The notes under the pieces: generated by a model | Database searches by the model: none | What the model was told of the DNA's origin: nothing | What the model saw: only the letters and a program-made list of their open reading frames with translations | Assembly: GCA_965216315.1 (NCBI GenBank) | Contig: CBDCFN010000016.1 | Coordinates: 1,024,001 to 1,088,000, forward strand | Origin: a bacterium | GTDB taxonomy: Bacteria; UBA10199; 2-02-FULL-50-16; JAJFLM01 | Direction of reading: 5' to 3' | DNA length: 64,000 nt | Position numbers and translations under genes: made by a program | Shown here: one piece after another, positions 1 through 64,000 of the stretch | Layout of the letters: each line of letters begins with the position of its first letter | Numbering within the stretch: the first letter of the stretch is position 1

Positions 1-609
1 GCGCGGGGCGAGAGTACCTTTATGGTGGAGATGGTGGAGATGGCGCACATTCTCCATAAGGCAACGGAGAAAAGTCTTTTGATCTTGGATGAAGTGGGAC
101 GCGGAACCTCGACGTTTGACGGCGTCAGTATTGCCTGGGCGATCTGTGAGCACCTTGCTAAGGAAAGCGGCCGCCCTCGTAGCTTGTTTGCAACTCACTA
201 TCATGAGCTGACCCAGCTGGAAGAACATTTCCCCGGAATCAAAAATTATCACATTACCGTCAAAGAGACCGCTAACAACATTGTTTTCTTGCGTAAGGTT
301 GTTCGCGGGGGGGCGGATCGCAGTTATGGAATACATGTGGCGCAACTTGCCGGGATACCTCGCCCTGTCACTCAACGGGCGCGTGAGATATTGCAAATAC
401 TCGAGAATGAAAATACCGAGGCAACACAAATTATCGAAGGCCAAAAGACTAAGGAAAAGCGGGAGGTCACAAATCAGGCAACCTTGTTTGATTGGGCTCC
501 CGTGGAGTCTCCGGTGGTGGAGGAATTGCGCAAGCTCGACATTAATTCACTGACACCGCTAGAAGCATTGAATCAATTGGCTAAGCTGAAAGAAGGTTTA
601 GATGGCTAA
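1..609 (+). CDS. mutS: DNA mismatch repair protein MutS, C-terminal part (5' end outside window)
   Basis: [31 protein letters not shown] and SYGIHVA motifs of the MutS ATPase domain; overlaps mutL start. Confidence 0.97.
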
Positions 610-2329
610 AATTCATGTCCTGCCGGAGATTATCGCCAATAAAATAGCGGCTGGCGAGGTGGTTGAACGCCCGGCGTCGATAGTTAAAGAACTTATCGAA
701 AATTCACTGGACGCCGGGGCAACTCAGATTGATGTGGTGATGCAGCATGCGGGGAAAAGTCTGATTCGCGTGGCGGATAATGGTGCGGGGATGAGCCGAG
801 AAGATGCTTCATTGGCGATTCAGCGCCACGCGACCAGTAAGGTGGAGGTTGCCGAGGACCTGGAACAAATTCAGTCATTCGGATTCAGAGGAGAAGCCCT
901 GCCGAGTATTGCAGCCGTTTCACGGATGCGACTTAGGACGCGGGAAAAGGGGAGCCCCTTCGGTGTCGAACTGCTCATTGAAGGGGGTGTTGTTCAGGGA
1001 GTCGAAGAGTGCTCCTGTCGCGAAGGGACCATTATTGAAATCCGCGACTTATTTTTTAATACACCGGCTCGCCGCAAGTTTCTTCGCAGTGAAGCGACGG
1101 AGCGCGGTCATATTGTCGATGTTGTTTCTAATTTTGCATTGGCGATGACCGCCGTTAAGTTTTCATTGACTTCAGGGGAACGTAAAATATGGGATTTTGC
1201 GCCGAATGAAACCCTGCTGAATCGAGCCGTTCAGAGTTTCGGGTTAAATCGTGCGGAAGATCTCTTAGCCTTTTCGGATGAGGAGAAGGGCGTGCGTGTT
1301 TCCGGGTTGATTGGCAAGGCGCAGGTTGCACGTGCCAATCGCTCAAGCCAAATTTTCTACGTGAATCGGAGGCAAGTTAAGGCCATCCCCTTAAGCTTTG
1401 CCTTGCAGGCGGGGTATCATGGTCTGCTGATGCATGGCCAGCATGCCGTAGCCGTCGTTTTTATTGAAGTCGATCCGGCACAAGTGGACGTTAACGTTCA
1501 TCCAACTAAGCAGGAAGTGCGCCTTTCCAATGAGCGCCTGGTAAAAAGTTTGCTCAAACGGGCGGTTGCTGCGCGACTTGGGCGGGAGGAAGATATGGCG
1601 CCTTTTCTTCAGCCGACGCAAGCGAGTCGGGGAGAGCAGCACGGTACTAAGCGGGACGAACGCTGGAATCTCACGGAAGTCCCGGTTTTTAATGCACCCC
1701 CGCAAGAGCGCGCCCTGAGCGAGCCGATATCATTGCGCAACAAACTCCATATCACCAAGCTGATGGGCCAGATTCATGGGACCTATATCCTGGCTGAGAC
1801 GGAAACGGGTTTTGTCTTGATTGACCAGCATGCCGCTCATGAGCGTGTTATGTTCGAGGAATTAATGCAAGGCCTTCAGTCAGGTCAGGCAAAAAAACAA
1901 GGGCTCTTGCTAAACGAAGTGCTGACTTTGCAGCCCAAGCAAGAGGCAGTGCTTCAAGAGTGTTTGCCTGTGATAGAAAAGTTGGGCTTTGAGTTGGACA
2001 AATTTGGAGAAAATGAATTTGTCATTCGTGCCGTGCCCGCGACGCTGAGTAACGCGGATCCGATTGCGAGTCTGCAACGTTTTTTGGATCAAAAAGAGGC
2101 CGGCAAGATGGTAACGGATTTAGAAAGTCATCCGGAAGAGATAGCGGCCCTTATCGCCTGTAAACGGCGCTCGGTGAAAGCCCATGACCGGATGACGCCG
2201 GAAGCGATGCAGTCATTGCTCGAGCAGCTGGCTGTCTGTGATTATCCATTCAGCTGTCCCCATGGCCGCCCGGCCTTTTTTAAAATGAATCTCGACGAGC
2301 TCGAAAAACAATTTAAACGAAAAGTCTAG
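602..2329 (+). CDS. mutL: DNA mismatch repair endonuclease MutL
   Basis: N-terminal [26 protein letters not shown] and GFRGEAL; C-terminal DQHAAHER and CPHGRP endonuclease motifs. Confidence 0.98.
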
Positions 2330-3963
2330 GGTGACGCGGGTGGCGTCTTCGGAAGTTCGGTCCGAGAAGGACGCGTCAGCGGGCCGGAGTCATCGAGAGG
2401 GTCTTTTTTAGGCGGTTCCGTTGCCGCTTTGGGCTTCGGTGTTGGTTTTGCTGCGGGTTTCGGAGCGGCGGGTGTTGTGCTTTCCGCTGGCTTATCCGTG
2501 GCGGCAGCCTCTGCCGGCTCCGGCTTTGCCGATAAATTTTTCAGTTCCAACGTATAGGCAATAGGCCGGCTTACATTTGTTCCTAATTCAATTTGCAGAT
2601 AATAGGTGCCATCGTCAGGGATCTTGAATTGCTTGGAGCGAAGCCCTTCACCAATGCCCGATGTCTGACTCATGATTTTCTGCTTGTAGCTATCAAAAAT
2701 GGCTATTCGAAAATACGAACCGCTATCCCCATTGGGAATAAGGCCGACAAAGTAGTCATCGCCTTTTTTGGCATCGAAAGAATAGACGTCCTTGAGGTCG
2801 GAACCACCGATGTAGTTTTTTGTGTAGCGTTTGGCTTCAATGGCCTTCGCTTGCGTCAGGCTCCCCCCCGCATCTTCCTCAGTGTTGAGGTCGCCACGAG
2901 ACGTCAACGTGAGTTTGAAAGTCACATGGTCCTTGTTCATATCGTCATAGGTGCTGCCAATCAGTAAATAATAACGACCTTCCTGAGGTGGCGTGTAAGA
3001 AAATGATTTTACATTATGGGCTGACCCGATCAGATTAACGGTTTTAAGATTGTTTCGATTGCCGCCGTGAAATTGAAAGCCGGCGTACGGATTACCGGTT
3101 TCGCGGGGTTTCTCTCCTCGCAAATTGATCCCTTTTTCAAGCGTTTGCATCGTAATTGTCAGCTCTTTGCCCGGCTTGAGGTCGACGTAAAAATAATCGA
3201 AATAGCTGATCTTCTGGTGGTGATCGAGTTTGTGTTCGACGTCAAATGCGATAGGAACAGCAGTTTCGTAACTATCGCCGCCGCGAATAGCCTCTCCATA
3301 AGTCTTTTTTTCCTTTTCGATGACGAGCGATTCTTTGGTCGCCTCTTTGAGGGCCTCGGTGAGGGCGGCGGCTCCCTGGGCATCATAATAATGGCCATTA
3401 CCGGCTGCGGCTATGGCCTCAAGTTGCTGACGCGTTTTGGCGTCGACATTGAATCCGACCGTATGGACGACAACCTCAAAGCCGGCCTCTTTAAGTTTTT
3501 TTAATACGGCAACCGGGTCACCACCACAGGTTTCTTCGCCGTCACTGAGGAGGATAATAACCTTATCGGCCTCACGTTCGGTTTTAAAATCATTCTTGGA
3601 CTGCTCTAGCGAGTAGGCAATAGGCGTATAGCCCTTGGGAGTCAGTGCATTAATCTTGGCTTCAATCGTTTCTTTATTTACGGGTCCGAGCGGAATGATC
3701 AGCTCCGTATCTTTACAGCTTTCAGCCTTATTTTGTTGCTCGACTCGATGTCCATATGTCCTTAACGCGATAAGGCTGTCAGCAGGGACGTCCTTAATGG
3801 CGTTCATGAGTGCTTTGCGCGCAATGTCAATTTGTGTCTCTGCACCGCTCTTTTTCCGCATTGATCCGGAGAGATCGAGGAGAAATTCGATATCGCTCTT
3901 GGCGTAGGCTGCATTAGAAATCAACAATGCAACGCTTAAAAAGATTATTTTAAAATGTCTCAT
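2326..3963 (-). CDS. Secreted VWA-domain protein with repeated beta-sandwich (PPC-like) domains and Pro/Ala/Lys-rich tail
   Basis: Signal peptide ending AYA; MIDAS DLSGSM, TPIAYSL, LSDGEETCGGDP. Confidence 0.85.
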   Translation of the reverse strand: MRHFKIIFLSVALLISNAAYAKSDIEFLLDLSGSMRKKSGAETQIDIARKALMNAIKDVPADSLIALRTYGHRVEQQNKAESCKDTELIIPLGPVNKETIEAKINALTPKGYTPIAYSLEQSKNDFKTEREADKVIILLSDGEETCGGDPVAVLKKLKEAGFEVVVHTVGFNVDAKTRQQLEAIAAAGNGHYYDAQGAAALTEALKEATKESLVIEKEKKTYGEAIRGGDSYETAVPIAFDVEHKLDHHQKISYFDYFYVDLKPGKELTITMQTLEKGINLRGEKPRETGNPYAGFQFHGGNRNNLKTVNLIGSAHNVKSFSYTPPQEGRYYLLIGSTYDDMNKDHVTFKLTLTSRGDLNTEEDAGGSLTQAKAIEAKRYTKNYIGGSDLKDVYSFDAKKGDDYFVGLIPNGDSGSYFRIAIFDSYKQKIMSQTSGIGEGLRSKQFKIPDDGTYYLQIELGTNVSRPIAYTLELKNLSAKPEPAEAAATDKPAESTTPAAPKPAAKPTPKPKAATEPPKKDPLDDSGPLTRPSRTELPKTPPASP

Positions 3964-4023
3964 ATTTCGCGAGGTTAGCAGTTGGATTTGTTAAAATCAA
4001 TAGGAAGTCAATTCGCTACCGGG

Positions 4024-4689
4024 TTATGAGGGCCAACGTGATTCCATTCGTTTGAGTATCGTGCTGATGCGACTTTCAATATAAGGTCCCGGCGGCCAGC
4101 GACCCAGGCGTTGCGGGCCAGGAATGATGGCGGCTAAAAATGCGGCTTCGCGTGAAGAAAGAGAATGTACCGATTTTCCAAAATAGTGTCTTGATGCCGC
4201 TTCTGCTCCATAGATGCCGCGCCCCCACTCAATCACGTTTAAATAAATCTCAAAAATCCGATCTTTGCTTAATTTCTGTTCCATCCAGAGAGCGATAACA
4301 ATTTCTTTTATTTTTCGCGTCAGGCTTTTTTGAGGTGAGAGATATAGGTTACGTGCGAGTTGCATAGTTATCGTCGAAAAACCGCGGGCAAAACCGCGCT
4401 CGTCGATATTTTTTTTGAGAGATTCTTTGAATTCAAAAAAATCGATTCCATAATGCTGATAAAAGCGCCCATCTTCGGAAACGATAACGGCCTGACGCAA
4501 GTTTCTTGGTATTTGGGAGAGTGGAACCCAGTTCTGCTGCACACGACGACTCTTGTCGCCCATGAATGCGGTATGTTTAGGATTGGTCGTTCTCAGCGCG
4601 GCAACATCAGGTAAGAAAGTACCAATTACGTGAGAGAGAAAGAAAAAGCAGGCAAGAAACAACGCACCGAATTTCAATACTTTTAACAC
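4024..4689 (-). CDS. mtgA: Monofunctional biosynthetic peptidoglycan transglycosylase
   Basis: GT51 motifs SEDGRFYQHYG, GFSTITMQLARNL, RKIKE, EIYLNVIEWG; N-terminal TM. Confidence 0.9.
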   Translation of the reverse strand: MLKVLKFGALFLACFFFLSHVIGTFLPDVAALRTTNPKHTAFMGDKSRRVQQNWVPLSQIPRNLRQAVIVSEDGRFYQHYGIDFFEFKESLKKNIDERGFARGFSTITMQLARNLYLSPQKSLTRKIKEIVIALWMEQKLSKDRIFEIYLNVIEWGRGIYGAEAASRHYFGKSVHSLSSREAAFLAAIIPGPQRLGRWPPGPYIESRISTILKRMESRWPS

Positions 4690-4703
4690 ATGACCTCACT
4701 AAT

Positions 4704-6287
4704 TTAGATTGTTTCATTGAAAAGCAATGCGCGGACAAATTTAAGTGGAATGGCACCACATTGCAAGAACGCATCGTGAAATTCGCGTAGGCTATGACCT
4801 GCCGCCTCATAGTCTCGTCTCATTCGGTCCACCTCCAACATGCCCGTGAGATAGCTGAGCGGAGTTGTCGGACTTTGGGTGTACCAATTGACATCAATTC
4901 GAGCCCCCTGAGGAGAGAGCTGGGCATGTTTAACCAGGAAGTCGGCGGCTTCTTGATCGCTCATATTATTGCAGTGCATGGAAACATCGACAACAATTCG
5001 AGCGGCACGCCAGAGTCGGTCCTTAAGCTGATAGAGTCGCATGGCATCGTTGTAGAAGCCCTGGCGATACATCATTTCCTCACAATAGAGGGTCCAGCCT
5101 TCATAGTAACTCGCTACATCATAAACTTTTCGAATCGCGTGATTTAAAGTTCTTTGCAACGAAAATTGTAAATGATGTCCCGGATAGGCTTCATGTAAGG
5201 CCGTTAGTGGAAAAGCGGCGTAGCAGTGTTCTTGGAGGATTTCTTGATTTCCTTTGGCTGGAGATACGTAAAAAGTGCCACGATCGTCCTCGGCAAACAT
5301 GGTTGGCATTGAATAGGCCGCATAAGGAATAGAACTCTGGAGAAATTCGGGGGTTTCGATGACCTGCAGGGACTCTCGGTCGGGAAGAGTCACAATATTG
5401 TTTTCGCTAAGAAAGTGCTTAATTTCATCAACTTTTTCCCGATAACTGTTGAGAAGATTTTCTTCAGTCGGATGTTCTTGTTTAAGAGTCTCTACGAGTT
5501 CGGGCCAACTCTTTGCACTGTCCATTTCCGCTGCATGTTTTTCTAACTGCTTTGTAATCAAATTAATTTGTTCGATGCCGCGCTCGCGAATCTCCATGGC
5601 TGTTTCTTCAAAGCAGTGATATCGGTTTAATAGATAATCAAAATGAGTCTTCCCGATCGAGAAATCCTGCTGGGTATTTTGTAGTTGCTTAAGGTGTGTT
5701 ACAAAATCATCAATGTGGTGACATGCCGACTCTACAAGGGTGGTGCTCCCTGCAACATTATGGGTTTCCAGATAGGGCCTTACCGTACTGGCAAGATAAT
5801 TGATTAATCCGGGGGCCTCCTCGATTGCGATATGAGTCCAAAGCCGGACCGGGCTTTTATGCCGTTGTGTGGCTTCATGGATAAAGTTCGGAATCGATTG
5901 CAAACGCGCCACCAACGCGGTTGTTTTTTGAGCAGCGGAGCGATGTTGGCCCATCATCAGTGACCAACAACTATCTGCCAGCTCATCGATTGTTCCGGCA
6001 GGGTTTCGTTTGTGATGCTGTTCAATTGCTAATGAGAAAATCTGACGCTCAATAAAGCGGGCTAGCAGCTCTTTGTTGATATTATCCTTGATGGACGGTG
6101 TTGCGACGTCTTTAGTCTTGTCGGCAATTTCTTGCCAATTTTTCAATTGGGTATCAATTCGATCCGGAAGGTAGCAGGCAAGATCTTCATCATGGCCGTT
6201 CCAGCCTAAATGTGAGGCCGTCACCGGATAAAAAGAAAAATACGATTCCAGGAAAGATTGAGTCAGTGATTCCAACGAATTTTCCAT
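4704..6287 (-). CDS. DUF885 family protein (zinc metallopeptidase-like)
   Basis: HEAYPGHHLQ, EGWTLYCE and WRAARIVVDVSMH motifs. Confidence 0.88.
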   Translation of the reverse strand: MENSLESLTQSFLESYFSFYPVTASHLGWNGHDEDLACYLPDRIDTQLKNWQEIADKTKDVATPSIKDNINKELLARFIERQIFSLAIEQHHKRNPAGTIDELADSCWSLMMGQHRSAAQKTTALVARLQSIPNFIHEATQRHKSPVRLWTHIAIEEAPGLINYLASTVRPYLETHNVAGSTTLVESACHHIDDFVTHLKQLQNTQQDFSIGKTHFDYLLNRYHCFEETAMEIRERGIEQINLITKQLEKHAAEMDSAKSWPELVETLKQEHPTEENLLNSYREKVDEIKHFLSENNIVTLPDRESLQVIETPEFLQSSIPYAAYSMPTMFAEDDRGTFYVSPAKGNQEILQEHCYAAFPLTALHEAYPGHHLQFSLQRTLNHAIRKVYDVASYYEGWTLYCEEMMYRQGFYNDAMRLYQLKDRLWRAARIVVDVSMHCNNMSDQEAADFLVKHAQLSPQGARIDVNWYTQSPTTPLSYLTGMLEVDRMRRDYEAAGHSLREFHDAFLQCGAIPLKFVRALLFNETI

Positions 6288-6340
6288 AACTATTTTTCCT
6301 TGCCTAATGGCCGCGAGTTCATTAATTGCGAGTGTCTCTC

Positions 6341-7372
6341 ATGACGATGCAATTGCGCAACATCCTTCTCGTGGTTACATTCATAGGTCTTTTCCTGGGG
6401 AGCAGTTTTTTGCCTTACTCGGCAGAAGGCTCACCGACGGGAGCGCGACTCTATCCCATCTCACTCAAGGGAAAATACGGCTATGTGAATAAAGAAGGTT
6501 TTTTTGTGGTTTCTCCTCAGTTTGAGCGTGCGCTGTCTTTCTCTGAGGGCTTAGCCGTGGTCGGTATTGGTGACGGTGATAGTCTGGAATTTGGATATGT
6601 AGGCCTAAATGGTCGGTTGGTTATCCAGCCACAATATAAAAAGGCGACGTCTTTTTCAGAAGGGCGTGCTGCCGTATGGGGTGAGGGGAAATGGGGTTTT
6701 ATCGATCAATCCGGTGCCTTGGTGATCAAAAAGCAATATGAGGAAGTTCAGCCTTTCAGTGGCGGTCTGGCTCGAGTCCGTTCAGCCGGTAAATATGGCT
6801 ATGTTAATAAGGGAGGAAAAGTTGTCATCCCCATCAAGTATATTCGTGCCGGTAATTTTTCTGATGGTTTGGCCCCCGTGATGGATGCGGGAAAAATGGG
6901 TTATATCGATAAGACGGGTAAGATGGTCGTAAAGGCAAAATATGTCGAGGCGGGCCCCTTCAGTGATGGATTAGCCCCCGTAAAGAAAAAGGCGGGTGGC
7001 CCCATTGGCTACATTAATAAGCAAGGTAAGTTGGTCATTAAGATGAAGTATGACCGGGCGGGGGCCTTTGCGGAAGGAAAGGCTCCTGTATCGATTAAAG
7101 GGAAATTTGGTTACATCGATACTCAAGGCAAGCTAGTCATTAAACCCCAATTTGAAGCCGTCCGTGGTTTCCGGGAGCGCTTAGCCCCAATTAAACAAGG
7201 TGCGAAATGGGGCTATATTGACGGCAGCGGAAAGGTCGTCATTCCCGCCCAATATGATGCCGTGTCTCCCTTCCAGGACTCGATTGCGAAAGTGCGTGTT
7301 GGCGGCCGCGAGGCCTATATCAAACCTTCGGGACAATACATGTATCGACCCGAAGGCGCGGTCCACCTATAA
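6341..7372 (+). CDS. WG-repeat (KWG) secreted protein
   Basis: Signal peptide followed by about 7 repeats of FSEGLA-V---GKWGYIDKxG; start codon uncertain (6326/6341/6347). Confidence 0.9.
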   Translation: MTMQLRNILLVVTFIGLFLGSSFLPYSAEGSPTGARLYPISLKGKYGYVNKEGFFVVSPQFERALSFSEGLAVVGIGDGDSLEFGYVGLNGRLVIQPQYKKATSFSEGRAAVWGEGKWGFIDQSGALVIKKQYEEVQPFSGGLARVRSAGKYGYVNKGGKVVIPIKYIRAGNFSDGLAPVMDAGKMGYIDKTGKMVVKAKYVEAGPFSDGLAPVKKKAGGPIGYINKQGKLVIKMKYDRAGAFAEGKAPVSIKGKFGYIDTQGKLVIKPQFEAVRGFRERLAPIKQGAKWGYIDGSGKVVIPAQYDAVSPFQDSIAKVRVGGREAYIKPSGQYMYRPEGAVHL

Positions 7373-7394
7373 AATTTCAGCAATTTTTGTCGAT

Positions 7395-8264
7395 TTAATC
7401 TATTGTCGGCTCGACTTTTTCCAGCCGGGCGATACGAATGCAGCCGTAGATGACGATGCCAGTTCCGATCACTGAGAGTACCGTGGGTATTTCATTCCAA
7501 AAGATGATGCCGATAATAAAGGAAAAAACGACGCTGATGTACGACAAAGGCGCGAGGCGCGAGGCATCGTCAAGGCCGTAGGCCTGGCTGATAAAGACTT
7601 GCGCGAGTGTTCCGGTTATTCCGGCGGCAATCAAGAAACTCCATTCATTCAGCATTGGCGCGACAGAGTCGTATAAGACAAATGGAAAAGTAATGAGTGA
7701 TGATAGCGCCAATAGATAGAAGGTAATGCGCAAAGGATTTTCACTGCGGCGTAGAACCCGCATACTGATAACGTCGATTGATGAAAAGACGGCGGCGAGC
7801 AGCGCGATAAAACCGGCAAAATTCATTACCTGTACTTGCGGTTGGAGAATAATCAGTATGCCGATCCACGCGAGGATAATCAGCATAATGAGTTGACGTG
7901 TCGGTCGCTCTTTAAGGAAGAGGATGGAAAGAATGGCGACAAAAAGGGGGAAGGTCATGATGAGCATGACGGCATCGCTCAAACTGAGATGGCTCAGTCC
8001 ATAGAAGTTACAGCAGATCGCAAGAAATCCGGAAATGGAGCGAAGCGTAATCATCGGATAGTTCGTGCTGCGAAATGAAAGTCCTTTGAGCGGGAGCACG
8101 AACGCCAAAATCAGTACGGATACCAACGATCGTATGAAGACGATTTCGAGGAGGGGAATGCGTGGGGCGGCGGCCTTGACGCAGGCGTCCATAATGGTGA
8201 AGCACAGGGCGCCGAGGATGATCAGGAAGCGTCCATGCTGCCAGGCTCCGGTGATTGCTTTCAT
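7395..8264 (-). CDS. DMT/EamA family transporter
   Basis: About 10 hydrophobic helices in two EamA-like halves; LAPLSY and FWNEIPT motifs. Confidence 0.88.
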   Translation of the reverse strand: MKAITGAWQHGRFLIILGALCFTIMDACVKAAAPRIPLLEIVFIRSLVSVLILAFVLPLKGLSFRSTNYPMITLRSISGFLAICCNFYGLSHLSLSDAVMLIMTFPLFVAILSILFLKERPTRQLIMLIILAWIGILIILQPQVQVMNFAGFIALLAAVFSSIDVISMRVLRRSENPLRITFYLLALSSLITFPFVLYDSVAPMLNEWSFLIAAGITGTLAQVFISQAYGLDDASRLAPLSYISVVFSFIIGIIFWNEIPTVLSVIGTGIVIYGCIRIARLEKVEPTID

Positions 8265-8401
8265 CGCATTATCGGATAGTAGAAATCCCCAATAATTTCA
8301 ATCATTTAAATTTAAACATTTAAATAAATATTGAATTATCTTGACGCGAGCTTATTAAATGATTAAATAATTATTGAAACATTGAACTAAGGAGGGGGGC
8401 A

Positions 8402-8692
8402 ATGTCGGGTGAAATTGGCAAGATATTTAAGGCGATCGCGGATGGGACGCGGCGTCAGATTTTGGAGGTCCTCAGGCAGGGTGAACTCTCTGCCGGGGCC
8501 ATTGCAAAACGCTTTGAGATGACGAAACCGGCTATTTCTCATCATCTCTCCGCGCTCAAGGAAGCGGGATTGGTGATTGATAAGCGAAAGGGTCAAAAGA
8601 TCATCTATTCGATCAAGCAGGATTCAATAGTCGCGGTTTGGGATGATTTTCTCGCGAAATTCTGCCCCGACCGCAAGGCCAAAAGGAGGTGA
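8402..8692 (+). CDS. ArsR/SmtB family (SdpR-like) transcriptional repressor
   Basis: FKAIADGTRRQIL...AGAIAKRFEMTKPAISHHLSALKEAGLV; AGGAGG RBS. Confidence 0.9.
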   Translation: MSGEIGKIFKAIADGTRRQILEVLRQGELSAGAIAKRFEMTKPAISHHLSALKEAGLVIDKRKGQKIIYSIKQDSIVAVWDDFLAKFCPDRKAKRR

Positions 8693-8694
8693 CT

Positions 8695-8796
8695 ATGATA
8701 CTCGTAGGTAAGACCCTGATGCTCCTGTGGCTCGGGTTCATCCTGTTTGGGGTCATCGGCGGCCTCGTCGATGAGAATCTCAAACGGGCCCACTAG
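8695..8796 (+). CDS. Putative 33-aa single-TM peptide (below the ORF-track size cut-off)
   Basis: AGGAGGTGACT-ATG directly after the ArsR stop; MILVGKTLMLLWLGFILFGVIGGLVDENLKRAH*. Confidence 0.55.
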   Translation: MILVGKTLMLLWLGFILFGVIGGLVDENLKRAH

Positions 8797-8939
8797 CCCA
8801 GGGAGCTTTCTATAATTATATATAACTTAACCTAATTATATATAATTATATCCCGCTATTTTCGATTTTTCGACAAGAAGTCTCCGCCCGTTCAACAACA
8901 ATCCCTAAAATTCGCCGATAACAAAGATGAGGTAAGACT

Positions 8940-9239
8940 ATGAAACGTATCATCTTTCTATGGGGATTCTTGGGGTTCTTCGGAGGCTTCGGCACCCTCT
9001 ATGCGGGCGCAAGTTCCTTGGCGGTGGAGAGCCAACAGCACGCGCGGCAACTCGTCTTAGTCGACCCGAGCGGATGGCACCTTGGCGCTATGGCAGCCAC
9101 GATCTTTCGTGAGGACCCCGAGGACAATAATGATCCCATCGTTTTAGCTCGGGATCCCAAGGCGACGGGTTGGCAACCGGCCGTGTGGTGTGCCCCGGGC
9201 AAGGCCGCTATTGGGATGAAGGCGGTGATTTCATTTTGA
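8940..9239 (+). CDS. Hypothetical exported protein
   Basis: GAGG RBS; signal-peptide-like N-terminus. Confidence 0.5.
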   Translation: MKRIIFLWGFLGFFGGFGTLYAGASSLAVESQQHARQLVLVDPSGWHLGAMAATIFREDPEDNNDPIVLARDPKATGWQPAVWCAPGKAAIGMKAVISF

Positions 9240-9276
9240 CAATCATGTCGCAAGATAGGTAGCTCATTGCCTAGGC

Positions 9277-9558
9277 ATGAATCTATCCGAACTCCGCGAT
9301 CTGCTCAGTCTCGTTGGCACCGTGTTTGTCATGGTGCTCGTCCTGGTTATTCCCATTTATTTAATAGCGATTCGGAAACCTAAAAAAGCGGTGCTCCGGG
9401 TGCTCTGGGCTCTGTTTTGGCGCGGGCCGGTTCTGGTGTTATTGGGAGCCACGCTTTATCCTGAAATGAGTGTTCTTTCGGCCGTACTGGTTTTGGTCAT
9501 TATTGTCGGCCCGCTGGAGTTAAGGGCGCGGTTTGTTCCGGAAAGTTTTTTAGAGTAG
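9277..9558 (+). CDS. Hypothetical small membrane protein
   Basis: Three hydrophobic segments. Confidence 0.55.
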   Translation: MNLSELRDLLSLVGTVFVMVLVLVIPIYLIAIRKPKKAVLRVLWALFWRGPVLVLLGATLYPEMSVLSAVLVLVIIVGPLELRARFVPESFLE

Positions 9559-9608
9559 GACCTTTTGTCATCTTCCGCATCAAAGCCTATGCAAACAAAA
9601 AGGAGTCC

Positions 9609-9998
9609 ATGATGAGATATTTGGCGATAGCACTCTGTTTAGGGTTTATGGCTTGCTCGAGTGTAGCTAAAGAAGAATTGCCAACAATTTCAACGGGTGA
9701 TCTTGCCGCGGGAATAGCTGCTAAATCGCTCATGGTCATCGACAATAATACTCCGGAAATTTTTGCTAAAAATCACATTCCGACGGCCGTGCATATGGAT
9801 CCCCGCAATCCGGATCTAAAATTATTTCCGACGGATAAGGATGCCAAGCTGGTTTTTTATTGCAAAAATACATGGTGCATGGCGTCACATGCCGGTGCGC
9901 GTCATGCGCTCAAAGCGGGCTACAAGAACGCGCACGTCTATCCCGACGGAATCGACGGCTGGATCAAAGCCGGACAACGCGTTGAATCAAACCCATAA
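9609..9998 (+). CDS. Rhodanese-domain lipoprotein
   Basis: Lipobox FMAC; HIPTA, VFYCKNTWC and YPDGIDGW rhodanese motifs. Confidence 0.85.
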   Translation: MMRYLAIALCLGFMACSSVAKEELPTISTGDLAAGIAAKSLMVIDNNTPEIFAKNHIPTAVHMDPRNPDLKLFPTDKDAKLVFYCKNTWCMASHAGARHALKAGYKNAHVYPDGIDGWIKAGQRVESNP

Positions 9999-10062
9999 GT
10001 CTATTCGCATGCTTCAGCCTTCCATTGAGGCGAGTCGCTATAATACTCTATAATAAGGGGGT

Positions 10063-11250
10063 ATGAGATGGGCTTCCGCCGTATCGGGTCATAAGAGCAT
10101 TCGCAAGGCCGTCGCACAGACTTCCCAAGAAATTCAATCTCAACTGGAAGGACGCCGTCCCGATTTAATCCTTATTTTTGTTTCGGATTATTTTGCCGCC
10201 GACTACGAAAAAATTCCGAATCTCGTCGCGGAATTCGCGAATGGTGCGATGATTGTCGGCTGTTCCGCTGGAGGCGTTATCGGTGGCGGGCGTGAAGTGG
10301 AACAGGGGCCAGGTTTTTCGATGACCGCTGCACTGCTTCCAGGCGTCGATATCATACCACTTCGCATGCAGACCAATTTAATTCCAGATGAGGAGGCCTC
10401 CTTGCAAGAATGGGAGGCTGTGCTTCACCTGAAGACCGATATGAATCCTGAGTTTGTCCTCTTACCTGAGCCATACTCTTTCGACGTGGAATATTTTTTA
10501 AAAGGTCTCGATAAATCGTTTCCGCAAAGCCAAAAAGTAGGGGGGATGGTGAGTGGTGATTATGACAGAGGGGGACATGCGATGTTCCTGGGAAAAAAAG
10601 TCTATCGCGAGGGCATGATTGGGATAGCTATGTCGGGAAATGTGACCGTCGATACACTTGTGGCGCAGGGGTGTCGTCCCGTTGGCCACCCCATGTTTGT
10701 CACTCGTTGTGAAGAAAATATTCTTTATGAACTCGATGGTCAGGAGCCGGTGGCAGCCATGCGAGATCTCTATAATGAAATGGATGAGGCCGATCAGGAG
10801 TTGTTCTCAACCTCTTTGTTTATCGGTGTCGTCATGAAAGATTCTCTTCAGGAGTATAAACAGGGCGACTTCTTGATTCGAAATATTATCGGTATTGAAA
10901 CCGAGACAGGGGCCTTAATAACAGGCGCCGATGTTCATGAAAATTCCGTTGTCCAGTTTCATCTTCGCGATGCGGCGACATCAGATGCGGACTTGACGGC
11001 ATTACTGACGCAGTATGTGAAAGGAAGTGGAAAGGGAACCGCGCGGGGTTCGTTATTGTTTTCTTGTTTGGGTCGCGGCATGGATCTCTATGGTTGCCCC
11101 AATCATGATACGGACTTATTGAAAAAATACTTGGGAGAGCTGCCGGTAGGAGGTTTCTTTTGTAATGGGGAAATCGGTCCGGTTCAAGGGAGTACCTTCT
11201 TGCACGGATATACCAGCTCGTTCGGATTTTTCAGGAGCCGTCGTTCCTGA
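10063..11250 (+). CDS. FIST (FIST_N/FIST_C) sensory-domain protein
   Basis: GCSAGGVIG, VAQGCRPVG, FSCLGRG, GGFFCNGEIGPV motifs. Confidence 0.92.
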   Translation: MRWASAVSGHKSIRKAVAQTSQEIQSQLEGRRPDLILIFVSDYFAADYEKIPNLVAEFANGAMIVGCSAGGVIGGGREVEQGPGFSMTAALLPGVDIIPLRMQTNLIPDEEASLQEWEAVLHLKTDMNPEFVLLPEPYSFDVEYFLKGLDKSFPQSQKVGGMVSGDYDRGGHAMFLGKKVYREGMIGIAMSGNVTVDTLVAQGCRPVGHPMFVTRCEENILYELDGQEPVAAMRDLYNEMDEADQELFSTSLFIGVVMKDSLQEYKQGDFLIRNIIGIETETGALITGADVHENSVVQFHLRDAATSDADLTALLTQYVKGSGKGTARGSLLFSCLGRGMDLYGCPNHDTDLLKKYLGELPVGGFFCNGEIGPVQGSTFLHGYTSSFGFFRSRRS

Positions 11251-12046
11251 CTTGAATGGTGACGGGTTCATTTAACTCACTGTCTAAGACTTCAAGCGCC
11301 GAACCGTTGCGCGCCGAAATTTCGAGAAAACCCGTCGATCCCCAGACGGCCAACAAGGATTCGCGCGCGGCCTGTTCATAAGTGCGTCCGAGCGGGATTT
11401 CCCAGTCGGCGATTTCAATCAGGCCGGCCTTCGTTTTAATGGATTGTTGATAGTCATCAAGGTGGATGTTGGTGATGAGGTTGCCGAAGCGGTCGATATG
11501 CATGACTTGCCCGTTGAGGCCGATCTCGGCGCTGTACTCGGCGTTGGGAGCCGAGAGCTTTTGGGGTTTGCCCTGAAGGGCCTCGCCGAGTGAATCCATG
11601 TTGCCATCCTGCGCAAGGTGGGCGGCGCAGGGGGCAAAAATATCGCGGCCGTGAAAGGTGGCGCTGACGGGATGACGCCACAAGCGTTCATTAGAGAGGT
11701 GAACAATGCGCTTAACGGCTTCCCGTTCGTAAATATATGAAAAAATGCCGTTATCGGGGCCAATGAAGTAATAGCTGCCGGCTTCGACGGCGATCGGCAA
11801 GCGCTTGCCCCCGACGCCCGGGTCGACCACACAGACAAAAATCGTTCCTTCCGGATAATCCCGATAGATCATTCGGAGCACAAAGGCGGCCTGCAAGATA
11901 TTCTGGGGGCGAATATGATGGCAGATGTCGATGATGGGCACGTCGGAGGCGACGTTATAGATCGCGGCCTTGAGGCTGCCCACGTAAGTATCCGTCGTGC
12001 CGAAGTCAGTCAGGAGCGCGATGGGCCGGAGCGAAGTGTTTGACAT
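11231..12046 (-). CDS. SAM hydrolase / SAM-dependent halogenase family (DUF62)
   Basis: LLTDFG, VVDPGVG, GPDNG, TFHGRDIFAP, IDRFGNLITN. Confidence 0.92.
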   Translation of the reverse strand: MSNTSLRPIALLTDFGTTDTYVGSLKAAIYNVASDVPIIDICHHIRPQNILQAAFVLRMIYRDYPEGTIFVCVVDPGVGGKRLPIAVEAGSYYFIGPDNGIFSYIYEREAVKRIVHLSNERLWRHPVSATFHGRDIFAPCAAHLAQDGNMDSLGEALQGKPQKLSAPNAEYSAEIGLNGQVMHIDRFGNLITNIHLDDYQQSIKTKAGLIEIADWEIPLGRTYEQAARESLLAVWGSTGFLEISARNGSALEVLDSELNEPVTIQVRNDGS

Positions 12047-12222
12047 AGTCTCCCTCAATACCGGATTCGGTCGAACCGGCCAAGCTTTTTAACGTCGTAT
12101 GCAGTAGCTTTTGACCCTCCCTGTCAAACTCTTGCCGTTACCGGATAGATCGTTTTTGCGGGTGCAATCGAAAGTCGAAGTTATTTCTTACACTTAGTCG
12201 CATAGGGGTCCTGCGTCAGCGC

Positions 12223-12238
12223 TGGCATGAATATTGCT
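12223..12238 (+). promoter_or_regulatory. Sigma-54 (-24/-12) promoter
   Basis: TGGCATGAATATTGCT, GG-N10-GC, upstream of ORF at 12285. Confidence 0.65.
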
Positions 12239-12284
12239 CATTTTATAATGAGTGTGAGCGGGGTGGCGTAAGGACGATAGAGCG

Positions 12285-12530
12285 ATGATCAAAAAAACCG
12301 TCCGGGTATTGATTATTATTGCCGTTTTAATCCCTTTTTTCGGCGACAGTACCGCTCTAAGTGCAGCAAACAGTTACGGTGAAGTGTCATGGCGGCCGAC
12401 ACTTTGGGAGTTGTCCTGGGTGCTTTGGGCCCTTCTGGCGATTTTTGCAGTGCGGAAGAAGCGCTACCACCGTGATGCCAGTTTGCATTGTCACGAGCAT
12501 CTCTATTCAGATCGCCATTGGCACCTCTAA
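12285..12530 (+). CDS. Hypothetical small exported/membrane protein
   Basis: Signal-like N-terminus, one TM followed by basic RKKR; lies downstream of sigma-54 motif and AAGGA RBS. Confidence 0.55.
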   Translation: MIKKTVRVLIIIAVLIPFFGDSTALSAANSYGEVSWRPTLWELSWVLWALLAIFAVRKKRYHRDASLHCHEHLYSDRHWHL

Positions 12531-12579
12531 TGTAATCGCTTGCCTTACTATTCCACTATCCATTATTGGGTTCATCTCT

Positions 12580-12768
12580 ATGGAGGCCGTGCAACAGACA
12601 TTCAACTGTCCTTACTGCGGGGAATCAATTTCGGTGGTACTCGATTTATCCGTGGATGCGCAGTCTTATATTGAAGACTGCGAAGTTTGTTGTCGCCCGA
12701 TTGAACTCCATTATACCGTTGCAAACGCTGACTCTATTGCCTCATTTGAAGCGCGGAGGAGTCAATGA
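12580..12768 (+). CDS. CPXCG-motif cysteine-rich (zinc-ribbon) protein
   Basis: CPYCGE...YIEDCEVCCRPI; ATG at 12580 inside the longer track ORF. Confidence 0.85.
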   Translation: MEAVQQTFNCPYCGESISVVLDLSVDAQSYIEDCEVCCRPIELHYTVANADSIASFEARRSQ

Positions 12769-13427
12769 ATCAGGCGTTTCCTGTTCTCTATACTTTTAGG
12801 CGCTGCCCTTATGCGATCCGGGCCCGGATGACGCTCGCTTATGCGGGCATCAATTTTGAAGTGAGGGAAGTGGTCTTGAGAGACAAGCCACAAGAGATGC
12901 TTATGCTCTCGCCCAAGGGAACGGTGCCCGTGATGCAGTTAACTGACGGGACGGTGCTGGAAGAGAGTCTTGATATCATGAAATGGGCACTTCGACAATC
13001 GGACCCCGATGGTTGGAATCTATCTAATGCTTCTGTCCGTGCGATGATAGATCAGCTGATTGAAGAAAATGATTTTTCTTTCAAACCTTCGCTCGATGGT
13101 TACAAATATCCCCGAGGCAGTCCGGAAAAAACGGCCGAGGAGCATCGGGATGCCGGCGCGGTTTTCTTGGCCGCATTAGAAAGGCGACTGCAAAAATCCG
13201 ATTATCTGTTGGGTGAAACGATTTCCTTGGCGGATGTCGCGCTTTTTCCCTTTGTACGTCAGTTTGCCGGAGTGGACCAGGAGTGGTTTAAGTCATCGAC
13301 CTTTGTCAACTTACGCGCTTGGCTGCATTTTTTTGTCGAGCATCCGCTCTTTACACGAGTGATGCAGAAATATCCGCCGTGGCGGGCCGGAGACGCCCCT
13401 GTGTTCTTTAATAATTTATCAAAATGA
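12765..13427 (+). CDS. Glutathione S-transferase family protein
   Basis: LYTFRRCPYAIRAR, SPKGTVPV, EESLDIM, SLADVALFPFVRQFA. Confidence 0.93.
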   Translation: MNQAFPVLYTFRRCPYAIRARMTLAYAGINFEVREVVLRDKPQEMLMLSPKGTVPVMQLTDGTVLEESLDIMKWALRQSDPDGWNLSNASVRAMIDQLIEENDFSFKPSLDGYKYPRGSPEKTAEEHRDAGAVFLAALERRLQKSDYLLGETISLADVALFPFVRQFAGVDQEWFKSSTFVNLRAWLHFFVEHPLFTRVMQKYPPWRAGDAPVFFNNLSK

Positions 13428-13448
13428 TAAATTTATCATATTGATAAA
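13415..13448. promoter_or_regulatory. Two adjacent 17-bp palindromic sites (candidate sigma-54 enhancer/UAS)
   Basis: TTTATCAAAATGATAAA (13415-13431) and TTTATCATATTGATAAA (13432-13448), 75-110 bp upstream of the sigma-54 motif. Confidence 0.55.
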
Positions 13449-13522
13449 AATTCCTGGTTCCAATAAAATATAAAACTATATGATATTAAATGGTAATCCG
13501 CGATCAAGTGCCGTGGGCTCAA

Positions 13523-13538
13523 TGGCACTGAAATTGCA
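13523..13538 (+). promoter_or_regulatory. Sigma-54 (-24/-12) promoter
   Basis: TGGCACTGAAATTGCA, GG-N10-GC. Confidence 0.75.
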
Positions 13539-13577
13539 GTATTTTCTTGGTGCAAGCGCATGGAGAGGAGAATACAC

Positions 13578-15368
13578 ATGAAACAATACCGATCCATCGC
13601 TTGTCTTTTTTTGCTTATCCTCTTAACGATTCCGACCGATATTCTTGCCGGACCCTTTTGTGAAACCACGGAAAGGGGCTGCGCTGCGGGGCAGTACTGG
13701 GCCGGGTGGCCCGCCTGTCCGGCCACGGGATATCAACCGGGACTCGTGCTGAATAATTGTGAAAACCTATGCATCTGTTCCTATTGTCCGGGACGTAGTT
13801 GTGAAGCCGAGTGTGAAAGCCGATACGGTTCCACGAGTTTTCAGGTCGACAGTGCCGAGGTTGCGCGACGCATCGAACAGCTTGATTGCCGCGCGGTGGG
13901 CTATGGCTGTTCCGAACCTTTTGTCGTCGTCATGACAGATTACGGAGCGGACTGTCGTTGTCCGGCAGGTTCTTATCAGGACGGTGATAGCTGTGTTTGT
14001 CGGGGCGGTGGCACGATGGTGGACGGTGTTTGCATGTGTCCTGGTGGCACGACGCGAGTGCGCGCCGACGGGACGTGTCCGGCGACACCCCCGCCGACCG
14101 ACAGCGCGTGTTTGGCTCCGGTCACGGACACGTGCAGTGCTCAATTGCGCATGCTGGAATTCGCTAAGACCCGGTTCCGCCGCGGGAGTGGTGACTATCT
14201 AACGGCGTACTGGAATTATTGGTGCGGTTGCAAGACGGAAGGGCGCACCGAGGTCTGCGGTTGCTTGAGGGGTGGACCCGATGCGCGCGGCGTGGCGGAT
14301 CCTGAGGGACTTTGTGATGCGGGAACCCCGAAACCGGCGGATTATTGTCCGAGCTGTGCGGAGCCGATGACACTCGTGGATGGAAGCTGTGTGTGTGCAC
14401 CCCCTCGTATAACGGCGGCGGATGGCACTTGTCAGTACCCGGTTGACCGGGAGCGAGACAGGTTGCCATGTTCCCGTCCGCAAATACGCAATGCCGACGG
14501 TGCCTGTGTTTGTCCCGCGCCGGCGACGATGGTAGGCGGGGTCTGCATTTGTCCCGATGGAACGACTTCGATGACTGAGGAGGGCCTCTGTCCGGTGACG
14601 GCCCGTGAGGAGGGTAGTACGCCCGGAACACCCGGAACCGAAATTCCGTGTCCTCCGGGAACGGTGAGGACGGAATCGGGTTGTGACCCGGTTCCCCCAC
14701 GTGTTCCCGGATCGAGTGATGGGCCGCGCTCAGGCGATCTTTTGCCGAGAGATCCGGCGACCGCGACGCCTCCTGCGCAAGGTTCCGATGAGCCACAAGG
14801 GAAGAGTACCGCTCTCGATTGTGGTGCCGCGGTTCAACTGCTGATACCGGAAGCCTACGAACTGCCCGATGGGACTCAAGCGATCGATTCTTATGGTGCC
14901 GCCCAACTGACAGTGTATCCGGATAAATTCCCTGCTCCCAGTCGATCTCCGGAGGTTGCGGATGATCGGCTTCGCTTGGTCAGTGACGCACCGGTTTCGA
15001 TTGACGTCTCCCTCAATCAGGTCAGTGGTTTTGCTCCCCGCGAGATTACCCTGAAATCGGGCGTAGCGGATGATGACGCGGCTAAGGATGCCGCTTCAAT
15101 GCCGGTGGCTCAGATTGAAGGTGCGATCCAAAGCAGGACGACGCACTTTTCGAGCTCACTGCGTACCAATCGTCCCCAGGTCCTTTCCATTGATTTTGGC
15201 ATGGCGCCGGCTAATTGGGATCAGTACATCCAAGGGCGTTACGGTGCGGATCACAACTTCGAGATGCATTTCCTAGTCAATGGAAAGCCTCATGTCTGTC
15301 AATTTAATGTCCCTCAGGTCTTGGCCAGCGTCGAGGGAGGAGCTTGCTCCCTGATACGCCGACCTTAA
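13578..15368 (+). CDS. Secreted cysteine-rich (EGF-like repeat) protein with Pro-rich linker and C-terminal VEGGACSLIRRP tag
   Basis: GGAGAGG RBS; signal peptide; repeated DGxCvC..P units; C-terminal beta-rich domain. Confidence 0.8.
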   Translation: MKQYRSIACLFLLILLTIPTDILAGPFCETTERGCAAGQYWAGWPACPATGYQPGLVLNNCENLCICSYCPGRSCEAECESRYGSTSFQVDSAEVARRIEQLDCRAVGYGCSEPFVVVMTDYGADCRCPAGSYQDGDSCVCRGGGTMVDGVCMCPGGTTRVRADGTCPATPPPTDSACLAPVTDTCSAQLRMLEFAKTRFRRGSGDYLTAYWNYWCGCKTEGRTEVCGCLRGGPDARGVADPEGLCDAGTPKPADYCPSCAEPMTLVDGSCVCAPPRITAADGTCQYPVDRERDRLPCSRPQIRNADGACVCPAPATMVGGVCICPDGTTSMTEEGLCPVTAREEGSTPGTPGTEIPCPPGTVRTESGCDPVPPRVPGSSDGPRSGDLLPRDPATATPPAQGSDEPQGKSTALDCGAAVQLLIPEAYELPDGTQAIDSYGAAQLTVYPDKFPAPSRSPEVADDRLRLVSDAPVSIDVSLNQVSGFAPREITLKSGVADDDAAKDAASMPVAQIEGAIQSRTTHFSSSLRTNRPQVLSIDFGMAPANWDQYIQGRYGADHNFEMHFLVNGKPHVCQFNVPQVLASVEGGACSLIRRP

Positions 15369-15597
15369 GAGATCTTCGCTCATAGCTTTTGACAGGACAG
15401 AAAGAGGGTGCTACGGTCCGCCGCATCTCTCAGGGCTAGCAGGAACCTCAATTCCGTTTAGGAGGGGGTGACAGCGAGCGAAGCGAGTGTCCTCAGGGGG
15501 AACACCGTTCCCCCTAGGAAAGTTGTTTCACGTTATTGAAGTGAGGATGGTTGACGTGCTTCGCGCGTAGCGAAGCCCTCGAGAGCAATATAGATAT

Positions 15598-15669
15598 TCC
15601 GGGGTAGCTCAGCGGCAGAGTAGGTGGCTGTTAACCACTTGGTCGTGGGTTCGAATCCCACCCCCGGAG
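15598..15669 (+). tRNA. tRNA-Asn (GTT); CCA end not fully encoded
   Basis: TCCGGGG acceptor pairs with CCCCGGA; D arm GCTC/GAGT; anticodon arm GGTGG-CTGTTAA-CCACT; T arm GTGGG-TTCGAAT-CCCAC. Confidence 0.97.
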
Positions 15670-15870
15670 CATAAAAATCCGTTGGACCCTTCTGGGTCCG
15701 GCGGATTTTTTTTGTTTCGTGGTGGGTGAGACCCCCAACTGTGTTGGAAGGTTCGACGAGCGCTTCGCCGAAGGCGAAGACTTACGAAGTGCAATCGTCA
15801 TAAAGACGATTGCCTCCCTCCGAAGCGGGGAGTCCGCCAGCGGCGGACGAGCAAATCCCACCCCCGGAGC
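15649..15870 (+). repeat. 222-bp unit U, copy 1: att core, terminator, stacked hairpins, second att core
   Basis: Identical by eye to 29632-29853; AATCCCACCCCCGGAGC at both ends. Confidence 0.95.
15673..15713 (+). terminator. Rho-independent terminator after tRNA-Asn (copies at about 20148-20188 and 29656-29696)
   Basis: AAAAATCCGTTGGACCC-TTCT-GGGTCCGGCGGA followed by T8. Confidence 0.85.
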
Positions 15871-16990
15871 AAATTATCCCCTCTAAGTCATTGTACTTGG
15901 AGGGGATTTTTTTAGGTCGTGACAAGTGGTCACCATTTGGTCGCCACATGGGCTGAACTGTTGCGTGTGACTCCGAAATAAATTCCTGACCGACGTTCAC
16001 GCCTCGATTGACCTTCTCGCGCCACTCACTCATCTGCTCAGGAATCATGTGCGTGTAGTGATCGGTAATGCCGCTGGTCTTTTGTCCGACCCATTCCATT
16101 AGTGTCTTCTTGTCGACACCGGCTTTTAGCATACGCGAAATGTACGTGTGCCGCAGCTGATGCAGGGTCCGTTCAAACTTGTGATCGGACTTGAAGGTAT
16201 ACCATTGATGTTCAAAGGCCTTACGGGTCCCGCTCAAAATGGATTCGCAGGGAATTGTCGGAATCAGTTCCATGATAACGTCGGGCAGCGGGACCACGCG
16301 GGCCCGATAGGTCTTGGTTGTTGCGCCCTCGACAGACTTGATCCGAACTACGCCCAGGCGCAGGTCAAAATCAGATTTTTTGAGCTGCGCTAGCTCGCCC
16401 ATCCGCATCCCCGTGTTGTAAAGCACAAGGCAGACACGTTTCACCTCTTCCTGCGCGTTGCGCATCACGAAGCGGAACTCTTCGTCCGTCCACGGAACTT
16501 GCTGGATCTTTGGTGTGTTGCGCGGCTTCTCGACGCCCTCAACGGGATTTTCAAAGGCAAAGCCATTGTCGATGGCCTTTTTGAACATGGTATTGAGGAT
16601 GCCTAAGTCATTGCGTACCGTCTTGGCCGAACGACCCAAAGCGCGCCGGTGGTTTCTAAAAGCGACCACATCCGCGCGGTCAATGTTGCAGACCAGCATG
16701 TCCTTGAAGAAAGAGACAAAGTTGGAACGGATCCGATAACAGGAACTACGCAGATAGCGCTCGGATTTTTCGCGGAAGTGATTCTCAATGAAAAGCTCAG
16801 CGTAGTCAGCGAAGGGAATCGGCTCGACGCTCTCCATGCCGGCGCGGCGGCGCCCCAGGTAGTCTTCCTTGAGCCGCAGAAACTCCTTGGCGTTCTGACG
16901 GTCCTTGAACGACTGCGTGTACCTAACGCCAGCCTCGCGCCAGTCGACGACCCAGCGCTTGCGATTTTTGCGATACCGAATCACGGCCAT
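15782..16990 (-). CDS. Tyrosine recombinase/integrase; ORF reads through the att core
   Basis: Arm-binding-like N-terminus, SAM-like core, TGMRMGE, LHQLRH, DHYTH catalytic motifs. Confidence 0.93.
   Translation of the reverse strand: MAVIRYRKNRKRWVVDWREAGVRYTQSFKDRQNAKEFLRLKEDYLGRRRAGMESVEPIPFADYAELFIENHFREKSERYLRSSCYRIRSNFVSFFKDMLVCNIDRADVVAFRNHRRALGRSAKTVRNDLGILNTMFKKAIDNGFAFENPVEGVEKPRNTPKIQQVPWTDEEFRFVMRNAQEEVKRVCLVLYNTGMRMGELAQLKKSDFDLRLGVVRIKSVEGATTKTYRARVVPLPDVIMELIPTIPCESILSGTRKAFEHQWYTFKSDHKFERTLHQLRHTYISRMLKAGVDKKTLMEWVGQKTSGITDHYTHMIPEQMSEWREKVNRGVNVGQEFISESHATVQPMWRPNGDHLSRPKKIPSKYNDLEGIICSGGGICSSAAGGLPASEGGNRLYDDCTS
15876..15913 (+). terminator. Element-supplied terminator just inside the left end of E1
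   Basis: ATCCCCTCTAAGT-CATTGT-ACTTGGAGGGGAT followed by T run. Confidence 0.7.
15926..15946. promoter_or_regulatory. Putative integrase arm-type binding site pair (also 19952-19972 and 29460-29480)
   Basis: GTGGTCACCATTTGGTC(A/G)CCA seen three times, each near an att core. Confidence 0.7.
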
Positions 16991-17174
16991 GTTGTCTGTA
17001 CCTCTCGATGTCTCTTATGACCTCGCTGACCTTAAAGAGCCAGCGCCGGCCCGCCTTATAGCCGGTGATGATGCCCTGGGCGGCCCAGCGATAGAGCGTG
17101 TCCTTGGGAACCGGCACGACTTGGAAGGCTACCAGCTGGTCCAGGGTCACGAACTTTTCCGGTTCTCGATTCAT
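16923..17174 (-). CDS. Excisionase-like HTH protein (recombination directionality factor)
   Basis: TLYRWAAQGIITGYKAGRRWLF HTH_17/Xis-like signature; immediately upstream of int. Confidence 0.8.
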   Translation of the reverse strand: MNREPEKFVTLDQLVAFQVVPVPKDTLYRWAAQGIITGYKAGRRWLFKVSEVIRDIERYRQHGRDSVSQKSQALGRRLARGWR

Positions 17175-17377
17175 TAACTTTATTCTCGCTCTGAGGCAAC
17201 TAGGCCCTGAGAATAGAGTTGCATGCGGTGTGCCAGGAAGGCCTAAAAAATTCTTTAAGAATATTATGGGGATAGAAATGACATCACTTTAGGGTGGTGG
17301 TAAAGTTACCAGTAGTTACCGGTAACTTTTATTGAAGTTACCACATTAATATGGCGGTTATGAGCAGATGCCAGTGA

Positions 17378-17878
17378 TCAGTCGAAATTAGCCAAGACAA
17401 CGTGCACCCTTACGCCTTCATGCGATACAGTATGTACCTCCTTTTCCTTAATTTTTGCGTCTGGTGGTAACCTAGAATCAAATTTCGTGATATCCGGACC
17501 TATCAAAAAAAACATATTTGTATTGTCGGATATCCTGACGTGCTCAAATATTCGTGTATCTGCAATCTGGGGTGAATATTCTTCCATAAAATCTGGGCTA
17601 GTAAAACGAGCCCCTCGTGTTTCTACAGATACGTAATTCTTGATGTCTCTTATAGGGGTTTTAGCCCGCTTCCTCTTCTCATTAAACCTATGTGTATTTG
17701 TCTGATCGTAGATATGGGTCACCCAATGGTATCGTCCATCCCTGTGATAACTGGTGTGATGCTCGCCACCTTCTATAGGTGTCCGGAAATATACACCGTT
17801 AACTGCAATTCTTATGATGAGCGGCCGATACGTTTTGCCGTCGATCTCATAAAAAAATGAAAATACATTCTTTGCCAT
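17378..17878 (-). CDS. Hypothetical protein (AT-rich cargo of E1)
   Basis: 166-aa ORF with AGGGG RBS; no recognised motif. Confidence 0.65.
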   Translation of the reverse strand: MAKNVFSFFYEIDGKTYRPLIIRIAVNGVYFRTPIEGGEHHTSYHRDGRYHWVTHIYDQTNTHRFNEKRKRAKTPIRDIKNYVSVETRGARFTSPDFMEEYSPQIADTRIFEHVRISDNTNMFFLIGPDITKFDSRLPPDAKIKEKEVHTVSHEGVRVHVVLANFD

Positions 17879-18208
17879 ACCATAGCCCCTCGACTTAATC
17901 GACCGTTTGCAATCTCATTCCGGCCATGAACTTCTTATCCCCGGCGCCATTTCTCATCTTTCTTCATGCCCGACCCCCCAACCACTTATAATCTCTATAT
18001 TTATGATTTATATTTCTACCAATATCACCATCACTCTCCCGCAATAGTACCCCCCAGCACCCGCAGTGTCTCCTGACCCCAGCATCTTGTACTACCGGAA
18101 GGTACGTAGAGAGGGTGGGGTCAGAAGTGTCCGGCGCTAAGCCGGACAAGCGAAGGGTGTGATATGATGGCGCTATTTCAGTTACCTAGTTGTCCGGTTA
18201 CTTTCCGG

Positions 18209-18338
18209 TCACCGGAAAGTTTACCGGACAGTTTAGTAGGGGTACCCGGTCTTAAATCATCACCGGACACTTATATATTTTTGTGACAATGAGACGCATT
18301 CACCCTCGTATCGTGTCCTTAACCGCATCGGATAAGAA
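18209..18338. repeat. About 130-bp internal repeat shared with E2 (27568-27698)
   Basis: TCACCGGAAA.TTTACCGGACA.TTTAGTAGGGGTA.CCGGTCTTAAATCATCACCGG(G)ACACTTATATATTTTTGTGACAATGAGA in both. Confidence 0.9.
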
Positions 18339-18475
18339 CGGATCTGAAGACGGAGGGAGCTCAGTCAGCACCTCATGAGCGCTTCAACTCTCAAAATAGC
18401 ATAATAATATTAAATAGTTATAAAATATAGGGACACGAATCATCCTGTGTTCTTGCATAATCGTCTCTTTTTTTC

Positions 18476-18518
18476 TATTGTCTACTAAATAGTAGACGAT
18501 ATATATTAGTAGACAATA
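18476..18518. promoter_or_regulatory. Perfect 13-bp inverted repeat operator ahead of the TA operon
   Basis: TATTGTCTACTAA ... TTAGTAGACAATA, with a third half-site between them, ending just before the ATG at 18521. Confidence 0.75.
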
Positions 18519-18520
18519 AT

Positions 18521-19222
18521 ATGCCCAAGACCGAGACAATCAATCCCTTCAAGGGGAACGCCGAGCTGGTCATCCGTGCTCTTTTTGCCGGACCGGATCA
18601 GAGCAGCAGTGGCCGCGATTTGGCACGTCACCTTGACCTTAGCCAGGCCTGGGTCAATCGTGTGCTTACCGCCTTGGAATCAAGCCGCTTAGTCCAGCGC
18701 AATACCCAAGGCCCGTCCAGCGAGACGAAACTCATCAAGCCCGCAAAGCTGCTCCATCGCTGGACGCTCGAATACCGGATCGACCTCAATCCCTATCACT
18801 TGTATTTAGATAGGCATGAGGATCCACTCACCCACCTTCGTGAACTCGCGGAGCAAGAAGGCTTTCGCTACGCCTTGACTGGATATGCGGCGGCCAACCT
18901 GATCAAAAAGATCATCCATGGAGACTTTCCCCCGATGCTGTATCTGTGGCCGAATAAAGGAAGTAAAGTTGCCTTCGAGGACATGCTCTTAAAACTAGAG
19001 AACGTTCATCAACTCGTGCCGGTCAAGAAGCACGCCAATCTTATCATCCTGCAGCCGCTGCAAAAAGACCGGGTTTTCTTCGGTGCTAAGGAACACGAAG
19101 GTTACGTCACCGTTTCTCCGCTCCAATTATTCCTGGATCTTTACGCCTTGGACCGCGGTGCCTTTGTCATCAAGGAGTTGAAGGACTATTGGGAAGAGCA
19201 CGGAATTCCCTATGAGCTATAA
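18521..19222 (+). CDS. Type IV TA antitoxin-like (wHTH + AbiEi-like C-terminal domain)
   Basis: N-terminal HTH (SGRDLARHLDLSQAWVNRVL), YALTGYAAA, VSPLQLFLDL; coupled to a nucleotidyltransferase gene. Confidence 0.75.
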   Translation: MPKTETINPFKGNAELVIRALFAGPDQSSSGRDLARHLDLSQAWVNRVLTALESSRLVQRNTQGPSSETKLIKPAKLLHRWTLEYRIDLNPYHLYLDRHEDPLTHLRELAEQEGFRYALTGYAAANLIKKIIHGDFPPMLYLWPNKGSKVAFEDMLLKLENVHQLVPVKKHANLIILQPLQKDRVFFGAKEHEGYVTVSPLQLFLDLYALDRGAFVIKELKDYWEEHGIPYEL

Positions 19223-19946
19223 GTATCCATTTCTCGATGTACTGGCCGACGCCCAGGAGGCCACTGGCGATCTTGTCTTAGTGGGCGGCTGGGCCCCGAC
19301 GGTCTACTTTGAATATTTGTGGGCCGGCCCACCACCATTGCTCAAAACAGGAGACATTGATTTTGGCATTCATCAGGCCATGCGAGTCAAGAAGCCCCTC
19401 CCGAATGTGTTTGATGGATCTCGATACAAAGAAAAGCACGAAGAGATCGGCAAGCTCACGCCTTATCAATTGATCTTTGGCGGTAAGATGAAACTTGATT
19501 TTATCTGCGATGAGGAAGATACCGCGTTTGCGCGCAAACAAATTCTCGAGAATAAAATCGTCCTCAGCGAATTCCCATCCTATCGCTTTCTCTTGAAGGA
19601 TTACTGTACGGTTGATTGTGACGGCATCGCCGTTAATGTGCCGCAGCCGGCCCGTTATATCGCCCATAAGATATGGGTCTACTTCGATGAACCAGAAGAG
19701 CGCGCCCAGGATATCACCGCGGCCTATTACTGCCTGACGCGTTCTCCACGCTCGGATGACATCTATCAGGAGATTCGCGCAATAAAAGACGAGACTGTCG
19801 TCACGACGATGTCAGCGAGATTAGCTGACCAGAAACTAACGAAAGATGCCCCTGTGATCATCGCTGTCGAATCCGGCCTGCGAGACATCGGCGATGAAGA
19901 AAGCCGCTCCGTGATCCATCGCAAGCTGAAACAACTTGTTGAGTGA
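19212..19946 (+). CDS. Nucleotidyltransferase (AbiEii/GSU2403-like) putative toxin
   Basis: LVGGWA...TGDIDF pol-beta NTase motif; AHK and RAQD motifs; overlaps the upstream gene. Confidence 0.75.
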   Translation: MSYKYPFLDVLADAQEATGDLVLVGGWAPTVYFEYLWAGPPPLLKTGDIDFGIHQAMRVKKPLPNVFDGSRYKEKHEEIGKLTPYQLIFGGKMKLDFICDEEDTAFARKQILENKIVLSEFPSYRFLLKDYCTVDCDGIAVNVPQPARYIAHKIWVYFDEPEERAQDITAAYYCLTRSPRSDDIYQEIRAIKDETVVTTMSARLADQKLTKDAPVIIAVESGLRDIGDEESRSVIHRKLKQLVE

Positions 19947-19951
19947 TTTAT

Positions 19952-20145
19952 GTGGTCACCATTTGGTCACCATCGCGATCCAGTAGCTCCGAACAAGACA
20001 CAATTATCCACAGCTATGAAAGCAACTTAACTCCGCCATCGGTATTTCTTTTTCAGCTTAGTGCCTGATTTTTGGGCGCGAGACGGCGATTCACGTAAGT
20101 CCTTGATTTCGCGTTCCCGCTCTTTTCGAATCCCACCCCCGGAGC
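19952..20145. repeat. 194-bp right arm of E1, homologous to 29460-29653
   Basis: Same length without indels from arm site to att core; both contain an IHF-like AATCAAGGACTTA on the minus strand. Confidence 0.9.
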
Positions 20146-20230
20146 ATAAAAATCCGCTGGCCCCTTTTGGGTCCGGCGGATTTTTTTTGTTTTGTGGTGG
20201 GATTTGAACCCTCTGCCGCAGGCAGCTAGA

Positions 20231-21307
20231 CTAGAGGCCCATTCTGCCATCAGGTGCAAAGGGTTTCTCTAGGTGTAAGTTCGAAAAGACTGTTTCTCTT
20301 GCTGATTCAAGAGTTTTTCCCAATGCATTTCCAACGATGTCTAACAACATTTGATCATGATGTAATCCAGTATTAATATGGTAACACCGATACAAATACC
20401 CAAAACCTAATCCTGGGATAAGATTCGCTTCAAGAAAATATGGAACTCCCTTTTCATCCATTTTAATGTCAATTCTTCCATATCCTCTGGCGCCTAAGGC
20501 CTTAAAAGAATCAATTGCGAGTTGTGATACAATATCTTTAATATGTTCATCTTCAATTTTTAACGTTAGTTCCATATCAGCAATTTTATCATCAAAGCCT
20601 AATATTCTGTCACCTTTCGCATTTGCTTGAGCCTGAAGTTCAATTGGGTAAACTTGGTAGGTCTCGTTTTGAAAGTCTTCCATAATTGCAACAGTATATT
20701 CTTTTCCACATAAATATTTTTCAACTAATGACCCTGTATTTTGATGGTCGAATATCGATTTTACTTTGCTTTCATACTCTAGATAATTGTGCACTAGTGA
20801 ATTAGAGTCTATCCCTCGTGAGTCTCCTTCAAAAATTGGTTTAATAAATAGCGGGTAGGATAGGTGGATATTATCTTCAGTAAGCTCATCGGGCTTTGTG
20901 ATAAAAAAAGTGGCCGTATTCAATCCACAACTCTTAATCTTTTCTTTAGCTTTGCTTTTATCAAATTCGAGTTCAATAGATTCTCTACTTGATCCCGTAT
21001 AGGCAATATTGTGTTTGTCTAAATATTCTGAAAACCAAAGTTTATTTGTAGCATATCTTTTTACGGTGTTCTCATCGAAACCCAAATATTTGATTCCTGA
21101 AATTACTAAATCAGGCTTGTGGCTTACCAACTCTTCTAAATCATCCATATTATGGATAATCGATACTCTCACTTTAGTATAATATTTGCTTAATGTTTCA
21201 TGAAGATTAAGTGACACTTTACTTGGCATTAGATTCAAACCCCCAATGGGAGTTGTGACTATTTCAATATAGTTTTCAATTTTCATTAATTTAACTTCAC
21301 CTAACAT
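20231..21307 (-). CDS. D-Ala-D-Ala ligase-like ATP-grasp protein
   Basis: YTGS...DKSKAK, PLFIKP, EKYLCGKEYTV, GYGRIDI, FLEANLIPG; AT-rich; start may be the second Met. Confidence 0.8.
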   Translation of the reverse strand: MLGEVKLMKIENYIEIVTTPIGGLNLMPSKVSLNLHETLSKYYTKVRVSIIHNMDDLEELVSHKPDLVISGIKYLGFDENTVKRYATNKLWFSEYLDKHNIAYTGSSRESIELEFDKSKAKEKIKSCGLNTATFFITKPDELTEDNIHLSYPLFIKPIFEGDSRGIDSNSLVHNYLEYESKVKSIFDHQNTGSLVEKYLCGKEYTVAIMEDFQNETYQVYPIELQAQANAKGDRILGFDDKIADMELTLKIEDEHIKDIVSQLAIDSFKALGARGYGRIDIKMDEKGVPYFLEANLIPGLGFGYLYRCYHINTGLHHDQMLLDIVGNALGKTLESARETVFSNLHLEKPFAPDGRMGL

Positions 21308-21828
21308 TCACATTTAATTATCAAGGCAAATTGAATAAGATTCTCGGGAAGCGAGTCTTGACAAGAGTCGTGATAATGAGCCGTCACCCTATCACTAAAG
21401 AGTCAATATAACTAATTCATAATGGATTATTCTCTGTTCAGGGACGGCTCCATGAGACTAATGAGAGGTAATTATGGAGTATTTTGCTATTTAGCAGGGC
21501 CTAATTACTTGCGCCTAAAGACACAGGCCAACAAAACCTTCAGACGAAGGACCCAACATGAAACCCTACGGTCCTAAAATGCGACCCTTCTGCGTCCAGC
21601 AAGCGGCGAAAACCTAGTTTTTTCACCAAACTCATCTTGGCATGATCCTTGCTTGGTAATGCCTCATGGCATCGCAACCACGCTTCGCGATTCTCGAGTA
21701 GTTTCTCGAGTAGTTTTAAGACGGAGGAACCCAAAAGCCAAATAATTTCAGGTCCGTAGAATTCAACTTACAGAATCACATGTCATTTTGGGCCCTTCGT
21801 CTTAAGTTTTTTATTGTGCCCTATATAG

Positions 21829-22986
21829 TTAAGCCATTCTGCTTGTATATTGTTTTATCAAACCAATCCAAGCTGGACTGATGAGAAGAGTCGCAAAAAT
21901 TGTTGCTATGGTTGTTTGGTAAGCAAATTCGTTAATAATATTTGTCTGTAACCCAATTGCTGCCAAGACAAAACTGAATTCTCCAATTTGAGAAAGAAGT
22001 GCTCCAGCATACAGAGAATCCTTCACAGTTACTCTCAGTGATTTTAAAATGCCCGCATTAATAAATGTATTGGTTAGTAAACTAGCTAGCATGAGGGTGA
22101 GCACAATAAACCAGTTGTTAGCTAAAAATTGGAGGTCAACCGTCATCCCTATGGAAACAAAAAAAAGAGCAACGAATATGCCTCGAAATGATTCTAAGCT
22201 CTGCTGTATCGAATGTGTCTCCTTTGCTACTGAGACAATAATGCCTGCCAAAAAAGCACCTAAGGCGGCTGAAAGTCCAAACAGTCCAGTAATGAAAGCC
22301 ATTCCTAATCCTAAGAATAGGGCTATTAATGTTTGAATCTCTTGATATCGCTTTATATATTTAGAAAATGGAAGGGGAATATTTTTTTTCACAAGAAGCC
22401 ATATAAGTAGAGCCAAAATGAGTAGCGCCCCCATAATTTGTAGAGTAATATTGGTAACATTAAGCTGCCCCCCCCCCATTAAATTAATTGCAATGAGCAT
22501 GGGAATAAGCAGAAAATCTTGCACTAAAAGAATGCCTATTACATTTTGTCCTACAAAAGAGTTGGTCTCATTTCGATCCTTCAGCATTGTAATGATGACA
22601 GCCGTACTGCTAAGGCTAATCACAAAGCCAAGAAAAATAATTTGTGACATCGGCCAAGATAACCAAAAGCCCAGAGCCCATACACAGACGATGCTAATAA
22701 CTACTTGAAGGACTGTGCCTGCAATCATGATGCGCCAATTTTTGACCAAGCTGGGTAGAGAAATCTCAGCTCCTACAAAAAAGAGTAAAAATAATACACC
22801 GAAGGCACCAATACGATTAAGTAGCTCTGTATCTGTAACAAATTCGAGAACATAAGGGCCGAGCACAACTCCTGCAACCATATAGGCAACTACAAACGGT
22901 TGATTGAGTCTCTTCATTAGAAGCGCAATCACAATAACGACTAATACCGATGCGGCAAGGAGTGGAATACTAGGGTCCATGTCCAT
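21829..22986 (-). CDS. CPA2 cation:proton antiporter (KefC-like, no TrkA domain)
   Basis: GVVLGP, SLSSTA, LLVQD, GAFLAG, LSQIGEFSF. Confidence 0.9.
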   Translation of the reverse strand: MDMDPSIPLLAASVLVVIVIALLMKRLNQPFVVAYMVAGVVLGPYVLEFVTDTELLNRIGAFGVLFLLFFVGAEISLPSLVKNWRIMIAGTVLQVVISIVCVWALGFWLSWPMSQIIFLGFVISLSSTAVIITMLKDRNETNSFVGQNVIGILLVQDFLLIPMLIAINLMGGGQLNVTNITLQIMGALLILALLIWLLVKKNIPLPFSKYIKRYQEIQTLIALFLGLGMAFITGLFGLSAALGAFLAGIIVSVAKETHSIQQSLESFRGIFVALFFVSIGMTVDLQFLANNWFIVLTLMLASLLTNTFINAGILKSLRVTVKDSLYAGALLSQIGEFSFVLAAIGLQTNIINEFAYQTTIATIFATLLISPAWIGLIKQYTSRMA

Positions 22987-23016
22987 AAATTATTCCTCTT
23001 TTATCTACTAATGGTC

Positions 23017-23598
23017 TTATTTGGATAAGCCGGCCGTCAACGCCCAGCGCAATGCATCCTTGGTCTTCATATCGACGGGTTGTATCTTCGATTTTGGCAC
23101 GTAAACGGTAAAGCCCCCCACTTGATAACTCCATGGCAGAAACACAGCCACCGTATCATCATGGTTTATCCCGTGCGGTGCGTCGCTTAAATCATGTCGG
23201 GTGACAACACCTAAGAAGCGGGTAGAGGCATCACCAATGGTTACCATAACGACAATCATATTATCGGATTGTTGTTTACCGCTTACGTATTGCACGACTT
23301 GTTTGAGGGCCCCATAGATCTCATTGACCAGTGGAATTTTCTCTACAAGGTACTCCGACCATCCCCAAAGTTTTCGCACGAACCATGCTTTCAGTAGCAA
23401 ACCAACAAGAAAGATCAGACCCAGGCCGAGAATGACACCCATACCGGGATGATACCAGCCGGTGGGGAGGAGCCAGCGCAGCGCAGCCTGGAATATGGAT
23501 TCAAGCCCTCGCATCAACCATACGAAAAGATAAATGGTAATAGCCAGTGGCAGGACCGCCAACAGGCCTTTCAGGAATATTGAATAAATCGATTTCAT
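23017..23598 (-). CDS. DUF502 family membrane protein
   Basis: FLKGLLAVLPLAITIY, KIPLV..IY, VAVFLPWSYQVGGF, ALTAG. Confidence 0.88.
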   Translation of the reverse strand: MKSIYSIFLKGLLAVLPLAITIYLFVWLMRGLESIFQAALRWLLPTGWYHPGMGVILGLGLIFLVGLLLKAWFVRKLWGWSEYLVEKIPLVNEIYGALKQVVQYVSGKQQSDNMIVVMVTIGDASTRFLGVVTRHDLSDAPHGINHDDTVAVFLPWSYQVGGFTVYVPKSKIQPVDMKTKDALRWALTAGLSK

Positions 23599-24044
23599 GA
23601 AGCATTCTCCAAAATAAATATTTCAATGAGCCTTTCGCTTGATTTCTGGTATTTGCATTTACTATACGATTTTGGCAAGATTTTATAGAAACTATGTCTC
23701 TCACAACCCCGCACAAAACTCTCAGTAAAGCACTGCATCTCCATCATCTGAGAAACCCGTATAGTCCCTTCAACATTCAAAAACGGATCCGCCTTGGCAA
23801 TCTCAACAGCCGCCTCAATGCTGTCCGCTTTAACAACGGCAAACCCTTTCATCGCATTAGGATCATTCTCGTCTTGAACATCACTTGAAGTCACAATTTT
23901 TGTGCTCATCAAAGGGGTTCCTGGATTGACGACCTGGTCGCCAAGACCTTCTGCCCAAGCTTTCCATTGACCCATCTGGGCCATGCCCTCTTCTTTTGAA
24001 CTCGGCTGCCTTCCGCCGTAATAGGCGATCATAAAATTGGCCAT
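23595..24044 (-). CDS. YCII-related protein (possible read-through extension at the C-terminus)
   Basis: AGGAG RBS before MANFMIAYYGG; WKAWAEGLGD, GFAVVKADSIEAAVEIAKADPFL. Confidence 0.75.
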   Translation of the reverse strand: MANFMIAYYGGRQPSSKEEGMAQMGQWKAWAEGLGDQVVNPGTPLMSTKIVTSSDVQDENDPNAMKGFAVVKADSIEAAVEIAKADPFLNVEGTIRVSQMMEMQCFTESFVRGCERHSFYKILPKSYSKCKYQKSSERLIEIFILENAS

Positions 24045-24271
24045 ACTGTTTCTCCTTGTGATGAGGATTATGCAGACGGGGGACAAAAAACACAGCAACT
24101 TTCTGTAAAATGGGTCGATAAGTGTATAATGCTTGTACTTCGAGCAGGCCGCCTGTATGGACGGGCCGGTATTAACGTTAGAATCATTTCCCAAGCGCTT
24201 TTTTAGAGTGTCCCTTCTGTAGTTTTCGGTCCACCCCAAAAATAAACTCTTGTGAAAACAAAGGGACACAC

Positions 24272-25537
24272 ATGACAAAACTCTCATTTGCCGAGCTCAA
24301 GCTCGCTAAGCCCATCGCGCGGGCTTTAGCCGCGAACAATTATGAACACCCCACGCCGATTCAGGCCAAGGCGATTCCGCCCTTACTCAAGGGCGGCGAT
24401 CTGATTGGCTGTGCTCAAACCGGGACGGGAAAAACCGCGGCCTTTGCACTCCCGATTTTACAGAAACTGTTGCTGAAACCATCCAAGGTTCCCGCCCGGA
24501 AGGCGCGGGTTCTGGTGTTGACACCGACGCGGGAATTGGCCGCCCAGGTGGGGGCCAGTTTTGAGCGTTACGGGCGCTATCTTCAATTGAAACAGGCCCT
24601 CGTCTTTGGCGGCGTGGGTCAGACGCCACAGGTTCGGACGCTGAAGCGGGGTGTGGACATCCTGGTGGCGACGCCGGGCCGTCTCCTGGATTTGATGAAT
24701 CAGGGACATCTTTCATTGAGCCATGTGGATACCTTTGTCTTGGATGAAGCCGACCGCATGCTCGACATGGGCTTTCTCCCAGATATCAAGAAGATCATTG
24801 CCAGTTTGCCGCGCCAGCGCCAGACCTTGCTCTTTTCCGCCACGATGGCGCCGGAGATTCTTAAACTGGCCCACGGCATCCTGATCGATCCCATAAAGGT
24901 GGAGGTCTCACCGCCCGCGTCGACGCCCCATCGCATTGATGAACGGGTCTTGTTCGTGGATGATGGGAATAAACGGGCCTTACTCACGGAGATTCTTAAG
25001 TCGCCAGAGGTGGAGCGTACTTTGGTGTTTACTCGGACCAAGCACGGTGCCAATCGTTTGGTCACGCAATTGGAGAAAAAAGCGGTGAAGGCCCGCGCCA
25101 TTCACGGCAATAAATCGCAGAGCGCGCGGATGGCGGCCTTAAAGGATTTCCGTCAAGGCCGTTGCCAAGTCCTGGTCGCCACGGATATTGCGGCCCGGGG
25201 CATCGACGTCGCCGGAATCAGCCATGTGATCAATTATGACCTACCCAATGACCCGGAAAGCTATGTCCATCGCATCGGCCGTACGGCCCGCTCGGGTGCC
25301 GCCGGGATCGCGCTCTCTTTTTGTGGGGCCGGTGAGCGGCTCTATTTACGGGACATTGAGCGACTCCTGGAGCGTTCCGTGCCGATCGACAAAGATCATC
25401 CCTATTACTCGGTAAGCGCTGCCGCTGTGGGGCACTCGCGTCGTTCCACAAGCCGGGTTGGCAAGTCAGGAAATGGCCCGGCCCGACAGCGGAGACGTCG
25501 CTACAACAAGAATTCAGCGCGGGCACGGACTCCATAA
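24272..25537 (+). CDS. DEAD-box RNA helicase (RhlE-like)
   Basis: Q motif PTPIQ, AQTGTGKT, PTRELA, LDEADRM, SAT, HRIGRTAR; basic tail. Confidence 0.95.
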   Translation: MTKLSFAELKLAKPIARALAANNYEHPTPIQAKAIPPLLKGGDLIGCAQTGTGKTAAFALPILQKLLLKPSKVPARKARVLVLTPTRELAAQVGASFERYGRYLQLKQALVFGGVGQTPQVRTLKRGVDILVATPGRLLDLMNQGHLSLSHVDTFVLDEADRMLDMGFLPDIKKIIASLPRQRQTLLFSATMAPEILKLAHGILIDPIKVEVSPPASTPHRIDERVLFVDDGNKRALLTEILKSPEVERTLVFTRTKHGANRLVTQLEKKAVKARAIHGNKSQSARMAALKDFRQGRCQVLVATDIAARGIDVAGISHVINYDLPNDPESYVHRIGRTARSGAAGIALSFCGAGERLYLRDIERLLERSVPIDKDHPYYSVSAAAVGHSRRSTSRVGKSGNGPARQRRRRYNKNSARARTP

Positions 25538-25704
25538 GTTTTATTGCTTAACGCATGACAGCTCTGGTCAGGAGTCAACCCCATGGTATTGCTCGTCAAT
25601 AGGCTATATCCGCGATCATATTGAGTCCGTCCCTTTAAGTTCATAAATCGCTTTATATCTATAACTGATTATTAATGTTATCCTGAACTGAAGGGAAATA
25701 TGAA

Positions 25705-26202
25705 ATGACAAAATACTTTTTGACATTGTGCCCCTCTGGTCTGCTTGGCCTGGCTATCGGAGTCGAAGCCTCAAATGCATGGCGCTATCGTGAGTGGGCA
25801 GATCGGTTCCGTCCTTTTAATGTAGGGGTGAGTGCACTTTTTGATGAGATGGCGGACGATGACGACAAACATGGTGATGATTTGCGCACGTTACATGGTG
25901 GGCAGTTCGGCAGCCTGATTGGGCTGGCAGATTCCGGGGAGATTGACACACATACTGAGGACGCAAAAGATGTGGAGGACCATTTCTTTGTAATCGATAA
26001 TGCGATGGCCCACAGCATCCTGATGGCTGCGTTCCACACATTGTCCAAGGCGCGTCATCTCTATCAAACGCTCCGGATAAGGACCAAGAGTACGGTGCTA
26101 CGTAAGGTGTACGAACCGCGGACTTTATCTGATGGAGGACACGTCCGAAGATTAAAGATGTTCCTGCAACAATTTCAACCGCTTCAACAACAAAACGCAT
26201 GA
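25705..26202 (+). CDS. Ferritin-like/rubrerythrin-like protein, probably degenerate
   Basis: LAIGVE..Y..WA..F..LFDEMADDDDKH resembles the ExxH diiron helix with substituted ligands. Confidence 0.55.
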   Translation: MTKYFLTLCPSGLLGLAIGVEASNAWRYREWADRFRPFNVGVSALFDEMADDDDKHGDDLRTLHGGQFGSLIGLADSGEIDTHTEDAKDVEDHFFVIDNAMAHSILMAAFHTLSKARHLYQTLRIRTKSTVLRKVYEPRTLSDGGHVRRLKMFLQQFQPLQQQNA

Positions 26203-26256
26203 GCTGCGTCATCAGCTCACGGAACTCTGTAACCGTGGCAAGTGCCGGCTGATTTT

Positions 26257-27457
26257 TCAGGCAGCAGGTGTACCGGACGGGCGCGAAAAGCCACTCACAA
26301 GAGTACTGGGCACGGAGAGTTTGGCGAAGCGCTTCACTGTGCCTTGCAGTGTTTGCCCCCAATGGCCTCGTTGATAACGAACACCGTAACGTTCGCAAAT
26401 CGCCTGAACCTTGGGCTGAATTTCACGCAGTCGATTTGGCGGCAGTTTCGGAAACAGGTGGTGTTCAATCTGTGTGTCCAAAGCACCGCACAGGATACTG
26501 ATGGGGAGAGGCACGTCATAATTATGCGCCGCCTCGACTTGGGCCTTATACCATTCTCCCCGGCCTTGGGTTTTAAAACCCTTGTCATAATAGTTCAGGT
26601 CATCTCCGAAATGCCCGCCATAAATGGTCGCTGTTGAATAAATGTTCCGCATCATATCCGCAGTCAGATTGCCCACGAAGACCTTCCACCACATCGGACC
26701 TGCCAAGGCCGGCCAGAACACAAAGTTGTAGGCCGAGTAAGGGATCATTTTTCTTGAGGGTTGTTTGGAGGGCGCGAGCCAGCGTTTTGGGTTTTCGGTC
26801 TGGCAATATCTTGGCGTAGGAAGCGTTGTCACCGGAATGGAACAAGTCGGTTAGTCCCGTGGCATAGGTAGCAATAATCCAGAGAAAGGCCGGGGCCGTC
26901 CAAAACAACTGCGCCACCTGGAGCAAGTGATAGGGAATCCATGAAATATGGGGGGAGGCCCGCAAAATACCGTAACTCAGATCCGGATCCCTTCCCACGA
27001 TGTTGGTATACTGATGGTGCAGGATGTTGTGCTCTCTTCTCCAACTCGCTTCGTCGACGGGGGTCTTCCATTTAAAGGAAGCCGAATAAAAGAGTTCGGC
27101 ACCGGCCAATCCGTCCCAGCAGCCATGCAATGCAGAATGACCGATTTCGGCGGTGTGCAGTTGATTATGGATGAAGAGGGCAAAGACACCCGCCGACCAC
27201 GTGAAAGGGTCCAGACTGACATGGATCAACAAACGGCCTGCGATCTCAGAGAGCCGAGCGACCCGCTCGACTTTCTTAATGTACGTAACATCGCGAGGGC
27301 CCAGTTTGGACTGGATGTCCTCGTGAAGGGCATCCAGTTCGGCCGCGAAGGCGCTATATTTTTCCCGGTTCCATGAAGAACGGGCCGTTAGTGTCGACCG
27401 ATGAGGCCGGGGCTTACTTCGAAACGAGCTCCGGCGCGATGCTGTCTGCCGCGGCAT
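26257..27457 (-). pseudogene. Membrane fatty acyl-CoA desaturase (DesA3-like) split by a frameshift
   Basis: His boxes EIGHSALHG and HNILHH lie in ORF 26600-27457, QIEHHLFP in ORF 26257-26832; removing one base of the T5 run at 26748-26752 joins the frames (LKK-MIPYS). Confidence 0.85.
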
Positions 27458-27659
27458 AACAAATTCCTCAACGACGTAATATACTCCTGGGGCAAGTTTC
27501 TGTCAGCAAGATATCAAGAGGGTGGGGATGCTCCATCACTTCCTATTTCCAATAGCTTAATCCCCCTTCACCGGAAACTTTACCGGACACTTTAGTAGGG
27601 GTATCCGGTCTTAAATCATCACCGGGACACTTATATATTTTTGTGACAATGAGATGCAT

Positions 27660-29186
27660 TCATTCTCTCATCACGTCCGTAATCGCATCGGATAAGAATT
27701 TCGCAAACGGCTCAATATCCTGCCCCACGCTTGCAGCCTCCAAGGCTTCCATGTAAGTGTCTCGATCGTCGACCTTGATAACCGTCCAGGGATAGCCGCC
27801 TGCTGCCAACATCACATTCATTAAGAAACGTGCCATGCGCCCATTACCGTCCATGTAGGGGTGGATATAAACAAAGACAAAGTGTCCCAGCACCACGCGC
27901 ACAAATGGGTCTGTCTCTTCACGGAGCAATTCGAAAAATGCTGGCATACTATCCCGCATAGCTTCTTTGTTAGGGGGCACGTGCTTCGACCGACGAATAT
28001 AGACCTGATCGTTGCGGTAACCAGCGAGCTCAGCGGGCTTTAAAATACCTGCGGTGACACTTGGTCCAAACATCTCGCGATACCAAGTCCCGTGATCCTC
28101 ATCGGCAACTTGACCCGGATTTGCACCTTTCAAGACACGACGGACACTTTCCTTGACGCTTTGAAAAGCCTGCCAGTAGCCACGAGCGGCCAGGGCGTTG
28201 CGTTGCTCGCGATCTTCCTCGCTTTTGTCGGGATGCCAGGTGCCGCTGCGAACCTTCTCGATCAACTCGGGACTGACTCGATAACCTTCAATGGAAAGCG
28301 AGTGATAGGCATCCGTCACATAGGCCTCTTCGACGCGTTCTATATACGAATCAATATCAGGCGCTGTTTTTGACGAAGAGGGCGCAAATTTGCGGATAGG
28401 CTCCCGCATCGCTTGCCACATTAAGCGGATGCGATTGACATAGGGTGATCTTTCTCGAAGCGGTTCGAACCGCGTTTTCTCTCCGAAAGGATCTGTTTCT
28501 CGCATATCATAATCGGCGGCACGCATGGTATTAATGATGTCATCGGCAATGCGCCCGCGTCCGACATTGCGGAAGGCTCCCGCCAGGCGGCTTGCAATTC
28601 TACTGTGACCGCCTTCCAAGAGACGATCCAAGACCTGAGAGGCATCCTGAATCATCGCGAGCGCGGCGCGTGCGTCGGTCGGATACTGTGTGAAGAAGCG
28701 ATGGGAACACGCAACGAGGGCCGCCGCTAAGGTGTAAAGACGCAGGTCCATTTTTCCTTCAATGTCCTGAGCCTCGGGCAGTGCGGAACGGGTGTCGAGT
28801 AGCGACGTGTGATGCGGCAGCTGGGTCACTTTGTTGCGGCCCTTCGTGGAACGGACAATCAGCTGGCGTGGAACCGTGAAGTTGCCGACATGAAGCAAGA
28901 GGGACTGGTCAGGGGATAGACACCAGTCCGTGTCGAAACGATCTTTCAGGTAGGTGGTGCAAAATTTCCAGAAGGAGGCAAACCAGGCGGTGCTCTCGCC
29001 GGGCGCCTCGTCCGGGCGTGTCGGAATGTACCAGCCCTTGATGACCCGCTGCAGGTAGCCATTCTTAAACAGGCGCTCCTGGTGCGTGCGGCTCAATTCA
29101 CTGCTGCGAATGACGATATGACCCTGATCTTGCAGTGCCTTCAGTTCGTCCAGGGATTCAGCCAGTTTTTCTGCCGGCGTTGCCAT
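27660..29186 (-). CDS. Fic family protein with long N-terminal extension
   Basis: HPYMDGNGRMAR Fic motif; YHSLSIEGY inhibitory-type motif. Confidence 0.93.
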   Translation of the reverse strand: MATPAEKLAESLDELKALQDQGHIVIRSSELSRTHQERLFKNGYLQRVIKGWYIPTRPDEAPGESTAWFASFWKFCTTYLKDRFDTDWCLSPDQSLLLHVGNFTVPRQLIVRSTKGRNKVTQLPHHTSLLDTRSALPEAQDIEGKMDLRLYTLAAALVACSHRFFTQYPTDARAALAMIQDASQVLDRLLEGGHSRIASRLAGAFRNVGRGRIADDIINTMRAADYDMRETDPFGEKTRFEPLRERSPYVNRIRLMWQAMREPIRKFAPSSSKTAPDIDSYIERVEEAYVTDAYHSLSIEGYRVSPELIEKVRSGTWHPDKSEEDREQRNALAARGYWQAFQSVKESVRRVLKGANPGQVADEDHGTWYREMFGPSVTAGILKPAELAGYRNDQVYIRRSKHVPPNKEAMRDSMPAFFELLREETDPFVRVVLGHFVFVYIHPYMDGNGRMARFLMNVMLAAGGYPWTVIKVDDRDTYMEALEAASVGQDIEPFAKFLSDAITDVMRE

Positions 29187-29210
29187 CTAGGGGCCTCTCC
29201 AATTCCGTTC

Positions 29211-29300
29211 TATTTATAGCTTATTTGGCTGTGTGAATAATAGCTTATTCTGTTGTGCTATTTATAGCTTATTTTGCTGTACTGAAAAGCGCTTATTATG
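29211..29300. promoter_or_regulatory. Four direct repeats with a 24-bp period upstream of fic
   Basis: GCTTATT at 29219, 29243, 29267 and 29291 (ATAGCTTATT in the first three). Confidence 0.7.
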
Positions 29301-29631
29301 TCGAGCAAAATGGCGCTTTTCACGGATATGCTTGATATTATAGTATTTTCAATAAGTTATATGGAAATCTTAGTGCTGGTTTGTAACAAAAATAGATTAG
29401 TTTTTGTTACAAAAAATAAAGCCTTTACTTCGGTGCTGGGCTGAAATCACACCCCCGAAGTGGTCACCATTTGGTCACCATCGCGTGCAAGTGACTACGA
29501 ACAACACCGAACTATCCACAAGACTGAAAGTGCCTTAACTCCGCCAGCGATAATTCTTTTTCGGCTTAGCGCCTGATTTTTGGGCAGCAGACGGCGACTC
29601 GCGTAAGTCCTTGATTTTAGGTTCCCGCTTT

Positions 29632-29853
29632 GTTCGAATCCCACCCCCGGAGCATAAAAATCCGTTGGACCCTTCTGGGTCCGGCGGATTTTTTTTGTTT
29701 CGTGGTGGGTGAGACCCCCAACTGTGTTGGAAGGTTCGACGAGCGCTTCGCCGAAGGCGAAGACTTACGAAGTGCAATCGTCATAAAGACGATTGCCTCC
29801 CTCCGAAGCGGGGAGTCCGCCAGCGGCGGACGAGCAAATCCCACCCCCGGAGC
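29632..29853 (+). repeat. 222-bp unit U, copy 2; its last att core is followed by a complete CCA
   Basis: Identical to 15649-15870; ends CCCCGGAGCCA at 29855. Confidence 0.95.
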
Positions 29854-29935
29854 CATGCACCGTACGGTGCATGGCGGAGCCCCATGCACCGCATGGTGCA
29901 TGGGAGCCCTCTGCACCGCATGGTGCAGGGGAGCC
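29849..29935. repeat. Three tandem 27-bp palindromic units delimited by GGAGCC
   Basis: GGAGCC at 29849, 29876, 29903 and 29930; cores TGCACCGTACGGTGCA / TGCACCGCATGGTGCA. Confidence 0.85.
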
Positions 29936-29977
29936 CTTGAAATAAAGAGGTATCCGCCCACCGTACGCAACTTAATT

Positions 29978-30015
29978 AGCCGCTTCTGTCGATAAGCCGA
30001 CGGAAGCGGCTTTTT
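29978..30015 (+). terminator. Hairpin with T run
   Basis: AGCCGCTTCTGTCG...CGACGGAAGCGGCT-TTTT. Confidence 0.65.
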
Positions 30016-30081
30016 ATGTATTACACTTACGTCCTCAGAAGTCAGAAAGATGGTAATTTCTATATCGGTTATACGGGCAAC
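30016..30081 (+). pseudogene. GIY-YIG nuclease 5' remnant
   Basis: MYYTYVLRSQKDGNFYIGYTGN, then similarity is lost where the ORF runs antisense into brnA. Confidence 0.75.
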
Positions 30082-30123
30082 GTGGCAAAAGCAGTTCCTT
30101 GTACCTGGATAGAAAATATTATA

Positions 30124-30333
30124 TCACCGCGCGGTGATGACTATTTCGCCGTCTTCTGCCGCGAATTTCTTGAGCGTCAGGTTTATCAGGGTTTGATAGG
30201 GCACGCCCGTCTTGTCGGCGAGCTTTTGATAATAGGTGAGAACGTCCTCGTCCAGACGGATAGTTTTTTGGACTTTGTTGGGTCGATAGAACTTGCCCCG
30301 CACACCTTTTGAAAAATCATATTCCTTCTTCAT
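30124..30333 (-). CDS. BrnA family antitoxin
   Basis: MKKEYDFSKGVRGKF...TIRLDEDVL...GVPYQTLIN. Confidence 0.88.
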   Translation of the reverse strand: MKKEYDFSKGVRGKFYRPNKVQKTIRLDEDVLTYYQKLADKTGVPYQTLINLTLKKFAAEDGEIVITAR

Positions 30334-30604
30334 ATTGTTGTACCTCCCTGCGTGTCGCCTTTCGTGCCGAGATTATCCGAATAATCTCTTGCTGACTTAC
30401 TTCGATTCGATACGTATGCACGACTACAAGAGTCGCCGTATTGGCGCAGCGTCCGATTGTTACCCATCGTTCCTCTGATCGCGTCTTGGCATCCAGAATG
30501 GACAAATGAAACGGATCATCAAAGACCGACTGTGCCAGCTCAAATGAGATCCGGTGTTTGCGAAGATTGGCCTCCGCTTTCTTTGGATCCCACTGAAACA
30601 ACAT
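30317..30604 (-). CDS. BrnT family ribonuclease toxin
   Basis: FQWDPKKAEANLRKHRISFE, EERW, IRIISARKAT; ATG at 30604. Confidence 0.9.
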   Translation of the reverse strand: MLFQWDPKKAEANLRKHRISFELAQSVFDDPFHLSILDAKTRSEERWVTIGRCANTATLVVVHTYRIEVSQQEIIRIISARKATRREVQQYEEGI

Positions 30605-30871
30605 TGTAACTACAATATAGGGTATGTCTTGCTTTGGCAAGTCCCAGCGACAAGGTTTCTGGCCCCTCGTTTCTCCCCCTTTTTAACCTTCCGCTCCCAA
30701 AATGAAACAGGTCATTCTCGGTCGAATTTGATAACATATTGATATAATAAAGAAAATTGCCTAGCTCATTCCTGGTAAGAACATATCTGATTCGGCCCCA
30801 GTCGTCTCAAAATGAAACCCTTCCAGGCCGCGATCGCCGCCTAACTTACAAGAATCATTAAAGATTTATTT

Positions 30872-30887
30872 CGGCACGAAACTTGCT
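30872..30887 (+). promoter_or_regulatory. Sigma-54-like motif
   Basis: CGGCACGAAACTTGCT, GG-N10-GC. Confidence 0.45.
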
Positions 30888-30971
30888 GTTTCCTGAGGCA
30901 TGGCAGGATTCCCCTCAAGAAGAGTATGTATAAATATATGGAAATAAAACCATATCTATGCGAGACTGATC

Positions 30972-31262
30972 ATGAAGACACATTATTTCGAATGGGATGA
31001 AGAGAAAGACAGTGCGAACCAAGCCAAGCATGGTGTGTCCTTTGAGGCGGCCAAACAGGCCTTTTTGGATCCAAGGCGTGTGATAGCTGAAGATAGTCGG
31101 CACATGGTGCATGAAAAACGCTATTTCTGTTTTGGAGAAGTGGAAGGGGGCATTCTAACGGTGCGTTTTACATGTCGCCATAACAGGATTCGTATTTATG
31201 GGGCGGGTTATTGGCGGAAAGGAAAGACGATTTATGAAAAAGAAAATAAAATACACCGATGA
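30972..31262 (+). CDS. BrnT family toxin (second pair)
   Basis: FEWDEEKDSANQAKHGVSFE, LTVRFT, IRIYGAGYWR. Confidence 0.88.
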   Translation: MKTHYFEWDEEKDSANQAKHGVSFEAAKQAFLDPRRVIAEDSRHMVHEKRYFCFGEVEGGILTVRFTCRHNRIRIYGAGYWRKGKTIYEKENKIHR

Positions 31263-31464
31263 ACCCATAGGGGAGCCTCGGGTGATTCGTGACTTTCTGC
31301 CTTCGCCTGCCGAGCTGGCGCTCGAAGAGGAGTCGGTGAAGGTGACCATGCACTTGAGTCAGTCCTGCGTCGACTTTTTCAAAAAACAAGCCAAGAAGCA
31401 TCATACCCAGTACCAAAAGATGATCCGTAAAGTGCTCGATCTGTATGTGGAGCATTATCGGTAG
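31234..31464 (+). CDS. BrnA/CopG-like antitoxin (second pair)
   Basis: MKKKIKYTDEPIG...DFLPSPAEL..VKVT..FFK...YQKMIR; overlaps the toxin stop. Confidence 0.85.
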   Translation: MKKKIKYTDEPIGEPRVIRDFLPSPAELALEEESVKVTMHLSQSCVDFFKKQAKKHHTQYQKMIRKVLDLYVEHYR

Positions 31465-31492
31465 AGAGGACAAAAGGTTCGAGTCGTGTTCA

Positions 31493-31586
31493 GTGGTGGG
31501 CGAGAGCCCCAGTTCTACTGGTGGTTCGACGAGCGTTTGCCACTTGCCTGCCGGTAGGCAAGTGAAGATTTATCGTGCACGACTGC
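31493..31586 (+). repeat. Degenerate copy of the inner part of unit U with a different hairpin
   Basis: GTGGTGGGCGAGAGCCCCA...GGTTCGACGAGCG matches U; hairpin CACTTGCCT-GCCGGT-AGGCAAGTG at 31541-31564. Confidence 0.7.
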
Positions 31587-31587
31587 C

Positions 31588-33222
31588 TTAACGCCGCAGC
31601 GAACAGCCACCGCCGGGCACAACCGTAAAGCTGACGCTCGCGCTATTGTCACTGATGTCGCTTTCCTCGACCTGCGAAGTAATCGTGACGGCATTGGTGA
31701 AATCACCTTCCGTATCGCTGCTGCCGCTATACATGAGGGTCGTGCTGTCACCGGCCGCGACGCCAACTGAACAGATCAACGCACCGTTCAGGGTGCAGGA
31801 ACCGTCGTCAATACTGATCGAGCTTTCGGCTACCGTCAGGCCGGACGGAATCATGTCGGTGAGGGTTGCACCGGCCCGGTCGGGGCCGTCGTTGCTGATT
31901 TCAATGGTGAAGTCGATTGTATCACCCACGCTGACTTCTGAGGTGCTGCTGACCTTGGAGATTTGTAGCTCGGCACTGTTGCCGAGTAGCCTAAAGGCGG
32001 CCATGTCGAAGCTCGTCGTGCCCGTCGCCAGGATCTGACCGTTACCGAGCACAAGAATACTGCGCACGTCGTCTTGAGTCCCCTCGTTAAAGTTTAAGCT
32101 ACCGCCGCTCGCAAAATTTGCGTCTAAGGCGCCACCGGGATCGAGGCGTGCGACAATAAAATCTGACTCGATCGAGAATGGTGGATTAACCGATCCTCCC
32201 ACCACGACGGAGGCATCCCGTTGAATAGCGATGGCGCTGGGACTGAAACTATCCGGGCTTAGGTCGATAGTGGCGATGCCCGAGTCGCCAAAACTCTCGA
32301 TAACACCACCGTTGGCATTGAGTCGCAGCACCAGAAGCGCGATGGGCGTATTAATACCATCGTCGTCGCTGAGGCCCGCAACGACGCCAATGCTATCATC
32401 AGAATGTACGGTCACGGCCCCCGGAAAGGCTGCCAAGCCTCCGGTAAATTCCGGCGCGAACAGCCCATCACTACCAAAACTTGTATCGGTGCTGCCTTCC
32501 GGGCTAAGCTGGGCTACAAAGAGTCCGGTGTCGGAGCTAAAGCCGGTAATAATGATGGCTCCACTGCTTTGTAAAGAAATTCCGCGGGTTACGGTTGCAG
32601 TGTCGTTGATTTTCAGAATAACGCTACCGTTGGTCCCGAATTCACTGTCACTGCTGCCATCATTTTGTAGGCGTGTTACATAGGCGGAGTCTCCATCGTC
32701 ATCTCCGGTGATAAGGATCTTCCCATCGCTTTGTAGGGCGGCTCCCGTTACAAAAGAATTAGCGATCGGCGGAGTCATGGTCTGCACGCCGTTTGTTCCA
32801 AAGCTATCATCTAAAGTGCCATCAGCGTTATATCGCACAAGTGATAGGTCATTGCCGCCAATCAGTAGAATCTTATCATCGGGCAAGATGAGAATGGCGT
32901 TCGGAATATCATCGCCGCCAGTTGCGTCAGTAGTGCTGATACCGTTCGTGCCAAAGTTTGTATCCAGTTGGCCGTCGGTATCGAGACGATAGGCCGCATA
33001 GTCGCGGTTGCCGATCGTTCCGGCGGTACTAATGACGATGAGCTTGCCATCACTTTGCAAAGCACCGGCGCCGATAAAATTTTGATTCCCATCGATATCC
33101 TGGATGGCTATGCCGCCCGTCCCGAAATTGCCGTCAAAATCGCCGGGCGCCGCCCAGCTGGTTTTACTACCGCTGACGCACAGGATTGAGAGTAGAAGTA
33201 GTGAATAAAACAGTATTTTCAT
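31588..33222 (-). CDS. Secreted delta-60 repeat beta-propeller + DUF11 protein with C-terminal VVPGGGCSLRR tag
   Basis: Signal peptide SWA; repeated LQSDGKI...LDxxFGxxG; FTIEISNDGPD and DNSASV of DUF11. Confidence 0.88.
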   Translation of the reverse strand: MKILFYSLLLLSILCVSGSKTSWAAPGDFDGNFGTGGIAIQDIDGNQNFIGAGALQSDGKLIVISTAGTIGNRDYAAYRLDTDGQLDTNFGTNGISTTDATGGDDIPNAILILPDDKILLIGGNDLSLVRYNADGTLDDSFGTNGVQTMTPPIANSFVTGAALQSDGKILITGDDDGDSAYVTRLQNDGSSDSEFGTNGSVILKINDTATVTRGISLQSSGAIIITGFSSDTGLFVAQLSPEGSTDTSFGSDGLFAPEFTGGLAAFPGAVTVHSDDSIGVVAGLSDDDGINTPIALLVLRLNANGGVIESFGDSGIATIDLSPDSFSPSAIAIQRDASVVVGGSVNPPFSIESDFIVARLDPGGALDANFASGGSLNFNEGTQDDVRSILVLGNGQILATGTTSFDMAAFRLLGNSAELQISKVSSTSEVSVGDTIDFTIEISNDGPDRAGATLTDMIPSGLTVAESSISIDDGSCTLNGALICSVGVAAGDSTTLMYSGSSDTEGDFTNAVTITSQVEESDISDNSASVSFTVVPGGGCSLRR

Positions 33223-33505
33223 GGTTCGTCTCCTTCAGTGAGAATTTTACATCGGATCGCATACAAACTAACATGTTTTGGCTTGAATAAAAATGCATCG
33301 TTTTTAAAGTACTATCAAGACCGGGAGTGCCAAATATGCCGAAAAATACGACAACCTATTGGAATCCGTTGCTAGCGGAAAATGAGGGTCAGAGGAAAAC
33401 GATCGAGGGCGGCTTCATTCGCAAAAAAAACGCTCAAGAGTCATTTTTGAAATTCAGCTGAACACAAGGTCTCCGTCGCATTGCCGTAATTTCCTGAGGA
33501 AGGGT

Positions 33506-35410
33506 TTATGGGATTGTGCCGGGGACCGGAGTCAGGATTTTACTAATCGACTCGTGCTTCAGTCCCAATTGATCGTGATAGATCGCCTTATAGAGCATTA
33601 CTTTTTTGACGTAGCTGCGTGTTTCATTAAAGGGGATGTTTTCAATCCAAATATCGGCATCAAGCGGTTCATTTCCTTGCCATTGACGTGGTCGTCTAGG
33701 CCCGGCGTTATAGGCGGCCGTCGCCATCGCATAGTTGCCACCGAATTTATCGAGCATTTGGCGTAGATAGAAGGTGCCCATCTCAATATTTATATTGGAG
33801 TCGAATAGATCATTGGAACGATATTTCCCATTTTTTTGTTTGCGGGCAATGACGCGGCCCGTGCCCGGCATGATTTGCATCAAGCCAATGGCGCCGGCAG
33901 GGGAGCGCACCTTTTCCATGAAGGCACTTTCCTGGCGCATGATGCCATAGACATAGGCAGGAGGAAGCCGCTTAGCCTTGGCTTCTCTTTTGACAACTTG
34001 TTTGTAAATGACCGGAAAGCGAAGCGCAACATCGTCGTAGTGTTTTGCCCGCGCGGCAGTAAAAATCGCGCGGTCCGTGAATTTCCATTTTTGGGCGAGT
34101 TTAGCCGCTGCAAGTAACTCTTTGTCATTAAGGTTGCGAATGGCCCATTGCCATTGCCGTCGCATCAAGTCGGGTTCGTCAATCTCGGCGAGCTCCTTGG
34201 CAATCTTGAAAGGCCGCGATTGAGCCAGTGCTTTGGTCGAGGCCTTAATGGGCTTATCATTTAACTGATACTTGTTTTCGAGTTTGTCGGCGGCTAGAAA
34301 ACTATAATACTCACGTTGATCGGCAATTTGTTTGTAGATTTTCTTGGCCTGGTTCTTTTTTTTCAGCTTTTCTAAGGCGCGCGCCTGCCAGTAACGCCAG
34401 TCTGGTGAGGCTTTTTCTTCTGCCGTCAGTTTATCGTAGAAGTAGAGAACGTCTTTCCATTTGCCCTCCCGCAATGCGGTGCGGATGGCCCACTGCCGGA
34501 TCTTTTCTTTATCGGCTGGGGCCTTGCGAAGCCATTGAGTCGCGTTGGGTTGATGGTTGATCGCGGCGCGGTACCCAATAACTTCATTGATAGCGGCTTG
34601 GTAGGATCTAAGGAATTTATGTTGTTTGAGGAGCTGCTTGCTAAGCCGGTCGGCTTCGCTCGGATCCTCACGGGCCAGCTCTTCAATGCCCGAAACGACG
34701 AGACGTGCTCCCAGCTCGCTATCGATCGAAAACTGGGGGTTACTTAGTTTTGCTAAGGGATTCTTATGGACGCTGACCCAATGATCCATCCAGTACTGTT
34801 CATCAGCCGGTAAATAAGTCTTGGCCAGCGAGTGCGCCTTTTTCTCCTTGTCTTTGCGCAGCATCATCACAATTCGTTGCCAAAAGAGTTCATCGGTCAG
34901 CTTGCCGGCGCGTTGCCACCTTTTAAAGACGCCGATGCAGCTACTCGGACGTATTATGCGGGTCAACCAGAGTTTTTGAATCCGCGCATCCATCTCTGTT
35001 GAAATACCCTCGGCTCGGATGCGTCTATACAGGTGGTGGCATTCCAGTTCCGTGCTGCTGACGGCATCATCGTAATGCGCGTCAAAGCGTTGCCAATCCT
35101 TTTGCTTGGCGAGCCGTCGCAGCCAAAGTTTCTTCATGGCGCCGCTGACATAGACATCACTATTCTTGACGATAAAATCCTCGATTATCTGCTCATCCAA
35201 GCTGTCGAGCTGAGCTTTGAGATACTCAAACTCGACAACCGGCTTGAGCAGATAATCTTTCATGGCATCAAGGTGAACTTGGTATTCCTCATGGTTTTTC
35301 TCTGCGAGTGCTTGCAGGGCAGCGCGGTAATGACTCAATGAGCTCGCATGTGTGGATGGGGCGAGTAACAGGCAGCAAAAGACGATGAATTGGCTCAAAA
35401 GTACTTTCAT
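33506..35410 (-). CDS. slt: Soluble lytic murein transglycosylase (Slt70-like)
   Basis: IMRQESAF, GAIGLMQIMP, AAYNAGP, ETRSYVKKV; signal peptide from Met at 35410 (or 35431). Confidence 0.9.
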   Translation of the reverse strand: MKVLLSQFIVFCCLLLAPSTHASSLSHYRAALQALAEKNHEEYQVHLDAMKDYLLKPVVEFEYLKAQLDSLDEQIIEDFIVKNSDVYVSGAMKKLWLRRLAKQKDWQRFDAHYDDAVSSTELECHHLYRRIRAEGISTEMDARIQKLWLTRIIRPSSCIGVFKRWQRAGKLTDELFWQRIVMMLRKDKEKKAHSLAKTYLPADEQYWMDHWVSVHKNPLAKLSNPQFSIDSELGARLVVSGIEELAREDPSEADRLSKQLLKQHKFLRSYQAAINEVIGYRAAINHQPNATQWLRKAPADKEKIRQWAIRTALREGKWKDVLYFYDKLTAEEKASPDWRYWQARALEKLKKKNQAKKIYKQIADQREYYSFLAADKLENKYQLNDKPIKASTKALAQSRPFKIAKELAEIDEPDLMRRQWQWAIRNLNDKELLAAAKLAQKWKFTDRAIFTAARAKHYDDVALRFPVIYKQVVKREAKAKRLPPAYVYGIMRQESAFMEKVRSPAGAIGLMQIMPGTGRVIARKQKNGKYRSNDLFDSNINIEMGTFYLRQMLDKFGGNYAMATAAYNAGPRRPRQWQGNEPLDADIWIENIPFNETRSYVKKVMLYKAIYHDQLGLKHESISKILTPVPGTIP

Positions 35411-35432
35411 AGGGCTAATTAGACGGCGCATC

Positions 35433-36278
35433 TTAGCAGCAGGTTTCCGAGGACACCAATAATTTTTCATCTTTAGGGGTTTGCAGGAAGATTTGAGTCT
35501 CACCCCAAGGATAATGTGCGGGAAATTGTCTGATGAGCTTGAAATAAGGTTCCCGCGAAAATTCATTTAGTTCATAGCTGACGGTGATGATCTTGGTTCC
35601 GGGTCGGGTTTTTCGTAGCTTCGCAATCAACGGAGCCAAAAATTCCTCATCAAAACAGGTGCCGTAGAGATAAATCGCCGTTGCTTCAGTATAGTCGATA
35701 TCTCTCAGGTCCGCTTGCCGAAATTCGATATGGTCTAATTGAAAGCGCTGGATGAGATCTTGCGCCCGTTCAACAAATAAAGGTATCTGTTCGATACCGA
35801 TGATGCGGCACCCGATGAAGTTATGCAGCCATAGTGAGGTGCGGCCGGGGCCACAGCCCAAATCGAAGAGGAGGTCGTCCGACGATAGTTCGGCATTCCG
35901 CGCGATCTGCTCAAGCGTCGTGAGAGGCGTTTCACCGTAAGTATAGATGTCGGCAGCGCCGCGTTGCTTTAAAAAATGTTTGCTGATTCGGTAGGGACTT
36001 CTAAGAAAATAGGGGGCTGAGAGGGCCATGTCCAAACGTCGAAATTTTTTATTTGGATAGTAACGCCGGACGACACGGACAAATTCGACAAGAGCTCGCC
36101 ATTGCGAGCGAATTCCTATGCCCAATAGACAAACTAATTCCCTTGCTGAGCTTAGGATTTGTTCAGTGGATCTCAACGGTTTCCTGGATCGACTCGGGAT
36201 TTTCAATGGGGTGTCCCGCGACCACGGTATGCAGGCGCGCAAATTTTTCTTTGAGGTTCCAGCGGTCACTGCCATCAA
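35433..36278 (-). CDS. Class I SAM-dependent methyltransferase (DOT1-like); start uncertain
   Basis: YTYGET, FDLGCGPGR, IIGIE, IYLYGTCF. Confidence 0.8.
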   Translation of the reverse strand: MMAVTAGTSKKNLRACIPWSRDTPLKIPSRSRKPLRSTEQILSSARELVCLLGIGIRSQWRALVEFVRVVRRYYPNKKFRRLDMALSAPYFLRSPYRISKHFLKQRGAADIYTYGETPLTTLEQIARNAELSSDDLLFDLGCGPGRTSLWLHNFIGCRIIGIEQIPLFVERAQDLIQRFQLDHIEFRQADLRDIDYTEATAIYLYGTCFDEEFLAPLIAKLRKTRPGTKIITVSYELNEFSREPYFKLIRQFPAHYPWGETQIFLQTPKDEKLLVSSETCC

Positions 36279-36480
36279 CGTTGATAAGTAGGCTTTTGAT
36301 TTCCGTCGCCAAGTGAATATCCGGGACTAGTTGCGGGAGCTTTTGAATGAAGGGTTCGACGTTGTGCATGCGTGCCGCCAAGATGAGGCGGTTCGATTGA
36401 TCCTGGTTCAGCCGAATACATCTGCCTGCCTGGTCTGAGATCTCTAGTTCGCCGGAGTTGTAGTTAGTAATCTTGAGCAT
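36163..36480 (-). CDS. Hypothetical protein
   Basis: 105-aa ATG-started ORF co-oriented with neighbours. Confidence 0.5.
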   Translation of the reverse strand: MLKITNYNSGELEISDQAGRCIRLNQDQSNRLILAARMHNVEPFIQKLPQLVPDIHLATEIKSLLINVDGSDRWNLKEKFARLHTVVAGHPIENPESIQETVEIH

Positions 36481-36651
36481 GGCCCAAATTTCTTATATTT
36501 ATTCATCTTCATCGTCAATCGATTCCAGATGCGGACAGAAGGAGCCTGTCACGCTCATCGGCGTGAATGCTGAAAAGTTATCCCGATAAATAGCTTGCGT
36601 CTCTATAGACCGTGCTTTATAGCATAAGTCCTTAAGATTTAAGGACTTACT

Positions 36652-37665
36652 ATGTCAGCTGAAATTTTAGCATATCGTGAAGAACAGGAAGGACTTTCAC
36701 CGGGGGAGGAAAAGTCCTTTTTTAAACATCATCTGTTGCCACAGATTATGTTCTTTACGATTGGCTTTCCTAAGGGATCGTTTATCTCAATCGATGTGAC
36801 GGATCAGTGTAATCTCCGCTGTCAGCATTGTTACTTTTTCGAGCAAGAACAAGAAGGCATACTCGATGCCGATGCATGGGAGCAACGCATCCTTGAGATG
36901 AAAAAATCTCATAAAGTCATGTATAGCTGTACATGGGTGGGGGGAGAACCGTTATTGAGGCGCGGTATTATTGAGCAATGCAAATCGCATTTTTTGCATA
37001 ACTTAATCGTTACGAACGGAACGATGCCGCTGCCGGAATGGCAGGATGTGATGTATCATGTTTCCGTTGATGGGAATGAAGCCGCCCATGACAACATGCG
37101 ACGCCAAAAGGGTCTCTATCAACTGATGAAGAAAAACGTGAGCCGTAAAAACCTTCACGTGACGGCTGCAATGTGTGTCACCTCACTCAACGTCGATACT
37201 ATCGAGGAAGTACTCGAGGACTGGTATACAACGACTTATCTCAAAGGAATCATGTTTGATTTCTATACGCCGATTGAAGGCCTGGACGATGATCTTTGGA
37301 TCGGGTGGGAAAAGCGGGATGCTGTCCTCGATCGCTTAGCCGAGCTAAAACGAGAAAAATATGCTGATTTTATCTCGATGCCGGATCGCGCGATCGAATT
37401 AATGAAATCGCCCAATTCGAAACAAGTGACGGACAACTGCATTTTTGAGAAGAAGGGCTATTCCTTGACGACGACGGGGGCGGTTAAAGAAAAATGCATG
37501 CTCGGACCTAAGGCTGACTGCGATCGCTGCGGTTGCGTTGTGCCATTCTATCTTCATTCGCGAATCGAGAAGAAAGAAATCATCAAGTCAACTTATCAGC
37601 ACGTCCGTAACCGCTTTCGCAATCGCTTTCTAGCGACCACTCGGGCTGAGCCAGTCAGTGAATAA
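36652..37665 (+). CDS. Radical SAM protein with C-terminal auxiliary Cys cluster
   Basis: CNLRCQHC, GGEPLLR, VTNG, SVDG; C-terminal C...CDRCGC. Confidence 0.9.
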   Translation: MSAEILAYREEQEGLSPGEEKSFFKHHLLPQIMFFTIGFPKGSFISIDVTDQCNLRCQHCYFFEQEQEGILDADAWEQRILEMKKSHKVMYSCTWVGGEPLLRRGIIEQCKSHFLHNLIVTNGTMPLPEWQDVMYHVSVDGNEAAHDNMRRQKGLYQLMKKNVSRKNLHVTAAMCVTSLNVDTIEEVLEDWYTTTYLKGIMFDFYTPIEGLDDDLWIGWEKRDAVLDRLAELKREKYADFISMPDRAIELMKSPNSKQVTDNCIFEKKGYSLTTTGAVKEKCMLGPKADCDRCGCVVPFYLHSRIEKKEIIKSTYQHVRNRFRNRFLATTRAEPVSE

Positions 37666-37674
37666 AATCAACGC

Positions 37675-38016
37675 TTAGGCCTTGAGAACATTGGCGGCTT
37701 GAGGTCCGCGATTTCCATCAACGATGGAAAAGGAAACTTCTTGCCCTTCTCGAAGTGTCTTGTAACCGTCACCACCGATTGCCGAGTAGTGCACGAATAC
37801 ATCCGGGCCATCGTCTCTTTCAATAAAGCCATAACCTTTAGCATCATTGAACCATTTAACACGGCCCACTGAATCTCCTGCGGGAGTTTCTGACAATTCG
37901 TTCGGGGTTGATTCCGGTGCTGCTTCCTGAGTTTCAGCAGCGCCTTCTGAAGCCAATTCTGCTTCGACGGGATTTCCAGCTTCTTGTTCAGTTTCCGGGA
38001 CTTCGATATCAGACAT
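37675..38016 (-). CDS. Cold-shock domain protein with acidic N-terminal extension
   Basis: [40 protein letters not shown] before the extended start. Confidence 0.92.
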
Positions 38017-38131
38017 GATTCCTCCTAAAAAAGCGCGGATATTTCAAATTCGGGCCGACGTTAATCGAGGGACTGGCTGCTTGTCAAGCTGGTGATGAGG
38101 CGGCTTGGTGCCGGCTATCGGGGGCTAGCGC

Positions 38132-38479
38132 TTAGCGCTCTTTTTTGCCGACAAAGTAGATGACTTCGTCAGAGCGCAAAAAACCCATTTCCTGGCGGAC
38201 GATGGATTCAAGATATTCTTTGTCTTGGAGCTTCTCGATTTCATGCGTAAGTTCCGCGTTATTGCGCTGTAGATCCTGCAGCATCTCTTCGAGACGCGAC
38301 TCGGTTTTTTGCATATTATGCAGCTTGAGGAGTCCTTGATTGCCGAAGACGGCAAAGAGGGCGAAGGCGCATGCTGCAAGACTGCCCCACTTAAGAATCA
38401 GTGAGGGTCCTAAGGTTTTTTTTACGCCCCTTTTTCGCATGATTACGTAGTATCTACCACGAATTGTTGATCGTTGCAA
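38132..38479 (-). CDS. ftsB: Septum formation initiator FtsB/DivIC family
   Basis: TM, FGNQG, coiled coil, YLESIVRQEMG..DE; real start probably at MRKRG. Confidence 0.8.
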   Translation of the reverse strand: MQRSTIRGRYYVIMRKRGVKKTLGPSLILKWGSLAACAFALFAVFGNQGLLKLHNMQKTESRLEEMLQDLQRNNAELTHEIEKLQDKEYLESIVRQEMGFLRSDEVIYFVGKKER

Positions 38480-38507
38480 TTGTAAGTATATGGCTGCAAA
38501 AGAGTTT

Positions 38508-39503
38508 TTATGAGGTCGACCGGCCCAGGTGTTGATAAGCGCTGGGCGATGCGATGCGACCTCGTTGTGTCCGGTCCAACAGGCCGGATTGGATCAGATA
38601 AGGTTCGTAAATGTCCTCAATCGTACTTTTTTCCTCACTGATCGCTGCGGCCAAGGTATCGACGCCCACGGGACCACCGTTAAACTTATCGATGATGGTC
38701 AACAGGATGAGGCGGTCCATGGCATCCAGCCCTTTATCGTCGACTTCCAGGAGTTCCAGGGCTTGGCAAGCCTCTTCCATGTGAATGACGCCGGAACCCC
38801 GCACTTCGGCATAGTCGCGAACGCGTCTCAGCAGGCGATTGACGATCCGCGGCGTGCCGCGCGAGCGCTTGGCGAGCTCGAGAGCCCCCTCATCATCAAT
38901 CTCAATCTCCAATATTTTCGCTGAGCGGCGTGCAATTTGCTGTAATTCGGCGGCTTCGTAGAAATTGAGGCGGAAACTCATGCCGAAACGGTCTCGGAGG
39001 GGTGACGTCAGGAGGCCGGCCCGAGTGGTTGCCCCGACCAGGGTAAATGGGGGCAAATCCAGCTGCAGGGAGCGTGCCGAGGGCCCCTCACCAATTATAA
39101 TATCCAGCTTGCAGTCTTCCATCGCCGGGTAAAGGGTTTCTTCAACAATATGAGATAAGCGATGAATTTCATCGATGAAAAGTACGTCGTTAGCTTCGAG
39201 GTTCGTCAGGAGGGCGGCCAGATCTCCGGCACGTTCCAGGGCGGGCCCCGACGTCGTACGAATATTAACGCCCATCTCGGTGGCAATAATGTGGGCCAGG
39301 GAGGTCTTCCCCAGGCCGGGGGGGCCGTAGAAGAGGACATGATCGAGGCCTTCGTTACGCTGGCGGGCCGCGGTCACGAAAATGTTTAGTTTCTCTTTGA
39401 TACTGCTCTGGCCAATATACTCACCCAGATCGTGGGGCCGAAGGTTCTGGTCCCATTGACGCTCATTTTCGTTAGTACTCGGGAGAGCCGAAAGGTCTTC
39501 CAT
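38508..39503 (-). CDS. ruvB: Holliday junction helicase RuvB
   Basis: [35 protein letters not shown]. Confidence 0.98.
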
Positions 39504-40126
39504 TAGTGGTTCACTCCACTTCGGGTGGCATTACCCCCCAATTGTTGCAGGGTGAGCCGGATCGCTTCTTGTAGCGGCGTGTCCGCTGCAAAGTTTAATT
39601 CTTGGAGGGCCTTCTCGGCCAGATTGCGTTTGTAACCGAGATTGAGCAGGACCGAGAGCAGATCTTCATGCAGCGGGGCCTGCCGGCTCGGCCCGGCGCC
39701 TCCGTTGCCGTCACCCCCTTGGAGATCCACCAGCTTGTCTTTGAGGTCGAGTATCAATCTTTCTCCGGTTTTTTTGCCGACGCCCGGGATTGACGTTATG
39801 CGGATCAGATCTTCACGGCGCAAGGCATCAATGAGCTGCTCCGCCGAAATGCCAGAGAGTATATTGAGTGCCAATCGCGGTCCGACTCCATTGACCCGAA
39901 TGAGCCGCTTAAATAATTGCTTTTCCCGCACGTTCCAAAATCCGAACAGGACGAGTTCGTCTTCTCTCACATGGGTGTGGATGTGGAGCGATACCGTTTT
40001 TCCCGGCTCGGGTAGACGCTGATAGGTTGCTAAGCTTAATAATACCTCGTAACCAATCCCTTTGACGTCAATAATCAGTGATTGAGGGGTACTTTCGGTG
40101 AGAGTGCCTGTTAATTGTGCAATCAT
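39503..40126 (-). CDS. ruvA: Holliday junction binding protein RuvA
   Basis: [26 protein letters not shown]. Confidence 0.97.
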
Positions 40127-40635
40127 GAACGCCCTCCGAGATTTGCAGCCAGCGTGCGCCGTTGGTTCAGCCCATAACTCTGTGCATGGCAGATTGCAAC
40201 GGCTAAAGCATCGGCGGCATCCGCTTGCGGGGGCTCGCGCAGGCCCAGAATCATGCAGATCATTTTTTGAACCTGTTCTTTCTGGGCGCGCCCACTCCCG
40301 GTGACGGCCTGCTTGATTTCATTGGGGCTATATTCGGCAAGGGGGAGGGCGGAACGTCCCGCCGTTATCATGATAGCACCGCGACATTGGCCTAGCTTGA
40401 GAGCGGACGCCGCATTCTTGGCAAAAAAAGCCTTTTCCAGGGAGAGCGCGTCCGGTTGAAATTTTGCAAGCAGCTCATCGATGCGCCTTGAGATAAACGT
40501 GAGGCGCGTTACCATTTCATCGCTGGCGCGAGGGACAATGCATCCATTATCCAAATGGCGAAACTGATTTCTCTCCGCTTGGATGACGCCGTAACCCGTG
40601 ATACGTGTCCCCGGATCTATGCCGAGTATTATCAT
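40123..40635 (-). CDS. ruvC: Crossover junction endonuclease RuvC
   Basis: ILGIDPG, LGQCRG, DAADALAVAICH. Confidence 0.97.
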   Translation of the reverse strand: MIILGIDPGTRITGYGVIQAERNQFRHLDNGCIVPRASDEMVTRLTFISRRIDELLAKFQPDALSLEKAFFAKNAASALKLGQCRGAIMITAGRSALPLAEYSPNEIKQAVTGSGRAQKEQVQKMICMILGLREPPQADAADALAVAICHAQSYGLNQRRTLAANLGGRS

Positions 40636-40657
40636 AATTAAGCGACCGACTGACTAG

Positions 40658-41416
40658 TCAAACGATTTGACTAATACGCTGCATCTCATCATCGGAGATG
40701 TCCATGTTGGAATAAACATGTTGTGTATCGTCTTGATCTTCAAGGACATCAAGTAACTTGATCATTTGTTCGGCGTCTTTGCCTGCCAATTTAACGGAAT
40801 TTTTGGGTATCGCCGAGATTTCAGCTTCCATGATCTCGATATTGGCGGCTTTGGTTTTATCGCGGACTTCTTCAAAGCCGGCAGGTTCCGTAATGATCTC
40901 CCAGTAATCACCTTCGTCGCGCAGGTCCTCGGCACCCGCTTCAAGCGCCGATTCCATGAGCGTATCTTCATCCGGTTGGGCTGTCTTGGAGACGCGAATC
41001 AGTCCTTTCTTTTCAAAAATCCATGCGACGCAGCCGGGTTCTCCGAGGCTGCCGCCATTTTTAGACAGACCATGTCGGACTTCGGCCAACGTGCGGTTGC
41101 GATTATCGGTTAAAACTTCCATCAGAATCGCGGTGCCGCCCGGCCCATATCCTTCTAAAGAAAATTCCTCGTACTGAGTTGCATCGGCATCGGCTCCGGA
41201 TCCCTTTTTAATAGCGCGCTCAATGTTATCATTGGGCATGTTGGCGGCCTTGGCGATATCCATGGCCCGGCGTAGTCGTGGGTTTCCGTCGGGGTCGCCT
41301 CCACTGCGCGCGGCGACCGTAATTTCCCGGATTAATTTAGAAAAGAGTTTACCACGTTTGGCATCAGCCGCGCCTTTTTTGCGTTTAATTGTCGACCATT
41401 TGGAGTGTCCCGACAT
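40658..41416 (-). CDS. yebC: YebC/PmpR family protein
   Basis: [28 protein letters not shown]. Confidence 0.96.
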
Positions 41417-41459
41417 GGCTATTTCTTAGCACTGGATTTATTTGAATGCAACTGTAGGT

Positions 41460-42974
41460 CTATTTAACGAGAAATGACTTCTTCGCTTCTCCAATCATGT
41501 TGCCGAAGCGGTCACGGATGTGGATCTTGACCTGGTACTGGCCGGTGGCAATTCGCAACGGAAGTAAAAAACTACTGCTCAGTTGCTGGGTACCGGATTC
41601 ATTGAGTGGGAATCGCTTGTTGATAACATTGAGGAGGTCAATAAGGGTTTCATCGTTGGGATCAGTGACCAGGATATCTTGCTGAAGCCAGGCTTCGTTC
41701 TGCTGCGTAATGTATCCCGATACCTCGGCCGTGAGGTAAACGATTTCTCCGGGTGTATATAAAGGTTCGTCGGCTAAGGCGGGGGCTTTGGCCTGGCCAA
41801 AGGTGAATGACGCGACTTTGAGGCGCATTCCCAGATAATATTTCATTTGGCTCGGAAGATCGGGAAGTGTCCAGGGCCCAATTTTAAGGACGCGTTCATT
41901 TCTAATAAAACTATCCTGGTTATGGAGCCCATAATATCCCAGGCCACTAATCATCGCTATCATCATTATCAAGGCAAGAAAGCGCCGTAACGACCAGCCC
42001 ATGCGGATGACAGTCGTTCGGGCCGCGATGTCACCCGGTCTTTGCTTGCATGAGGCGAGCATGGCGCATAAATAGCCCAGCGGATTGTGATCGAGGACTC
42101 TGAACAGATTGCGGAGCAGGGAGCCTGAAACGCCGACGGGTCGAAAATCTTCGCTCACCACGCGAAGCCCGAAAAAAAGTTTCGCGGGAGTTCCTCCGGC
42201 AATGGTTTCACAAAGTATCCAGTAGGCCACAAAGAGTACGGGCCCGGCCAGCAGGAGTTCATTGGTTATGGTCGGACGACTGACGGGTAAAGATAAGAGG
42301 AAAAATAAGCTAGTGACGGCAAAAATAGCCATGTCGATGAATACGGCGATGGTCCGACGGGTCACACTTCCCCATTCAACATCTTTGGCCTGAGTAACGG
42401 CATGGCCTTTGGTGCGGGTTTGTCTTACCGTCGTGCCACCGAGCCAATCACCGAGGCGTTGCCGTCTTTCACTGCCTTCGGCAACACCGAACCCCGCGAT
42501 TGGAAACAAGGCTATATCGATGAAACGAACAATATTTCTGAGTACGACGCCCAAGAGCGAAGGAGGGCCCCCTAAGCGATGCGTTACGCTGAGACCGCAC
42601 ATGAATTTTCCAGGCGTGCGTCCGAGTACGCCCTCAAAGAGGAAAAAATAGGCGAAAATAACGGCTGCGATGCTGCCGAGTAAAGGGAGGCTTTTTAATG
42701 TCGTCCAATCGCTTATATCGATGGCGGGTAGCCGCAATCTCGTCCCGAATAGCCGATAGCCGACGACGAGCAGATAGCCGATGACGGTCGAGTCGATCAG
42801 TAAGGCCGCAAACCGGGCTGAAAACGAGGCATAAGGTTCTTCAACCGGAACTTCCTCAAGCGGTCGGTACTGGGTTTCGGTCCCGCTGTAGTCGCCGGCA
42901 TAGTCATCCGGCGATTTGGGGGGAATTCGCTCCAATTCAGTCGAATCGAGGTCTGCTGATTCGGCTTGGTTCAT
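41460..42974 (-). CDS. Tandem RDD-domain membrane protein with C-terminal beta-sandwich
   Basis: Two R..A..ID / GxTPGK / QRxGD units. Confidence 0.85.
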   Translation of the reverse strand: MNQAESADLDSTELERIPPKSPDDYAGDYSGTETQYRPLEEVPVEEPYASFSARFAALLIDSTVIGYLLVVGYRLFGTRLRLPAIDISDWTTLKSLPLLGSIAAVIFAYFFLFEGVLGRTPGKFMCGLSVTHRLGGPPSLLGVVLRNIVRFIDIALFPIAGFGVAEGSERRQRLGDWLGGTTVRQTRTKGHAVTQAKDVEWGSVTRRTIAVFIDMAIFAVTSLFFLLSLPVSRPTITNELLLAGPVLFVAYWILCETIAGGTPAKLFFGLRVVSEDFRPVGVSGSLLRNLFRVLDHNPLGYLCAMLASCKQRPGDIAARTTVIRMGWSLRRFLALIMMIAMISGLGYYGLHNQDSFIRNERVLKIGPWTLPDLPSQMKYYLGMRLKVASFTFGQAKAPALADEPLYTPGEIVYLTAEVSGYITQQNEAWLQQDILVTDPNDETLIDLLNVINKRFPLNESGTQQLSSSFLLPLRIATGQYQVKIHIRDRFGNMIGEAKKSFLVK

Positions 42975-43714
42975 GAGTTATTTCCTCTCAGTTCTTCAGG
43001 CACGTCAGTGATAATACCATCGACTCCGGCCCGCGTCAGCTCAAGATAAATGGCCGGGTCATTGACCGTCCAGACGTAAATAGCGTAGCCCTCAGCGCGC
43101 CAAGCCTCAATTCGATCCCGAGTGGCCAATTTGAATGGCGGATGGATCGAATGAAGATGCAACCATTTCGATGACCATCCGGGCTTGCCAATCCGGTATT
43201 GAGTCGGATGGATTAGAAAACCCGTTTTAATGGATGATGTCAATTTTTGCAATCGTAGCAGGGGCAGGTGGTAAAAGGACGAGACGAGGACCTGCTCCAT
43301 CATGTCGCGCTGCATGAGGGGCTGTAACAGCGCTGAGTCGAGATAATCCGCTTTCCAATTGGATCCCTTGATTTCGATATTCAGCATTAATTTATGGCGG
43401 GTGAGATCGAGTAGTTCTGATAAAAAAATGGGGCGACCCGTTAGCGGGAGGCCTCCATTAGGGTTTTCGGTATGAAACTGCATGTCGCCTATTTGAGCCG
43501 CGGTTAGACTTGAGACTTTAAGTTTTTTGCCGGTGAGCCTGGCGACGCTTTCATCATGAAAGCAGACGAGCTGCCCGTCTTTGGTGCGCCTCAGGTCAAT
43601 TTCGACGCCTTCCAGTCCTAAGGTGACCGCCTTTTCAATCGCCTCAAAGGAATTTTCAGGGGCATAGGCTGTGGCCCCTCGATGGGCTATGATGAGAGGG
43701 GTTGAGCGTGTCAT
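42971..43714 (-). CDS. Glycerophosphodiester phosphodiesterase
   Basis: IIAHRG, PENS, EIDL..TKDG, HD, NIEIK, WTVN, GIITD; ATGA overlap with the upstream gene. Confidence 0.93.
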   Translation of the reverse strand: MTRSTPLIIAHRGATAYAPENSFEAIEKAVTLGLEGVEIDLRRTKDGQLVCFHDESVARLTGKKLKVSSLTAAQIGDMQFHTENPNGGLPLTGRPIFLSELLDLTRHKLMLNIEIKGSNWKADYLDSALLQPLMQRDMMEQVLVSSFYHLPLLRLQKLTSSIKTGFLIHPTQYRIGKPGWSSKWLHLHSIHPPFKLATRDRIEAWRAEGYAIYVWTVNDPAIYLELTRAGVDGIITDVPEELRGNNS

Positions 43715-46700
43715 GAAGGAAGCCACCGATAGACCGAGCCTGGAGAAACACCGAGCATTCGGGCGGCATGGTAGGGTCGTTCATCAGAAAGTCTAAAGGC
43801 CAGGGCAAACACTTCTTTTTTGATATCATCAAGCTTCGTTTCATTTTCATAGCTAAATGAAAATCGCTCGTATTCCTGACGTCGACGTTTAAATTTCTCC
43901 TTGCGGAGCCGGTTGTAAAGTGTGGCCTGCCCAACGCCTAACGAGTGGGCCGTGGAGACGACATCAAAATCAAAATGCATCAAAGCTTTCGCCATTATGA
44001 TGGATTCAATATCTTTCCAATGCATTTGTTGTTGCAGCAGGTCCTCAAAAAATGACGGACTGGGTGATTCCGAAGCGCGTGGGGCTGACATCTCGCTAAA
44101 CGGGAACTGCGGTTTGAGCGCCTTGCGATCGGCCTCAGGCAGATCGGCTAATTCGATAGTTTTTCCGTCGGAGAGGGCGCAGGCGACGCGAATACGGTTT
44201 GAAAGCTCGCGAACATTTCCCGGCCATCGATAGTTGATAAAAACTTTCATTAAATCTTGCGAGATGCGTGGTGCTTTTTTGAGATTTTGTTCTTTCATAT
44301 AGTTTTTGATGAAGTGCTGTGCCAGCAGGGGAATGTCATCCTTGCGCTCACGTAACGGAGGCAAATCCAATTGGATCTCTGCGAGTCGATAGAAAAGATC
44401 TTCCCGGAATTCCCCGCTTGCAATTCGTGATTTTAGATCTTGATGGGTTGCACTGACAACGCGTACATTTATTGGGATTGTTTGGGTGTCGCCCAAGCGG
44501 ACAATTTCTCTTTCTTGTAAGGTACGCAATAATTTTACTTGCAGACTTGTATCGAGCTCACCAATTTCATCAAGAAAAATAGTTCCACCGTCGGCTTCTT
44601 CGAGCAGACCTTTTTTGTCACGATTCGCTCCGGTAAAAGCCCCCGCTTTGTAGCCGAATAATTCTGATTCAATGAGGTTGGCCGGGAGTGCGCCGCAATT
44701 GATCGCAATAAACTTTTTTTTGCAACGTGGGCTGTTCTGGTGGAGGGCTCTTGCAATAAGTTCTTTGCCGGTTCCGGACTCACCATGAATCAGCACGGAA
44801 AGATCCGTGGCCGTAATACGATCTAAGAGGTGAAAGACTTTTTCCATCGCGGCACTTTGAGCAATGATCTCGGAGTAGGGGTAGCGTGTCTCGAGGCTTT
44901 TTTCGCGTATAAGTGCTTCGTATCCTTCGATCTTGTCTTCAGCATCGTGTAATTGGCCGGCTAGGAGGCGATTTTGTTCTTCAATTCGATTAATAAGGCG
45001 TGCATTCTCGATCGCCAAGCCCGCTTGATCTGCAAAAGCTTGTACAATGCGCTCCAGCGAATCATCAAAGAGTGAGGTTTGGAAGCGATGTATCAGGTAG
45101 AGGACGCCAATAACCTTGCCCTGGGAGCGAATCGGGACGCAGAATATCGATTTAAGCCCCAACAACATCACGGATCGATATTCTTTAAAGTTTTCGTCCT
45201 CCATCGCGTTGTCTGAACGAAGGGCACGGCCCTCGCGAAGAGTCTGCTTGGCAACATGCTGACTGATTTGAGAAAGGTCTTCGTCGACATCGATGTTTTG
45301 AGATGTTGCGACTGAAAGCTCTCCTTCTGTATTGACGAGCAGAATAAGTCCACTTTCCGCTTTCGATAACTTCAGGGCATATTTGAGAACCAGCGAAAGT
45401 AGGGCGGGCAAATTCCGCTCGGTATTGAGGAATTGGTTAATTTCAAGCACTGCTTCCAACCAATGAAGCGGCTCCTTATCTAGATTGATTTGAGAAACTG
45501 TGGGAGCATCGATTTTCGCAGACTGATCAACTTTTGGTGCGACGGCTTTAAGCTGCGATGATTTAGATCGTGCCGAGGTCGGGTCGAGCGGAGATCGCTT
45601 GCGCAAAAATTCAACCCTCTCTTGTTGTTCCTTCGTTGTCGCGTGATGGAGCAGGTCAGGGTAGAGACTGCTAAAATCCTCATAGTTTTCTTGATCGAGT
45701 GCTAACAGACTCAAGGCTTGGTAGATATAAAAAAGAAAGCCTTCTAATGACTTTTCATTTGTAATGAGGTGGCGTACTTCCGTCAGGAGGTCACGAGCCT
45801 TATCGTATTCATGTTGCTCCCGGGAGATTTCGCCAAGTTCCAGCATGGCCCGCGCTTTCAGTGAAAGTGCATGCGGCGTACCTTCATTGGCCTGTTTCAG
45901 TAGCTTCAATGATAATTCAAGATTTTCCCGTGCGGGAGCAGTGCGACCCAACTCTTTCTCAATGACCCCGATATTTTGCGCAACGGCCGCTGCGGCTAAA
46001 TAATCTTTGAGGTAACGGGCTAAATCGAGGGCGCGATTATAGTGATCAATCGTATCATTGGGTTTATTAAGTTGATTGAAAGCGTTGCCAAGCCCGTTAT
46101 AGGCCCGCAGCAATAAATCCCATTTCCGCAGTTGGCGTGCCCCGGCGGCCGACTCTCTATAATGATGGATCGCATCTTTCCGGTTGGCGTTTTGCAGGTA
46201 ACATTCCCCCAGCAGGTAATGAGTGCGGATTTTGTAGGAAAGATCTCCTAGTCCTTCATGGAAGGCTAAGTACTCTTCAAGTATTTTAATGGCTTCTTCG
46301 TATTGGCCTTTTTGCATCAAGGTAACGCCAAAGTCATTGTTGACGACGAGGGACTTTTCCTCGGCAGATAATTGCTGCCACTGATGATGAGTGTCTCGAA
46401 ATATCTCGATAGCTTGGTCGATATGACCGGATTGATTGAGGGCGTAGGCCTGAAAGTTAAGCAAGCGTAATTGGAGAGGGCGGTCCAATTCTTCCATCTC
46501 TTCCAAGAGAACTTTGGCGGCTTCGATATCACGGCCCGCTTCGCCTAATTTGCCTTCCTGAATACACAGCCAGGCCTTTCGTTCCAGTAGCTCAGCACGC
46601 AATTTGAGGCGGATCTCACTCCCTTTCACCTTCTTGGAGAGCTGGTCCGCTTCTTTGAGTAAATCATCAATGCCCTCATGCTGATTCATTCGAAGTTGAT

Positions 46701-48246
46701 CCCTAACTTTAGTGAGCAAGAGGGTTGTGCGGGCTTGAGGTCGATTTTTCCCAACTTCCGAGAGTAGGTCATCGACGAGTTGTTCAGAGCCCTGCAATGC
46801 CTGAATATCAACAACTCCTTCGCGGAAAAGAGCGAGATTCCAGCGGCCATGATCATCGATTAGTTTGTTGGTCTCACAGAGTGCGCGTAGAAGATTGACC
46901 GTATGGCCCGTATGGCCCGCTGTTTCTTGATGAATAGCCTCAACCAGTGCCTGTGGAGGATTGTCATCATTAGATGACCAAATGATCAGTTGTCGAATGT
47001 CATCTGCAGTTAAGCCGAGGAGGGTACAGCTTTGACTCGCAATTTTTTCCTTTCGGATGAGTTGCTCGACTTTTCTAAAGCTATCAGGAGAAAGTGCCAT
47101 CAGCAGTCCGCGTGCATTTTTACTCAGGCGTTTTAGAAGTTTACTCATGCCTTCTTTGTCATAGCTGGGTAGATCTAAGATAAATGTGACATCTTTGGTG
47201 TTTCCGCTCAGGGTAAGGTCACTCAGCACGCGGACGGAGTGACCTTGTAGCTCCAGTTCATATTTCATTTCTTGAAGCAGGCGTGATTTGCCGAGCCCGG
47301 ATTCCCCTGTAATGATAAAGACCGAGAACTCTTCCAATCCTTCAGCCCATTTACGGATATTTTCAATGCTATCACTTCTTCCGACCCAGCGCTCTGATAC
47401 GATCGGTGCTTTACGTCGTTGCGCTGAGACGCTTCCACGTTCCGTCGATAGCTCGGTCAGGACATCACGTGCACTGGCAAAGCGGTCCCTGGGGTTTTTG
47501 GCCAGGAGTCGAAACAAGATTCTATTAAGGTACGGAGGTATTTGGGGGTTCAAAGATCCCGGAGCCGCTGGCATCAGCGAAGTTTGGGCCTTGAGTCGCT
47601 CGGCCATGGATTCTCGGCGAAAAGGGTTTGTTCCCGTCAGGCATTCATAAAAGGTAACGGCAAGTGAATAGAGATCTGATTTGGCATCAATGACGTCGCG
47701 GAGGACTTTTTCAGGTGCCATATAAGAAGGAGTTCCTGCAGTGGCTTGAAAGCGTGGGTGTGCGACGCCGAGATCGAGAATTTTGACTTGTGCGCCTTCA
47801 CCAGTTGTGCAGATGAATATATTGGAAGGTTTGATGTCTCCGTGGAGGGCATTGGCCTGATGAATGGCGTCAAGCCCCTCAAGGCACTGAACAAAAAGTT
47901 CTTCGGCTTTGACCGGATCGTGATCCTCAAGGAACTGATCCAGCGGCACACCATCGACGAGTTCTTGCGTAAAGTAGAGCCGGTTAAGGTCGCGATCCCA
48001 GCCGAAATCCCCAATTCCAACGACGTGTTCGTGCTGAATATCTTTTAAGAGAGAGAACTCAAATTTAAAGGCTTCAATGAGGCTCTCTTGGTCTTTGGGG
48101 TCCGTTGCCAGCTTCAATAGCTTGAGGGCCCAATCTTCCTTGCCGCGTTTGACATGGTAAACCTCGCCACTCATGCCTTCACCGAGCGGGCTGACGACCG
48201 TATAGTTGTGGTCAATCGTCTTGGGGTTTGATTCTCGTTTTGTCAT
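43711..48246 (-). CDS. Ser/Thr kinase - NTPase - TPR - GAF - sigma-54 activator (AAA+) - tandem Fis HTH
   Basis: LGEGMSGEVY, ALK, HGDIKPSN, DLG, YMAPE; GESGLGKS; TPR-like helices; GAF; GESGTGKE, ESELFG..GAFTGA, FLDEIGE, WPGNVREL; two HTHs. Confidence 0.93.
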   Translation of the reverse strand: MTKRESNPKTIDHNYTVVSPLGEGMSGEVYHVKRGKEDWALKLLKLATDPKDQESLIEAFKFEFSLLKDIQHEHVVGIGDFGWDRDLNRLYFTQELVDGVPLDQFLEDHDPVKAEELFVQCLEGLDAIHQANALHGDIKPSNIFICTTGEGAQVKILDLGVAHPRFQATAGTPSYMAPEKVLRDVIDAKSDLYSLAVTFYECLTGTNPFRRESMAERLKAQTSLMPAAPGSLNPQIPPYLNRILFRLLAKNPRDRFASARDVLTELSTERGSVSAQRRKAPIVSERWVGRSDSIENIRKWAEGLEEFSVFIITGESGLGKSRLLQEMKYELELQGHSVRVLSDLTLSGNTKDVTFILDLPSYDKEGMSKLLKRLSKNARGLLMALSPDSFRKVEQLIRKEKIASQSCTLLGLTADDIRQLIIWSSNDDNPPQALVEAIHQETAGHTGHTVNLLRALCETNKLIDDHGRWNLALFREGVVDIQALQGSEQLVDDLLSEVGKNRPQARTTLLLTKVRDQLRMNQHEGIDDLLKEADQLSKKVKGSEIRLKLRAELLERKAWLCIQEGKLGEAGRDIEAAKVLLEEMEELDRPLQLRLLNFQAYALNQSGHIDQAIEIFRDTHHQWQQLSAEEKSLVVNNDFGVTLMQKGQYEEAIKILEEYLAFHEGLGDLSYKIRTHYLLGECYLQNANRKDAIHHYRESAAGARQLRKWDLLLRAYNGLGNAFNQLNKPNDTIDHYNRALDLARYLKDYLAAAAVAQNIGVIEKELGRTAPARENLELSLKLLKQANEGTPHALSLKARAMLELGEISREQHEYDKARDLLTEVRHLITNEKSLEGFLFYIYQALSLLALDQENYEDFSSLYPDLLHHATTKEQQERVEFLRKRSPLDPTSARSKSSQLKAVAPKVDQSAKIDAPTVSQINLDKEPLHWLEAVLEINQFLNTERNLPALLSLVLKYALKLSKAESGLILLVNTEGELSVATSQNIDVDEDLSQISQHVAKQTLREGRALRSDNAMEDENFKEYRSVMLLGLKSIFCVPIRSQGKVIGVLYLIHRFQTSLFDDSLERIVQAFADQAGLAIENARLINRIEEQNRLLAGQLHDAEDKIEGYEALIREKSLETRYPYSEIIAQSAAMEKVFHLLDRITATDLSVLIHGESGTGKELIARALHQNSPRCKKKFIAINCGALPANLIESELFGYKAGAFTGANRDKKGLLEEADGGTIFLDEIGELDTSLQVKLLRTLQEREIVRLGDTQTIPINVRVVSATHQDLKSRIASGEFREDLFYRLAEIQLDLPPLRERKDDIPLLAQHFIKNYMKEQNLKKAPRISQDLMKVFINYRWPGNVRELSNRIRVACALSDGKTIELADLPEADRKALKPQFPFSEMSAPRASESPSPSFFEDLLQQQMHWKDIESIIMAKALMHFDFDVVSTAHSLGVGQATLYNRLRKEKFKRRRQEYERFSFSYENETKLDDIKKEVFALAFRLSDERPYHAARMLGVSPGSVYRWLPS

Positions 48247-48462
48247 GCGCCTGCTGGAATTCTACCTTTTGAATACTTTAGAGATCAATCGGATAATTAT
48301 ACATTAATAATCAAGCATTTAATACAATTAGCATGCCTAATACCAATAATTGGCAGGATTCTAAAATATTCATTCAATAATGAGAGATCGATGTCGGGCT
48401 ATTATGCAGCCTCTCTAATAATATTAATAATATCAATATGTTAAGCTACTTTGGCATCAGCT

Positions 48463-48478
48463 TGGCACAGACCTTGCT
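48463..48478 (+). promoter_or_regulatory. Sigma-54 promoter with upstream IHF-like sites
   Basis: TGGCACAGACCTTGCT; WATCAANNNNTTR matches at 48431-48443 and 48309-48321. Confidence 0.8.
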
Positions 48479-48621
48479 CTATGTAGGGGTGAGAGCAAAG
48501 AGCGCCACCGATTATTTCTTCGACGAGTAAGCACCCATCGTGATGTGCGGGGATCTCTGCCGGGATCCCTGCCATCACACTCTTTGCCGTGTGTCATTAA
48601 CCTAATGAAGGAGCGTATGAG

Positions 48622-48915
48622 ATGAAAACAATTATCAACTTACTACTGTTAGTCGCTGTAGCCCATGTGTCTGTCGGATGTGCTTCCATGCCCGACCAGC
48701 TTGAAAATAGCAATGTCGAGGCGACGGCGGATGCGGTTACTGCCGCGATCGAAAACTGCATGGCCGAAGGAAAGACTGAGGAAGAATGTCAGGCAGAACT
48801 CTTCAATACTGCAGAAGAGGAAGCTCAAGAAGAGTACGGCAATGACGATGCAGATGGTTATGAAGTGCCTGTTGATGAAGACGGTGAATTCTCTGATGAA
48901 GAGTTAGGTGAGTAA
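48622..48915 (+). CDS. Small acidic lipoprotein
   Basis: AAGGAG RBS; lipobox VSVGC; Glu/Asp-rich. Confidence 0.75.
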   Translation: MKTIINLLLLVAVAHVSVGCASMPDQLENSNVEATADAVTAAIENCMAEGKTEEECQAELFNTAEEEAQEEYGNDDADGYEVPVDEDGEFSDEELGE

Positions 48916-48931
48916 CAAGTAAGCCTCCCAT

Positions 48932-48980
48932 AACGGTTGGTGGGGGCGCCTTAGGGAGCCCCTGCCGACCGTTTCTTTTG
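48932..48980 (+). terminator. Intra-operon terminator or stabilising hairpin
   Basis: AACGGTTGGTGGGGGC...GCCCCTGCCGACCGTT followed by TCTTTT. Confidence 0.65.
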
Positions 48981-49019
48981 AGATGAGTGCAGATTAATTT
49001 TTTAAACATGGAGAGCGTC

Positions 49020-50471
49020 ATGAAGAGAAGATTAAGTGCAATGTTGATGTTTGGTATGTTGAGTATGACCGTTGCTTGTTCAAGCAGTATTCCAAATGAG
49101 CTGAATAATGATTCTGCTACGACCAATGATAGCGGCCAGGCAGAAAACGAAAATCCCATTTTCTCAGGCGCGGAAGGGACTAATGAAGAAGAAGCGAACG
49201 AAGAAGAACAGCTTGCATTATGGCCGTTACAGATAGGCGAGAGTTCTGAAGACTTCGGGCAAGAGGTTGTCGTTGATGATGAAGGGAATGTCTACGTCGT
49301 GGGATTTACTAACGGCAATCTCGATCCTGAGCGGCCGCGGCAGACTCTGCCGGGTAATATCAATCATGATATCCTGATCATTAAATTCGATTCTGACGGC
49401 CATGAGTTGTGGCGTCGTCAGACGGGTGGTCGCGGTGATGACTTGGCCACCTCCGCGTCTTTGGATGAAGAAGGCAATTTATACATTGCCGGCACGACGA
49501 GTGACGAATTTGAGGGACGTCCATTCCGTGGTGGTCGGGTGGACCTATTTGTTCAGAAATATTCCCCGGCGGGCGAACTCCTTTGGACCTCGGGCCTGAA
49601 TACGACAGCGACGGATGAATTGGTTGCCATCGAACATTTTAAGGAGTCACTCATTGTACTGGCCAGATCCTTAAGCGATATTACGTTGATTCGGATGAAT
49701 GAGAGCGACGGGCGTTATGATTCGCGCGTCGACCTATTCGAAGACACGGGTTCAAGTGCCGCGGATACAATAACAAATTTGACCATCGATCAGGCGAATG
49801 GAGAAATTTATATCGTCGGTTGGACCCCGGGGGAATTGCCCTGGTATGTGGATGGCCGGGCGCAAGATCTCAATGGTCGTGCCCGTTATTGGCAAAATGT
49901 TAGTGGTGAAGACGCCTTTGTGATGCGCATTGACCCCGATTTTTTCATACTTGATACAGTCACTGTTCCCACGACCAAAACATCTCGACTCTACGACGTC
50001 GCCCTTGACGATGATCGTAATCTTTATGTGGTCGGCGAGACAACAGATGACGGTCTTAATGATCCGGCGAATACGCGTCCGGCGGTTAATAGACATGGTT
50101 TTATCCTAAAGCTCAACGAAAGGTTCGGACGTGAGTGGTTGAGACAGCCGAGCCGGAATCTCTATGAGTTATCCTATCGGGTTGATTTAGCGCCGAATGG
50201 TGACGTCATCGTTGCCGGGTATGAGAGCGATCCTCTCAACAGCGATGTTTCGCTGACACGTTTCGACAGTGAAACGGGGCTGGAAATATTCAATCGTCCC
50301 TTCGGGTCTCCGGTACTCGATAATATTCGTGACCTAGCGATCGATCCAGACGGCAATGTATTCCTTCTCGGTGTGACGCAAGGAACTGTCGTTGAGAACG
50401 GACGTGCCGATACGGCAGCGGACTATGATTGGTTTCTGCTACGCATCGATGAAAATGCGGATCTTATCTAG
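49020..50471 (+). CDS. SBBP-type beta-propeller repeat lipoprotein
   Basis: Lipobox TVAC; repeats D.EGNVYVVG.T...D.F..K.D..G..LW. Confidence 0.85.
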   Translation: MKRRLSAMLMFGMLSMTVACSSSIPNELNNDSATTNDSGQAENENPIFSGAEGTNEEEANEEEQLALWPLQIGESSEDFGQEVVVDDEGNVYVVGFTNGNLDPERPRQTLPGNINHDILIIKFDSDGHELWRRQTGGRGDDLATSASLDEEGNLYIAGTTSDEFEGRPFRGGRVDLFVQKYSPAGELLWTSGLNTTATDELVAIEHFKESLIVLARSLSDITLIRMNESDGRYDSRVDLFEDTGSSAADTITNLTIDQANGEIYIVGWTPGELPWYVDGRAQDLNGRARYWQNVSGEDAFVMRIDPDFFILDTVTVPTTKTSRLYDVALDDDRNLYVVGETTDDGLNDPANTRPAVNRHGFILKLNERFGREWLRQPSRNLYELSYRVDLAPNGDVIVAGYESDPLNSDVSLTRFDSETGLEIFNRPFGSPVLDNIRDLAIDPDGNVFLLGVTQGTVVENGRADTAADYDWFLLRIDENADLI

Positions 50472-50494
50472 GTTCAAGTGAGGAGGAAGCAGTT

Positions 50495-50866
50495 ATGTTG
50501 TTAGCAAAGGTTATCCTGAAAATTGTCGGTATTGCAGTTCTGTGTCTCTCCGGCGTGAAAATTGCGGCTGCCCAGGTACCCTACATCGATGGGCAGATTG
50601 GTGGGCATGTTAACACTGTTGAAGCCGCTGGTGACATTGTTTTTGTAACTTATGACGGTGCGCTTCAAATCATTGACTGCATAGAATTAGCGAAACCAAC
50701 TCTACTCGGCACGTGGACAACGCTTGGTGGCGCCAATGCGAATGGGGGAGGCTGCGGTTGTAGTGTCCAAGCCGCTCAGCCCAACGCTCAGTGGCAAGAA
50801 GCCATTATAATTGGCTTAGTTATGCTTTTTATGTTAGGTATTCGGTTACGCAGTTCGGGAGAGTAA
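50495..50866 (+). CDS. Short secreted protein with one LVIVD-like unit and a MYXO-CTERM-type anchor
   Basis: GAGGAGG RBS; signal peptide; ALQIID..P.LLG; GGGCGCSV + TM + RLR. Confidence 0.7.
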   Translation: MLLAKVILKIVGIAVLCLSGVKIAAAQVPYIDGQIGGHVNTVEAAGDIVFVTYDGALQIIDCIELAKPTLLGTWTTLGGANANGGGCGCSVQAAQPNAQWQEAIIIGLVMLFMLGIRLRSSGE

Positions 50867-50912
50867 TGAGGACTTGTCAGCTTTGATGCTTTAAGCTTAG
50901 AAAGGGAAGCTC

Positions 50913-52298
50913 ATGGGGACGCAGGCTAGTAAATTTGGACGGATCGTGCGGGTTTTTTGCATGGCCTTGGCATGCGCCGGTTTCTTAGAGGCATGTGGTG
51001 GCGCCGGCGCTTCGCCGCCCGTTTCAATACCTGCTCCCGTAGCGGGATTAATCTCTATTACGAGCCCGAGTGATGCAGGCCAAGTTCGCCTGGCCGGGGC
51101 TGCGGGTGCCGCGCAAGATGGCGCGACCTTAACGGTATCTTTCCCGAGCGGCACGTCTGGGTTCAAGACACAAGATACGGTGACGACGACGGTAGCTACC
51201 AGCAGCGGTTCTTTCGGTGCAGATTTTGGCGCGGGAATCGGGGATACCTTTGAGGTGACACAGACAGTCGGTGGCGAAACGAGTCCTCCGATTACCGTGA
51301 CGGTGATTGAGGGTCGTCCCCTGCTGAGTTCCATTCCGCTCGGGACGGCGACTTCGGAATCTTTCAGTATTGGGTGTGCACTTTTTATTTCCGGTAGCGA
51401 TACAACACTTGGATGTTTCAGCCTTTCGACCTTTGCGGAGGCGGCGGTAACGGTAACGAGTTTTATTGGGAGTGATCTTGCGATCGATGATTTCAGCGGC
51501 GATTTTTATCTGATTGCCAATGCGTCGAGTGAGGCGATTGTTGTTGATGCCTTCGGTACCTTAAAAGGAGGGATTTTAGGGATTCCTTCTCCCTTGGCAG
51601 TCGCTGCGGATCAAGACTTGAATTTTGCTGTAGTCGTTCAGGATGATTCTTTTACCTCGATGACGATGATAGACAATACGGATTTCTTTACACCGGTGCT
51701 TGATGCGACGGCACTGATAACCCACCCTACGGATGGGGGAGCCACTCACGTTCGCTCTATAAGCGTTTCGGCAGATCACGACGGCCTTGATGAGGCGCGA
51801 TTCGCGGTACTCAGTGAATTTGATAATGGAGATACTATTTTTTCATTTGTAACGGCGACGCCTCCGCCGGGAGGCATACTGTCTGTTTCTTCTCAAGTTA
51901 ATTTAGGCTCAGCGCAGTTTGATTCAGTGAATCTCTTTAACGCGGCTACCGAGGCGGTTGTGAGTGATACGACAAATAATCAGATAATCCATTTGTCGGG
52001 ATTAAATTTTGCGACGCAAACTCCCATCAGTGTAGGATTGAATCCGCGTGGAATGGCCATCAGTGAGTCGCTCGCTTTTGCTTTTGTCTGTAACCGCGAT
52101 GATCATACGGTTTCAATAGTAGACTTGCTTTCAGATCAAGTCGTGGGCACGATGACGACGCTAAACGGAGTTGGGCTCGGTCCTACCGACATTGCGGTTA
52201 ATCCGAGTCCATTTATTGGAGTCATTTCAAATCAGACGGACTCAACGGCTACCTTATTCGATATAAATAACGTATTAACGGCTTTAGGCATCATTTGA
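50913..52298 (+). CDS. Lipoprotein with Ig-like N-terminus and YncE/YVTN-like propeller
   Basis: Lipobox LEAC; VGLNPRGMAI..AFVCN..D.TVSIVDL. Confidence 0.75.
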   Translation: MGTQASKFGRIVRVFCMALACAGFLEACGGAGASPPVSIPAPVAGLISITSPSDAGQVRLAGAAGAAQDGATLTVSFPSGTSGFKTQDTVTTTVATSSGSFGADFGAGIGDTFEVTQTVGGETSPPITVTVIEGRPLLSSIPLGTATSESFSIGCALFISGSDTTLGCFSLSTFAEAAVTVTSFIGSDLAIDDFSGDFYLIANASSEAIVVDAFGTLKGGILGIPSPLAVAADQDLNFAVVVQDDSFTSMTMIDNTDFFTPVLDATALITHPTDGGATHVRSISVSADHDGLDEARFAVLSEFDNGDTIFSFVTATPPPGGILSVSSQVNLGSAQFDSVNLFNAATEAVVSDTTNNQIIHLSGLNFATQTPISVGLNPRGMAISESLAFAFVCNRDDHTVSIVDLLSDQVVGTMTTLNGVGLGPTDIAVNPSPFIGVISNQTDSTATLFDINNVLTALGII

Positions 52299-53197
52299 TG
52301 ACTAATTTTATTGGAGTGGATCTGGGCGGCACCCATTTGCGGGCCGCTCTTTGTGATTCCTCCGGGGTTGTCACTCATCGAATGCAACAAAGTATTGAGA
52401 CGAGTCGGGCGGCGGATGTGGTCGTCAGCAATATTGTGACTTTGCTCGCGGAGCTGGAAGAGAGAAGCGCTGCTGAGGTGGCTGCAATAGGGATTGGAGT
52501 GCCTGGAATTGTGAGCATGAGTGAGGGGACTGTTTATCAGTCACCCCACTTTCCGGATTGGTGTGAATACCCGTTGCGATCCGTATTAGAAGAGAAACTT
52601 ACCAAGCCCCTTTTTATTTCGAATGATGCTAATTGTCATGCTCTGGCTGAGTCGCAGTTTGGGGTGGCTTCGGATGTTGCTAATATGATGATGCTGACGT
52701 TGGGGACAGGAATCGGTGGTGGAATAGTTATCGCAGATGAATTGTTTACGGGTGACAAGGGCTTTGCGGCTGAATTTGGTCATATAGTCGTCGAATCAAG
52801 CGGAGTTCCTTGCAATTGCGGCGGGAAGGGGTGCCTTGAAATGTATGCCAGTGCCACGGGTTTAAGAAAAGAAACCGGGTTTGACCCGGATGTGCTTTAT
52901 GAACGTGCCTCAAGGGGTGATAAGGTTGCGCAAGCTATTTTCGAGAAGATGGGAGCTTATCTGGGCATAGGGATTGCCTCATTAGTGAATGCCTTAGGAA
53001 TTCATACAATTGTAATAGGCGGCGGAGTGAGTGCCGCATGGGATTTTTTCGCCGAAAATATGAATAAGGAGTTTGGAAGTCGCACCTATCACGAGACGGC
53101 GCGAATTACGCAAATTAGAAAGAGTCAATTGGGAGATAATTCCGGAATTCTGGGCGCAGCTTATGGTGCCTCAAGAGTTTTGCGTAAAGCCTCATAG
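52295..53197 (+). CDS. ROK family sugar kinase (glucokinase-like)
   Basis: GVDLGGT, NDAN, TLGTGIGGG, EFGH, CNCGGKGCLE. Confidence 0.92.
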   Translation: MMTNFIGVDLGGTHLRAALCDSSGVVTHRMQQSIETSRAADVVVSNIVTLLAELEERSAAEVAAIGIGVPGIVSMSEGTVYQSPHFPDWCEYPLRSVLEEKLTKPLFISNDANCHALAESQFGVASDVANMMMLTLGTGIGGGIVIADELFTGDKGFAAEFGHIVVESSGVPCNCGGKGCLEMYASATGLRKETGFDPDVLYERASRGDKVAQAIFEKMGAYLGIGIASLVNALGIHTIVIGGGVSAAWDFFAENMNKEFGSRTYHETARITQIRKSQLGDNSGILGAAYGASRVLRKAS

Positions 53198-54000
53198 GCA
53201 TTTTGGTTGGGTTTCATAAACCCTTTCATGCGGAGCTCGTGAAGGATTTCTTTTCCTTCTTCATCATTGGGCATTGCCATTAAAAGAGAAACAAACTTAT
53301 CGTGAGGAAAGCCTTTTTTCCAATCCTCAAATAATATCAGTGGAGGTGCAGGTAGTTTAGGGCTACTGGATACTGGCTTGAGTTGCCTTGACCAATCGGT
53401 CTTGATTTTTTCTAGCACTTTAGCTTCGTAGGCGTTGATGAGTATGGCGGCGGCTATTTCACCTTGCCCGATTTTCTTGAGGGTGCGAAGGGCCTGCGGA
53501 GCATACTCGAGCTTAACAGTACTGTGCTGAGGCGTGTTACGGAGAATGATTTTTCTTACAAAATCTTCTGTAAGCGGTTCAGAAAGATATAATTTTTCTA
53601 TCGTTTTGTTGGCTGAGTTTTTTAGGATCGTGTACTGATTGCTGCCGTCTCCTGCAGGTTGCTTGCGCGTCTGAGCCAGCAATGATAGAGAATGCTTAGT
53701 TGATAAGTGGATGTACCCTTCAAGGCTGAGGATGGCGACGGCCGGTTTTATTTTTTTGAGTTTTATATCAGAGGTGATGGCATCATTGTGATAAACAGCC
53801 TCCAGCTTGACGGGAAGGCCACGCTCAGTCAGATAGTTCATCCAGTCTTCAAGCAAAGGAGCTGCTTGTGATGAGGACCCTTCGGCGCCGGGATACCATA
53901 GGAGAAATTTGTAGGTACTCGCCCAAGTAGGCCGAGCGCCCATGATTAATAAGAAGGATATTATGAAGAAGCAGCTACGAATTTTTATCATAGTGGCCAT
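53161..54000 (-). CDS. Periplasmic phosphate/phosphonate-binding-like protein
   Basis: Signal peptide TWA; SPKLPAPP..F and EGKEIL.ELRMKGF resemble the PhnD-like C-terminus. Confidence 0.55.
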   Translation of the reverse strand: MATMIKIRSCFFIISFLLIMGARPTWASTYKFLLWYPGAEGSSSQAAPLLEDWMNYLTERGLPVKLEAVYHNDAITSDIKLKKIKPAVAILSLEGYIHLSTKHSLSLLAQTRKQPAGDGSNQYTILKNSANKTIEKLYLSEPLTEDFVRKIILRNTPQHSTVKLEYAPQALRTLKKIGQGEIAAAILINAYEAKVLEKIKTDWSRQLKPVSSSPKLPAPPLILFEDWKKGFPHDKFVSLLMAMPNDEEGKEILHELRMKGFMKPNQNAYEALRKTLEAP

Positions 54001-55690
54001 GTTGTTTCTTGATATTGTCTGTCTGTCAAGTCAACTAACGGCTTCAGTTCCAAAATTTCATTCTCAACTTGATGCGGTGGATCAGGCCCTTGCTAAAGGG
54101 TTGATCCGACCCTCTGAAGCCGCCTATCAGAAAACATACTTTTTAACCGCCGATCCCCGTTATGATTCGGCAAAATATGGTCCGCGACCGTCGTCAAATA
54201 ATAATATGGTTTATGACTGTTCGGCAACCATAATGGTGAGGCAACAGGATCAATGGCGTCGCAAAGAGCGGGATCTTGACCCTTATGGTCTGCTTTGGAA
54301 ATCTTGGCTCGAGGAAGCCGATCGTATTCGAAAATTAAGCGATGCACGGATTCGAGGGCAAATTAGTGGTGTACCTATTAAGATTCTTGCACCGCGAGGG
54401 CGGCTGCACGCGAAAGCGGCGCCTTTTAAGCGGATTAGTGCAAGCCTAGCTGGATTTATCGCCCAATTTAACAAACCTTTAAGTGTATGGGCAAAAGATG
54501 TCTTTGGTGATGATAAAATAAAACCATGGACGTCCTCATTAGCCTGGCCGCCGGACTTCCTCCAGGATCGATTGCCTTATCTGCATAGCTATTTTGATTC
54601 ACATCCCGTATTCGATGCAGGCAGGACAAAGCAATGGGGGCGGCCGCTTTCGATGTTTTTAGGAGCGGTTGGGGCTAATAACAAGGATGGTGCTTTCAAA
54701 ACATCGCAGCCAAGCTGGACGTGGGTTGTCTCAGATCGCATTGAGCGGAATGCCTTGCTTTGGGACGGTGAGGGTCGAAGTATATTATTTTTGTCGATGC
54801 CCTGTTTGGATCGCGTGATTCAGTCTCAGTGGATACGCCAGCATACATGGACAAAAGCGCTCAATGAAATGGTATTGCATGAAATTCTACTGACTTATTA
54901 TCTCAATAATCGACCCCAATCGTTCATGCGTGATCCGAATATGGATGCGGTAGTCCAAGGGATTGCGCAGAATTTTCTGCCTCAATCAGGCTTGCAGTAC
55001 AGTCAGGGTCCATTCTTTAAGGCGATGGGGGAATTTAGTCTGTCAAATGATTCTCGTACGGATTACGGACGCTATTGGAGTTCACCTCTATGGAATTTTT
55101 TCTATCGGGTCAATGGCCCCGAATTTGTAAGAGACTATCTGAAGGTTGGGCGTCGACCAGAGCAGTATCTTAAGAGGGCAATGCGACGTAACAATAAGAA
55201 AGGAATCTCCTATCAAAGCTTTATTGCTTGGGCACTAGGTCTTGATGACATGCCGGCATCTCTGCGGGCGAATATTCCTTCGGTACGTTCTGTTGCAGGC
55301 ACTGTTTTGCCCCAAGATATTGAACTAAAGCCTATTGTTCCGCCTAAAGGGACAATAGGTGCGGCGACGTCGCCCTTTAAGGCGCAATCATTCCGACTTT
55401 TTCGAGTGCCAATCAAGAGTTCTAGAAAGGTAGCCGCACTAAATTTAAGGTGGCAGCCCGTGGCACCACAATTAGATGGCCACCTTTTTTTAGTAGATAA
55501 CGCTGATAAACATAATGCAAAATATTTGGCTTACACCTCAGTCAAGCCTGGAACCGTCCAGCAAATTTTTCTAGATCCTGTGCGCCCTCCGACGGAGGCC
55601 TTGTTTGTTGTTGTCAATCCAAGTAGTAAAAACTACCCCGGAAAAGATCTGCAATTGCAGGTGAGTATTGTTGAAGTGCCGGAAAGTTAG
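53963..55690 (+). CDS. Hypothetical secreted protein
   Basis: Long ORF with signal-like N-terminus; start uncertain (head-to-head overlap with the neighbour). Confidence 0.65.
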   Translation: MKKQLRIFIIVAMLFLDIVCLSSQLTASVPKFHSQLDAVDQALAKGLIRPSEAAYQKTYFLTADPRYDSAKYGPRPSSNNNMVYDCSATIMVRQQDQWRRKERDLDPYGLLWKSWLEEADRIRKLSDARIRGQISGVPIKILAPRGRLHAKAAPFKRISASLAGFIAQFNKPLSVWAKDVFGDDKIKPWTSSLAWPPDFLQDRLPYLHSYFDSHPVFDAGRTKQWGRPLSMFLGAVGANNKDGAFKTSQPSWTWVVSDRIERNALLWDGEGRSILFLSMPCLDRVIQSQWIRQHTWTKALNEMVLHEILLTYYLNNRPQSFMRDPNMDAVVQGIAQNFLPQSGLQYSQGPFFKAMGEFSLSNDSRTDYGRYWSSPLWNFFYRVNGPEFVRDYLKVGRRPEQYLKRAMRRNNKKGISYQSFIAWALGLDDMPASLRANIPSVRSVAGTVLPQDIELKPIVPPKGTIGAATSPFKAQSFRLFRVPIKSSRKVAALNLRWQPVAPQLDGHLFLVDNADKHNAKYLAYTSVKPGTVQQIFLDPVRPPTEALFVVVNPSSKNYPGKDLQLQVSIVEVPES

Positions 55691-58600
55691 CTCTTATAGC
55701 ATATTGCATATAATGAGGGGATCAGCAGTAGCGTGCCGATTGTTGCGACGATGATGCCCGCGGCAAGCGAGAGAACTATCGGAACGATGAACGGTTCATA
55801 TCCTCCAAAGCCATATATCGTTGGAATGAGTCCGGCAACCGTTGTGATAGTTGTAAGGATGACCGGGCGCAAACGCGTAATCGATCCGGATATGAGATCA
55901 TCCCGACTTATTTTTTTACTGCTGCCTCGAAGCGCATTGAGATGCGTGACCATTACCAGTGAATCGTTGACGATAACCCCGATCAGGCCCAATGATCCGA
56001 CGAGTGCAAGAAAGCTCAGCGGAAGACCATGCAGATAGAATCCAAAAATGACTCCTGCTAAGCCAACCGGGATTGAAACCATAATCAGCAGTGGCTGAAA
56101 GAAGGACTCAAGAAGTATGGTTAATAGAAAGTAGATGCCTATCATCGCACAGATGAAGGCCCACAAAAAGCTTTGCATGCTTTCTTGAGTCGCTTTTTCT
56201 TCACCTCCAAAAATCATGCGGAGGCCCGGCTGGGATTGGGCTTTTTTACTAAATTCTTTGCGGAGTAAGGCATTTATTTCAGTGGCCGTTGAAATGCTGG
56301 TATCGACATCACCGGTGATTGTAATCGAACGCCTGCCATTATAATGTTTAATCGATTCAATGCCGTCAGTGGGCACAAGTTTGCTAAAGCTGGCTAGTCG
56401 AATTAATTTTCCATTATCATTGGGAATTTTCAGGTTGAGGAGTATGTCTGTGCTACTGCGTTGCTCCGGAAGCAGTTGAACTCTGAAATCTATTTCTTCG
56501 CCTTCGCGGATGAGGTCCGAGGCGACGACTCCATCATAAGCGGCTCTAATGGTGCTGGCAACTTCACGAACAGTGATGCCCACACTTGCCATTTCGTCGT
56601 AGTCCAGACTTAATCTCAATTCCTCTTTTCCCGGCTTTAGATCTATATCCAGCGATTGGACTCCCTTAACGTCTTGTAAATAAGTAAAAGCCTCCTGGGC
56701 AAACTTTTCCAGAATTTCTTGGTCGTCACTTACGAATGTTAATGTGATCGGTTTGCCTATCGGCGGCCCGTCATAATATTTTTCCAGGTATAGCTTTCTA
56801 AACCCTTTTATTGGTTTAATTTTGGTGTCCAATTCAGCCATAATCGTTTCGCTGGTTCTTTCTCGCTCACCAGCAGGCTTCAGAAATACCTGAATGAGAG
56901 CCCAGTTCTCACGCAGGCCTGCACTTTCACCGTAGACATCCATGTCGTGATGGCCAATGCGAGTGGTAAAATTAACCATTTCCGTCCGTGGAATTTTAGC
57001 AATCAGGTTTTCAACGGGCATAATTTTTTCAGTTGTCCCCTCGATACTGGTACCCTCATCCAGCTCCGCAACGACGTAAAACATATCTATGTCTGTGTAG
57101 GGGAAAAGGACGAATTTCATTCCAAATATATAAAGACAGAGGGCGAGAGCCGGAACGATACTGATGCTCGCTGCTATTTTCTTTGGATGCTTCAATACAA
57201 AATCAAGTACTTTTCGGTAAATGAACTGAATGCGCAATAAGCGGTCATGCGCCTTGCTGAGTCGAAGGGGACTATGGGCTATATGTGAGGGAAGTAAGGT
57301 GATAGCTTCTAGAAGGCTGAGTAGTAGAGCCAAGATAACGATGACCGGTATTTGGCGTACAAACTTTCCAGTAATGCCCACCATAAAAAACATAGGGACA
57401 AACGCAAGTATTGTAGTGGCGACTGTTGTCGTGACGGGCCAAACTAACTCCCGGACGCCTTTGAGCGCGGCCTCACGTCCGGATAATCCGGCTTCACGGT
57501 GACGCGTTATGTTTTCACCGATGACAATGGCGTCATCAACCACGATACCGATGACAATGATCATGGTTATTAATGAGATGAAATTGATATCGATGTCTAA
57601 TAGGGGGAAGAAAATGATCGCACCGAGTATGGAGATGGGGATGCCTGCAGCCACCCATAGTGCAGAGTAGCGATCTAAGGATAGAACCAGGACGAGTAAG
57701 ACAAGAAAAAAACCAATGAGCGCGTTACTCTTAACGATGCCGAGGACATTCTCGGTATAGTGAGAGAAGTCACTGACAATCGAAATGTTAATGTCTTTGG
57801 GGACTGTTTTCTTAAAGTCAGTGATAAGCTGTTTGATAGTGGCGCTGATATCGATAATATCACTGCTGCCGTGGCTGCGCACGAGGAGGTTGATGCTAGT
57901 TTCCCCATTGGTACGTGGTTTGACCTGATAATCTTCGTAAGTGCTCTCTATGCGTCCGATATCTTCGAGTGTAATATGATCCCCTTCAAAATTACTGCGC
58001 ACAATAACCTTGCCCACGTCTAATGGGTTTTCAAACTCTGAAAATGTAACGATCTTCTTTTCTGCGATAAATGATTCCAGGTTGCCACCCGAGACGCGAA
58101 TATTGCGATCTTTGATCGAGCGAATCACTTCATTAAATGAAACATAATTATCGGATAACTTATTGGCATCGACTTGTATTTTGACCTCGCGTTTACGGTA
58201 GCCGACTTTTTCGACTGACATAACGCCTTTGATCGTCTGGATGGCGTCTTCTAGGTCGCGCGAAACCTTGCGTAACATCCTTTCAGGAGCTGCTCCTGAA
58301 ACGGCAAGTTCCAAGACAGGAACATTCGCGGATCGTAGCTCTTCAACTTCCGGTTTTTCCGTAACAGCGGGGGGAAGATCTGTTACTCGGTCGACAGCGC
58401 GCCGAATATCACTCTTTACCTCCTCCATGTCATCAGCATCACTGTCGACGAAGACATAAATGAGAGAAATATTTTCCAATGATGTCGATTTAATTTTTTC
58501 AATGCCATTCACGCTTTCCAGCTCGTCTTCGATTTTTTCAGTGACATTAACCTCGACGTCGCGAGCCGATGCACCGCGATATGTCGTCGTGATTTTAAGG

Positions 58601-58731
58601 ATGTCAAAGTGCACTGTCGGGTAGGTGGCGCGTTTTAGGTTGAAGAGGGTTAATCCGCCAACGAGCAGAATCATGATCATGACAAGGTTGGCAGTAATCG
58701 GTTTGCGGAGGAAATAGTCAGTGAGTTTCAT
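55687..58731 (-). CDS. RND efflux permease (AcrB/AcrD/AcrF family)
   Basis: GIVVDDAIVIGEN, GVIVNDSLVM, RLRPVILTTITT; 12-TM layout. Confidence 0.93.
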   Translation of the reverse strand: MKLTDYFLRKPITANLVMIMILLVGGLTLFNLKRATYPTVHFDILKITTTYRGASARDVEVNVTEKIEDELESVNGIEKIKSTSLENISLIYVFVDSDADDMEEVKSDIRRAVDRVTDLPPAVTEKPEVEELRSANVPVLELAVSGAAPERMLRKVSRDLEDAIQTIKGVMSVEKVGYRKREVKIQVDANKLSDNYVSFNEVIRSIKDRNIRVSGGNLESFIAEKKIVTFSEFENPLDVGKVIVRSNFEGDHITLEDIGRIESTYEDYQVKPRTNGETSINLLVRSHGSSDIIDISATIKQLITDFKKTVPKDINISIVSDFSHYTENVLGIVKSNALIGFFLVLLVLVLSLDRYSALWVAAGIPISILGAIIFFPLLDIDINFISLITMIIVIGIVVDDAIVIGENITRHREAGLSGREAALKGVRELVWPVTTTVATTILAFVPMFFMVGITGKFVRQIPVIVILALLLSLLEAITLLPSHIAHSPLRLSKAHDRLLRIQFIYRKVLDFVLKHPKKIAASISIVPALALCLYIFGMKFVLFPYTDIDMFYVVAELDEGTSIEGTTEKIMPVENLIAKIPRTEMVNFTTRIGHHDMDVYGESAGLRENWALIQVFLKPAGERERTSETIMAELDTKIKPIKGFRKLYLEKYYDGPPIGKPITLTFVSDDQEILEKFAQEAFTYLQDVKGVQSLDIDLKPGKEELRLSLDYDEMASVGITVREVASTIRAAYDGVVASDLIREGEEIDFRVQLLPEQRSSTDILLNLKIPNDNGKLIRLASFSKLVPTDGIESIKHYNGRRSITITGDVDTSISTATEINALLRKEFSKKAQSQPGLRMIFGGEEKATQESMQSFLWAFICAMIGIYFLLTILLESFFQPLLIMVSIPVGLAGVIFGFYLHGLPLSFLALVGSLGLIGVIVNDSLVMVTHLNALRGSSKKISRDDLISGSITRLRPVILTTITTVAGLIPTIYGFGGYEPFIVPIVLSLAAGIIVATIGTLLLIPSLYAICYKS

Positions 58732-58867
58732 TGGTTAGGCCAAGGTATCAGGCTTAGCAAGGGAGCTCAAGTTGAGTGCACGGGGGAATCATGACAGAGC
58801 TTAAATAAGAAGATCAAAAAATATCAATAATAACATGATGTTATGCCCTTAGTTTTATTGAGTCATC

Positions 58868-58883
58868 TGGCACCTTTTTTGCT
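58868..58883 (+). promoter_or_regulatory. Sigma-54 promoter
   Basis: TGGCACCTTTTTTGCT, GG-N10-GC. Confidence 0.75.
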
Positions 58884-58896
58884 AAAATAATAAATT

Positions 58897-61800
58897 GTGA
58901 GTGTGGTGCGACTTGAACTCAGACGGTATCGACGACCTGCCTGGGCCGTTGTTGTTACTGTTATAACATTTTTTCTCTGTGCCCCTGTTTTTGCGGCGAC
59001 CCTTCAAGTCGATATGAAAGATCCTGACTGTGGTCAGGTTAACAAGCCCTATTGTAAAATCGAAAACGCAATCAATAACTCAGCCGCTGGAGATACAATT
59101 GAGATTGCCTCCGGCATCTATATAGAAAACGTCATGGTTGGGCACGATCTGACGATTAACGGCGAAGACCGAGATACAACCATCGTTGACGGGAACAATG
59201 TTACCTATGGCGCTCGTTTTGCCCCTTCAACGACAGTCACTGTCAACAATATGACTTTTCGCAACGGGAAGTATTCGCGTGGTGCGGGGATTTATACGTA
59301 TGCGCAACAATTAACGCTGAATAACGTGGCACTCAAACACAACAGTGCGGACGTCAATGGCGGGGCGATCCAGTTTGAACGAGGCAATCTCACTATCAAT
59401 GATTCCATTATTGAGCGCAATCGTGCCAGCGAATTCGGTGGGGCGATCTATGTCCATCCGGATGCAACATTGCTGACGATCAATAATAGCAAGATTCGGC
59501 ATAACAATGCCGGCGTCGAGGGGGGAGCTATTTTCCATCAGGGTGAGAAAGTTAAGCTAGATAAAGGAACGCGCATTCAGGGCAATAAGGCCATCCAGGA
59601 TGGTGGGGCCCTCTTTGTACATCAAGAGGCGGATGACCTGGAAATTCATGATAGCTCTATTCTATTCAATCGTACTGAAAAGCGCGGTGGGGCGATGTTT
59701 TTACACGGTGGCAATGTGACGATTAAGGGCAGTCATATTAATCATAATACGGCCCTTGGGCAGGGGATCAATCAGAATGGTGGTGGCGCTATTTATGCCA
59801 ATGGAAGTCAGATGAATATAGATAATACGGTAATTAGCGGCAACCGAACCGAAGGTTCCGGTGGAGGAATTTTGCTGCGCGCCAGTGGTGATCTTGTGAT
59901 CACAAATAGTGTCCTAAGCTATAATTATGCCGGATTCAACGGTGGCGGTTTTGATCTCGCCTTGCAAGGAACGACACTTGATGCCCGCAATGTGACGATT
60001 AGCGGGAATGCGGCCAAAAAGCGTGGCGGCGGTCTTTTTAGTAATAATCACGTCCACTCGAAACTTAATAACGTGACGATCACGAAAAATATTGCGGCCG
60101 CAGTCAACGATCCGGATGGGCATGGCGGCGGTATTTACCTCTTTAGTATGCCGAACAATGATAAGCTCGTCTTTGAAATGAGCAATACGATCGTTGCGGG
60201 GAACAAGAGCTTGATCAATAGTGGTAACGATTGTCTGACGGCGGCGACAAAGCTCAAATCGTTGGGACATAACATTGTCGGTGATTTGGGCGCACAATGT
60301 ACGCTTGATCCCGCCGCTGGAGATCCGGCCTCGACGGATCAAACCGGTGTGCCTGATGTCATGTTAGGCGTATTGGCCGACAATGGGGGTCCGACACCAA
60401 CTCACGCACTACTGGAAGGGAGTCCGGCTATCGATAAGGGTAATAATGATAGCTGTGAGTCTGCAGATCAGCGCGGCTATGACCGACCTTTTGATGGTGA
60501 CGAGAATGGGGTGGCAGATTGCGATGTCGGGGCTTATGAATTTGGGGCGGAAGGCGACGGCGAGCCAGATGATGGCGGTGATCCCGGTGACACGCCTGCC
60601 GATGAAGGTGTTTTGCCGGGGCCTGATGGCGGAGCGGGTGACGGCGCAGGAGAAGCGAATGGCGCCAAAGAACTACTTGAGGTTCAAGGTGGCGGTTCTT
60701 GTGGTTGTGATATTCGAGGGGTCCAAGCCGCGCCGACGTGGATGCATGCGTGGCTTGCCTTGATGGGAGCCTTTTTTGCAGTGATAATCGGGCTTCGTTT
60801 TCGGAGGCATAAAGTCAAAGCGAGCTTGTTTCTGGTTGTTCTATCCCTCTTGGTCTGGAGTCAACATGTTGAAGCGGCGAGCACGCTCAAAGTTGACCGA
60901 TCTGACCTGAATTGTCAGGCGGCTGCTGAACCCTATTGCACGATCCAGGCGGCCATTGATGATGCGACGGCAGGGGATACTATCGAGATTGCTGCTGGGC
61001 TTTATTTCGAAAACCTCATCGTGCCTGACAACAAGGAACTTATTATTAAGGGGAAGGGTTATAGCCAAACAATTCTTGATGGACGCAACCTAGGGCCCGT
61101 CATTGAGCTTAAGACTTTTACGGATGTGGAAATTGAGGGTGTCACTCTCCGTCACGGTAAGGCTCCGTTTGGAGGGGGCATTATTACCGTGGGGGATGAT
61201 TTAGAAGTCCGTAATTCCGTGATTGCTTTTAATAGCGCAACCAATGTTTCGGGAGGGGGCATCTATTCGGCAGCGAATCTTGGTCGCTTAAAGCTCGTCA
61301 ATAGTACGGTGCACTACAACGCGGTAACGGGTCCCAATGGAAACGGAGGTGGCATCTATTGGAGCGGCATCGGTGGCGCTTTTCTCGATAAGACCCACGT
61401 TGTTGGGAATTATGGGGACGGAAATGGAGCGGGCGTTCATATCGCCTCCGGCGCTGCGCTGACGATGACTGAAGGCAAGATTGCAGCAAATCGTGCCGGT
61501 GATAATGGCGGGGGGCTCTTTCATGCTTCAACCGGTGAATTAAGCGTTAATAAGACCGTAATTCGGGAAAATCATGCAGGTTTGGCGGGCGCCGGCGTCT
61601 ACATCGGTAATCAAGTGACCGAGAGTAAGATTTTGCAGAGCCAAATCAAAGGCAATCATGTTAGTCAGTCGGATGGCGGCGGCATCCTTCATGGGGGAGG
61701 TAAGCTGACGCTTGTAGATACCGAAGTCAGCGGCAATCGCGCTGCAGAAGGAGCGGGTATTCGCGCCACGGCTAATCTCGATATTGAGAGAAGTACTATG

Positions 61801-62394
61801 AGTTACAATCTTGCGACGGTTGATGGCGGGGGTGTTTCTGCCGAACTTGGCGTTGCACTTAATATGCTCAACAGTACGGTCAGTGGTAACGCCTGTTTCA
61901 AACACGGAGCGGGAATTGATGCCCTAGGCACGAGCCATCTTCACTACGTAACGATTACAGGAAATGTGGCGGATCTAGATGAAGATAACGTTGGTGCCGG
62001 TGGCGGAATGAGTTTCTCGGACAACATGCACATGGAGAATTCACTTCTCGCAATGAATCGAACGTATAGCGGTGATGGTCATGATTGCTCCGGTAAAATT
62101 AAGTCTGATGGTTATAATCTGATTCGTGACTACGATGATACGAATTGCAAGCTGGACCCTGCGGGATACGATCCGGCCTCTAAAGACATCACCGGTCTCA
62201 CCAATGATCCTAAGCTAGGTCTATTGAAAGATAATGGCGGCTCCACTCCGACGCACGCGATTAACGAAGGCAGTGTTGCCATTGATGCGGCTGATCCCAA
62301 TAGTGCTGAAGCAAAGGATCAACGTCAGGCACCGCGCCCTGCCGGGAATCATAATGATATAGGTGCCTTTGAATACAACAGCCAAGCGCCTTAA
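58897..62394 (+). CDS. Two tandem beta-helix (GGAI-repeat) / choice-of-anchor Q modules joined by an internal MYXO-CTERM anchor and second signal peptide
   Basis: Both modules start TLxVD...C....PYC.I..AI....AGDTIEIA.G.Y.EN and end L.DNGG.TPTHA...GS.AID...DQR...D.GA.E. Confidence 0.88.
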   Translation: MSVVRLELRRYRRPAWAVVVTVITFFLCAPVFAATLQVDMKDPDCGQVNKPYCKIENAINNSAAGDTIEIASGIYIENVMVGHDLTINGEDRDTTIVDGNNVTYGARFAPSTTVTVNNMTFRNGKYSRGAGIYTYAQQLTLNNVALKHNSADVNGGAIQFERGNLTINDSIIERNRASEFGGAIYVHPDATLLTINNSKIRHNNAGVEGGAIFHQGEKVKLDKGTRIQGNKAIQDGGALFVHQEADDLEIHDSSILFNRTEKRGGAMFLHGGNVTIKGSHINHNTALGQGINQNGGGAIYANGSQMNIDNTVISGNRTEGSGGGILLRASGDLVITNSVLSYNYAGFNGGGFDLALQGTTLDARNVTISGNAAKKRGGGLFSNNHVHSKLNNVTITKNIAAAVNDPDGHGGGIYLFSMPNNDKLVFEMSNTIVAGNKSLINSGNDCLTAATKLKSLGHNIVGDLGAQCTLDPAAGDPASTDQTGVPDVMLGVLADNGGPTPTHALLEGSPAIDKGNNDSCESADQRGYDRPFDGDENGVADCDVGAYEFGAEGDGEPDDGGDPGDTPADEGVLPGPDGGAGDGAGEANGAKELLEVQGGGSCGCDIRGVQAAPTWMHAWLALMGAFFAVIIGLRFRRHKVKASLFLVVLSLLVWSQHVEAASTLKVDRSDLNCQAAAEPYCTIQAAIDDATAGDTIEIAAGLYFENLIVPDNKELIIKGKGYSQTILDGRNLGPVIELKTFTDVEIEGVTLRHGKAPFGGGIITVGDDLEVRNSVIAFNSATNVSGGGIYSAANLGRLKLVNSTVHYNAVTGPNGNGGGIYWSGIGGAFLDKTHVVGNYGDGNGAGVHIASGAALTMTEGKIAANRAGDNGGGLFHASTGELSVNKTVIRENHAGLAGAGVYIGNQVTESKILQSQIKGNHVSQSDGGGILHGGGKLTLVDTEVSGNRAAEGAGIRATANLDIERSTMSYNLATVDGGGVSAELGVALNMLNSTVSGNACFKHGAGIDALGTSHLHYVTITGNVADLDEDNVGAGGGMSFSDNMHMENSLLAMNRTYSGDGHDCSGKIKSDGYNLIRDYDDTNCKLDPAGYDPASKDITGLTNDPKLGLLKDNGGSTPTHAINEGSVAIDAADPNSAEAKDQRQAPRPAGNHNDIGAFEYNSQAP

Positions 62395-64000
62395 GGTCGT
62401 CCCAGATTATACACAGGCATGAGTCCGATTTTGCCGATAGTGTCCCGGCGGTAGGGGCGTATCATTTCAGGGTTGCGTGGTTGAGTGTCGTAGGCGGCTC
62501 CAAAAGTCCAAATGAGTTGATCCTTTTCCTGGTCTGTTAATTGATCTAGATCCTTCATGAGTAATTGTTCGATCCGTTTTCTGAACAATCGAAACATGCG
62601 ATCCTGGTGATCCTTGGGAACTTGAAAGAAACGTTCAACATTGCCGACCATGTGATTGATACGGCGGATATCGTGCCCATTTTCATCAACGACGGAGTAG
62701 GGGGAACTGTCCAGCATAGGCTCGGATACAGGAACCGGCTCAGAAGCCTCGCCGATAATGGCGTGAGCCGCTTCACCATGGTCGGGATCTGCATTCCCCC
62801 AGCCCCATTTGCGCAGGTCGACTCCGCGGGTAGGGAGTTTTAATTGGTCAAGCGTGGGTAGGACAGCGCCCGGCATCTCTCGGGTCATAAACTCCAGAGC
62901 GGAGGTCACGTGGATATTGTAGATAGGCAGGTCCGGATCGGGAATCATTCCCACTCGATCGACAAAGCTTCCCCCATTCCTGGTTTCATCCCAGCGCCAC
63001 AGCGGTCCATTGGCATCGTAAGGGACATGGCGCAGCGCGGCTTCTATTCCATGGTTGTTGGCGTAATTGAGTAGGAATCGGTTCCAATCTCCATTCGTAA
63101 TCAGTGGGTGCAGCAAATAGTCTTCGGGTACATGTCGAACATCGTTGTCAGGTATTGCCGCTGAATAAGAACTCTGCCCTGTCCATACCGCTACGGAACC
63201 CGCGGGGATGAGCAGGCTTTTTTTACGTGCCCACTTGGGGATGGTTTTCATCGGATAGGCGGGAACGCGGAAAGTAAAACGACCCGGTCGCGCGGGAAGC
63301 GGCATGGAAACCGGCATATAATCATTGGCTATCAGGGTGAAACGATGGGCACCCCCCCGCTTGAATGAGTTATATCCCTTTGGAATTCCCGCAATGGCCT
63401 GAACCGGATAGTGGAAATTACTCAAATCCCCCCCGATATTTTCAGCATGCGCCAGTATTACCCTTGGCGATGAACTTTTGCTTAAGCGTCCGTCTAATTT
63501 AAATTGGACATCGATATTCTGGGCGACACGCTGATAACGCTCGTCGCTATTGTCTAATTCTCTCAATAGGACCCTGCTCGTCGCTTGGATGAGACGATCA
63601 ATTCCATTTCTGTCAGCATATTCCCAAAGGCGAAAATTGAGCTCGATGATTTTATCTCGGATGGGTGCGAGTTCGTAGCGCCGATAGGCTTCTTCATATT
63701 CACGTAAGGCAGTACTCATCATTTTTTCCCACTGATTTTCGATGCGACGTTGTTCTGCCAGCGCATGTCGACGAGATTCGCGGTAAGTCATAGGGACTTG
63801 ACTATGACGTTGTCGCCGTTTTCCCTGACTGGCGGTATGCTCCAATTCACGTGCCTTATGCGTGACAAAATCCGCTAGCATTTCGGCTGCATCTTGATGG
63901 CGGTCCTCCGGGTCGTGAGAGAGGGCACGCATGATTAATTGATCAAGCCAAACAGGGATCTTTGGATTGAGTTTGCGCGGTCTTTTCGGTGGATCTGTCT
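62391..64000 (-). CDS. C-terminal part of a Ser/Thr kinase with formylglycine-generating-enzyme (SUMF1)-like domain (5' end outside window)
   Basis: Frame is open to the window end: PPKRPRKLNPKIPVWLDQLIMRAL..DPEDR (end of kinase domain); ITN..W..F, LPT, RG.D.R.W.WGN, DSSPY, HMVGNV. Confidence 0.75.
   Translation of the reverse strand, partial: TDPPKRPRKLNPKIPVWLDQLIMRALSHDPEDRHQDAAEMLADFVTHKARELEHTASQGKRRQRHSQVPMTYRESRRHALAEQRRIENQWEKMMSTALREYEEAYRRYELAPIRDKIIELNFRLWEYADRNGIDRLIQATSRVLLRELDNSDERYQRVAQNIDVQFKLDGRLSKSSSPRVILAHAENIGGDLSNFHYPVQAIAGIPKGYNSFKRGGAHRFTLIANDYMPVSMPLPARPGRFTFRVPAYPMKTIPKWARKKSLLIPAGSVAVWTGQSSYSAAIPDNDVRHVPEDYLLHPLITNGDWNRFLLNYANNHGIEAALRHVPYDANGPLWRWDETRNGGSFVDRVGMIPDPDLPIYNIHVTSALEFMTREMPGAVLPTLDQLKLPTRGVDLRKWGWGNADPDHGEAAHAIIGEASEPVPVSEPMLDSSPYSVVDENGHDIRRINHMVGNVERFFQVPKDHQDRMFRLFRKRIEQLLMKDLDQLTDQEKDQLIWTFGAAYDTQPRNPEMIRPYRRDTIGKIGLMPVYNLGRP

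Follow-up and report, generated by a model that had tools for sequence, protein, structure and literature searches.

The cysteine-type sorting signals described in bioRxiv 10.1101/2023.06.07.544157 and PMC11980579 are all tripartite. Both sources hold the enzyme that lipidates the Cys of MYXO-CTERM to be unknown, and Guo, Haft and Wall (PMC11980579) name Lgt as the leading candidate, as yet untested. The CaaX box pathway, as the same two sources present it, consists of a prenyltransferase, Rce1 and ICMT. A search of the literature on MYXO-CTERM, myxosortases and CPBP-family proteases, supplements and subscription papers aside, found no helix-free Cys sorting signal.

The 64-kb window (the whole stretch of DNA analysed here) holds two tails that stop shortly behind such a cysteine and two in which a transmembrane (TM) helix follows it:

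15336..15368, + strand: short Cys tag, site 1, reading GGACSLIRRP-stop; Cys codon 15345-15347
13560..15368, + strand: carrier 1, a Cys-rich orphan of 602 aa, likely start 13581, hydrophobic N-terminus
31588..31617, - strand: short Cys tag, site 2, reading GGGCSLRR-stop; Cys codon 31603-31605
31588..33222, - strand: carrier 2, 544 aa, with delta-60 repeat and DUF11 domains
50744..50866, + strand: helix-bearing sister tail, GGGCGCSV-spacer-TM-RLR, closing the 123-aa ORF 50495-50866
60688..60820, + strand: internal helix-bearing tail, GGGSCGC-spacer-TM-RFRR, within ORF 58897-62394 and followed by a second signal-peptide-like stretch

The short tag resembles MYXO-CTERM (TIGR03901) in the Gly-rich stalk that leads to an invariant Cys near the C-terminus, in its occurrence on many unrelated signal-peptide proteins of a genome that has one myxosortase plus a T2SS (type II secretion system), in its client domain families, which are the same, and in the way that homologs swap sorting signals in the same place (tail swaps and polyprotein ends). 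It differs in lacking the spacer, the TM helix and the cytoplasmic Arg cluster (2-5 basic residues), in a stop that comes 4-9 residues past a single Cys, in its phylum, and in a myxosortase gene that is here coupled to a second Lgt gene, a pairing absent from the accessible text of bioRxiv 10.1101/2023.06.07.544157 and PMC11980579. Three other Cys-type signals with a CPBP protease likewise have a single invariant Cys behind a Gly/Ser cluster; they, too, differ in being tripartite, with a helix.

The earlier note on this DNA had called the tail CaaX-like. That is apt as regards the terminal Cys, the few, mostly aliphatic residues that follow it without a helix and the Rce1-family protease as candidate cutter, but not as regards spacing: four residues after the Cys are usual (exactly four in 16/29 tags of this genome and 46/59 in relatives' loci), and the three-residue spacing occurs in 0/29 and 0/59 tags. 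The tag also differs in sitting on exported, not cytosolic, proteins and in its candidate lipid, diacylglycerol supplied via Lgt. A protein prenyltransferase (PF00432) had no match in the genome, and control genomes were equally silent. The one ICMT-like gene (PF04140) was considered as a CaaX methylase, a role from which its context points away: it lies directly behind a chalcone-synthase-like ORF (recognized by eye, not by HMM), likely as one of a type III polyketide synthase pair, far from the lgt2-myxosortase operon described below. With the N-terminal lipobox (Lgt-LspA, PMC8689077) the tag would share Cys lipidation by an Lgt-fold enzyme, a cut beside the Cys and genes clustered with lspA; it lies at the opposite end of the chain, with opposite polarity, and has no membrane-spanning signal beside the Cys. 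The tag is MYXO-CTERM-like in its working, CaaX-like in its looks and a member of neither. NCBIfam scans of the carriers returned no family for it.

The two carriers in the window

The end of carrier 1 (15327-15368, + strand) reads SVEGGACSLIRRP before a TAA stop that closes ORF 13560-15368; the tag is somewhat atypical, with Ala preceding the Cys and six residues past it. Carrier 1 matched no Pfam or NCBIfam family, and a homolog search with the site-1 protein, its C-terminal domain included, found none, so that site 1 has no ortholog test. Carrier 2 ends VVPGGGCSLRR-stop, and its relative in genome G003 (58% identity) ends GGGCSLVR-stop. Each carrier has a hydrophobic stretch at its N-terminus, as judged by a hydropathy heuristic and not by a signal-peptide predictor; read in that way, the Sec signal peptides claimed for both proteins are there, as is the short GG-x-C tag on two unrelated exported proteins (both sequences are present as given in the earlier note, and 29 proteins have the tag genome-wide). 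The two full MYXO-CTERM signals claimed for the window hold up by half: ANGGGCGCSV-TM is terminal, but VQGGGSCGC-TM-RFRR is internal to the 1165-aa choice-of-anchor Q ORF 58897-62394 (+ strand), which has a two-unit polyprotein layout with its joint at 60688. The second surface unit of that ORF is without a Cys tail. ORF 50495-50866 (+ strand) encodes a tiny exported protein (123 aa) with a mature portion of ~55 residues and a full helix-bearing GGGCGC tail.

Census of the genome

The genome (G000, 2.96 Mb) was surveyed with the expression GG.?CSL.{1,5}$, which had been proposed as a check: among 2693 non-overlapping ORFs 20 end in a match, among 8734 shadow ORFs none does, and the occurrence of the tag is not due to chance. 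A looser rule, open after C-[STA]-L and applied to ORFs of >=120 aa, gave 30 candidates. One, which ends TCTLNF and has no hydrophobic N-terminus, was left out; the other 29 fit the consensus G-G-C-[ST]-L-[ILV]-R(x0-5)-stop at the C-terminus, with the Cys 4-9 residues from the end in 29/29. These carriers fall into 12 groups between which BLAST shows no link; homology joins 65 of the 406 possible pairs. Signal-peptide-like N-termini (here, a hydrophobic N-terminal stretch without a later helix, by the hydropathy heuristic) are found on 28/29 of them against 633/2331 ORFs (p=2e-15). Away from the C-terminus, G-x-C-[STA]-L-[ILMV]-[RK] has 0 occurrences in the genome's ORFs. A likeness to the N-terminal CSLREA motif was considered and set aside; many carriers, both window proteins among them, are without that domain.

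The short form has a consensus of its own behind the shared signature. Position +3 is aliphatic in 25/29 short forms against 5/20 helix forms, and Arg or Lys stands at +3 or +4 in 28/29 against 2/20; a rule requiring those residues and the open rule gave the same 29, so the way of filtering does not create the difference. One terminal Arg is common, two or none are found at times, and tags of relatives may end without a basic residue (CSLIP, CSLVF, CSLIPEQ, CSLVMQ, CSLILQ). Of the minimal variant proposed by the earlier note, which keeps GG-x-C and the basic end, the helix-free and portable Cys tail stands, but the terminal basic residue is typical, not obligatory.

No helix lies hidden past the stop in any of the 30/30 candidates, whether reached by read-through or by a +-1 shift (highest 17-residue hydropathy, 1.69), as expected of a helix that is absent rather than recently lost to a stop or frameshift. 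The stops are TAA in 13, TAG in 10 and TGA in 6 of the 29; Ser is encoded by TCN and AGY, and Leu by all six codons. Because stops, Ser codons and Leu codons are this diverse, selection acts at the level of the peptide, and the same diversity rules out a DNA repeat or a recent duplication as the source of the tag. Each of the three objections that the earlier note had raised against itself is answered: the tag is not confined to two proteins, it is enriched among predicted exported ones, and it is not the stump of a recently lost TM tail.

Distribution in the phylum and beyond

At the DNA level the pattern GG-C-S/T-L-hydrophobic-R-(x)-stop has matches in 24 of the 93 genomes of the phylum and, with its last residue left free, in 31 of the 93; the reversed pattern, run as a control, gave 0 to 1 match per strand. 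Apart from this genome, 23 others in the phylum have long ORFs that the tag closes. Tag-rich genomes, with 9 to 30 matches each (G000, G003, G053, G054, G057 and G060), fall within one clade, families f1 and f14-f17, in both of two quick Lgt trees; single tags are found outside it, in f3, f5, f8, f10, f11 and f23. In 40 loci from 18 genomes, 59 of 506 ORFs are tag-terminated (the loci were chosen for a match, which biases the share of Arg), and 50 of the 54 complete tagged ORFs in these chosen loci have a hydrophobic N-terminus. Beyond these 18, five genomes have variants such as CSLIPEQ, CSLVMQ and CSLILQ. One metalloprotease-like carrier keeps its short tag in orthologs of four families.

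Among 301 Myxococcota genomes, 29 have one or two pattern matches, the same as in the control, and there is no enrichment; viral contigs gave 0 tag matches; a metagenome scan returned 39 loci, ~16 of them at the ends of long or contig-cut ORFs, the remainder being chance or unrecovered. The bare GGGCSL DNA pattern was tried as a tally of all tails and abandoned as too noisy against its control.

Exchange with helix-bearing tails

The GGC[ST]L signature is common to short and helix-bearing forms. This genome has at least 20 terminal tails of the form GGC[ST]L-spacer-helix-basic (25 model matches if inner ones are counted), and a model built from 18 of them has matches in 88 of the 93 genomes. 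Helix-bearing tails are thus found throughout the phylum, and the short ones likely derive from them. Only one of the helix-bearing tails passes TIGR03901 (best 21.2 bits, cut-off 20), and the same scans matched no short tag.

One pair of orthologs, 779 aa each with 54% identity over 777 columns, has the same DACDCNGG before the tails, which read GSGGCSL-spacer-TM-RRRRN in this genome and GGGGCSLIR in G053; a second tail-swap pair has 44% identity. In the polyproteins of G053 and G054, 8/8 inner joints are built as GGC[SA]L-TM-basic-signal peptide and the ends read GGCSLIR(E) in 4/4 ORFs examined, and the 2997-aa homolog in this genome has the helix form at its end. Choice-of-anchor Q, cysteine-rich acidic repeats and CSLREA domains are common to carriers of both forms (the domain scan covered 16/29 short and 11/20 helix carriers, plus both window carriers). 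Families typical of myxosortase clients, choice-of-anchor Q/D and the myxo cysteine-rich repeat, are among them, and there are weak matches to myxosortase-dependent proteases. To judge from these sequences, short and helix-bearing tails are interchangeable.

The genomes with few helix forms are less telling. G060 has 9 short tags and 0 helix-form matches and keeps both lgt2 and myxosortase genes, and G057, with 1 helix-form match, has an intact myxosortase. The argument from G060 is weak, because G077, G078 and G091, which keep the protease with 0 helix-form matches and no short-tag match, show that a helix model built from this genome misses tails.

Beside ispG (L107:274-4288; G000 C16:497273-501290) there is a tandem duplicate of a 220-aa exported protein and a metalloprotease-like protein, in which one copy has a helix tail and the other a short tag, the latter with orthologs in G003, G055, G060 and G042. 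Three- and four-unit polyproteins are found at L116 (G000 C16:2348413-2357406), L083 and L087, with hairpins of Cys motif, helix and signal peptide as their joints.

Myxosortase and a second Lgt

The genome has a single CPBP protease (PF02517), which scores 118 bits against NF040914 (Mrt_core; cut-off 100) and is a myxosortase by that measure, scoring under the full-length cut-offs of MrtX, MrtC and MrtP and under those of MrtJ and MrtS. The catalytic PEE-x3-R and H-x3-N are invariant in 49 rows, and NF040914 is above cut-off in 80/93 genomes of the phylum against 0/14 controls. The gene stands last in a cluster:

L117:929-7005 (G000 C16:1904925-1911004): lgt1-lipoprotein-ileS-lspA-lgt2-mrt

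Two Lgts are present in 86 of the 93 genomes, and of 55 loci 50 have lgt2 immediately upstream of the myxosortase gene, the two stops being 607-886 nt apart; among the other five, one is cut by a contig end that leaves only part of Lgt2, one starts at a contig edge and three are unexplained. None of 20 Myxococcota-like myxosortase loci showed the pair. In the Myxococcota-like loci L010, L022, L025, L028 and L029 a ~550-aa carbamoyltransferase-like ORF (by eye) lies 1-2 genes upstream of the myxosortase gene, with no Lgt there.

Lgt1 passes TIGR00544 (157.5, cut-off 118.9) and Lgt2 fails it (103). The predicted model of Lgt2 (pLDDT 91) aligns with E. coli Lgt (TM-score 0.81; 5AZB, E 7e-10), and on this model Lgt2 has the Lgt fold. 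In E. coli Lgt the key residues are His103, which is catalytic, Arg143, Asn146, Tyr235, Arg239 and Arg246 (PMC8689077). Equivalents of R143, R239, E243 and R246 are present in 50/50 Lgt2 proteins, and that of Y235 is kept or mostly kept; the H103 position is non-His in nearly all Lgt1 and Lgt2 of the group (and variable in Lgt2), and the N146 position is Cys in both. Phe replaces Tyr26, a residue with a role in E. coli Lgt, in 46 of the 50 rows, and Gly27 in 39. A further His is specific to Lgt2 (50/50, against 2/18 Lgt1 at the same position). The invariant His and a bulky residue at G27 set Lgt2 apart from Lgt1, and of the 18 Myxococcota paralogs grouping with Lgt2, 16 have the same marks. 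The grouping comes from a quickly built 70-row tree (13 of 51 Lgt2, 9 of 18 Lgt1 and 48 Myxococcota; no bootstrap), in which Lgt2 and the 18 Myxococcota proteins cluster with moderate support (SH-aLRT 89), and 12 tandem lgt pairs split one gene per group, while one pair does not. By its residues and its place in this tree, Lgt2 qualifies as a distinct subfamily with counterparts in Myxococcota. The Lgt2 proteins of the tag-rich clade have clade-specific residues, which could supply specificity for the tag or may be plain ancestry.

The T2SS secretin GspD is above cut-off in 5/5 genomes tested. The genome has two rhomboids; they are found likewise in 14/14 controls. A prediction of an Lgt2-myxosortase complex gave no answer (score 0.00) and is counted for neither side.

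A proposed route and its competitors

We put at roughly 0.57 the probability that the tail is a helix-free, MYXO-CTERM-like signal that is read by an Lgt2, myxosortase and T2SS route, with lipidation and cleavage as its inferred steps. Sec export would deliver the C-terminus last, near the inner membrane, and Leu-Ile-Arg would keep the tail at the membrane surface until diacylglyceryl is transferred from phosphatidylglycerol; the Cys would likely be lipidated by an Lgt-family enzyme, probably the Lgt2 encoded before the myxosortase. The lipid would take the place of the absent helix and offer the peptide to the Rce1-type protease, a part played by prenyl in CaaX. (MmRce1, the Rce1 homolog of an archaeon, is reported to cut a lipidated peptide that has no helix and ends ASGCLVS; Haft, bioRxiv 10.1101/2023.06.07.544157.) The myxosortase would likely cut behind the Cys, and the T2SS would then carry the protein to the cell surface. 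A helix would be required only where the chain recrosses the membrane, as at the inner joints of polyproteins.

Several considerations count against this route. The helices of the protease are expected to grip the helix of the substrate (Haft, bioRxiv 10.1101/2023.06.07.544157). Since MrtX cut TraA in E. coli, a host with canonical Lgt only (PMC11980579), Lgt2 need not be the lipidating enzyme. The catalytic His103 is absent from nearly all Lgt1 and Lgt2 of the group. The need to keep a soluble tail at the membrane is a weak point, and so is the persistence of the protease in three genomes without detected tails of either form. The lgt2-mrt pair lies among housekeeping genes (ileS-lspA-lgt), a location that could be due to the normal maturation of lipoproteins. 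Profiling against the CPBP family, another of the checks proposed at the outset, finds the protease present, but phylum-wide (80/93), in contrast to the patchy short tags (in 24 or 31 of the 93, depending on the pattern); because this is true of both enzymes, co-occurrence cannot tie either the myxosortase or the Lgts to the short tag.

The earlier note had gone on to propose a distinct pathway with an enzyme of its own. In this form a clade-specific enzyme or receptor would read the short tag independently of myxosortase; the reader might be a lipid transferase of another kind, or else a scaffold in the envelope to which the tag is bound by disulfide or as a C-terminal peptide ligand. The consensus that follows GGCSL in short forms and is missing from helix forms, and the confinement of tag-rich genomes to one clade (f1 and f14-f17), fit such a reader, and a free C-terminus at a fixed distance would suit a carboxylate-binding pocket. 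Single tagged genes nevertheless occur in families outside that clade, f10 and f11 included. The sole CPBP protease is the phylum-wide myxosortase; apart from housekeeping synteny, tagged genes have no recurrent neighbor other than carriers in the 40 loci surveyed from 18 genomes; no exosortase was found in the genome, nor a prenyltransferase, for which the controls were silent too. The lipoprotein encoded behind lgt1 (L117:5702-6208, - strand; 169 aa, weak BamC/NlpB likeness) was considered as a tag-specific adaptor and rejected as phylum-wide, in single copy in 88/93 genomes. The clade-specific residues of Lgt2, if they are more than ancestry, could give specificity without a separate enzyme. 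With no prenyltransferase or tag-specific enzyme found, the pathway is unsupported and we regard it as unlikely; a clade-specific helper gene elsewhere in the genome is conceivable.

Quite unlikely, in our estimation, is a tag that mimics a pre-trimmed product, so that Lgt lipidates the Cys, the 4-6 residues behind it stay and myxosortase is bypassed. A tail that has no helix could leave the inner membrane without a cut; uncleaved lipidated proteins may reach the surface (PMC11980579); and the residues after the Cys vary from 4 to 9 in number. It sits poorly with the intact myxosortase of G060 and G057 (0 and 1 helix-form matches), a weak argument as explained above, and with the known ability of CPBP enzymes to trim short lipidated tails.

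That the short tail is a release signal, its proteins being secreted or loosely bound and the tail serving only to route them (for example, to the T2SS) or to set their turnover, is very unlikely. TraA lacking MYXO-CTERM does leave the cell via the T2SS, and coexisting paralogs with both tails might be anchored and shed versions of one protein. The Cys is kept, however, in 29/29 and 59/59 tags (it is built into the search pattern), the flexible Gly/Ser stalk and GG are retained as in the anchored form, and G053, G054, G057 and G060, with many more short tags than helix forms, would be left with few anchored proteins.

A remnant or DNA artefact (truncation of a helix tail, read-through, frameshift or a repeated element), which would explain a signature derived from or common to the helix form, is scarcely credible and is refuted by the codon and ortholog data: all three stops and varied Ser and Leu codons, no helix by read-through or +-1 shift in 30/30 candidates, and a metalloprotease-like ortholog that keeps the short tag in four families.

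Implications

The route through Lgt2 and myxosortase might be taken a step further, to a bacterial CaaX-like box: a helix-free six-residue tail that gives soluble exported proteins a lipid anchor in the envelope, lipidated by a dedicated Lgt paralog and trimmed by the adjacent myxosortase, with Lgt2 as the missing lipidating enzyme of MYXO-CTERM. This is tentative, and we give it somewhat less than an even chance. If true, it would be an exception to the rule by which a TM helix is required of any bacterial C-terminal sorting signal that a membrane protease cuts, and would offer a prokaryotic parallel of CaaX processing. The tag being a short, soluble peptide, a synthetic version can serve as substrate in mass-spectrometric assays of lipidation and cleavage. 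The lgt2-myxosortase pair is a concrete enzyme candidate, and through its counterparts in Myxococcota the idea can be put to the test in a cultured model organism. The same tail would be a minimal surface-display tag, a very small anchor for Gram-negative surfaces.

Minor observations

A tRNA-Asn (15598-15670) lies downstream of the site-1 gene and is followed by an integrase (15782-16990, - strand); 27 bases of the tRNA 3' region are repeated near 29632. A 14-kb integrated element is likely to occupy the interval between tRNA-Asn and ~29632, with the site-1 gene just outside it. One protein of G063 (L070:8468-10045, - strand) combines a lipobox-like N-terminus (LFGC) with a short C-terminal tag, and is possibly anchored at both ends.

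Follow-up and report, generated by a model that had tools for sequence, protein, structure and literature searches.

A tRNA-targeting island with the attachment core inside the end of its integrase gene, and a possible tail swap resembling that of phage Mx8

The bacterial cases in which integration is established to swap an integrase tail are mainly those of the myxophages Mx8 and Mx9. In Mx8, integration gives int a new 3' end and alters specificity without inactivating the enzyme, and Mx9 is similar (available portion of PMC6070905). By the title of a work in the reference list of PMC11610982, the Mx8 Int tail is not needed for excision. The archaeal SSV-type "suicidal" integrases also have att inside an ORF that lies antiparallel to a tRNA 3' end; they use many tRNA targets, tandem insertion has been proposed to build hybrid genes from them, and integration splits their gene into two inactive parts, with the catalytic Tyr in int(C) (excerpts of PMC7253208). 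Mx8 and SSV are named as the known exceptions in the accessible text of the Islander work (PMC4383910), where ordinary tRNA-targeting integrases of the lambda type are described with a 3' tRNA fragment as core, a T-loop or junction subsite, arm repeats, IHF-like boxes, and tandem islands. No other bacterial tyrosine integrase of this kind was found in the open literature beyond Mx8, Mx9, and the SSV type, a coverage outside which most subscription papers fall, and excerpts of PMC12884075, PMC5861418, and bioRxiv 10.1101/410191 contained nothing on this layout.

The integrase described here was found in a 64,000-nucleotide stretch of bacterial DNA, the whole of which is referred to as the window. 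The ORF 15782..16990 on the minus strand encodes a tyrosine integrase of 402 aa as found (Pfam Phage_integrase, PF00589, E 9e-17). In the homolog alignment R196, H277, R280, and Y312 are invariant and K226 nearly so, and the catalytic domain thus has the R-K-H-R-Y set typical of lambda-type enzymes. Likewise, residues 3-50 are predicted to fold into three strands and a helix, as in an N-terminal arm-binding domain, and arm-type repeats at 15928, 19954, and 29462, which would be its putative binding sites, flank the core. The start of int is overlapped by an excisionase-like HTH gene of 83 aa (16923..17174, minus strand; HTH_17 and Exc, with TIGR01764 just below cut-off). Comparison with a homologous locus (L089) gave pN/pS values of 0.10 for residues 1-315, 0.14 for residues 316-347, and 0.55 for residues 348-374 (p 0.21). 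Purifying selection is therefore strong as far as residue 347, and the real protein runs about 35 residues beyond the catalytic Tyr, with constraint fading after that point.

An earlier, sequence-only reading had claimed that int has no stop before the att core. This is the case: the ORF crosses the 17-bp core at 15854-15870 (residues 374-380, 62 codons past Y312 in one ORF) and continues into a 200-bp trailing unit, U, as far as a stop at 15782-15784. The core corresponds to the 3' end of tRNA-Asn and is present in five exact copies, beginning at 15654, 15854, 20129, 29637, and 29837. The four C-terminal tails proposed in that reading all translate as it had stated, with matching stops. Specifically, int as found carries a 23-aa tail from U with a net charge of -2; joining of the core in the tRNA gives 393 aa, with a 14-aa tail read antisense to tRNA-Asn(GTT) and a stop at 15609-15611; and joining to right end A or B gives 412 aa, with a 33-aa tail of net charge +9 and stops at 20027-20029 or 29535-29537, respectively.

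The resemblance to Mx8 proposed in the same reading holds for the layout, in which the att core lies inside int, 3' of the catalytic Tyr. Mx8 Int (AF396866) has Y354 and antisense T-arm residues 416-420, 62-66 past the Tyr, to be compared with Y312 and a core at 374-380 here. In both systems the excisionase gene overlaps the start of int and the catalytic domain stays intact in both states. On the other hand, about 113 residues follow the core in Mx8 but 19-33 disordered basic residues do so here. Identity is only 24% over 219 residues, in the N-terminal half, and the profile match ends before the tail. On the core profile of the clade to which our integrase belongs Mx8 scores 45 bits, compared with more than 200 for members, and it sits on a long branch outside that clade. 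Membership in the Mx8 Int sequence family is ruled out by this remote kinship and by the absence of a homologous long tail. Mx8 is a phage that contrasts with an island of 4-14 kb, in which no phage, replication, or transfer genes were found among the scanned ORFs of 15854-29637, and the clade here uses about eight targets. The best phage matches to Int were below 27% identity and carriage by a temperate phage was not found; viral contigs held only 24% relatives of Int and no match to the attR pattern. An SSV-type suicidal integrase is also ruled out, as Y312 precedes the core by those 62 codons in the same ORF as the gene start: unlike the split SSV gene, int here keeps its catalytic domain whole within a single ORF, the tail being the only part that changes. 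The island shares the attachment-site features of ordinary lambda-type island integrases but differs from them in its read-through, since their ORFs stop before the core (0/19 read in).

The order of the locus is tRNA-Asn, U, attL arm, int, excisionase-like gene, cargo, right end A (core 3), cargo B, right end B (core 4), and a second U. The target gene, tRNA-Asn(GTT) (15598..15670, plus strand), has core 1 as its 3' end, with the T-loop at 15650-15656 and the 17-bp block at 15654-15670. The attL arm (15871..15946) lies within the int ORF and comprises a replacement terminator hairpin (15876-15907), whose loop contains a partial IHF-like box (15884-15894), as well as arm-type repeats (15928-15946); two 8-bp repeats of this arm recur at both right ends. 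Right end A (19954..20146) has arm repeats at 19954-19972, an IHF-consensus box at 20096-20108, and core 3 at 20125-20146, with tRNA identity from the T-loop, while right end B (29462..29654) has them at 29462-29480, 29604-29616, and 29632-29654 (core 4). The 33-aa tails are encoded on the minus strand at 20027-20128 (A) and 29535-29636 (B), stops included. The boxes at the attL arm and the right ends are presumably IHF sites, going by the consensus for that protein, and consensus and position together suggest that the attL-arm elements act as IHF and arm sites.

The cargo of element A includes a 166-aa ORF of no known family (17378..17878, minus strand; no Pfam, NCBIfam, or PADLOC match) and an AbiEi-like regulator with a nucleotidyltransferase (18521..19946, plus strand), a type IV TA-like pair (AbiEi_2 below cut-off; NTP_transf_8 E 5e-11). 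Segment B (20231..29186), without an integrase gene, carries genes for a D-Ala-D-Ala-ligase-like protein, a Na/H exchanger, DUF502 and YCII proteins, a DEAD helicase, a split desaturase, and a Fic protein. The fatty-acid desaturase is divided over two overlapping ORFs (26257-27457), each corresponding to one half of PF00487, and is apparently frameshifted. Three to four 24-nt repeats lie upstream of the Fic gene (29207-29302) and are also found in contig C3, and three 27-nt palindromic repeats directly follow core 5 (29847-29929). A non-coding block at 17921..18340 is conserved in sibling elements A, B (in part, 27557-27698), C3, L089, and a tRNA-Gly element, and is possibly a cis site for mobilization in trans. 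Conserved blocks of this kind, rich in ACCGG and GGTAAC repeats (17289-17344, 17921-18340, 27557-27698, L003 2388-2697, L004 5146-5872, and L089), recur in several islands that have neither a rep nor a relaxase gene and represent a candidate cis site for helper mobilization. Promoter and terminator counts were at the level of shuffled sequence.

A third sibling is located on contig C3 of the same genome (L003, G000:C3:1-6395). Its integrase, 93% identical, is truncated by the start of the contig. It also has a Fic gene like that of segment B and a third attR cut just before the core, and it is unplaced in the assembly; it could be a strain variant, an extra tandem unit, or a circle. The tRNA-Gly island (L004, G000:C16:1480359-1492000) has a DEAD helicase, a desaturase, and the non-coding block in common with segment B. 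Its integrase is distant (25%) and the ORF stops 26 nt short of tRNA-Gly.

U copy 1 (15671..15870, plus strand) consists of the tRNA terminator (15673-15710), a spacer rich in hairpins that includes an interrupted copy of the T-arm, and core 2 (15854-15871), and supplies the present 23-aa tail (15782-15853, minus strand). An identical copy 2 (29654..29853, plus strand) ends in core 5 and is likely the original tRNA-trailing copy, displaced by integration. Judged from sequence comparison, U does not belong to the island. One of its homologs follows tRNA-Ser(GCT) and another stands alone (L007), both ending in the same interrupted T-arm, and a similar tRNA-Asn-trailing unit in genome G038 has no integrase within 1.5 kb. 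No Rfam family matched U. Hairpin units of about 180-230 bp that trail tRNA genes and end in a second tRNA 3' copy with an interrupted T-arm (both copies of U; L006, L007; L211 in G038; L198/L204 in G066) have very stable folds (z -8.2) and no Rfam match, and look like a repeat family of this class. In this genome, trailing units of other kinds are found behind two tRNA-Ala genes.

In cores 3 and 4 the match to the tRNA begins at the T-loop, an extension that cores 2 and 5 lack; its absence from core 2 had been missed by the earlier reading. The tRNA identity of an attR in genome G002 and of a tmRNA-associated locus (L200) also begins at the T-loop, and this shared starting point indicates a T-loop crossover. 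According to the portion of the Islander work consulted (PMC4383910), a T-loop subsite is not easily distinguished from a junction subsite. If the crossover does occur in the T-loop, excision takes U along and Int remains at 402 aa; 412 aa would result only from a crossover within the 17-bp block. The simplest history would be integration at the tRNA, followed by one unequal exchange between the end of U and attL that duplicated U. The U tail of this window is likely an accident that may disable the tail swap here. The several alternative tails that had been proposed are not supported as a design. The two 33-aa tails and that of C3 are allelic versions of a single tail, carried by sibling elements, and designed tail diversity is ruled out on that account. 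The tail ends have no common motif, by which a reading of the tails as degrons is also ruled out.

An assembler that duplicated or misplaced U could have produced the read-through artificially, and the two copies of U are indeed 100% identical over 222 nt, with the 93% sibling left unplaced on C3. We consider such an artefact extremely improbable, given that independent contigs cover both the tRNA-U-int region and the region downstream of U, and that read-through is independent of U, as in L089. Specifically, one X4 contig spans 14500-16188 without differences, one X3 contig covers 15365-15870, and one X1 contig covers 29635-31000 (runs X1-X4 are from one study and may include the source sample), and the tRNA-U-int junction is therefore not misassembled. 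No attP or excision joint was present among the 15 listed of 19 joints in contigs of these four runs (one study, at most two samples). Contig depth in X1 and X2 was lower within the island than on its flanks, a value that is not a copy number.

Both tail forms that do not depend on U occur naturally, and each keeps a complete catalytic domain. The integrated form is represented by P0002 (88% identity, 393 aa), which ends in the predicted tRNA tail and whose DNA locus, L089, has int running straight into tRNA-Asn without U, and by P0005 (61%), which has the same ending. Genome G001 yielded no attR for the L089 element. The attP-type form is represented, as a protein sequence only, by P0003 (56% identical, 412 aa), which has a 33-aa tail after the core and a WRS end, matching the attP-type tails of this window in both length and ending, and could derive from a circle or a tandem array. 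Its tail is identical to tail B at 11/33 positions without gaps (counted by eye), and a search with its residues 300-412 returned only P0003 itself plus two already known proteins. In L200 the reading frame of a related integrase crosses a tmRNA core and continues into a right arm of foreign origin, which constitutes a natural tandem attP-type junction. Other arrangements were also seen among relatives. An attR at L181 1360-1520 (G002:C136) has arm repeats and an IHF box as in this element but differs in its tRNA core, and its middle segment is much shorter; a matching integrase was not found in the 80%-complete genome G002. The ORFs of the related or distant integrases P0028, P0045, and P0063 apparently read into tRNA in the sense direction. 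A second island, at L174 7263-11713 (G045:C16), interrupts tRNA-Leu at its anticodon, carries a 5' fragment, and lies back to back with the read-through integrase.

To survey read-through in DNA, 101 distinct integrase ORFs in the fetched loci were scored with a profile cut at residue 325, and those scoring above 200 were assigned to the clade (8 loci). All four clade loci that face a tRNA called within 450 nt read into it, compared with 0/8 open control frames. Among the other four, the ORF of L175 runs to the contig end at a tmRNA core, that of L200 reads through the core, and those of L197 and L198 end ahead of the core, which they face as a sense fragment. The 93 distant ORFs included 19 with a tRNA within 450 nt, none of which reads in (0/12 at 230 nt or less), and two of the distant ORFs stop 4 nt short of a tRNA. 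The difference between 4/4 and 0/12 has a Fisher p of 5e-4, which the kinship of the lineages overstates. Shuffled arm DNA stays open in 2-21% of cases per lineage, with a product of 7e-7 over six lineages (L197 and L198 left out) that kinship likewise overstates. The 27-codon arm of this window is open in 20% of shuffles, and both of its other frames are closed across the arm. Altogether 7/7 Int frames and 1/14 control frames are open. Close loci were rare in the broader scans (1 among 80 returned from metagenomes and 1 among 80 from genomes), and the remainder served as controls.

Homologs that stop soon after the catalytic Tyr would have weakened the sequence-only reading, and the 25 close proteins extend a median of 76 aa beyond it, versus 37-38 aa for the 128 distant ones. 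Tails derived from tRNA were detected in 15/25 close and 8/128 distant proteins (153 proteins with a locatable Tyr; match score at least 34, against a null 95th percentile of 33 and maximum of 38), in a comparison whose close bin is not fully independent of a profile built from top hits. In a quick tree of 49 core domains, picked from top hits with fragments left out and labeled by eye from the tails, a 12-row subclade including this Int (SH-aLRT 97) reaches a tRNA or tmRNA core in 12/12 cases. About eight targets are used by the subclade (Asn, Gln, and Leu observed in DNA; CAT-anticodon, Ser, Val, Phe, and tmRNA deduced from peptide), with two reading frames at the core and changes of frame inside the subclade. 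Its sister groups mix read-through with early stops, such as those of P0009 and P0169 at 41-43 aa after the Tyr. We conclude that the read-through layout is a conserved trait of a new clade of tyrosine integrases.

Selection on the tail peptide itself was less evident. At right ends A, B, and C3 the Int frame is kept to one stop with a pN/pS of 0.44 (p 0.049), and the other frames gave 0.81 and 1.08 for A versus B. A separate pair from G045 gave 0.48 (p 0.08), with another frame at 0.51 and stops three codons apart. Over six right ends the Int-frame tails extend 19-32 codons after the core codon, longer than the other frames (p 0.012), and they are richer in K/R in 6/6 cases. The third-position excess in tails fell short of significance (5/7/11, p 0.11). 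Conservation of the tail DNA does not exceed that of the arm DNA following the stop (26% vs 31% variable columns; 65% vs 79% identity in G045), and AlphaFold gave pLDDT below 50 from residue 340 onward for both the U form and P0003, so that the tail is predicted to be disordered. The conserved tail words are translations of DNA sites, IKDL of the IHF-like box, RPNGD of the arm repeats, and KKIP..EG of the terminator stem. The tails of distant clade members (19-33 aa) have no sequence in common but the IHF word, along with a basic make-up. The spacing from T-loop to IHF box is 16 nt in one core frame and 17 nt in the other and the box is thus read in the same register, an agreement between two classes only that has a one-in-three chance. 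The earlier reading had set against itself homologs that stop early together with a tail similarity explained by DNA-level conservation of arm sites alone; this combination holds by half, in that much of the similarity is translated DNA sites. As for the integration-dependent switch that it had put forward, the Mx8-like layout and the natural occurrence of both forms stand in its favor, but a function of the disordered tail peptide is weakly supported by pN/pS values of 0.44-0.48.

These observations are consistent with a small tRNA-targeting island whose joining site lies inside the last part of its own integrase gene. Int would recombine at the T-loop with the help of IHF and arm sites, and the overlapping excisionase would set the direction. 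The free circle would express an Int with the basic 33-residue tail, whose flexible, K/R-rich chain could add a DNA contact and favor integration, and the inserted copy an Int with the short tail read from the tRNA, an exchange that probably tunes activity. A crossover within the 17-bp block would have placed a duplicate of U between tRNA and attL, creating the accidental 23-aa tail and possibly uncoupling the swap. That the tail swap is a working activity switch as in Mx8 is plausible, at somewhat short of an even chance. We hold more tentatively, as a rather doubtful proposition, that this clade, with a tail unrelated to that of Mx8, evolved its switch independently: a short disordered basic tail would be encoded over the attR IHF box, its register kept despite changes of target and frame (16 vs 17 nt), insertion would remove it, and tandem insertion would pass on the tail of the neighbor.

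Two other explanations have to be weighed against a functional peptide, and both appear unlikely, to a similar degree. Selection could act on translation across the att arm, with ribosomes passing over the terminator hairpin and core to control the ending or stability of int mRNA, or an RNA antisense to the tRNA, in a way that depends on whether the element is inserted or free. Retroregulation by lambda sib offers a parallel for control of this type. The frame does stay open while the core reading frame and target change, the ORF crosses the strong hairpin at 15876-15907, and amino-acid constraint drops from 0.10-0.14 to 0.55 past residue 347 into a disordered tail; yet translation alone leaves unexplained the fixed 33-aa length and WRS end that P0003 has in common with the tails here, the synonymous skew, and the K/R excess over other frames. 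Alternatively, the stop may have been lost once in a gene whose enzyme tolerates whatever tail it receives, tail length and words being set by att geometry (core, IHF, and arm spacing). Conserved words that are DNA sites, DNA that is equally conserved past the stop, the apparent tolerance of the U tail and many different tRNA tails, and the existence of early-stopping relatives would all fit such a by-product, as would the attR in G002, whose arm and IHF box are the same but whose segment is much shorter. However, 27-46 unselected codons should gain stops over 25-60% protein identity, the open frames number 7/7 for Int against 1/14 for controls, and 0/19 distant integrases read in.

The layout has practical consequences, since annotation pipelines record tRNA-antisense tails as protein, and integrases mined from integrated copies of the clade carry the wrong C-terminus for attP x attB tools. 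The clade also provides a small, clean case for testing whether tails tune recombination or ride along: a single enzyme has four natural endings and is accompanied by an excisionase and short att sites. If the clade did evolve an attR-encoded tail switch independently, tail swapping would be a general and portable control of tyrosine integrases and not an oddity of Mx8.

Follow-up and report, generated by a model that had tools for sequence, protein, structure and literature searches.

A sorting tail joined directly to a second signal peptide inside one bacterial reading frame: a gene fusion probably resolved by export enzymes

A membrane polyprotein that is divided at an internal signal has reportedly been described in Bradyrhizobium japonicum, where the cytochrome b/c1 precursor FbcH is said, in work by Thony-Meyer et al. 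from 1991, to be split behind a transmembrane segment, at a sequence resembling a signal peptide. In archaea, a tripartite sorting signal on an ArtA substrate of Haloferax volcanii is likewise said to work from a position that is not C-terminal. In eukaryotic hosts, signal peptidase cuts viral glycoprotein and flavivirus polyproteins at internal signal sequences, according to the available text of sources such as PMC5113920 and PMC6756788. The bacterial MYXO-CTERM/myxosortase system comprises the TIGR03901 tail and the proteases MrtX, MrtC and MrtP, and the accessible text of the Haft preprint (10.1101/2023.06.07.544157) places it in lineages of the Myxococcota or Bradymonadales. Within that system, the consulted portion of one paper (mBio 2025, PMC11980579) ascribes the internal MYXO-CTERM of Myxococcus xanthus MXAN_5598 to a fusion of two genes and proposes that the N-terminal part of the protein is still processed and surface-anchored. 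That portion makes no mention, for MXAN_5598, of a second signal peptide, of resolution by signal peptidase, of multi-unit forms or of their frequency. As far as the available text of the sources extends, a literature search that covered internal sorting signals, 'lipo-invert', Lgt paralogues and bacterial polyproteins containing signal peptides in their interior found nothing beyond PMC11980579.

The locus presented here carries a related arrangement. Within the window, the whole 64,000-nucleotide stretch of DNA that was analyzed, positions 58897..62394 of the forward strand form a single ORF with a GTG start, 1165 codons plus a stop and 0 internal in-frame stops; the gene caller's version, P0001, is 1162 aa long. 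This ORF is an in-frame fusion of two neighboring surface-protein genes and not an assembly artefact, and the join sits at the place where the stop of the first gene and the start of the second would be expected. Its features are as follows.

58897..62394, + strand: whole fused ORF, from the translation, with Logan contigs identical over 60300-61300
58897..58995, + strand: signal peptide 1, M1-A33, with basic n-region, hydrophobic core and VFA|A, read from the translation; unit homology begins at A33/A34
58996..60552, + strand: unit 1, a beta-helix passenger with a choice-of-anchor Q domain at its end (60355-60543), from HMM matches
60553..60687, + strand: acidic Gly/Asp/Pro-rich linker, residues 553-597, from the translation
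60688..60708, + strand: Gly-rich Cys motif G598-C604 with Cys602 and Cys604, aligned with the Cys column that is invariant across 15 junctions
60739..60795, + strand: tail transmembrane helix W615-L633, 19 residues, in a tail that aligns end to end with that of the window's 123-aa ORF
60796..60819, + strand: basic loop R634-K641, 8 residues, tail cluster and signal-peptide n-region in one, from the translation
60820..60876, + strand: predicted signal peptide 2, with a 13-residue h-region A642-W654 and a c-region ending V-E-A, from the sequence (-3 Val, -1 Ala)
60877..62391, + strand: unit 2, a beta-helix passenger with a choice-of-anchor Q domain at its end (62206-62379) and no C-terminal tail, from HMM and alignment

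The two units are clearly homologous. The choice_anch_Q model (NF041518) matches twice, at 87.6 bits over residues 487-549 and at 74.3 bits over residues 1104-1161, both above its cut-off of 25 bits, and unit 1 additionally matches NosD-like and POMP repeats, Pectinesterase and Chlam_PMP. Aligned with each other, the units are 36% identical over 533 columns (E 1e-70). The alignment begins at A33, the last residue of signal peptide 1, against A661, and the mature N-termini of the two units therefore agree within one residue.

The tail between the units has the tripartite signature of a myxosortase-type sorting signal, with a Gly-rich motif containing Cys602 and Cys604, a helix spanning residues 615-633 and an Arg/Lys cluster at residues 634-641 that holds five Arg/Lys and one His. 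In a pairwise comparison it resembles the tail at the genuine C-terminus of the 123-aa ORF in the window (E 3e-7), and a profile of our own, built from 19 C-terminal tails of this genome, matches it full-length but weakly (12.0 bits, i-E 0.039). The NCBIfam MYXO-CTERM model (TIGR03901.2, cut-off 20 bits) gave 0 matches to this tail at E<=10, whether it was searched as pieces of 78, 59 and 49 residues or within the whole protein; when applied to seven ordinary C-terminal tails of the same genome, the model matched five, one of them above the cut-off. Since the NCBIfam model does not match, the MYXO-CTERM label is based here on anatomy and on lineage-specific profiles, and the identity originally claimed for the tail holds for the tripartite anatomy and not for the curated HMM. 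The location also departs from that of a MYXO-CTERM signal, as 524 residues follow the basic cluster instead of a C-terminus. For a MYXO-CTERM, the tail is atypical.

Immediately behind the tail helix, the basic loop leads into the second signal peptide. By the usual criteria (basic n-region, h-region of 7-15 residues, small uncharged residues at -3 and -1), this stretch reads as an internal signal peptide, with a basic n-region, a 13-residue h-region and a V-E-A|A site where signal peptidase I is predicted to cut (60876|60877); the column of the -1 Ala is invariant across 15 aligned junctions. Cleavage at VEA|A and at the tail Cys is what we infer from these motifs. Neither ATG nor GTG occurs between the basic cluster and unit 2, where the sole start-type codon is the TTG of L644 (60826-60828), inside the hydrophobic stretch. 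The original observation from the DNA alone is borne out by this anatomy: one uninterrupted ORF does hold two homologous beta-helix/choice-of-anchor-Q modules, the residues after VEA do align with those after the first signal peptide, and neither an in-frame stop nor a Met lies between the basic cluster and the second module. Its coordinates for the junction were reproduced as well (motif 60688-60708, helix 60739-60795, loop 60796-60819, hydrophobic stretch and SQHVEA 60820-60876), and its proposal that the basic cluster serves twice is consistent with a loop that occupies the positions of both tail cluster and n-region, in a type of junction that recurs across the class. The interpretation as a whole is supported in part, since none of the findings points to a 1:1 stoichiometry of the two modules as the purpose of the arrangement.

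Our preferred explanation, which we regard as probable though by no means assured, is a gene fusion whose product is resolved by export enzymes, so that unit 1 is anchored and unit 2 is set free. The product would run from signal peptide 1 through passenger 1 and a myxosortase-type Cys/helix/basic tail directly into signal peptide 2 and passenger 2. Unit 1 would be exported by the Sec machinery until transfer is halted by the tail helix, leaving the 8-residue basic loop in the cytoplasm, and the 13-residue hydrophobic stretch would then re-enter the membrane as a signal peptide and carry unit 2 across. Tail and export signal would in this way form a membrane hairpin, so that the cell can probably cut the product into two during export. 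Signal peptidase I would cleave after VEA660 and release unit 2 into the periplasm, while unit 1 would be treated as an ordinary tailed precursor: its Cys would be lipidated, myxosortase would cleave it, and type II secretion would bring it to the cell surface. Lacking a tail, unit 2 would be soluble or secreted; the destination of this anchorless unit is a guess.

The genome encodes the processing and secretion enzymes in question. Its single myxosortase is the product of a CPBP gene that reaches 120.2 bits on Mrt_core, where the cut-off is 100, at scores below the MrtP, MrtC and MrtX cut-offs; an Lgt-like gene lies next to it. Within the class, Mrt_core finds a match in 39 of 41 genomes, 37 of the 41 being above the cut-off, which was passed by 0 of 14 control genomes. 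LepB (signal peptidase I), the type II secretin GspD and Lgt score 153, 522 and 157 bits, respectively.

An uncut fusion product would stay in the inner membrane as a hairpin of two helices, both of its beta-helix units lying in the periplasm. This is unlikely in our view, even though cleavage is read from sequence, the loop measures merely 8 residues and the NCBIfam MYXO-CTERM model misses the tail. At 13 residues, the second hydrophobic stretch has the length of a signal-peptide core and is short for a stable helix, and it ends in the pattern of a cleavage site, with Val at -3 and the invariant Ala at -1. The same design elsewhere precedes outer-membrane barrels, a TraB/OmpA-like protein and lipoprotein units with their lipoboxes, and the barrel and lipoprotein partners must be released.

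Evidence that such junctions are a recurrent form comes from the genome itself and from its class. In this genome there are seven stop-less tail-to-signal-peptide junctions in five ORFs, compared with 22 ordinary C-terminal tails. Junction profiles built with the present case left out still find it across residues 599-669 among 4779 ORFs (i-E 0.004 and 0.0046), and the matches extend over the two junction halves, from model position 2 to 67 (of 71) and from 1 to 66 (of 70). In the survey of the class, 39 of the 150 matches listed are stop-free and span both junction halves, in 21 genomes, and a junction was seen in 24 of 24 rows outside the training set (22 by rule, 2 by eye). With one further case of shorter span included, junctions occur in at least 22 of 93 genomes and in 10 of the 24 families of the class. 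A separate profile search of contigs with an alignment of four-unit proteins yielded 77 loci from many phyla, among which there were two true junctions, both in one MAG. Candidates rejected as junctions were P0014, a false positive, and L056, L088, L108 and an antisense frame of L032, which were seen by eye to be polytopic or non-coding frames.

Some of the fused forms are conserved as collinear orthologues, and the fused state has been retained over long divergence. The 3091-aa ORF of genome G010 has its units in the same order as P0043, and the corresponding units are 75, 79, 73 and 68% identical, against about 45% for different units; junction 2 of this genome's 2997-aa ORF is retained in G001. 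A 994-aa ORF of this genome with TraB/OmpA-like matches is the counterpart of the MXAN_5598 architecture, and 10 of the 22 tabulated junctions lack any Met. A broader proposal, which we offer as a tentative possibility, is that the class uses stop-less junctions as a regular and selected way of coding two to four exported proteins per frame, with signal peptidase I or II cutting the internal signal peptides, myxosortase cutting the internal Cys tails, and the tail Arg codons acting at the same time as Shine-Dalgarno sequences wherever an optional internal start has been preserved. The present protein would be an obligate case of such a polyprotein, as its unit 2 lacks a separate start codon.

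The history of this particular fusion is more restricted. No orthologue carrying it was found in 40 relatives, the best of which reach about 39-43% identity per unit, and a junction-region search of a 5.8-billion-protein set gave the junction in 0 of 18 non-self matches; among the best 149 non-self representatives, four have junctions, all four being other proteins. In G001, a genome of the same family, the place flanked by the same kinase and efflux genes is taken by a lone single-unit gene with a normal stop after its tail; in G002, too, the gene next to the kinase ends in a tail and a stop. This restricts the fusion to the present lineage, and selection for it is not demonstrable, with orthologue conservation seen for other fusions of the class and not for this one. 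Given the missing orthologue and the single-unit syntenic gene, a tolerated lineage-specific fusion explains the locus equally well as an adaptive polyprotein that ensures co-production; normal maturation of the two units is possible with this topology, and for that reason the fusion is possibly merely tolerated. The concern that the locus might be a one-off or an assembly error is answered by the recurrence of the design and the agreement of the contigs. The weak points lie with this instance, whose fusion has no orthologue and whose G001 counterpart is a single unit with a stop.

A recent accidental loss of stop and start between tightly packed genes, neutral or mildly harmful and with unit 2 heading to decay, is rather unlikely. 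In that account the SD-like GGAGG at 60803-60807 in the basic loop and the non-start codon GTC 6 nt further on would be relics of a ribosome-binding site and a GTG start, in keeping with the absence of a fused orthologue and with the single-unit genes and their stops in G001 and G002. Tight packing is indeed seen in this genome, where 3 of 22 tail genes have a signal-peptide gene at most 50 nt downstream, and a single gene array in G020 has one junction fused and another split by an in-frame stop. Unit 2, however, is undecayed, with 0 in-frame stops over its 505 codons (the two alternative frames contain 23 and 58; 0 of 2000 shuffles stop-free), a GC1/2/3 pattern like that of unit 1 and a choice_anch_Q domain that is intact and scores 74 bits, and similar fusions have been kept over long divergence elsewhere.

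We consider it improbable that unit 2 arises mainly from separate internal initiation, which would make the long ORF a stop-less operon rather than a polyprotein. An SD-like motif paired with an in-frame ATG is present at all three junctions of the 2997-aa ORF, at a distance of 7-9 nt, and at 6 of the 17 junctions with DNA overall, and the GGAGG in the present loop recalls this pattern. No ATG, GTG or TTG lies 3-12 nt past that GGAGG, however; the TTG is 18 nt downstream, in the h-region, and upstream ribosomes would read through regardless because the junction has no stop codon. An assembly or sequencing error masking a stop or frameshift at the junction is very improbable despite the ~5x depth, the break of the run X4 contigs at 60752-60779 and a run X3 that does not cover the junction, as independently built Logan contigs of run X1 and of run X2, which represent two samples from a single study (possibly the source of the assembly, at ~5x), are identical to the window over 60300-61300, with 0 differences and 0 indels, and the same design recurs in many genomes.

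To our knowledge, a bacterial gene is generally assumed to encode one exported protein per reading frame. A C-terminal sorting tag placed back to back with an N-terminal signal peptide suggests how ordinary export enzymes could yield several mature proteins per translation product. If this is correct, ORFs that are currently annotated as single giant adhesins would contain internal tags that have been missed, natural substrates would be at hand for the action of myxosortase and signal peptidase on internal signals, and a route would be apparent by which tightly packed genes for secreted proteins fuse with their function kept.

The locus can be set beside the systems described at the outset. 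FbcH, as reported, belongs to a respiratory complex rather than to secreted passengers, has no sorting tag and contains a single junction, and the ArtA substrate reportedly belongs to the archaeal PGF-CTERM/archaeosortase system, with no signal peptide after its tag. The viral polyproteins, in the text available (e.g. PMC5113920, PMC6756788), depend on the ER machinery of eukaryotes and have no sequence relationship to the locus, so that they serve as an analogy only; as proposed here, their stop-transfer helices alternate with re-initiating signals and one product gives several exported proteins. As far as the accessible text of the Haft preprint describes the MYXO-CTERM system, our locus differs from it in a tail that the curated model misses, a myxosortase below the MrtP, MrtC and MrtX cut-offs and a tag that is not C-terminal, and resembles it in the tripartite tail with Cys, the single Mrt_core CPBP protease, the type II secretin and the choice-of-anchor passengers. 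With respect to MXAN_5598, in the consulted portion of PMC11980579, the partner differs, being an outer-membrane barrel/OmpA protein there and an anchorless paralogous beta-helix passenger here, and both proteins carry a tag of invariant Cys, helix and basic cluster in the middle of the ORF.

The gene at window positions 58897-62394 (+) is a real gene fusion in which two secreted beta-helix modules, units 1 and 2, are joined without a stop through a putative sorting tail (Cys motif, helix and basic loop) followed by a predicted internal signal peptide, an arrangement that we call a junction. The original prediction had described one uninterrupted ORF holding two homologous modules, and both statements hold: the ORF runs for 1165 codons from a GTG start with zero in-frame stops (1162 residues in the gene-caller version, P0001), and units 1 and 2 share 36% identity across an alignment of 533 columns (E 1e-70). 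Its parts, in window positions, are arranged as follows.

58897-58995 (+): signal peptide 1, M1-A33
58996-60552 (+): unit 1 beta-helix passenger, with a choice-of-anchor Q domain at 60355-60543 (residues 487-549)
60553-60687 (+): acidic Gly/Asp/Pro linker, residues 553-597
60688-60708 (+): Gly-rich motif with Cys602 and Cys604, residues 598-604
60739-60795 (+): hydrophobic helix of 19 residues, 615-633
60796-60819 (+): basic loop of 8 residues, 634-641
60820-60876 (+): 13-residue hydrophobic stretch and c-region with terminal V-E-A, residues 642-660
60877-62391 (+): unit 2 passenger, A661-P1165, with a choice-of-anchor Q domain at its end (residues 1104-1161)

The choice-of-anchor Q domains score 87.6 bits in unit 1 and 74.3 bits in unit 2 (cut-off 25), and the alignment of the units starts by pairing A661 with the residue that closes signal peptide 1, in agreement with the predicted correspondence of the residues following the two signal peptides. 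No stop interrupts the 505 codons of unit 2, whose two other frames hold 23 and 58; none of 2000 shuffles was stop-free, and the GC content of unit 2 by codon position follows the pattern of unit 1. At the 3' end of the ORF the stop codon overlaps that of a kinase/FGE-like gene, which converges on it from the minus strand (62391-62394).

The curated MYXO-CTERM model, proposed as a check of the internal tail, gives no match to it. Sorting tails of this type are nevertheless in use in this genome: 22 of its six-frame ORFs end in a tail made up of a Gly-Gly-Cys motif, a spacer, a helix and an Arg/Lys cluster, and among seven ordinary tails submitted to NCBIfam, five matched TIGR03901 (one above cut-off) and one matched JDVT-CTERM above its cut-off. 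A profile of 19 C-terminal tails from the genome aligned target residues 598-637 end to end, with a score of only 12.0 bits (i-E 0.039 in a search of 4779 ORFs), in the same range as the internal tails of another ORF of the genome (12.3, 20.4 and 9.2 bits). The Cys-Gly-Cys variant of the target recurs in the true C-terminal tail of a 123-codon ORF at window 50495-50866 (+), which matches the target's internal tail with a pairwise E of 3e-7; this ORF encodes a small secreted protein, and a signal-peptide-bearing ORF begins 46 nt downstream. Several other exported proteins lack the helix and end two or three residues past a Gly-Gly-Cys-Ser-Leu motif, among them a 1099-aa ORF and ORFs matching the tail profile at positions 2-11 only, and these ends resemble an abbreviated tag.

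Alongside the observed fusion, anatomy, recurrence and encoded enzymes, we infer the following course of processing for the target. Unit 1 would be exported by Sec until the tail helix halts transfer, and the second hydrophobic stretch would restart export while the shared basic loop stays cytoplasmic; signal peptidase I would then cut after A660. Under the model of the mBio 2025 paper (PMC11980579), unit 1 would undergo Cys lipidation, myxosortase cleavage and type II secretion, and unit 2, which has no tail, would be soluble. Less probably, the fusion product would stay an uncleaved hairpin protein, spanning the membrane by the helix and the second hydrophobic stretch. The genome encodes signal peptidase I, the GspD secretin, Lgt and one CPBP protease that passes the myxosortase core model (120.2 bits, cut-off 100, a level reached in none of 14 control genomes), with scores under the MrtP, MrtC and MrtX cut-offs. 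Across the class, 39 of 41 genomes carry one such gene, 37 of them above cut-off.

Outside the window, the single myxosortase gene is immediately preceded on its own strand by a divergent Lgt-like gene (C16:1905574-1906425, -; 283 aa) that aligns over its full length to TIGR00544 at 103 bits, below the 118.9 cut-off; the standard Lgt (157 bits) is ~4 kb away. By tblastn, the same neighbour stands beside myxosortase in 29 of 30 class loci (L030/L031, L120-L148), the sole miss being at a contig end. According to the mBio 2025 paper (PMC11980579), the enzyme lipidating the tail Cys is unidentified, with Lgt the leading candidate.

A further, less probable reading makes the target a young neutral fusion. 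Neither relatives nor large protein-set searches yielded an orthologue with the target fusion. In a genome of the same family (G001), the orthologous kinase (41% identity) and efflux (68% identity) genes flank one single-unit beta-helix gene that shares only 30-32% identity with either target unit and has a normal stop after its tail, and the kinase-adjacent gene of G002 likewise ends in a tail and stop; the target fusion is therefore lineage-specific. The design itself recurs, also with barrel-type partners, beginning with the target's own genome, where seven stop-free junctions lie in five ORFs, the target included. The other four are the following.

C16:2348413-2357406 (-): four-unit ORF of 2997 codons with three junctions (L022)
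C16:1726230-1728476 (+): Cys tail, lipoprotein-type signal peptide with lipobox Cys, then FG-GAP repeats, without a stop, ~750 codons (L023)
C16:822614-825175 (+): MXAN_2561-like tail protein fused to an MXAN_2562-like outer-membrane barrel, 853 codons (L024)
C16:2256001-2258985 (-): passenger, Cys tail, signal peptide and TraB-like/OmpA outer-membrane half, 994 codons (L179)

All four units of L022 are complete, each with signal peptide, beta-helix, choice-of-anchor Q domain and Cys tail. L023 matches the NCBIfam 'lipo-invert' tail NF058595 weakly (E 0.0028, below cut-off). The L024 barrel match is below cut-off (75.8 bits), its join consists of tail and signal peptide, and counterparts of this junction occur in G015 and G005. 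The second half of L179 scores 186.9 bits as TraB-like (below cut-off) and 68.6 bits as OmpA (Pfam), and G001 and G073 have junctions similar to that of L179.

For the class survey, a profile of 15 aligned junctions was searched over 93 genomes, and the best 150 of 533 matches were examined. Among these matches, 39 stop-free rows from 21 genomes spanned both junction halves; 15 were training rows, and each of the 24 new ones, when opened, contained a junction (22 by rule, 2 by eye). With one further, shorter-span case in G087, the design is present in at least 22 of 93 genomes and 10 of 24 families. The target was still recovered over residues 599-669 when it, or every row of its genome, was left out of the profile (i-E 0.004 and 0.0046). 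Junctions occurred in four of the 149 best non-self representatives from a 1.84-billion-protein library (one in P0031; three each in P0043, P0050 and P0071). A one-genome-per-species scan with the four-unit-protein alignment gave junctions in 2 of 77 loci, both from one MAG, and none in the remaining loci, which come from many phyla.

Some junctions have been retained. G010 has a 1498-codon ORF with one junction and a 3091-codon ORF with three; the four units of the latter are collinear orthologues of those of P0043 (75, 79, 73 and 68% identity for the successive unit pairs, against ~45% between different units), so all three junctions stayed open through that divergence. Junction 2 of L022 is kept in G001, and barrel-type fusions recur in several families. 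In a G020 array (L026, C11:17000-29000), the basic cluster of one tail leads without a break into the hydrophobic core that follows, whereas the next junction, in the same frame, has a single in-frame stop and an ATG start seven codons later, a comparison that suggests a small in-frame deletion as a route to fusion.

Separate initiation of unit 2 is a reading of low probability. An SD-like motif lies 3-12 nt before an in-frame start at 6 of 17 junctions with DNA, including all three of L022, where it is built of tail Arg codons 7-9 nt ahead of an ATG, so some junctions could allow internal initiation. No Met lies near the loop in 10 of 22 tabulated junctions, and in the target the predicted lack of a Met was borne out, with zero ATG or GTG from basic loop to unit 2. 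Its SD-like GGAGG (60803-60807) is 6 nt ahead of GTC, a non-start codon, and the sole TTG is codon L644, 18 nt past that motif and within the hydrophobic stretch; on its sequence, the target junction offers no internal initiation. An assembly error is the weakest alternative, as Logan contigs from two samples (of one study, possibly the assembly's source) show zero differences over 60300-61300, those of a third run lacking junction coverage and those of a fourth being broken at 60752-60779.

Internal MYXO-CTERM motifs are rare within ORFs according to the mBio 2025 paper (PMC11980579), which treats MXAN_5598 as a probable two-gene fusion whose N-terminal part is proposed to be processed. Beyond that paper, our literature search found no other bacterial description of such a design. 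L179 has the architecture described for MXAN_5598. The account of MXAN_5598, in the text available to us, makes no mention of a second signal peptide or of multi-unit forms. In our literature search this kind of fusion was noted once in print, and the target, a further variant of the kind, is a testable candidate bacterial polyprotein.
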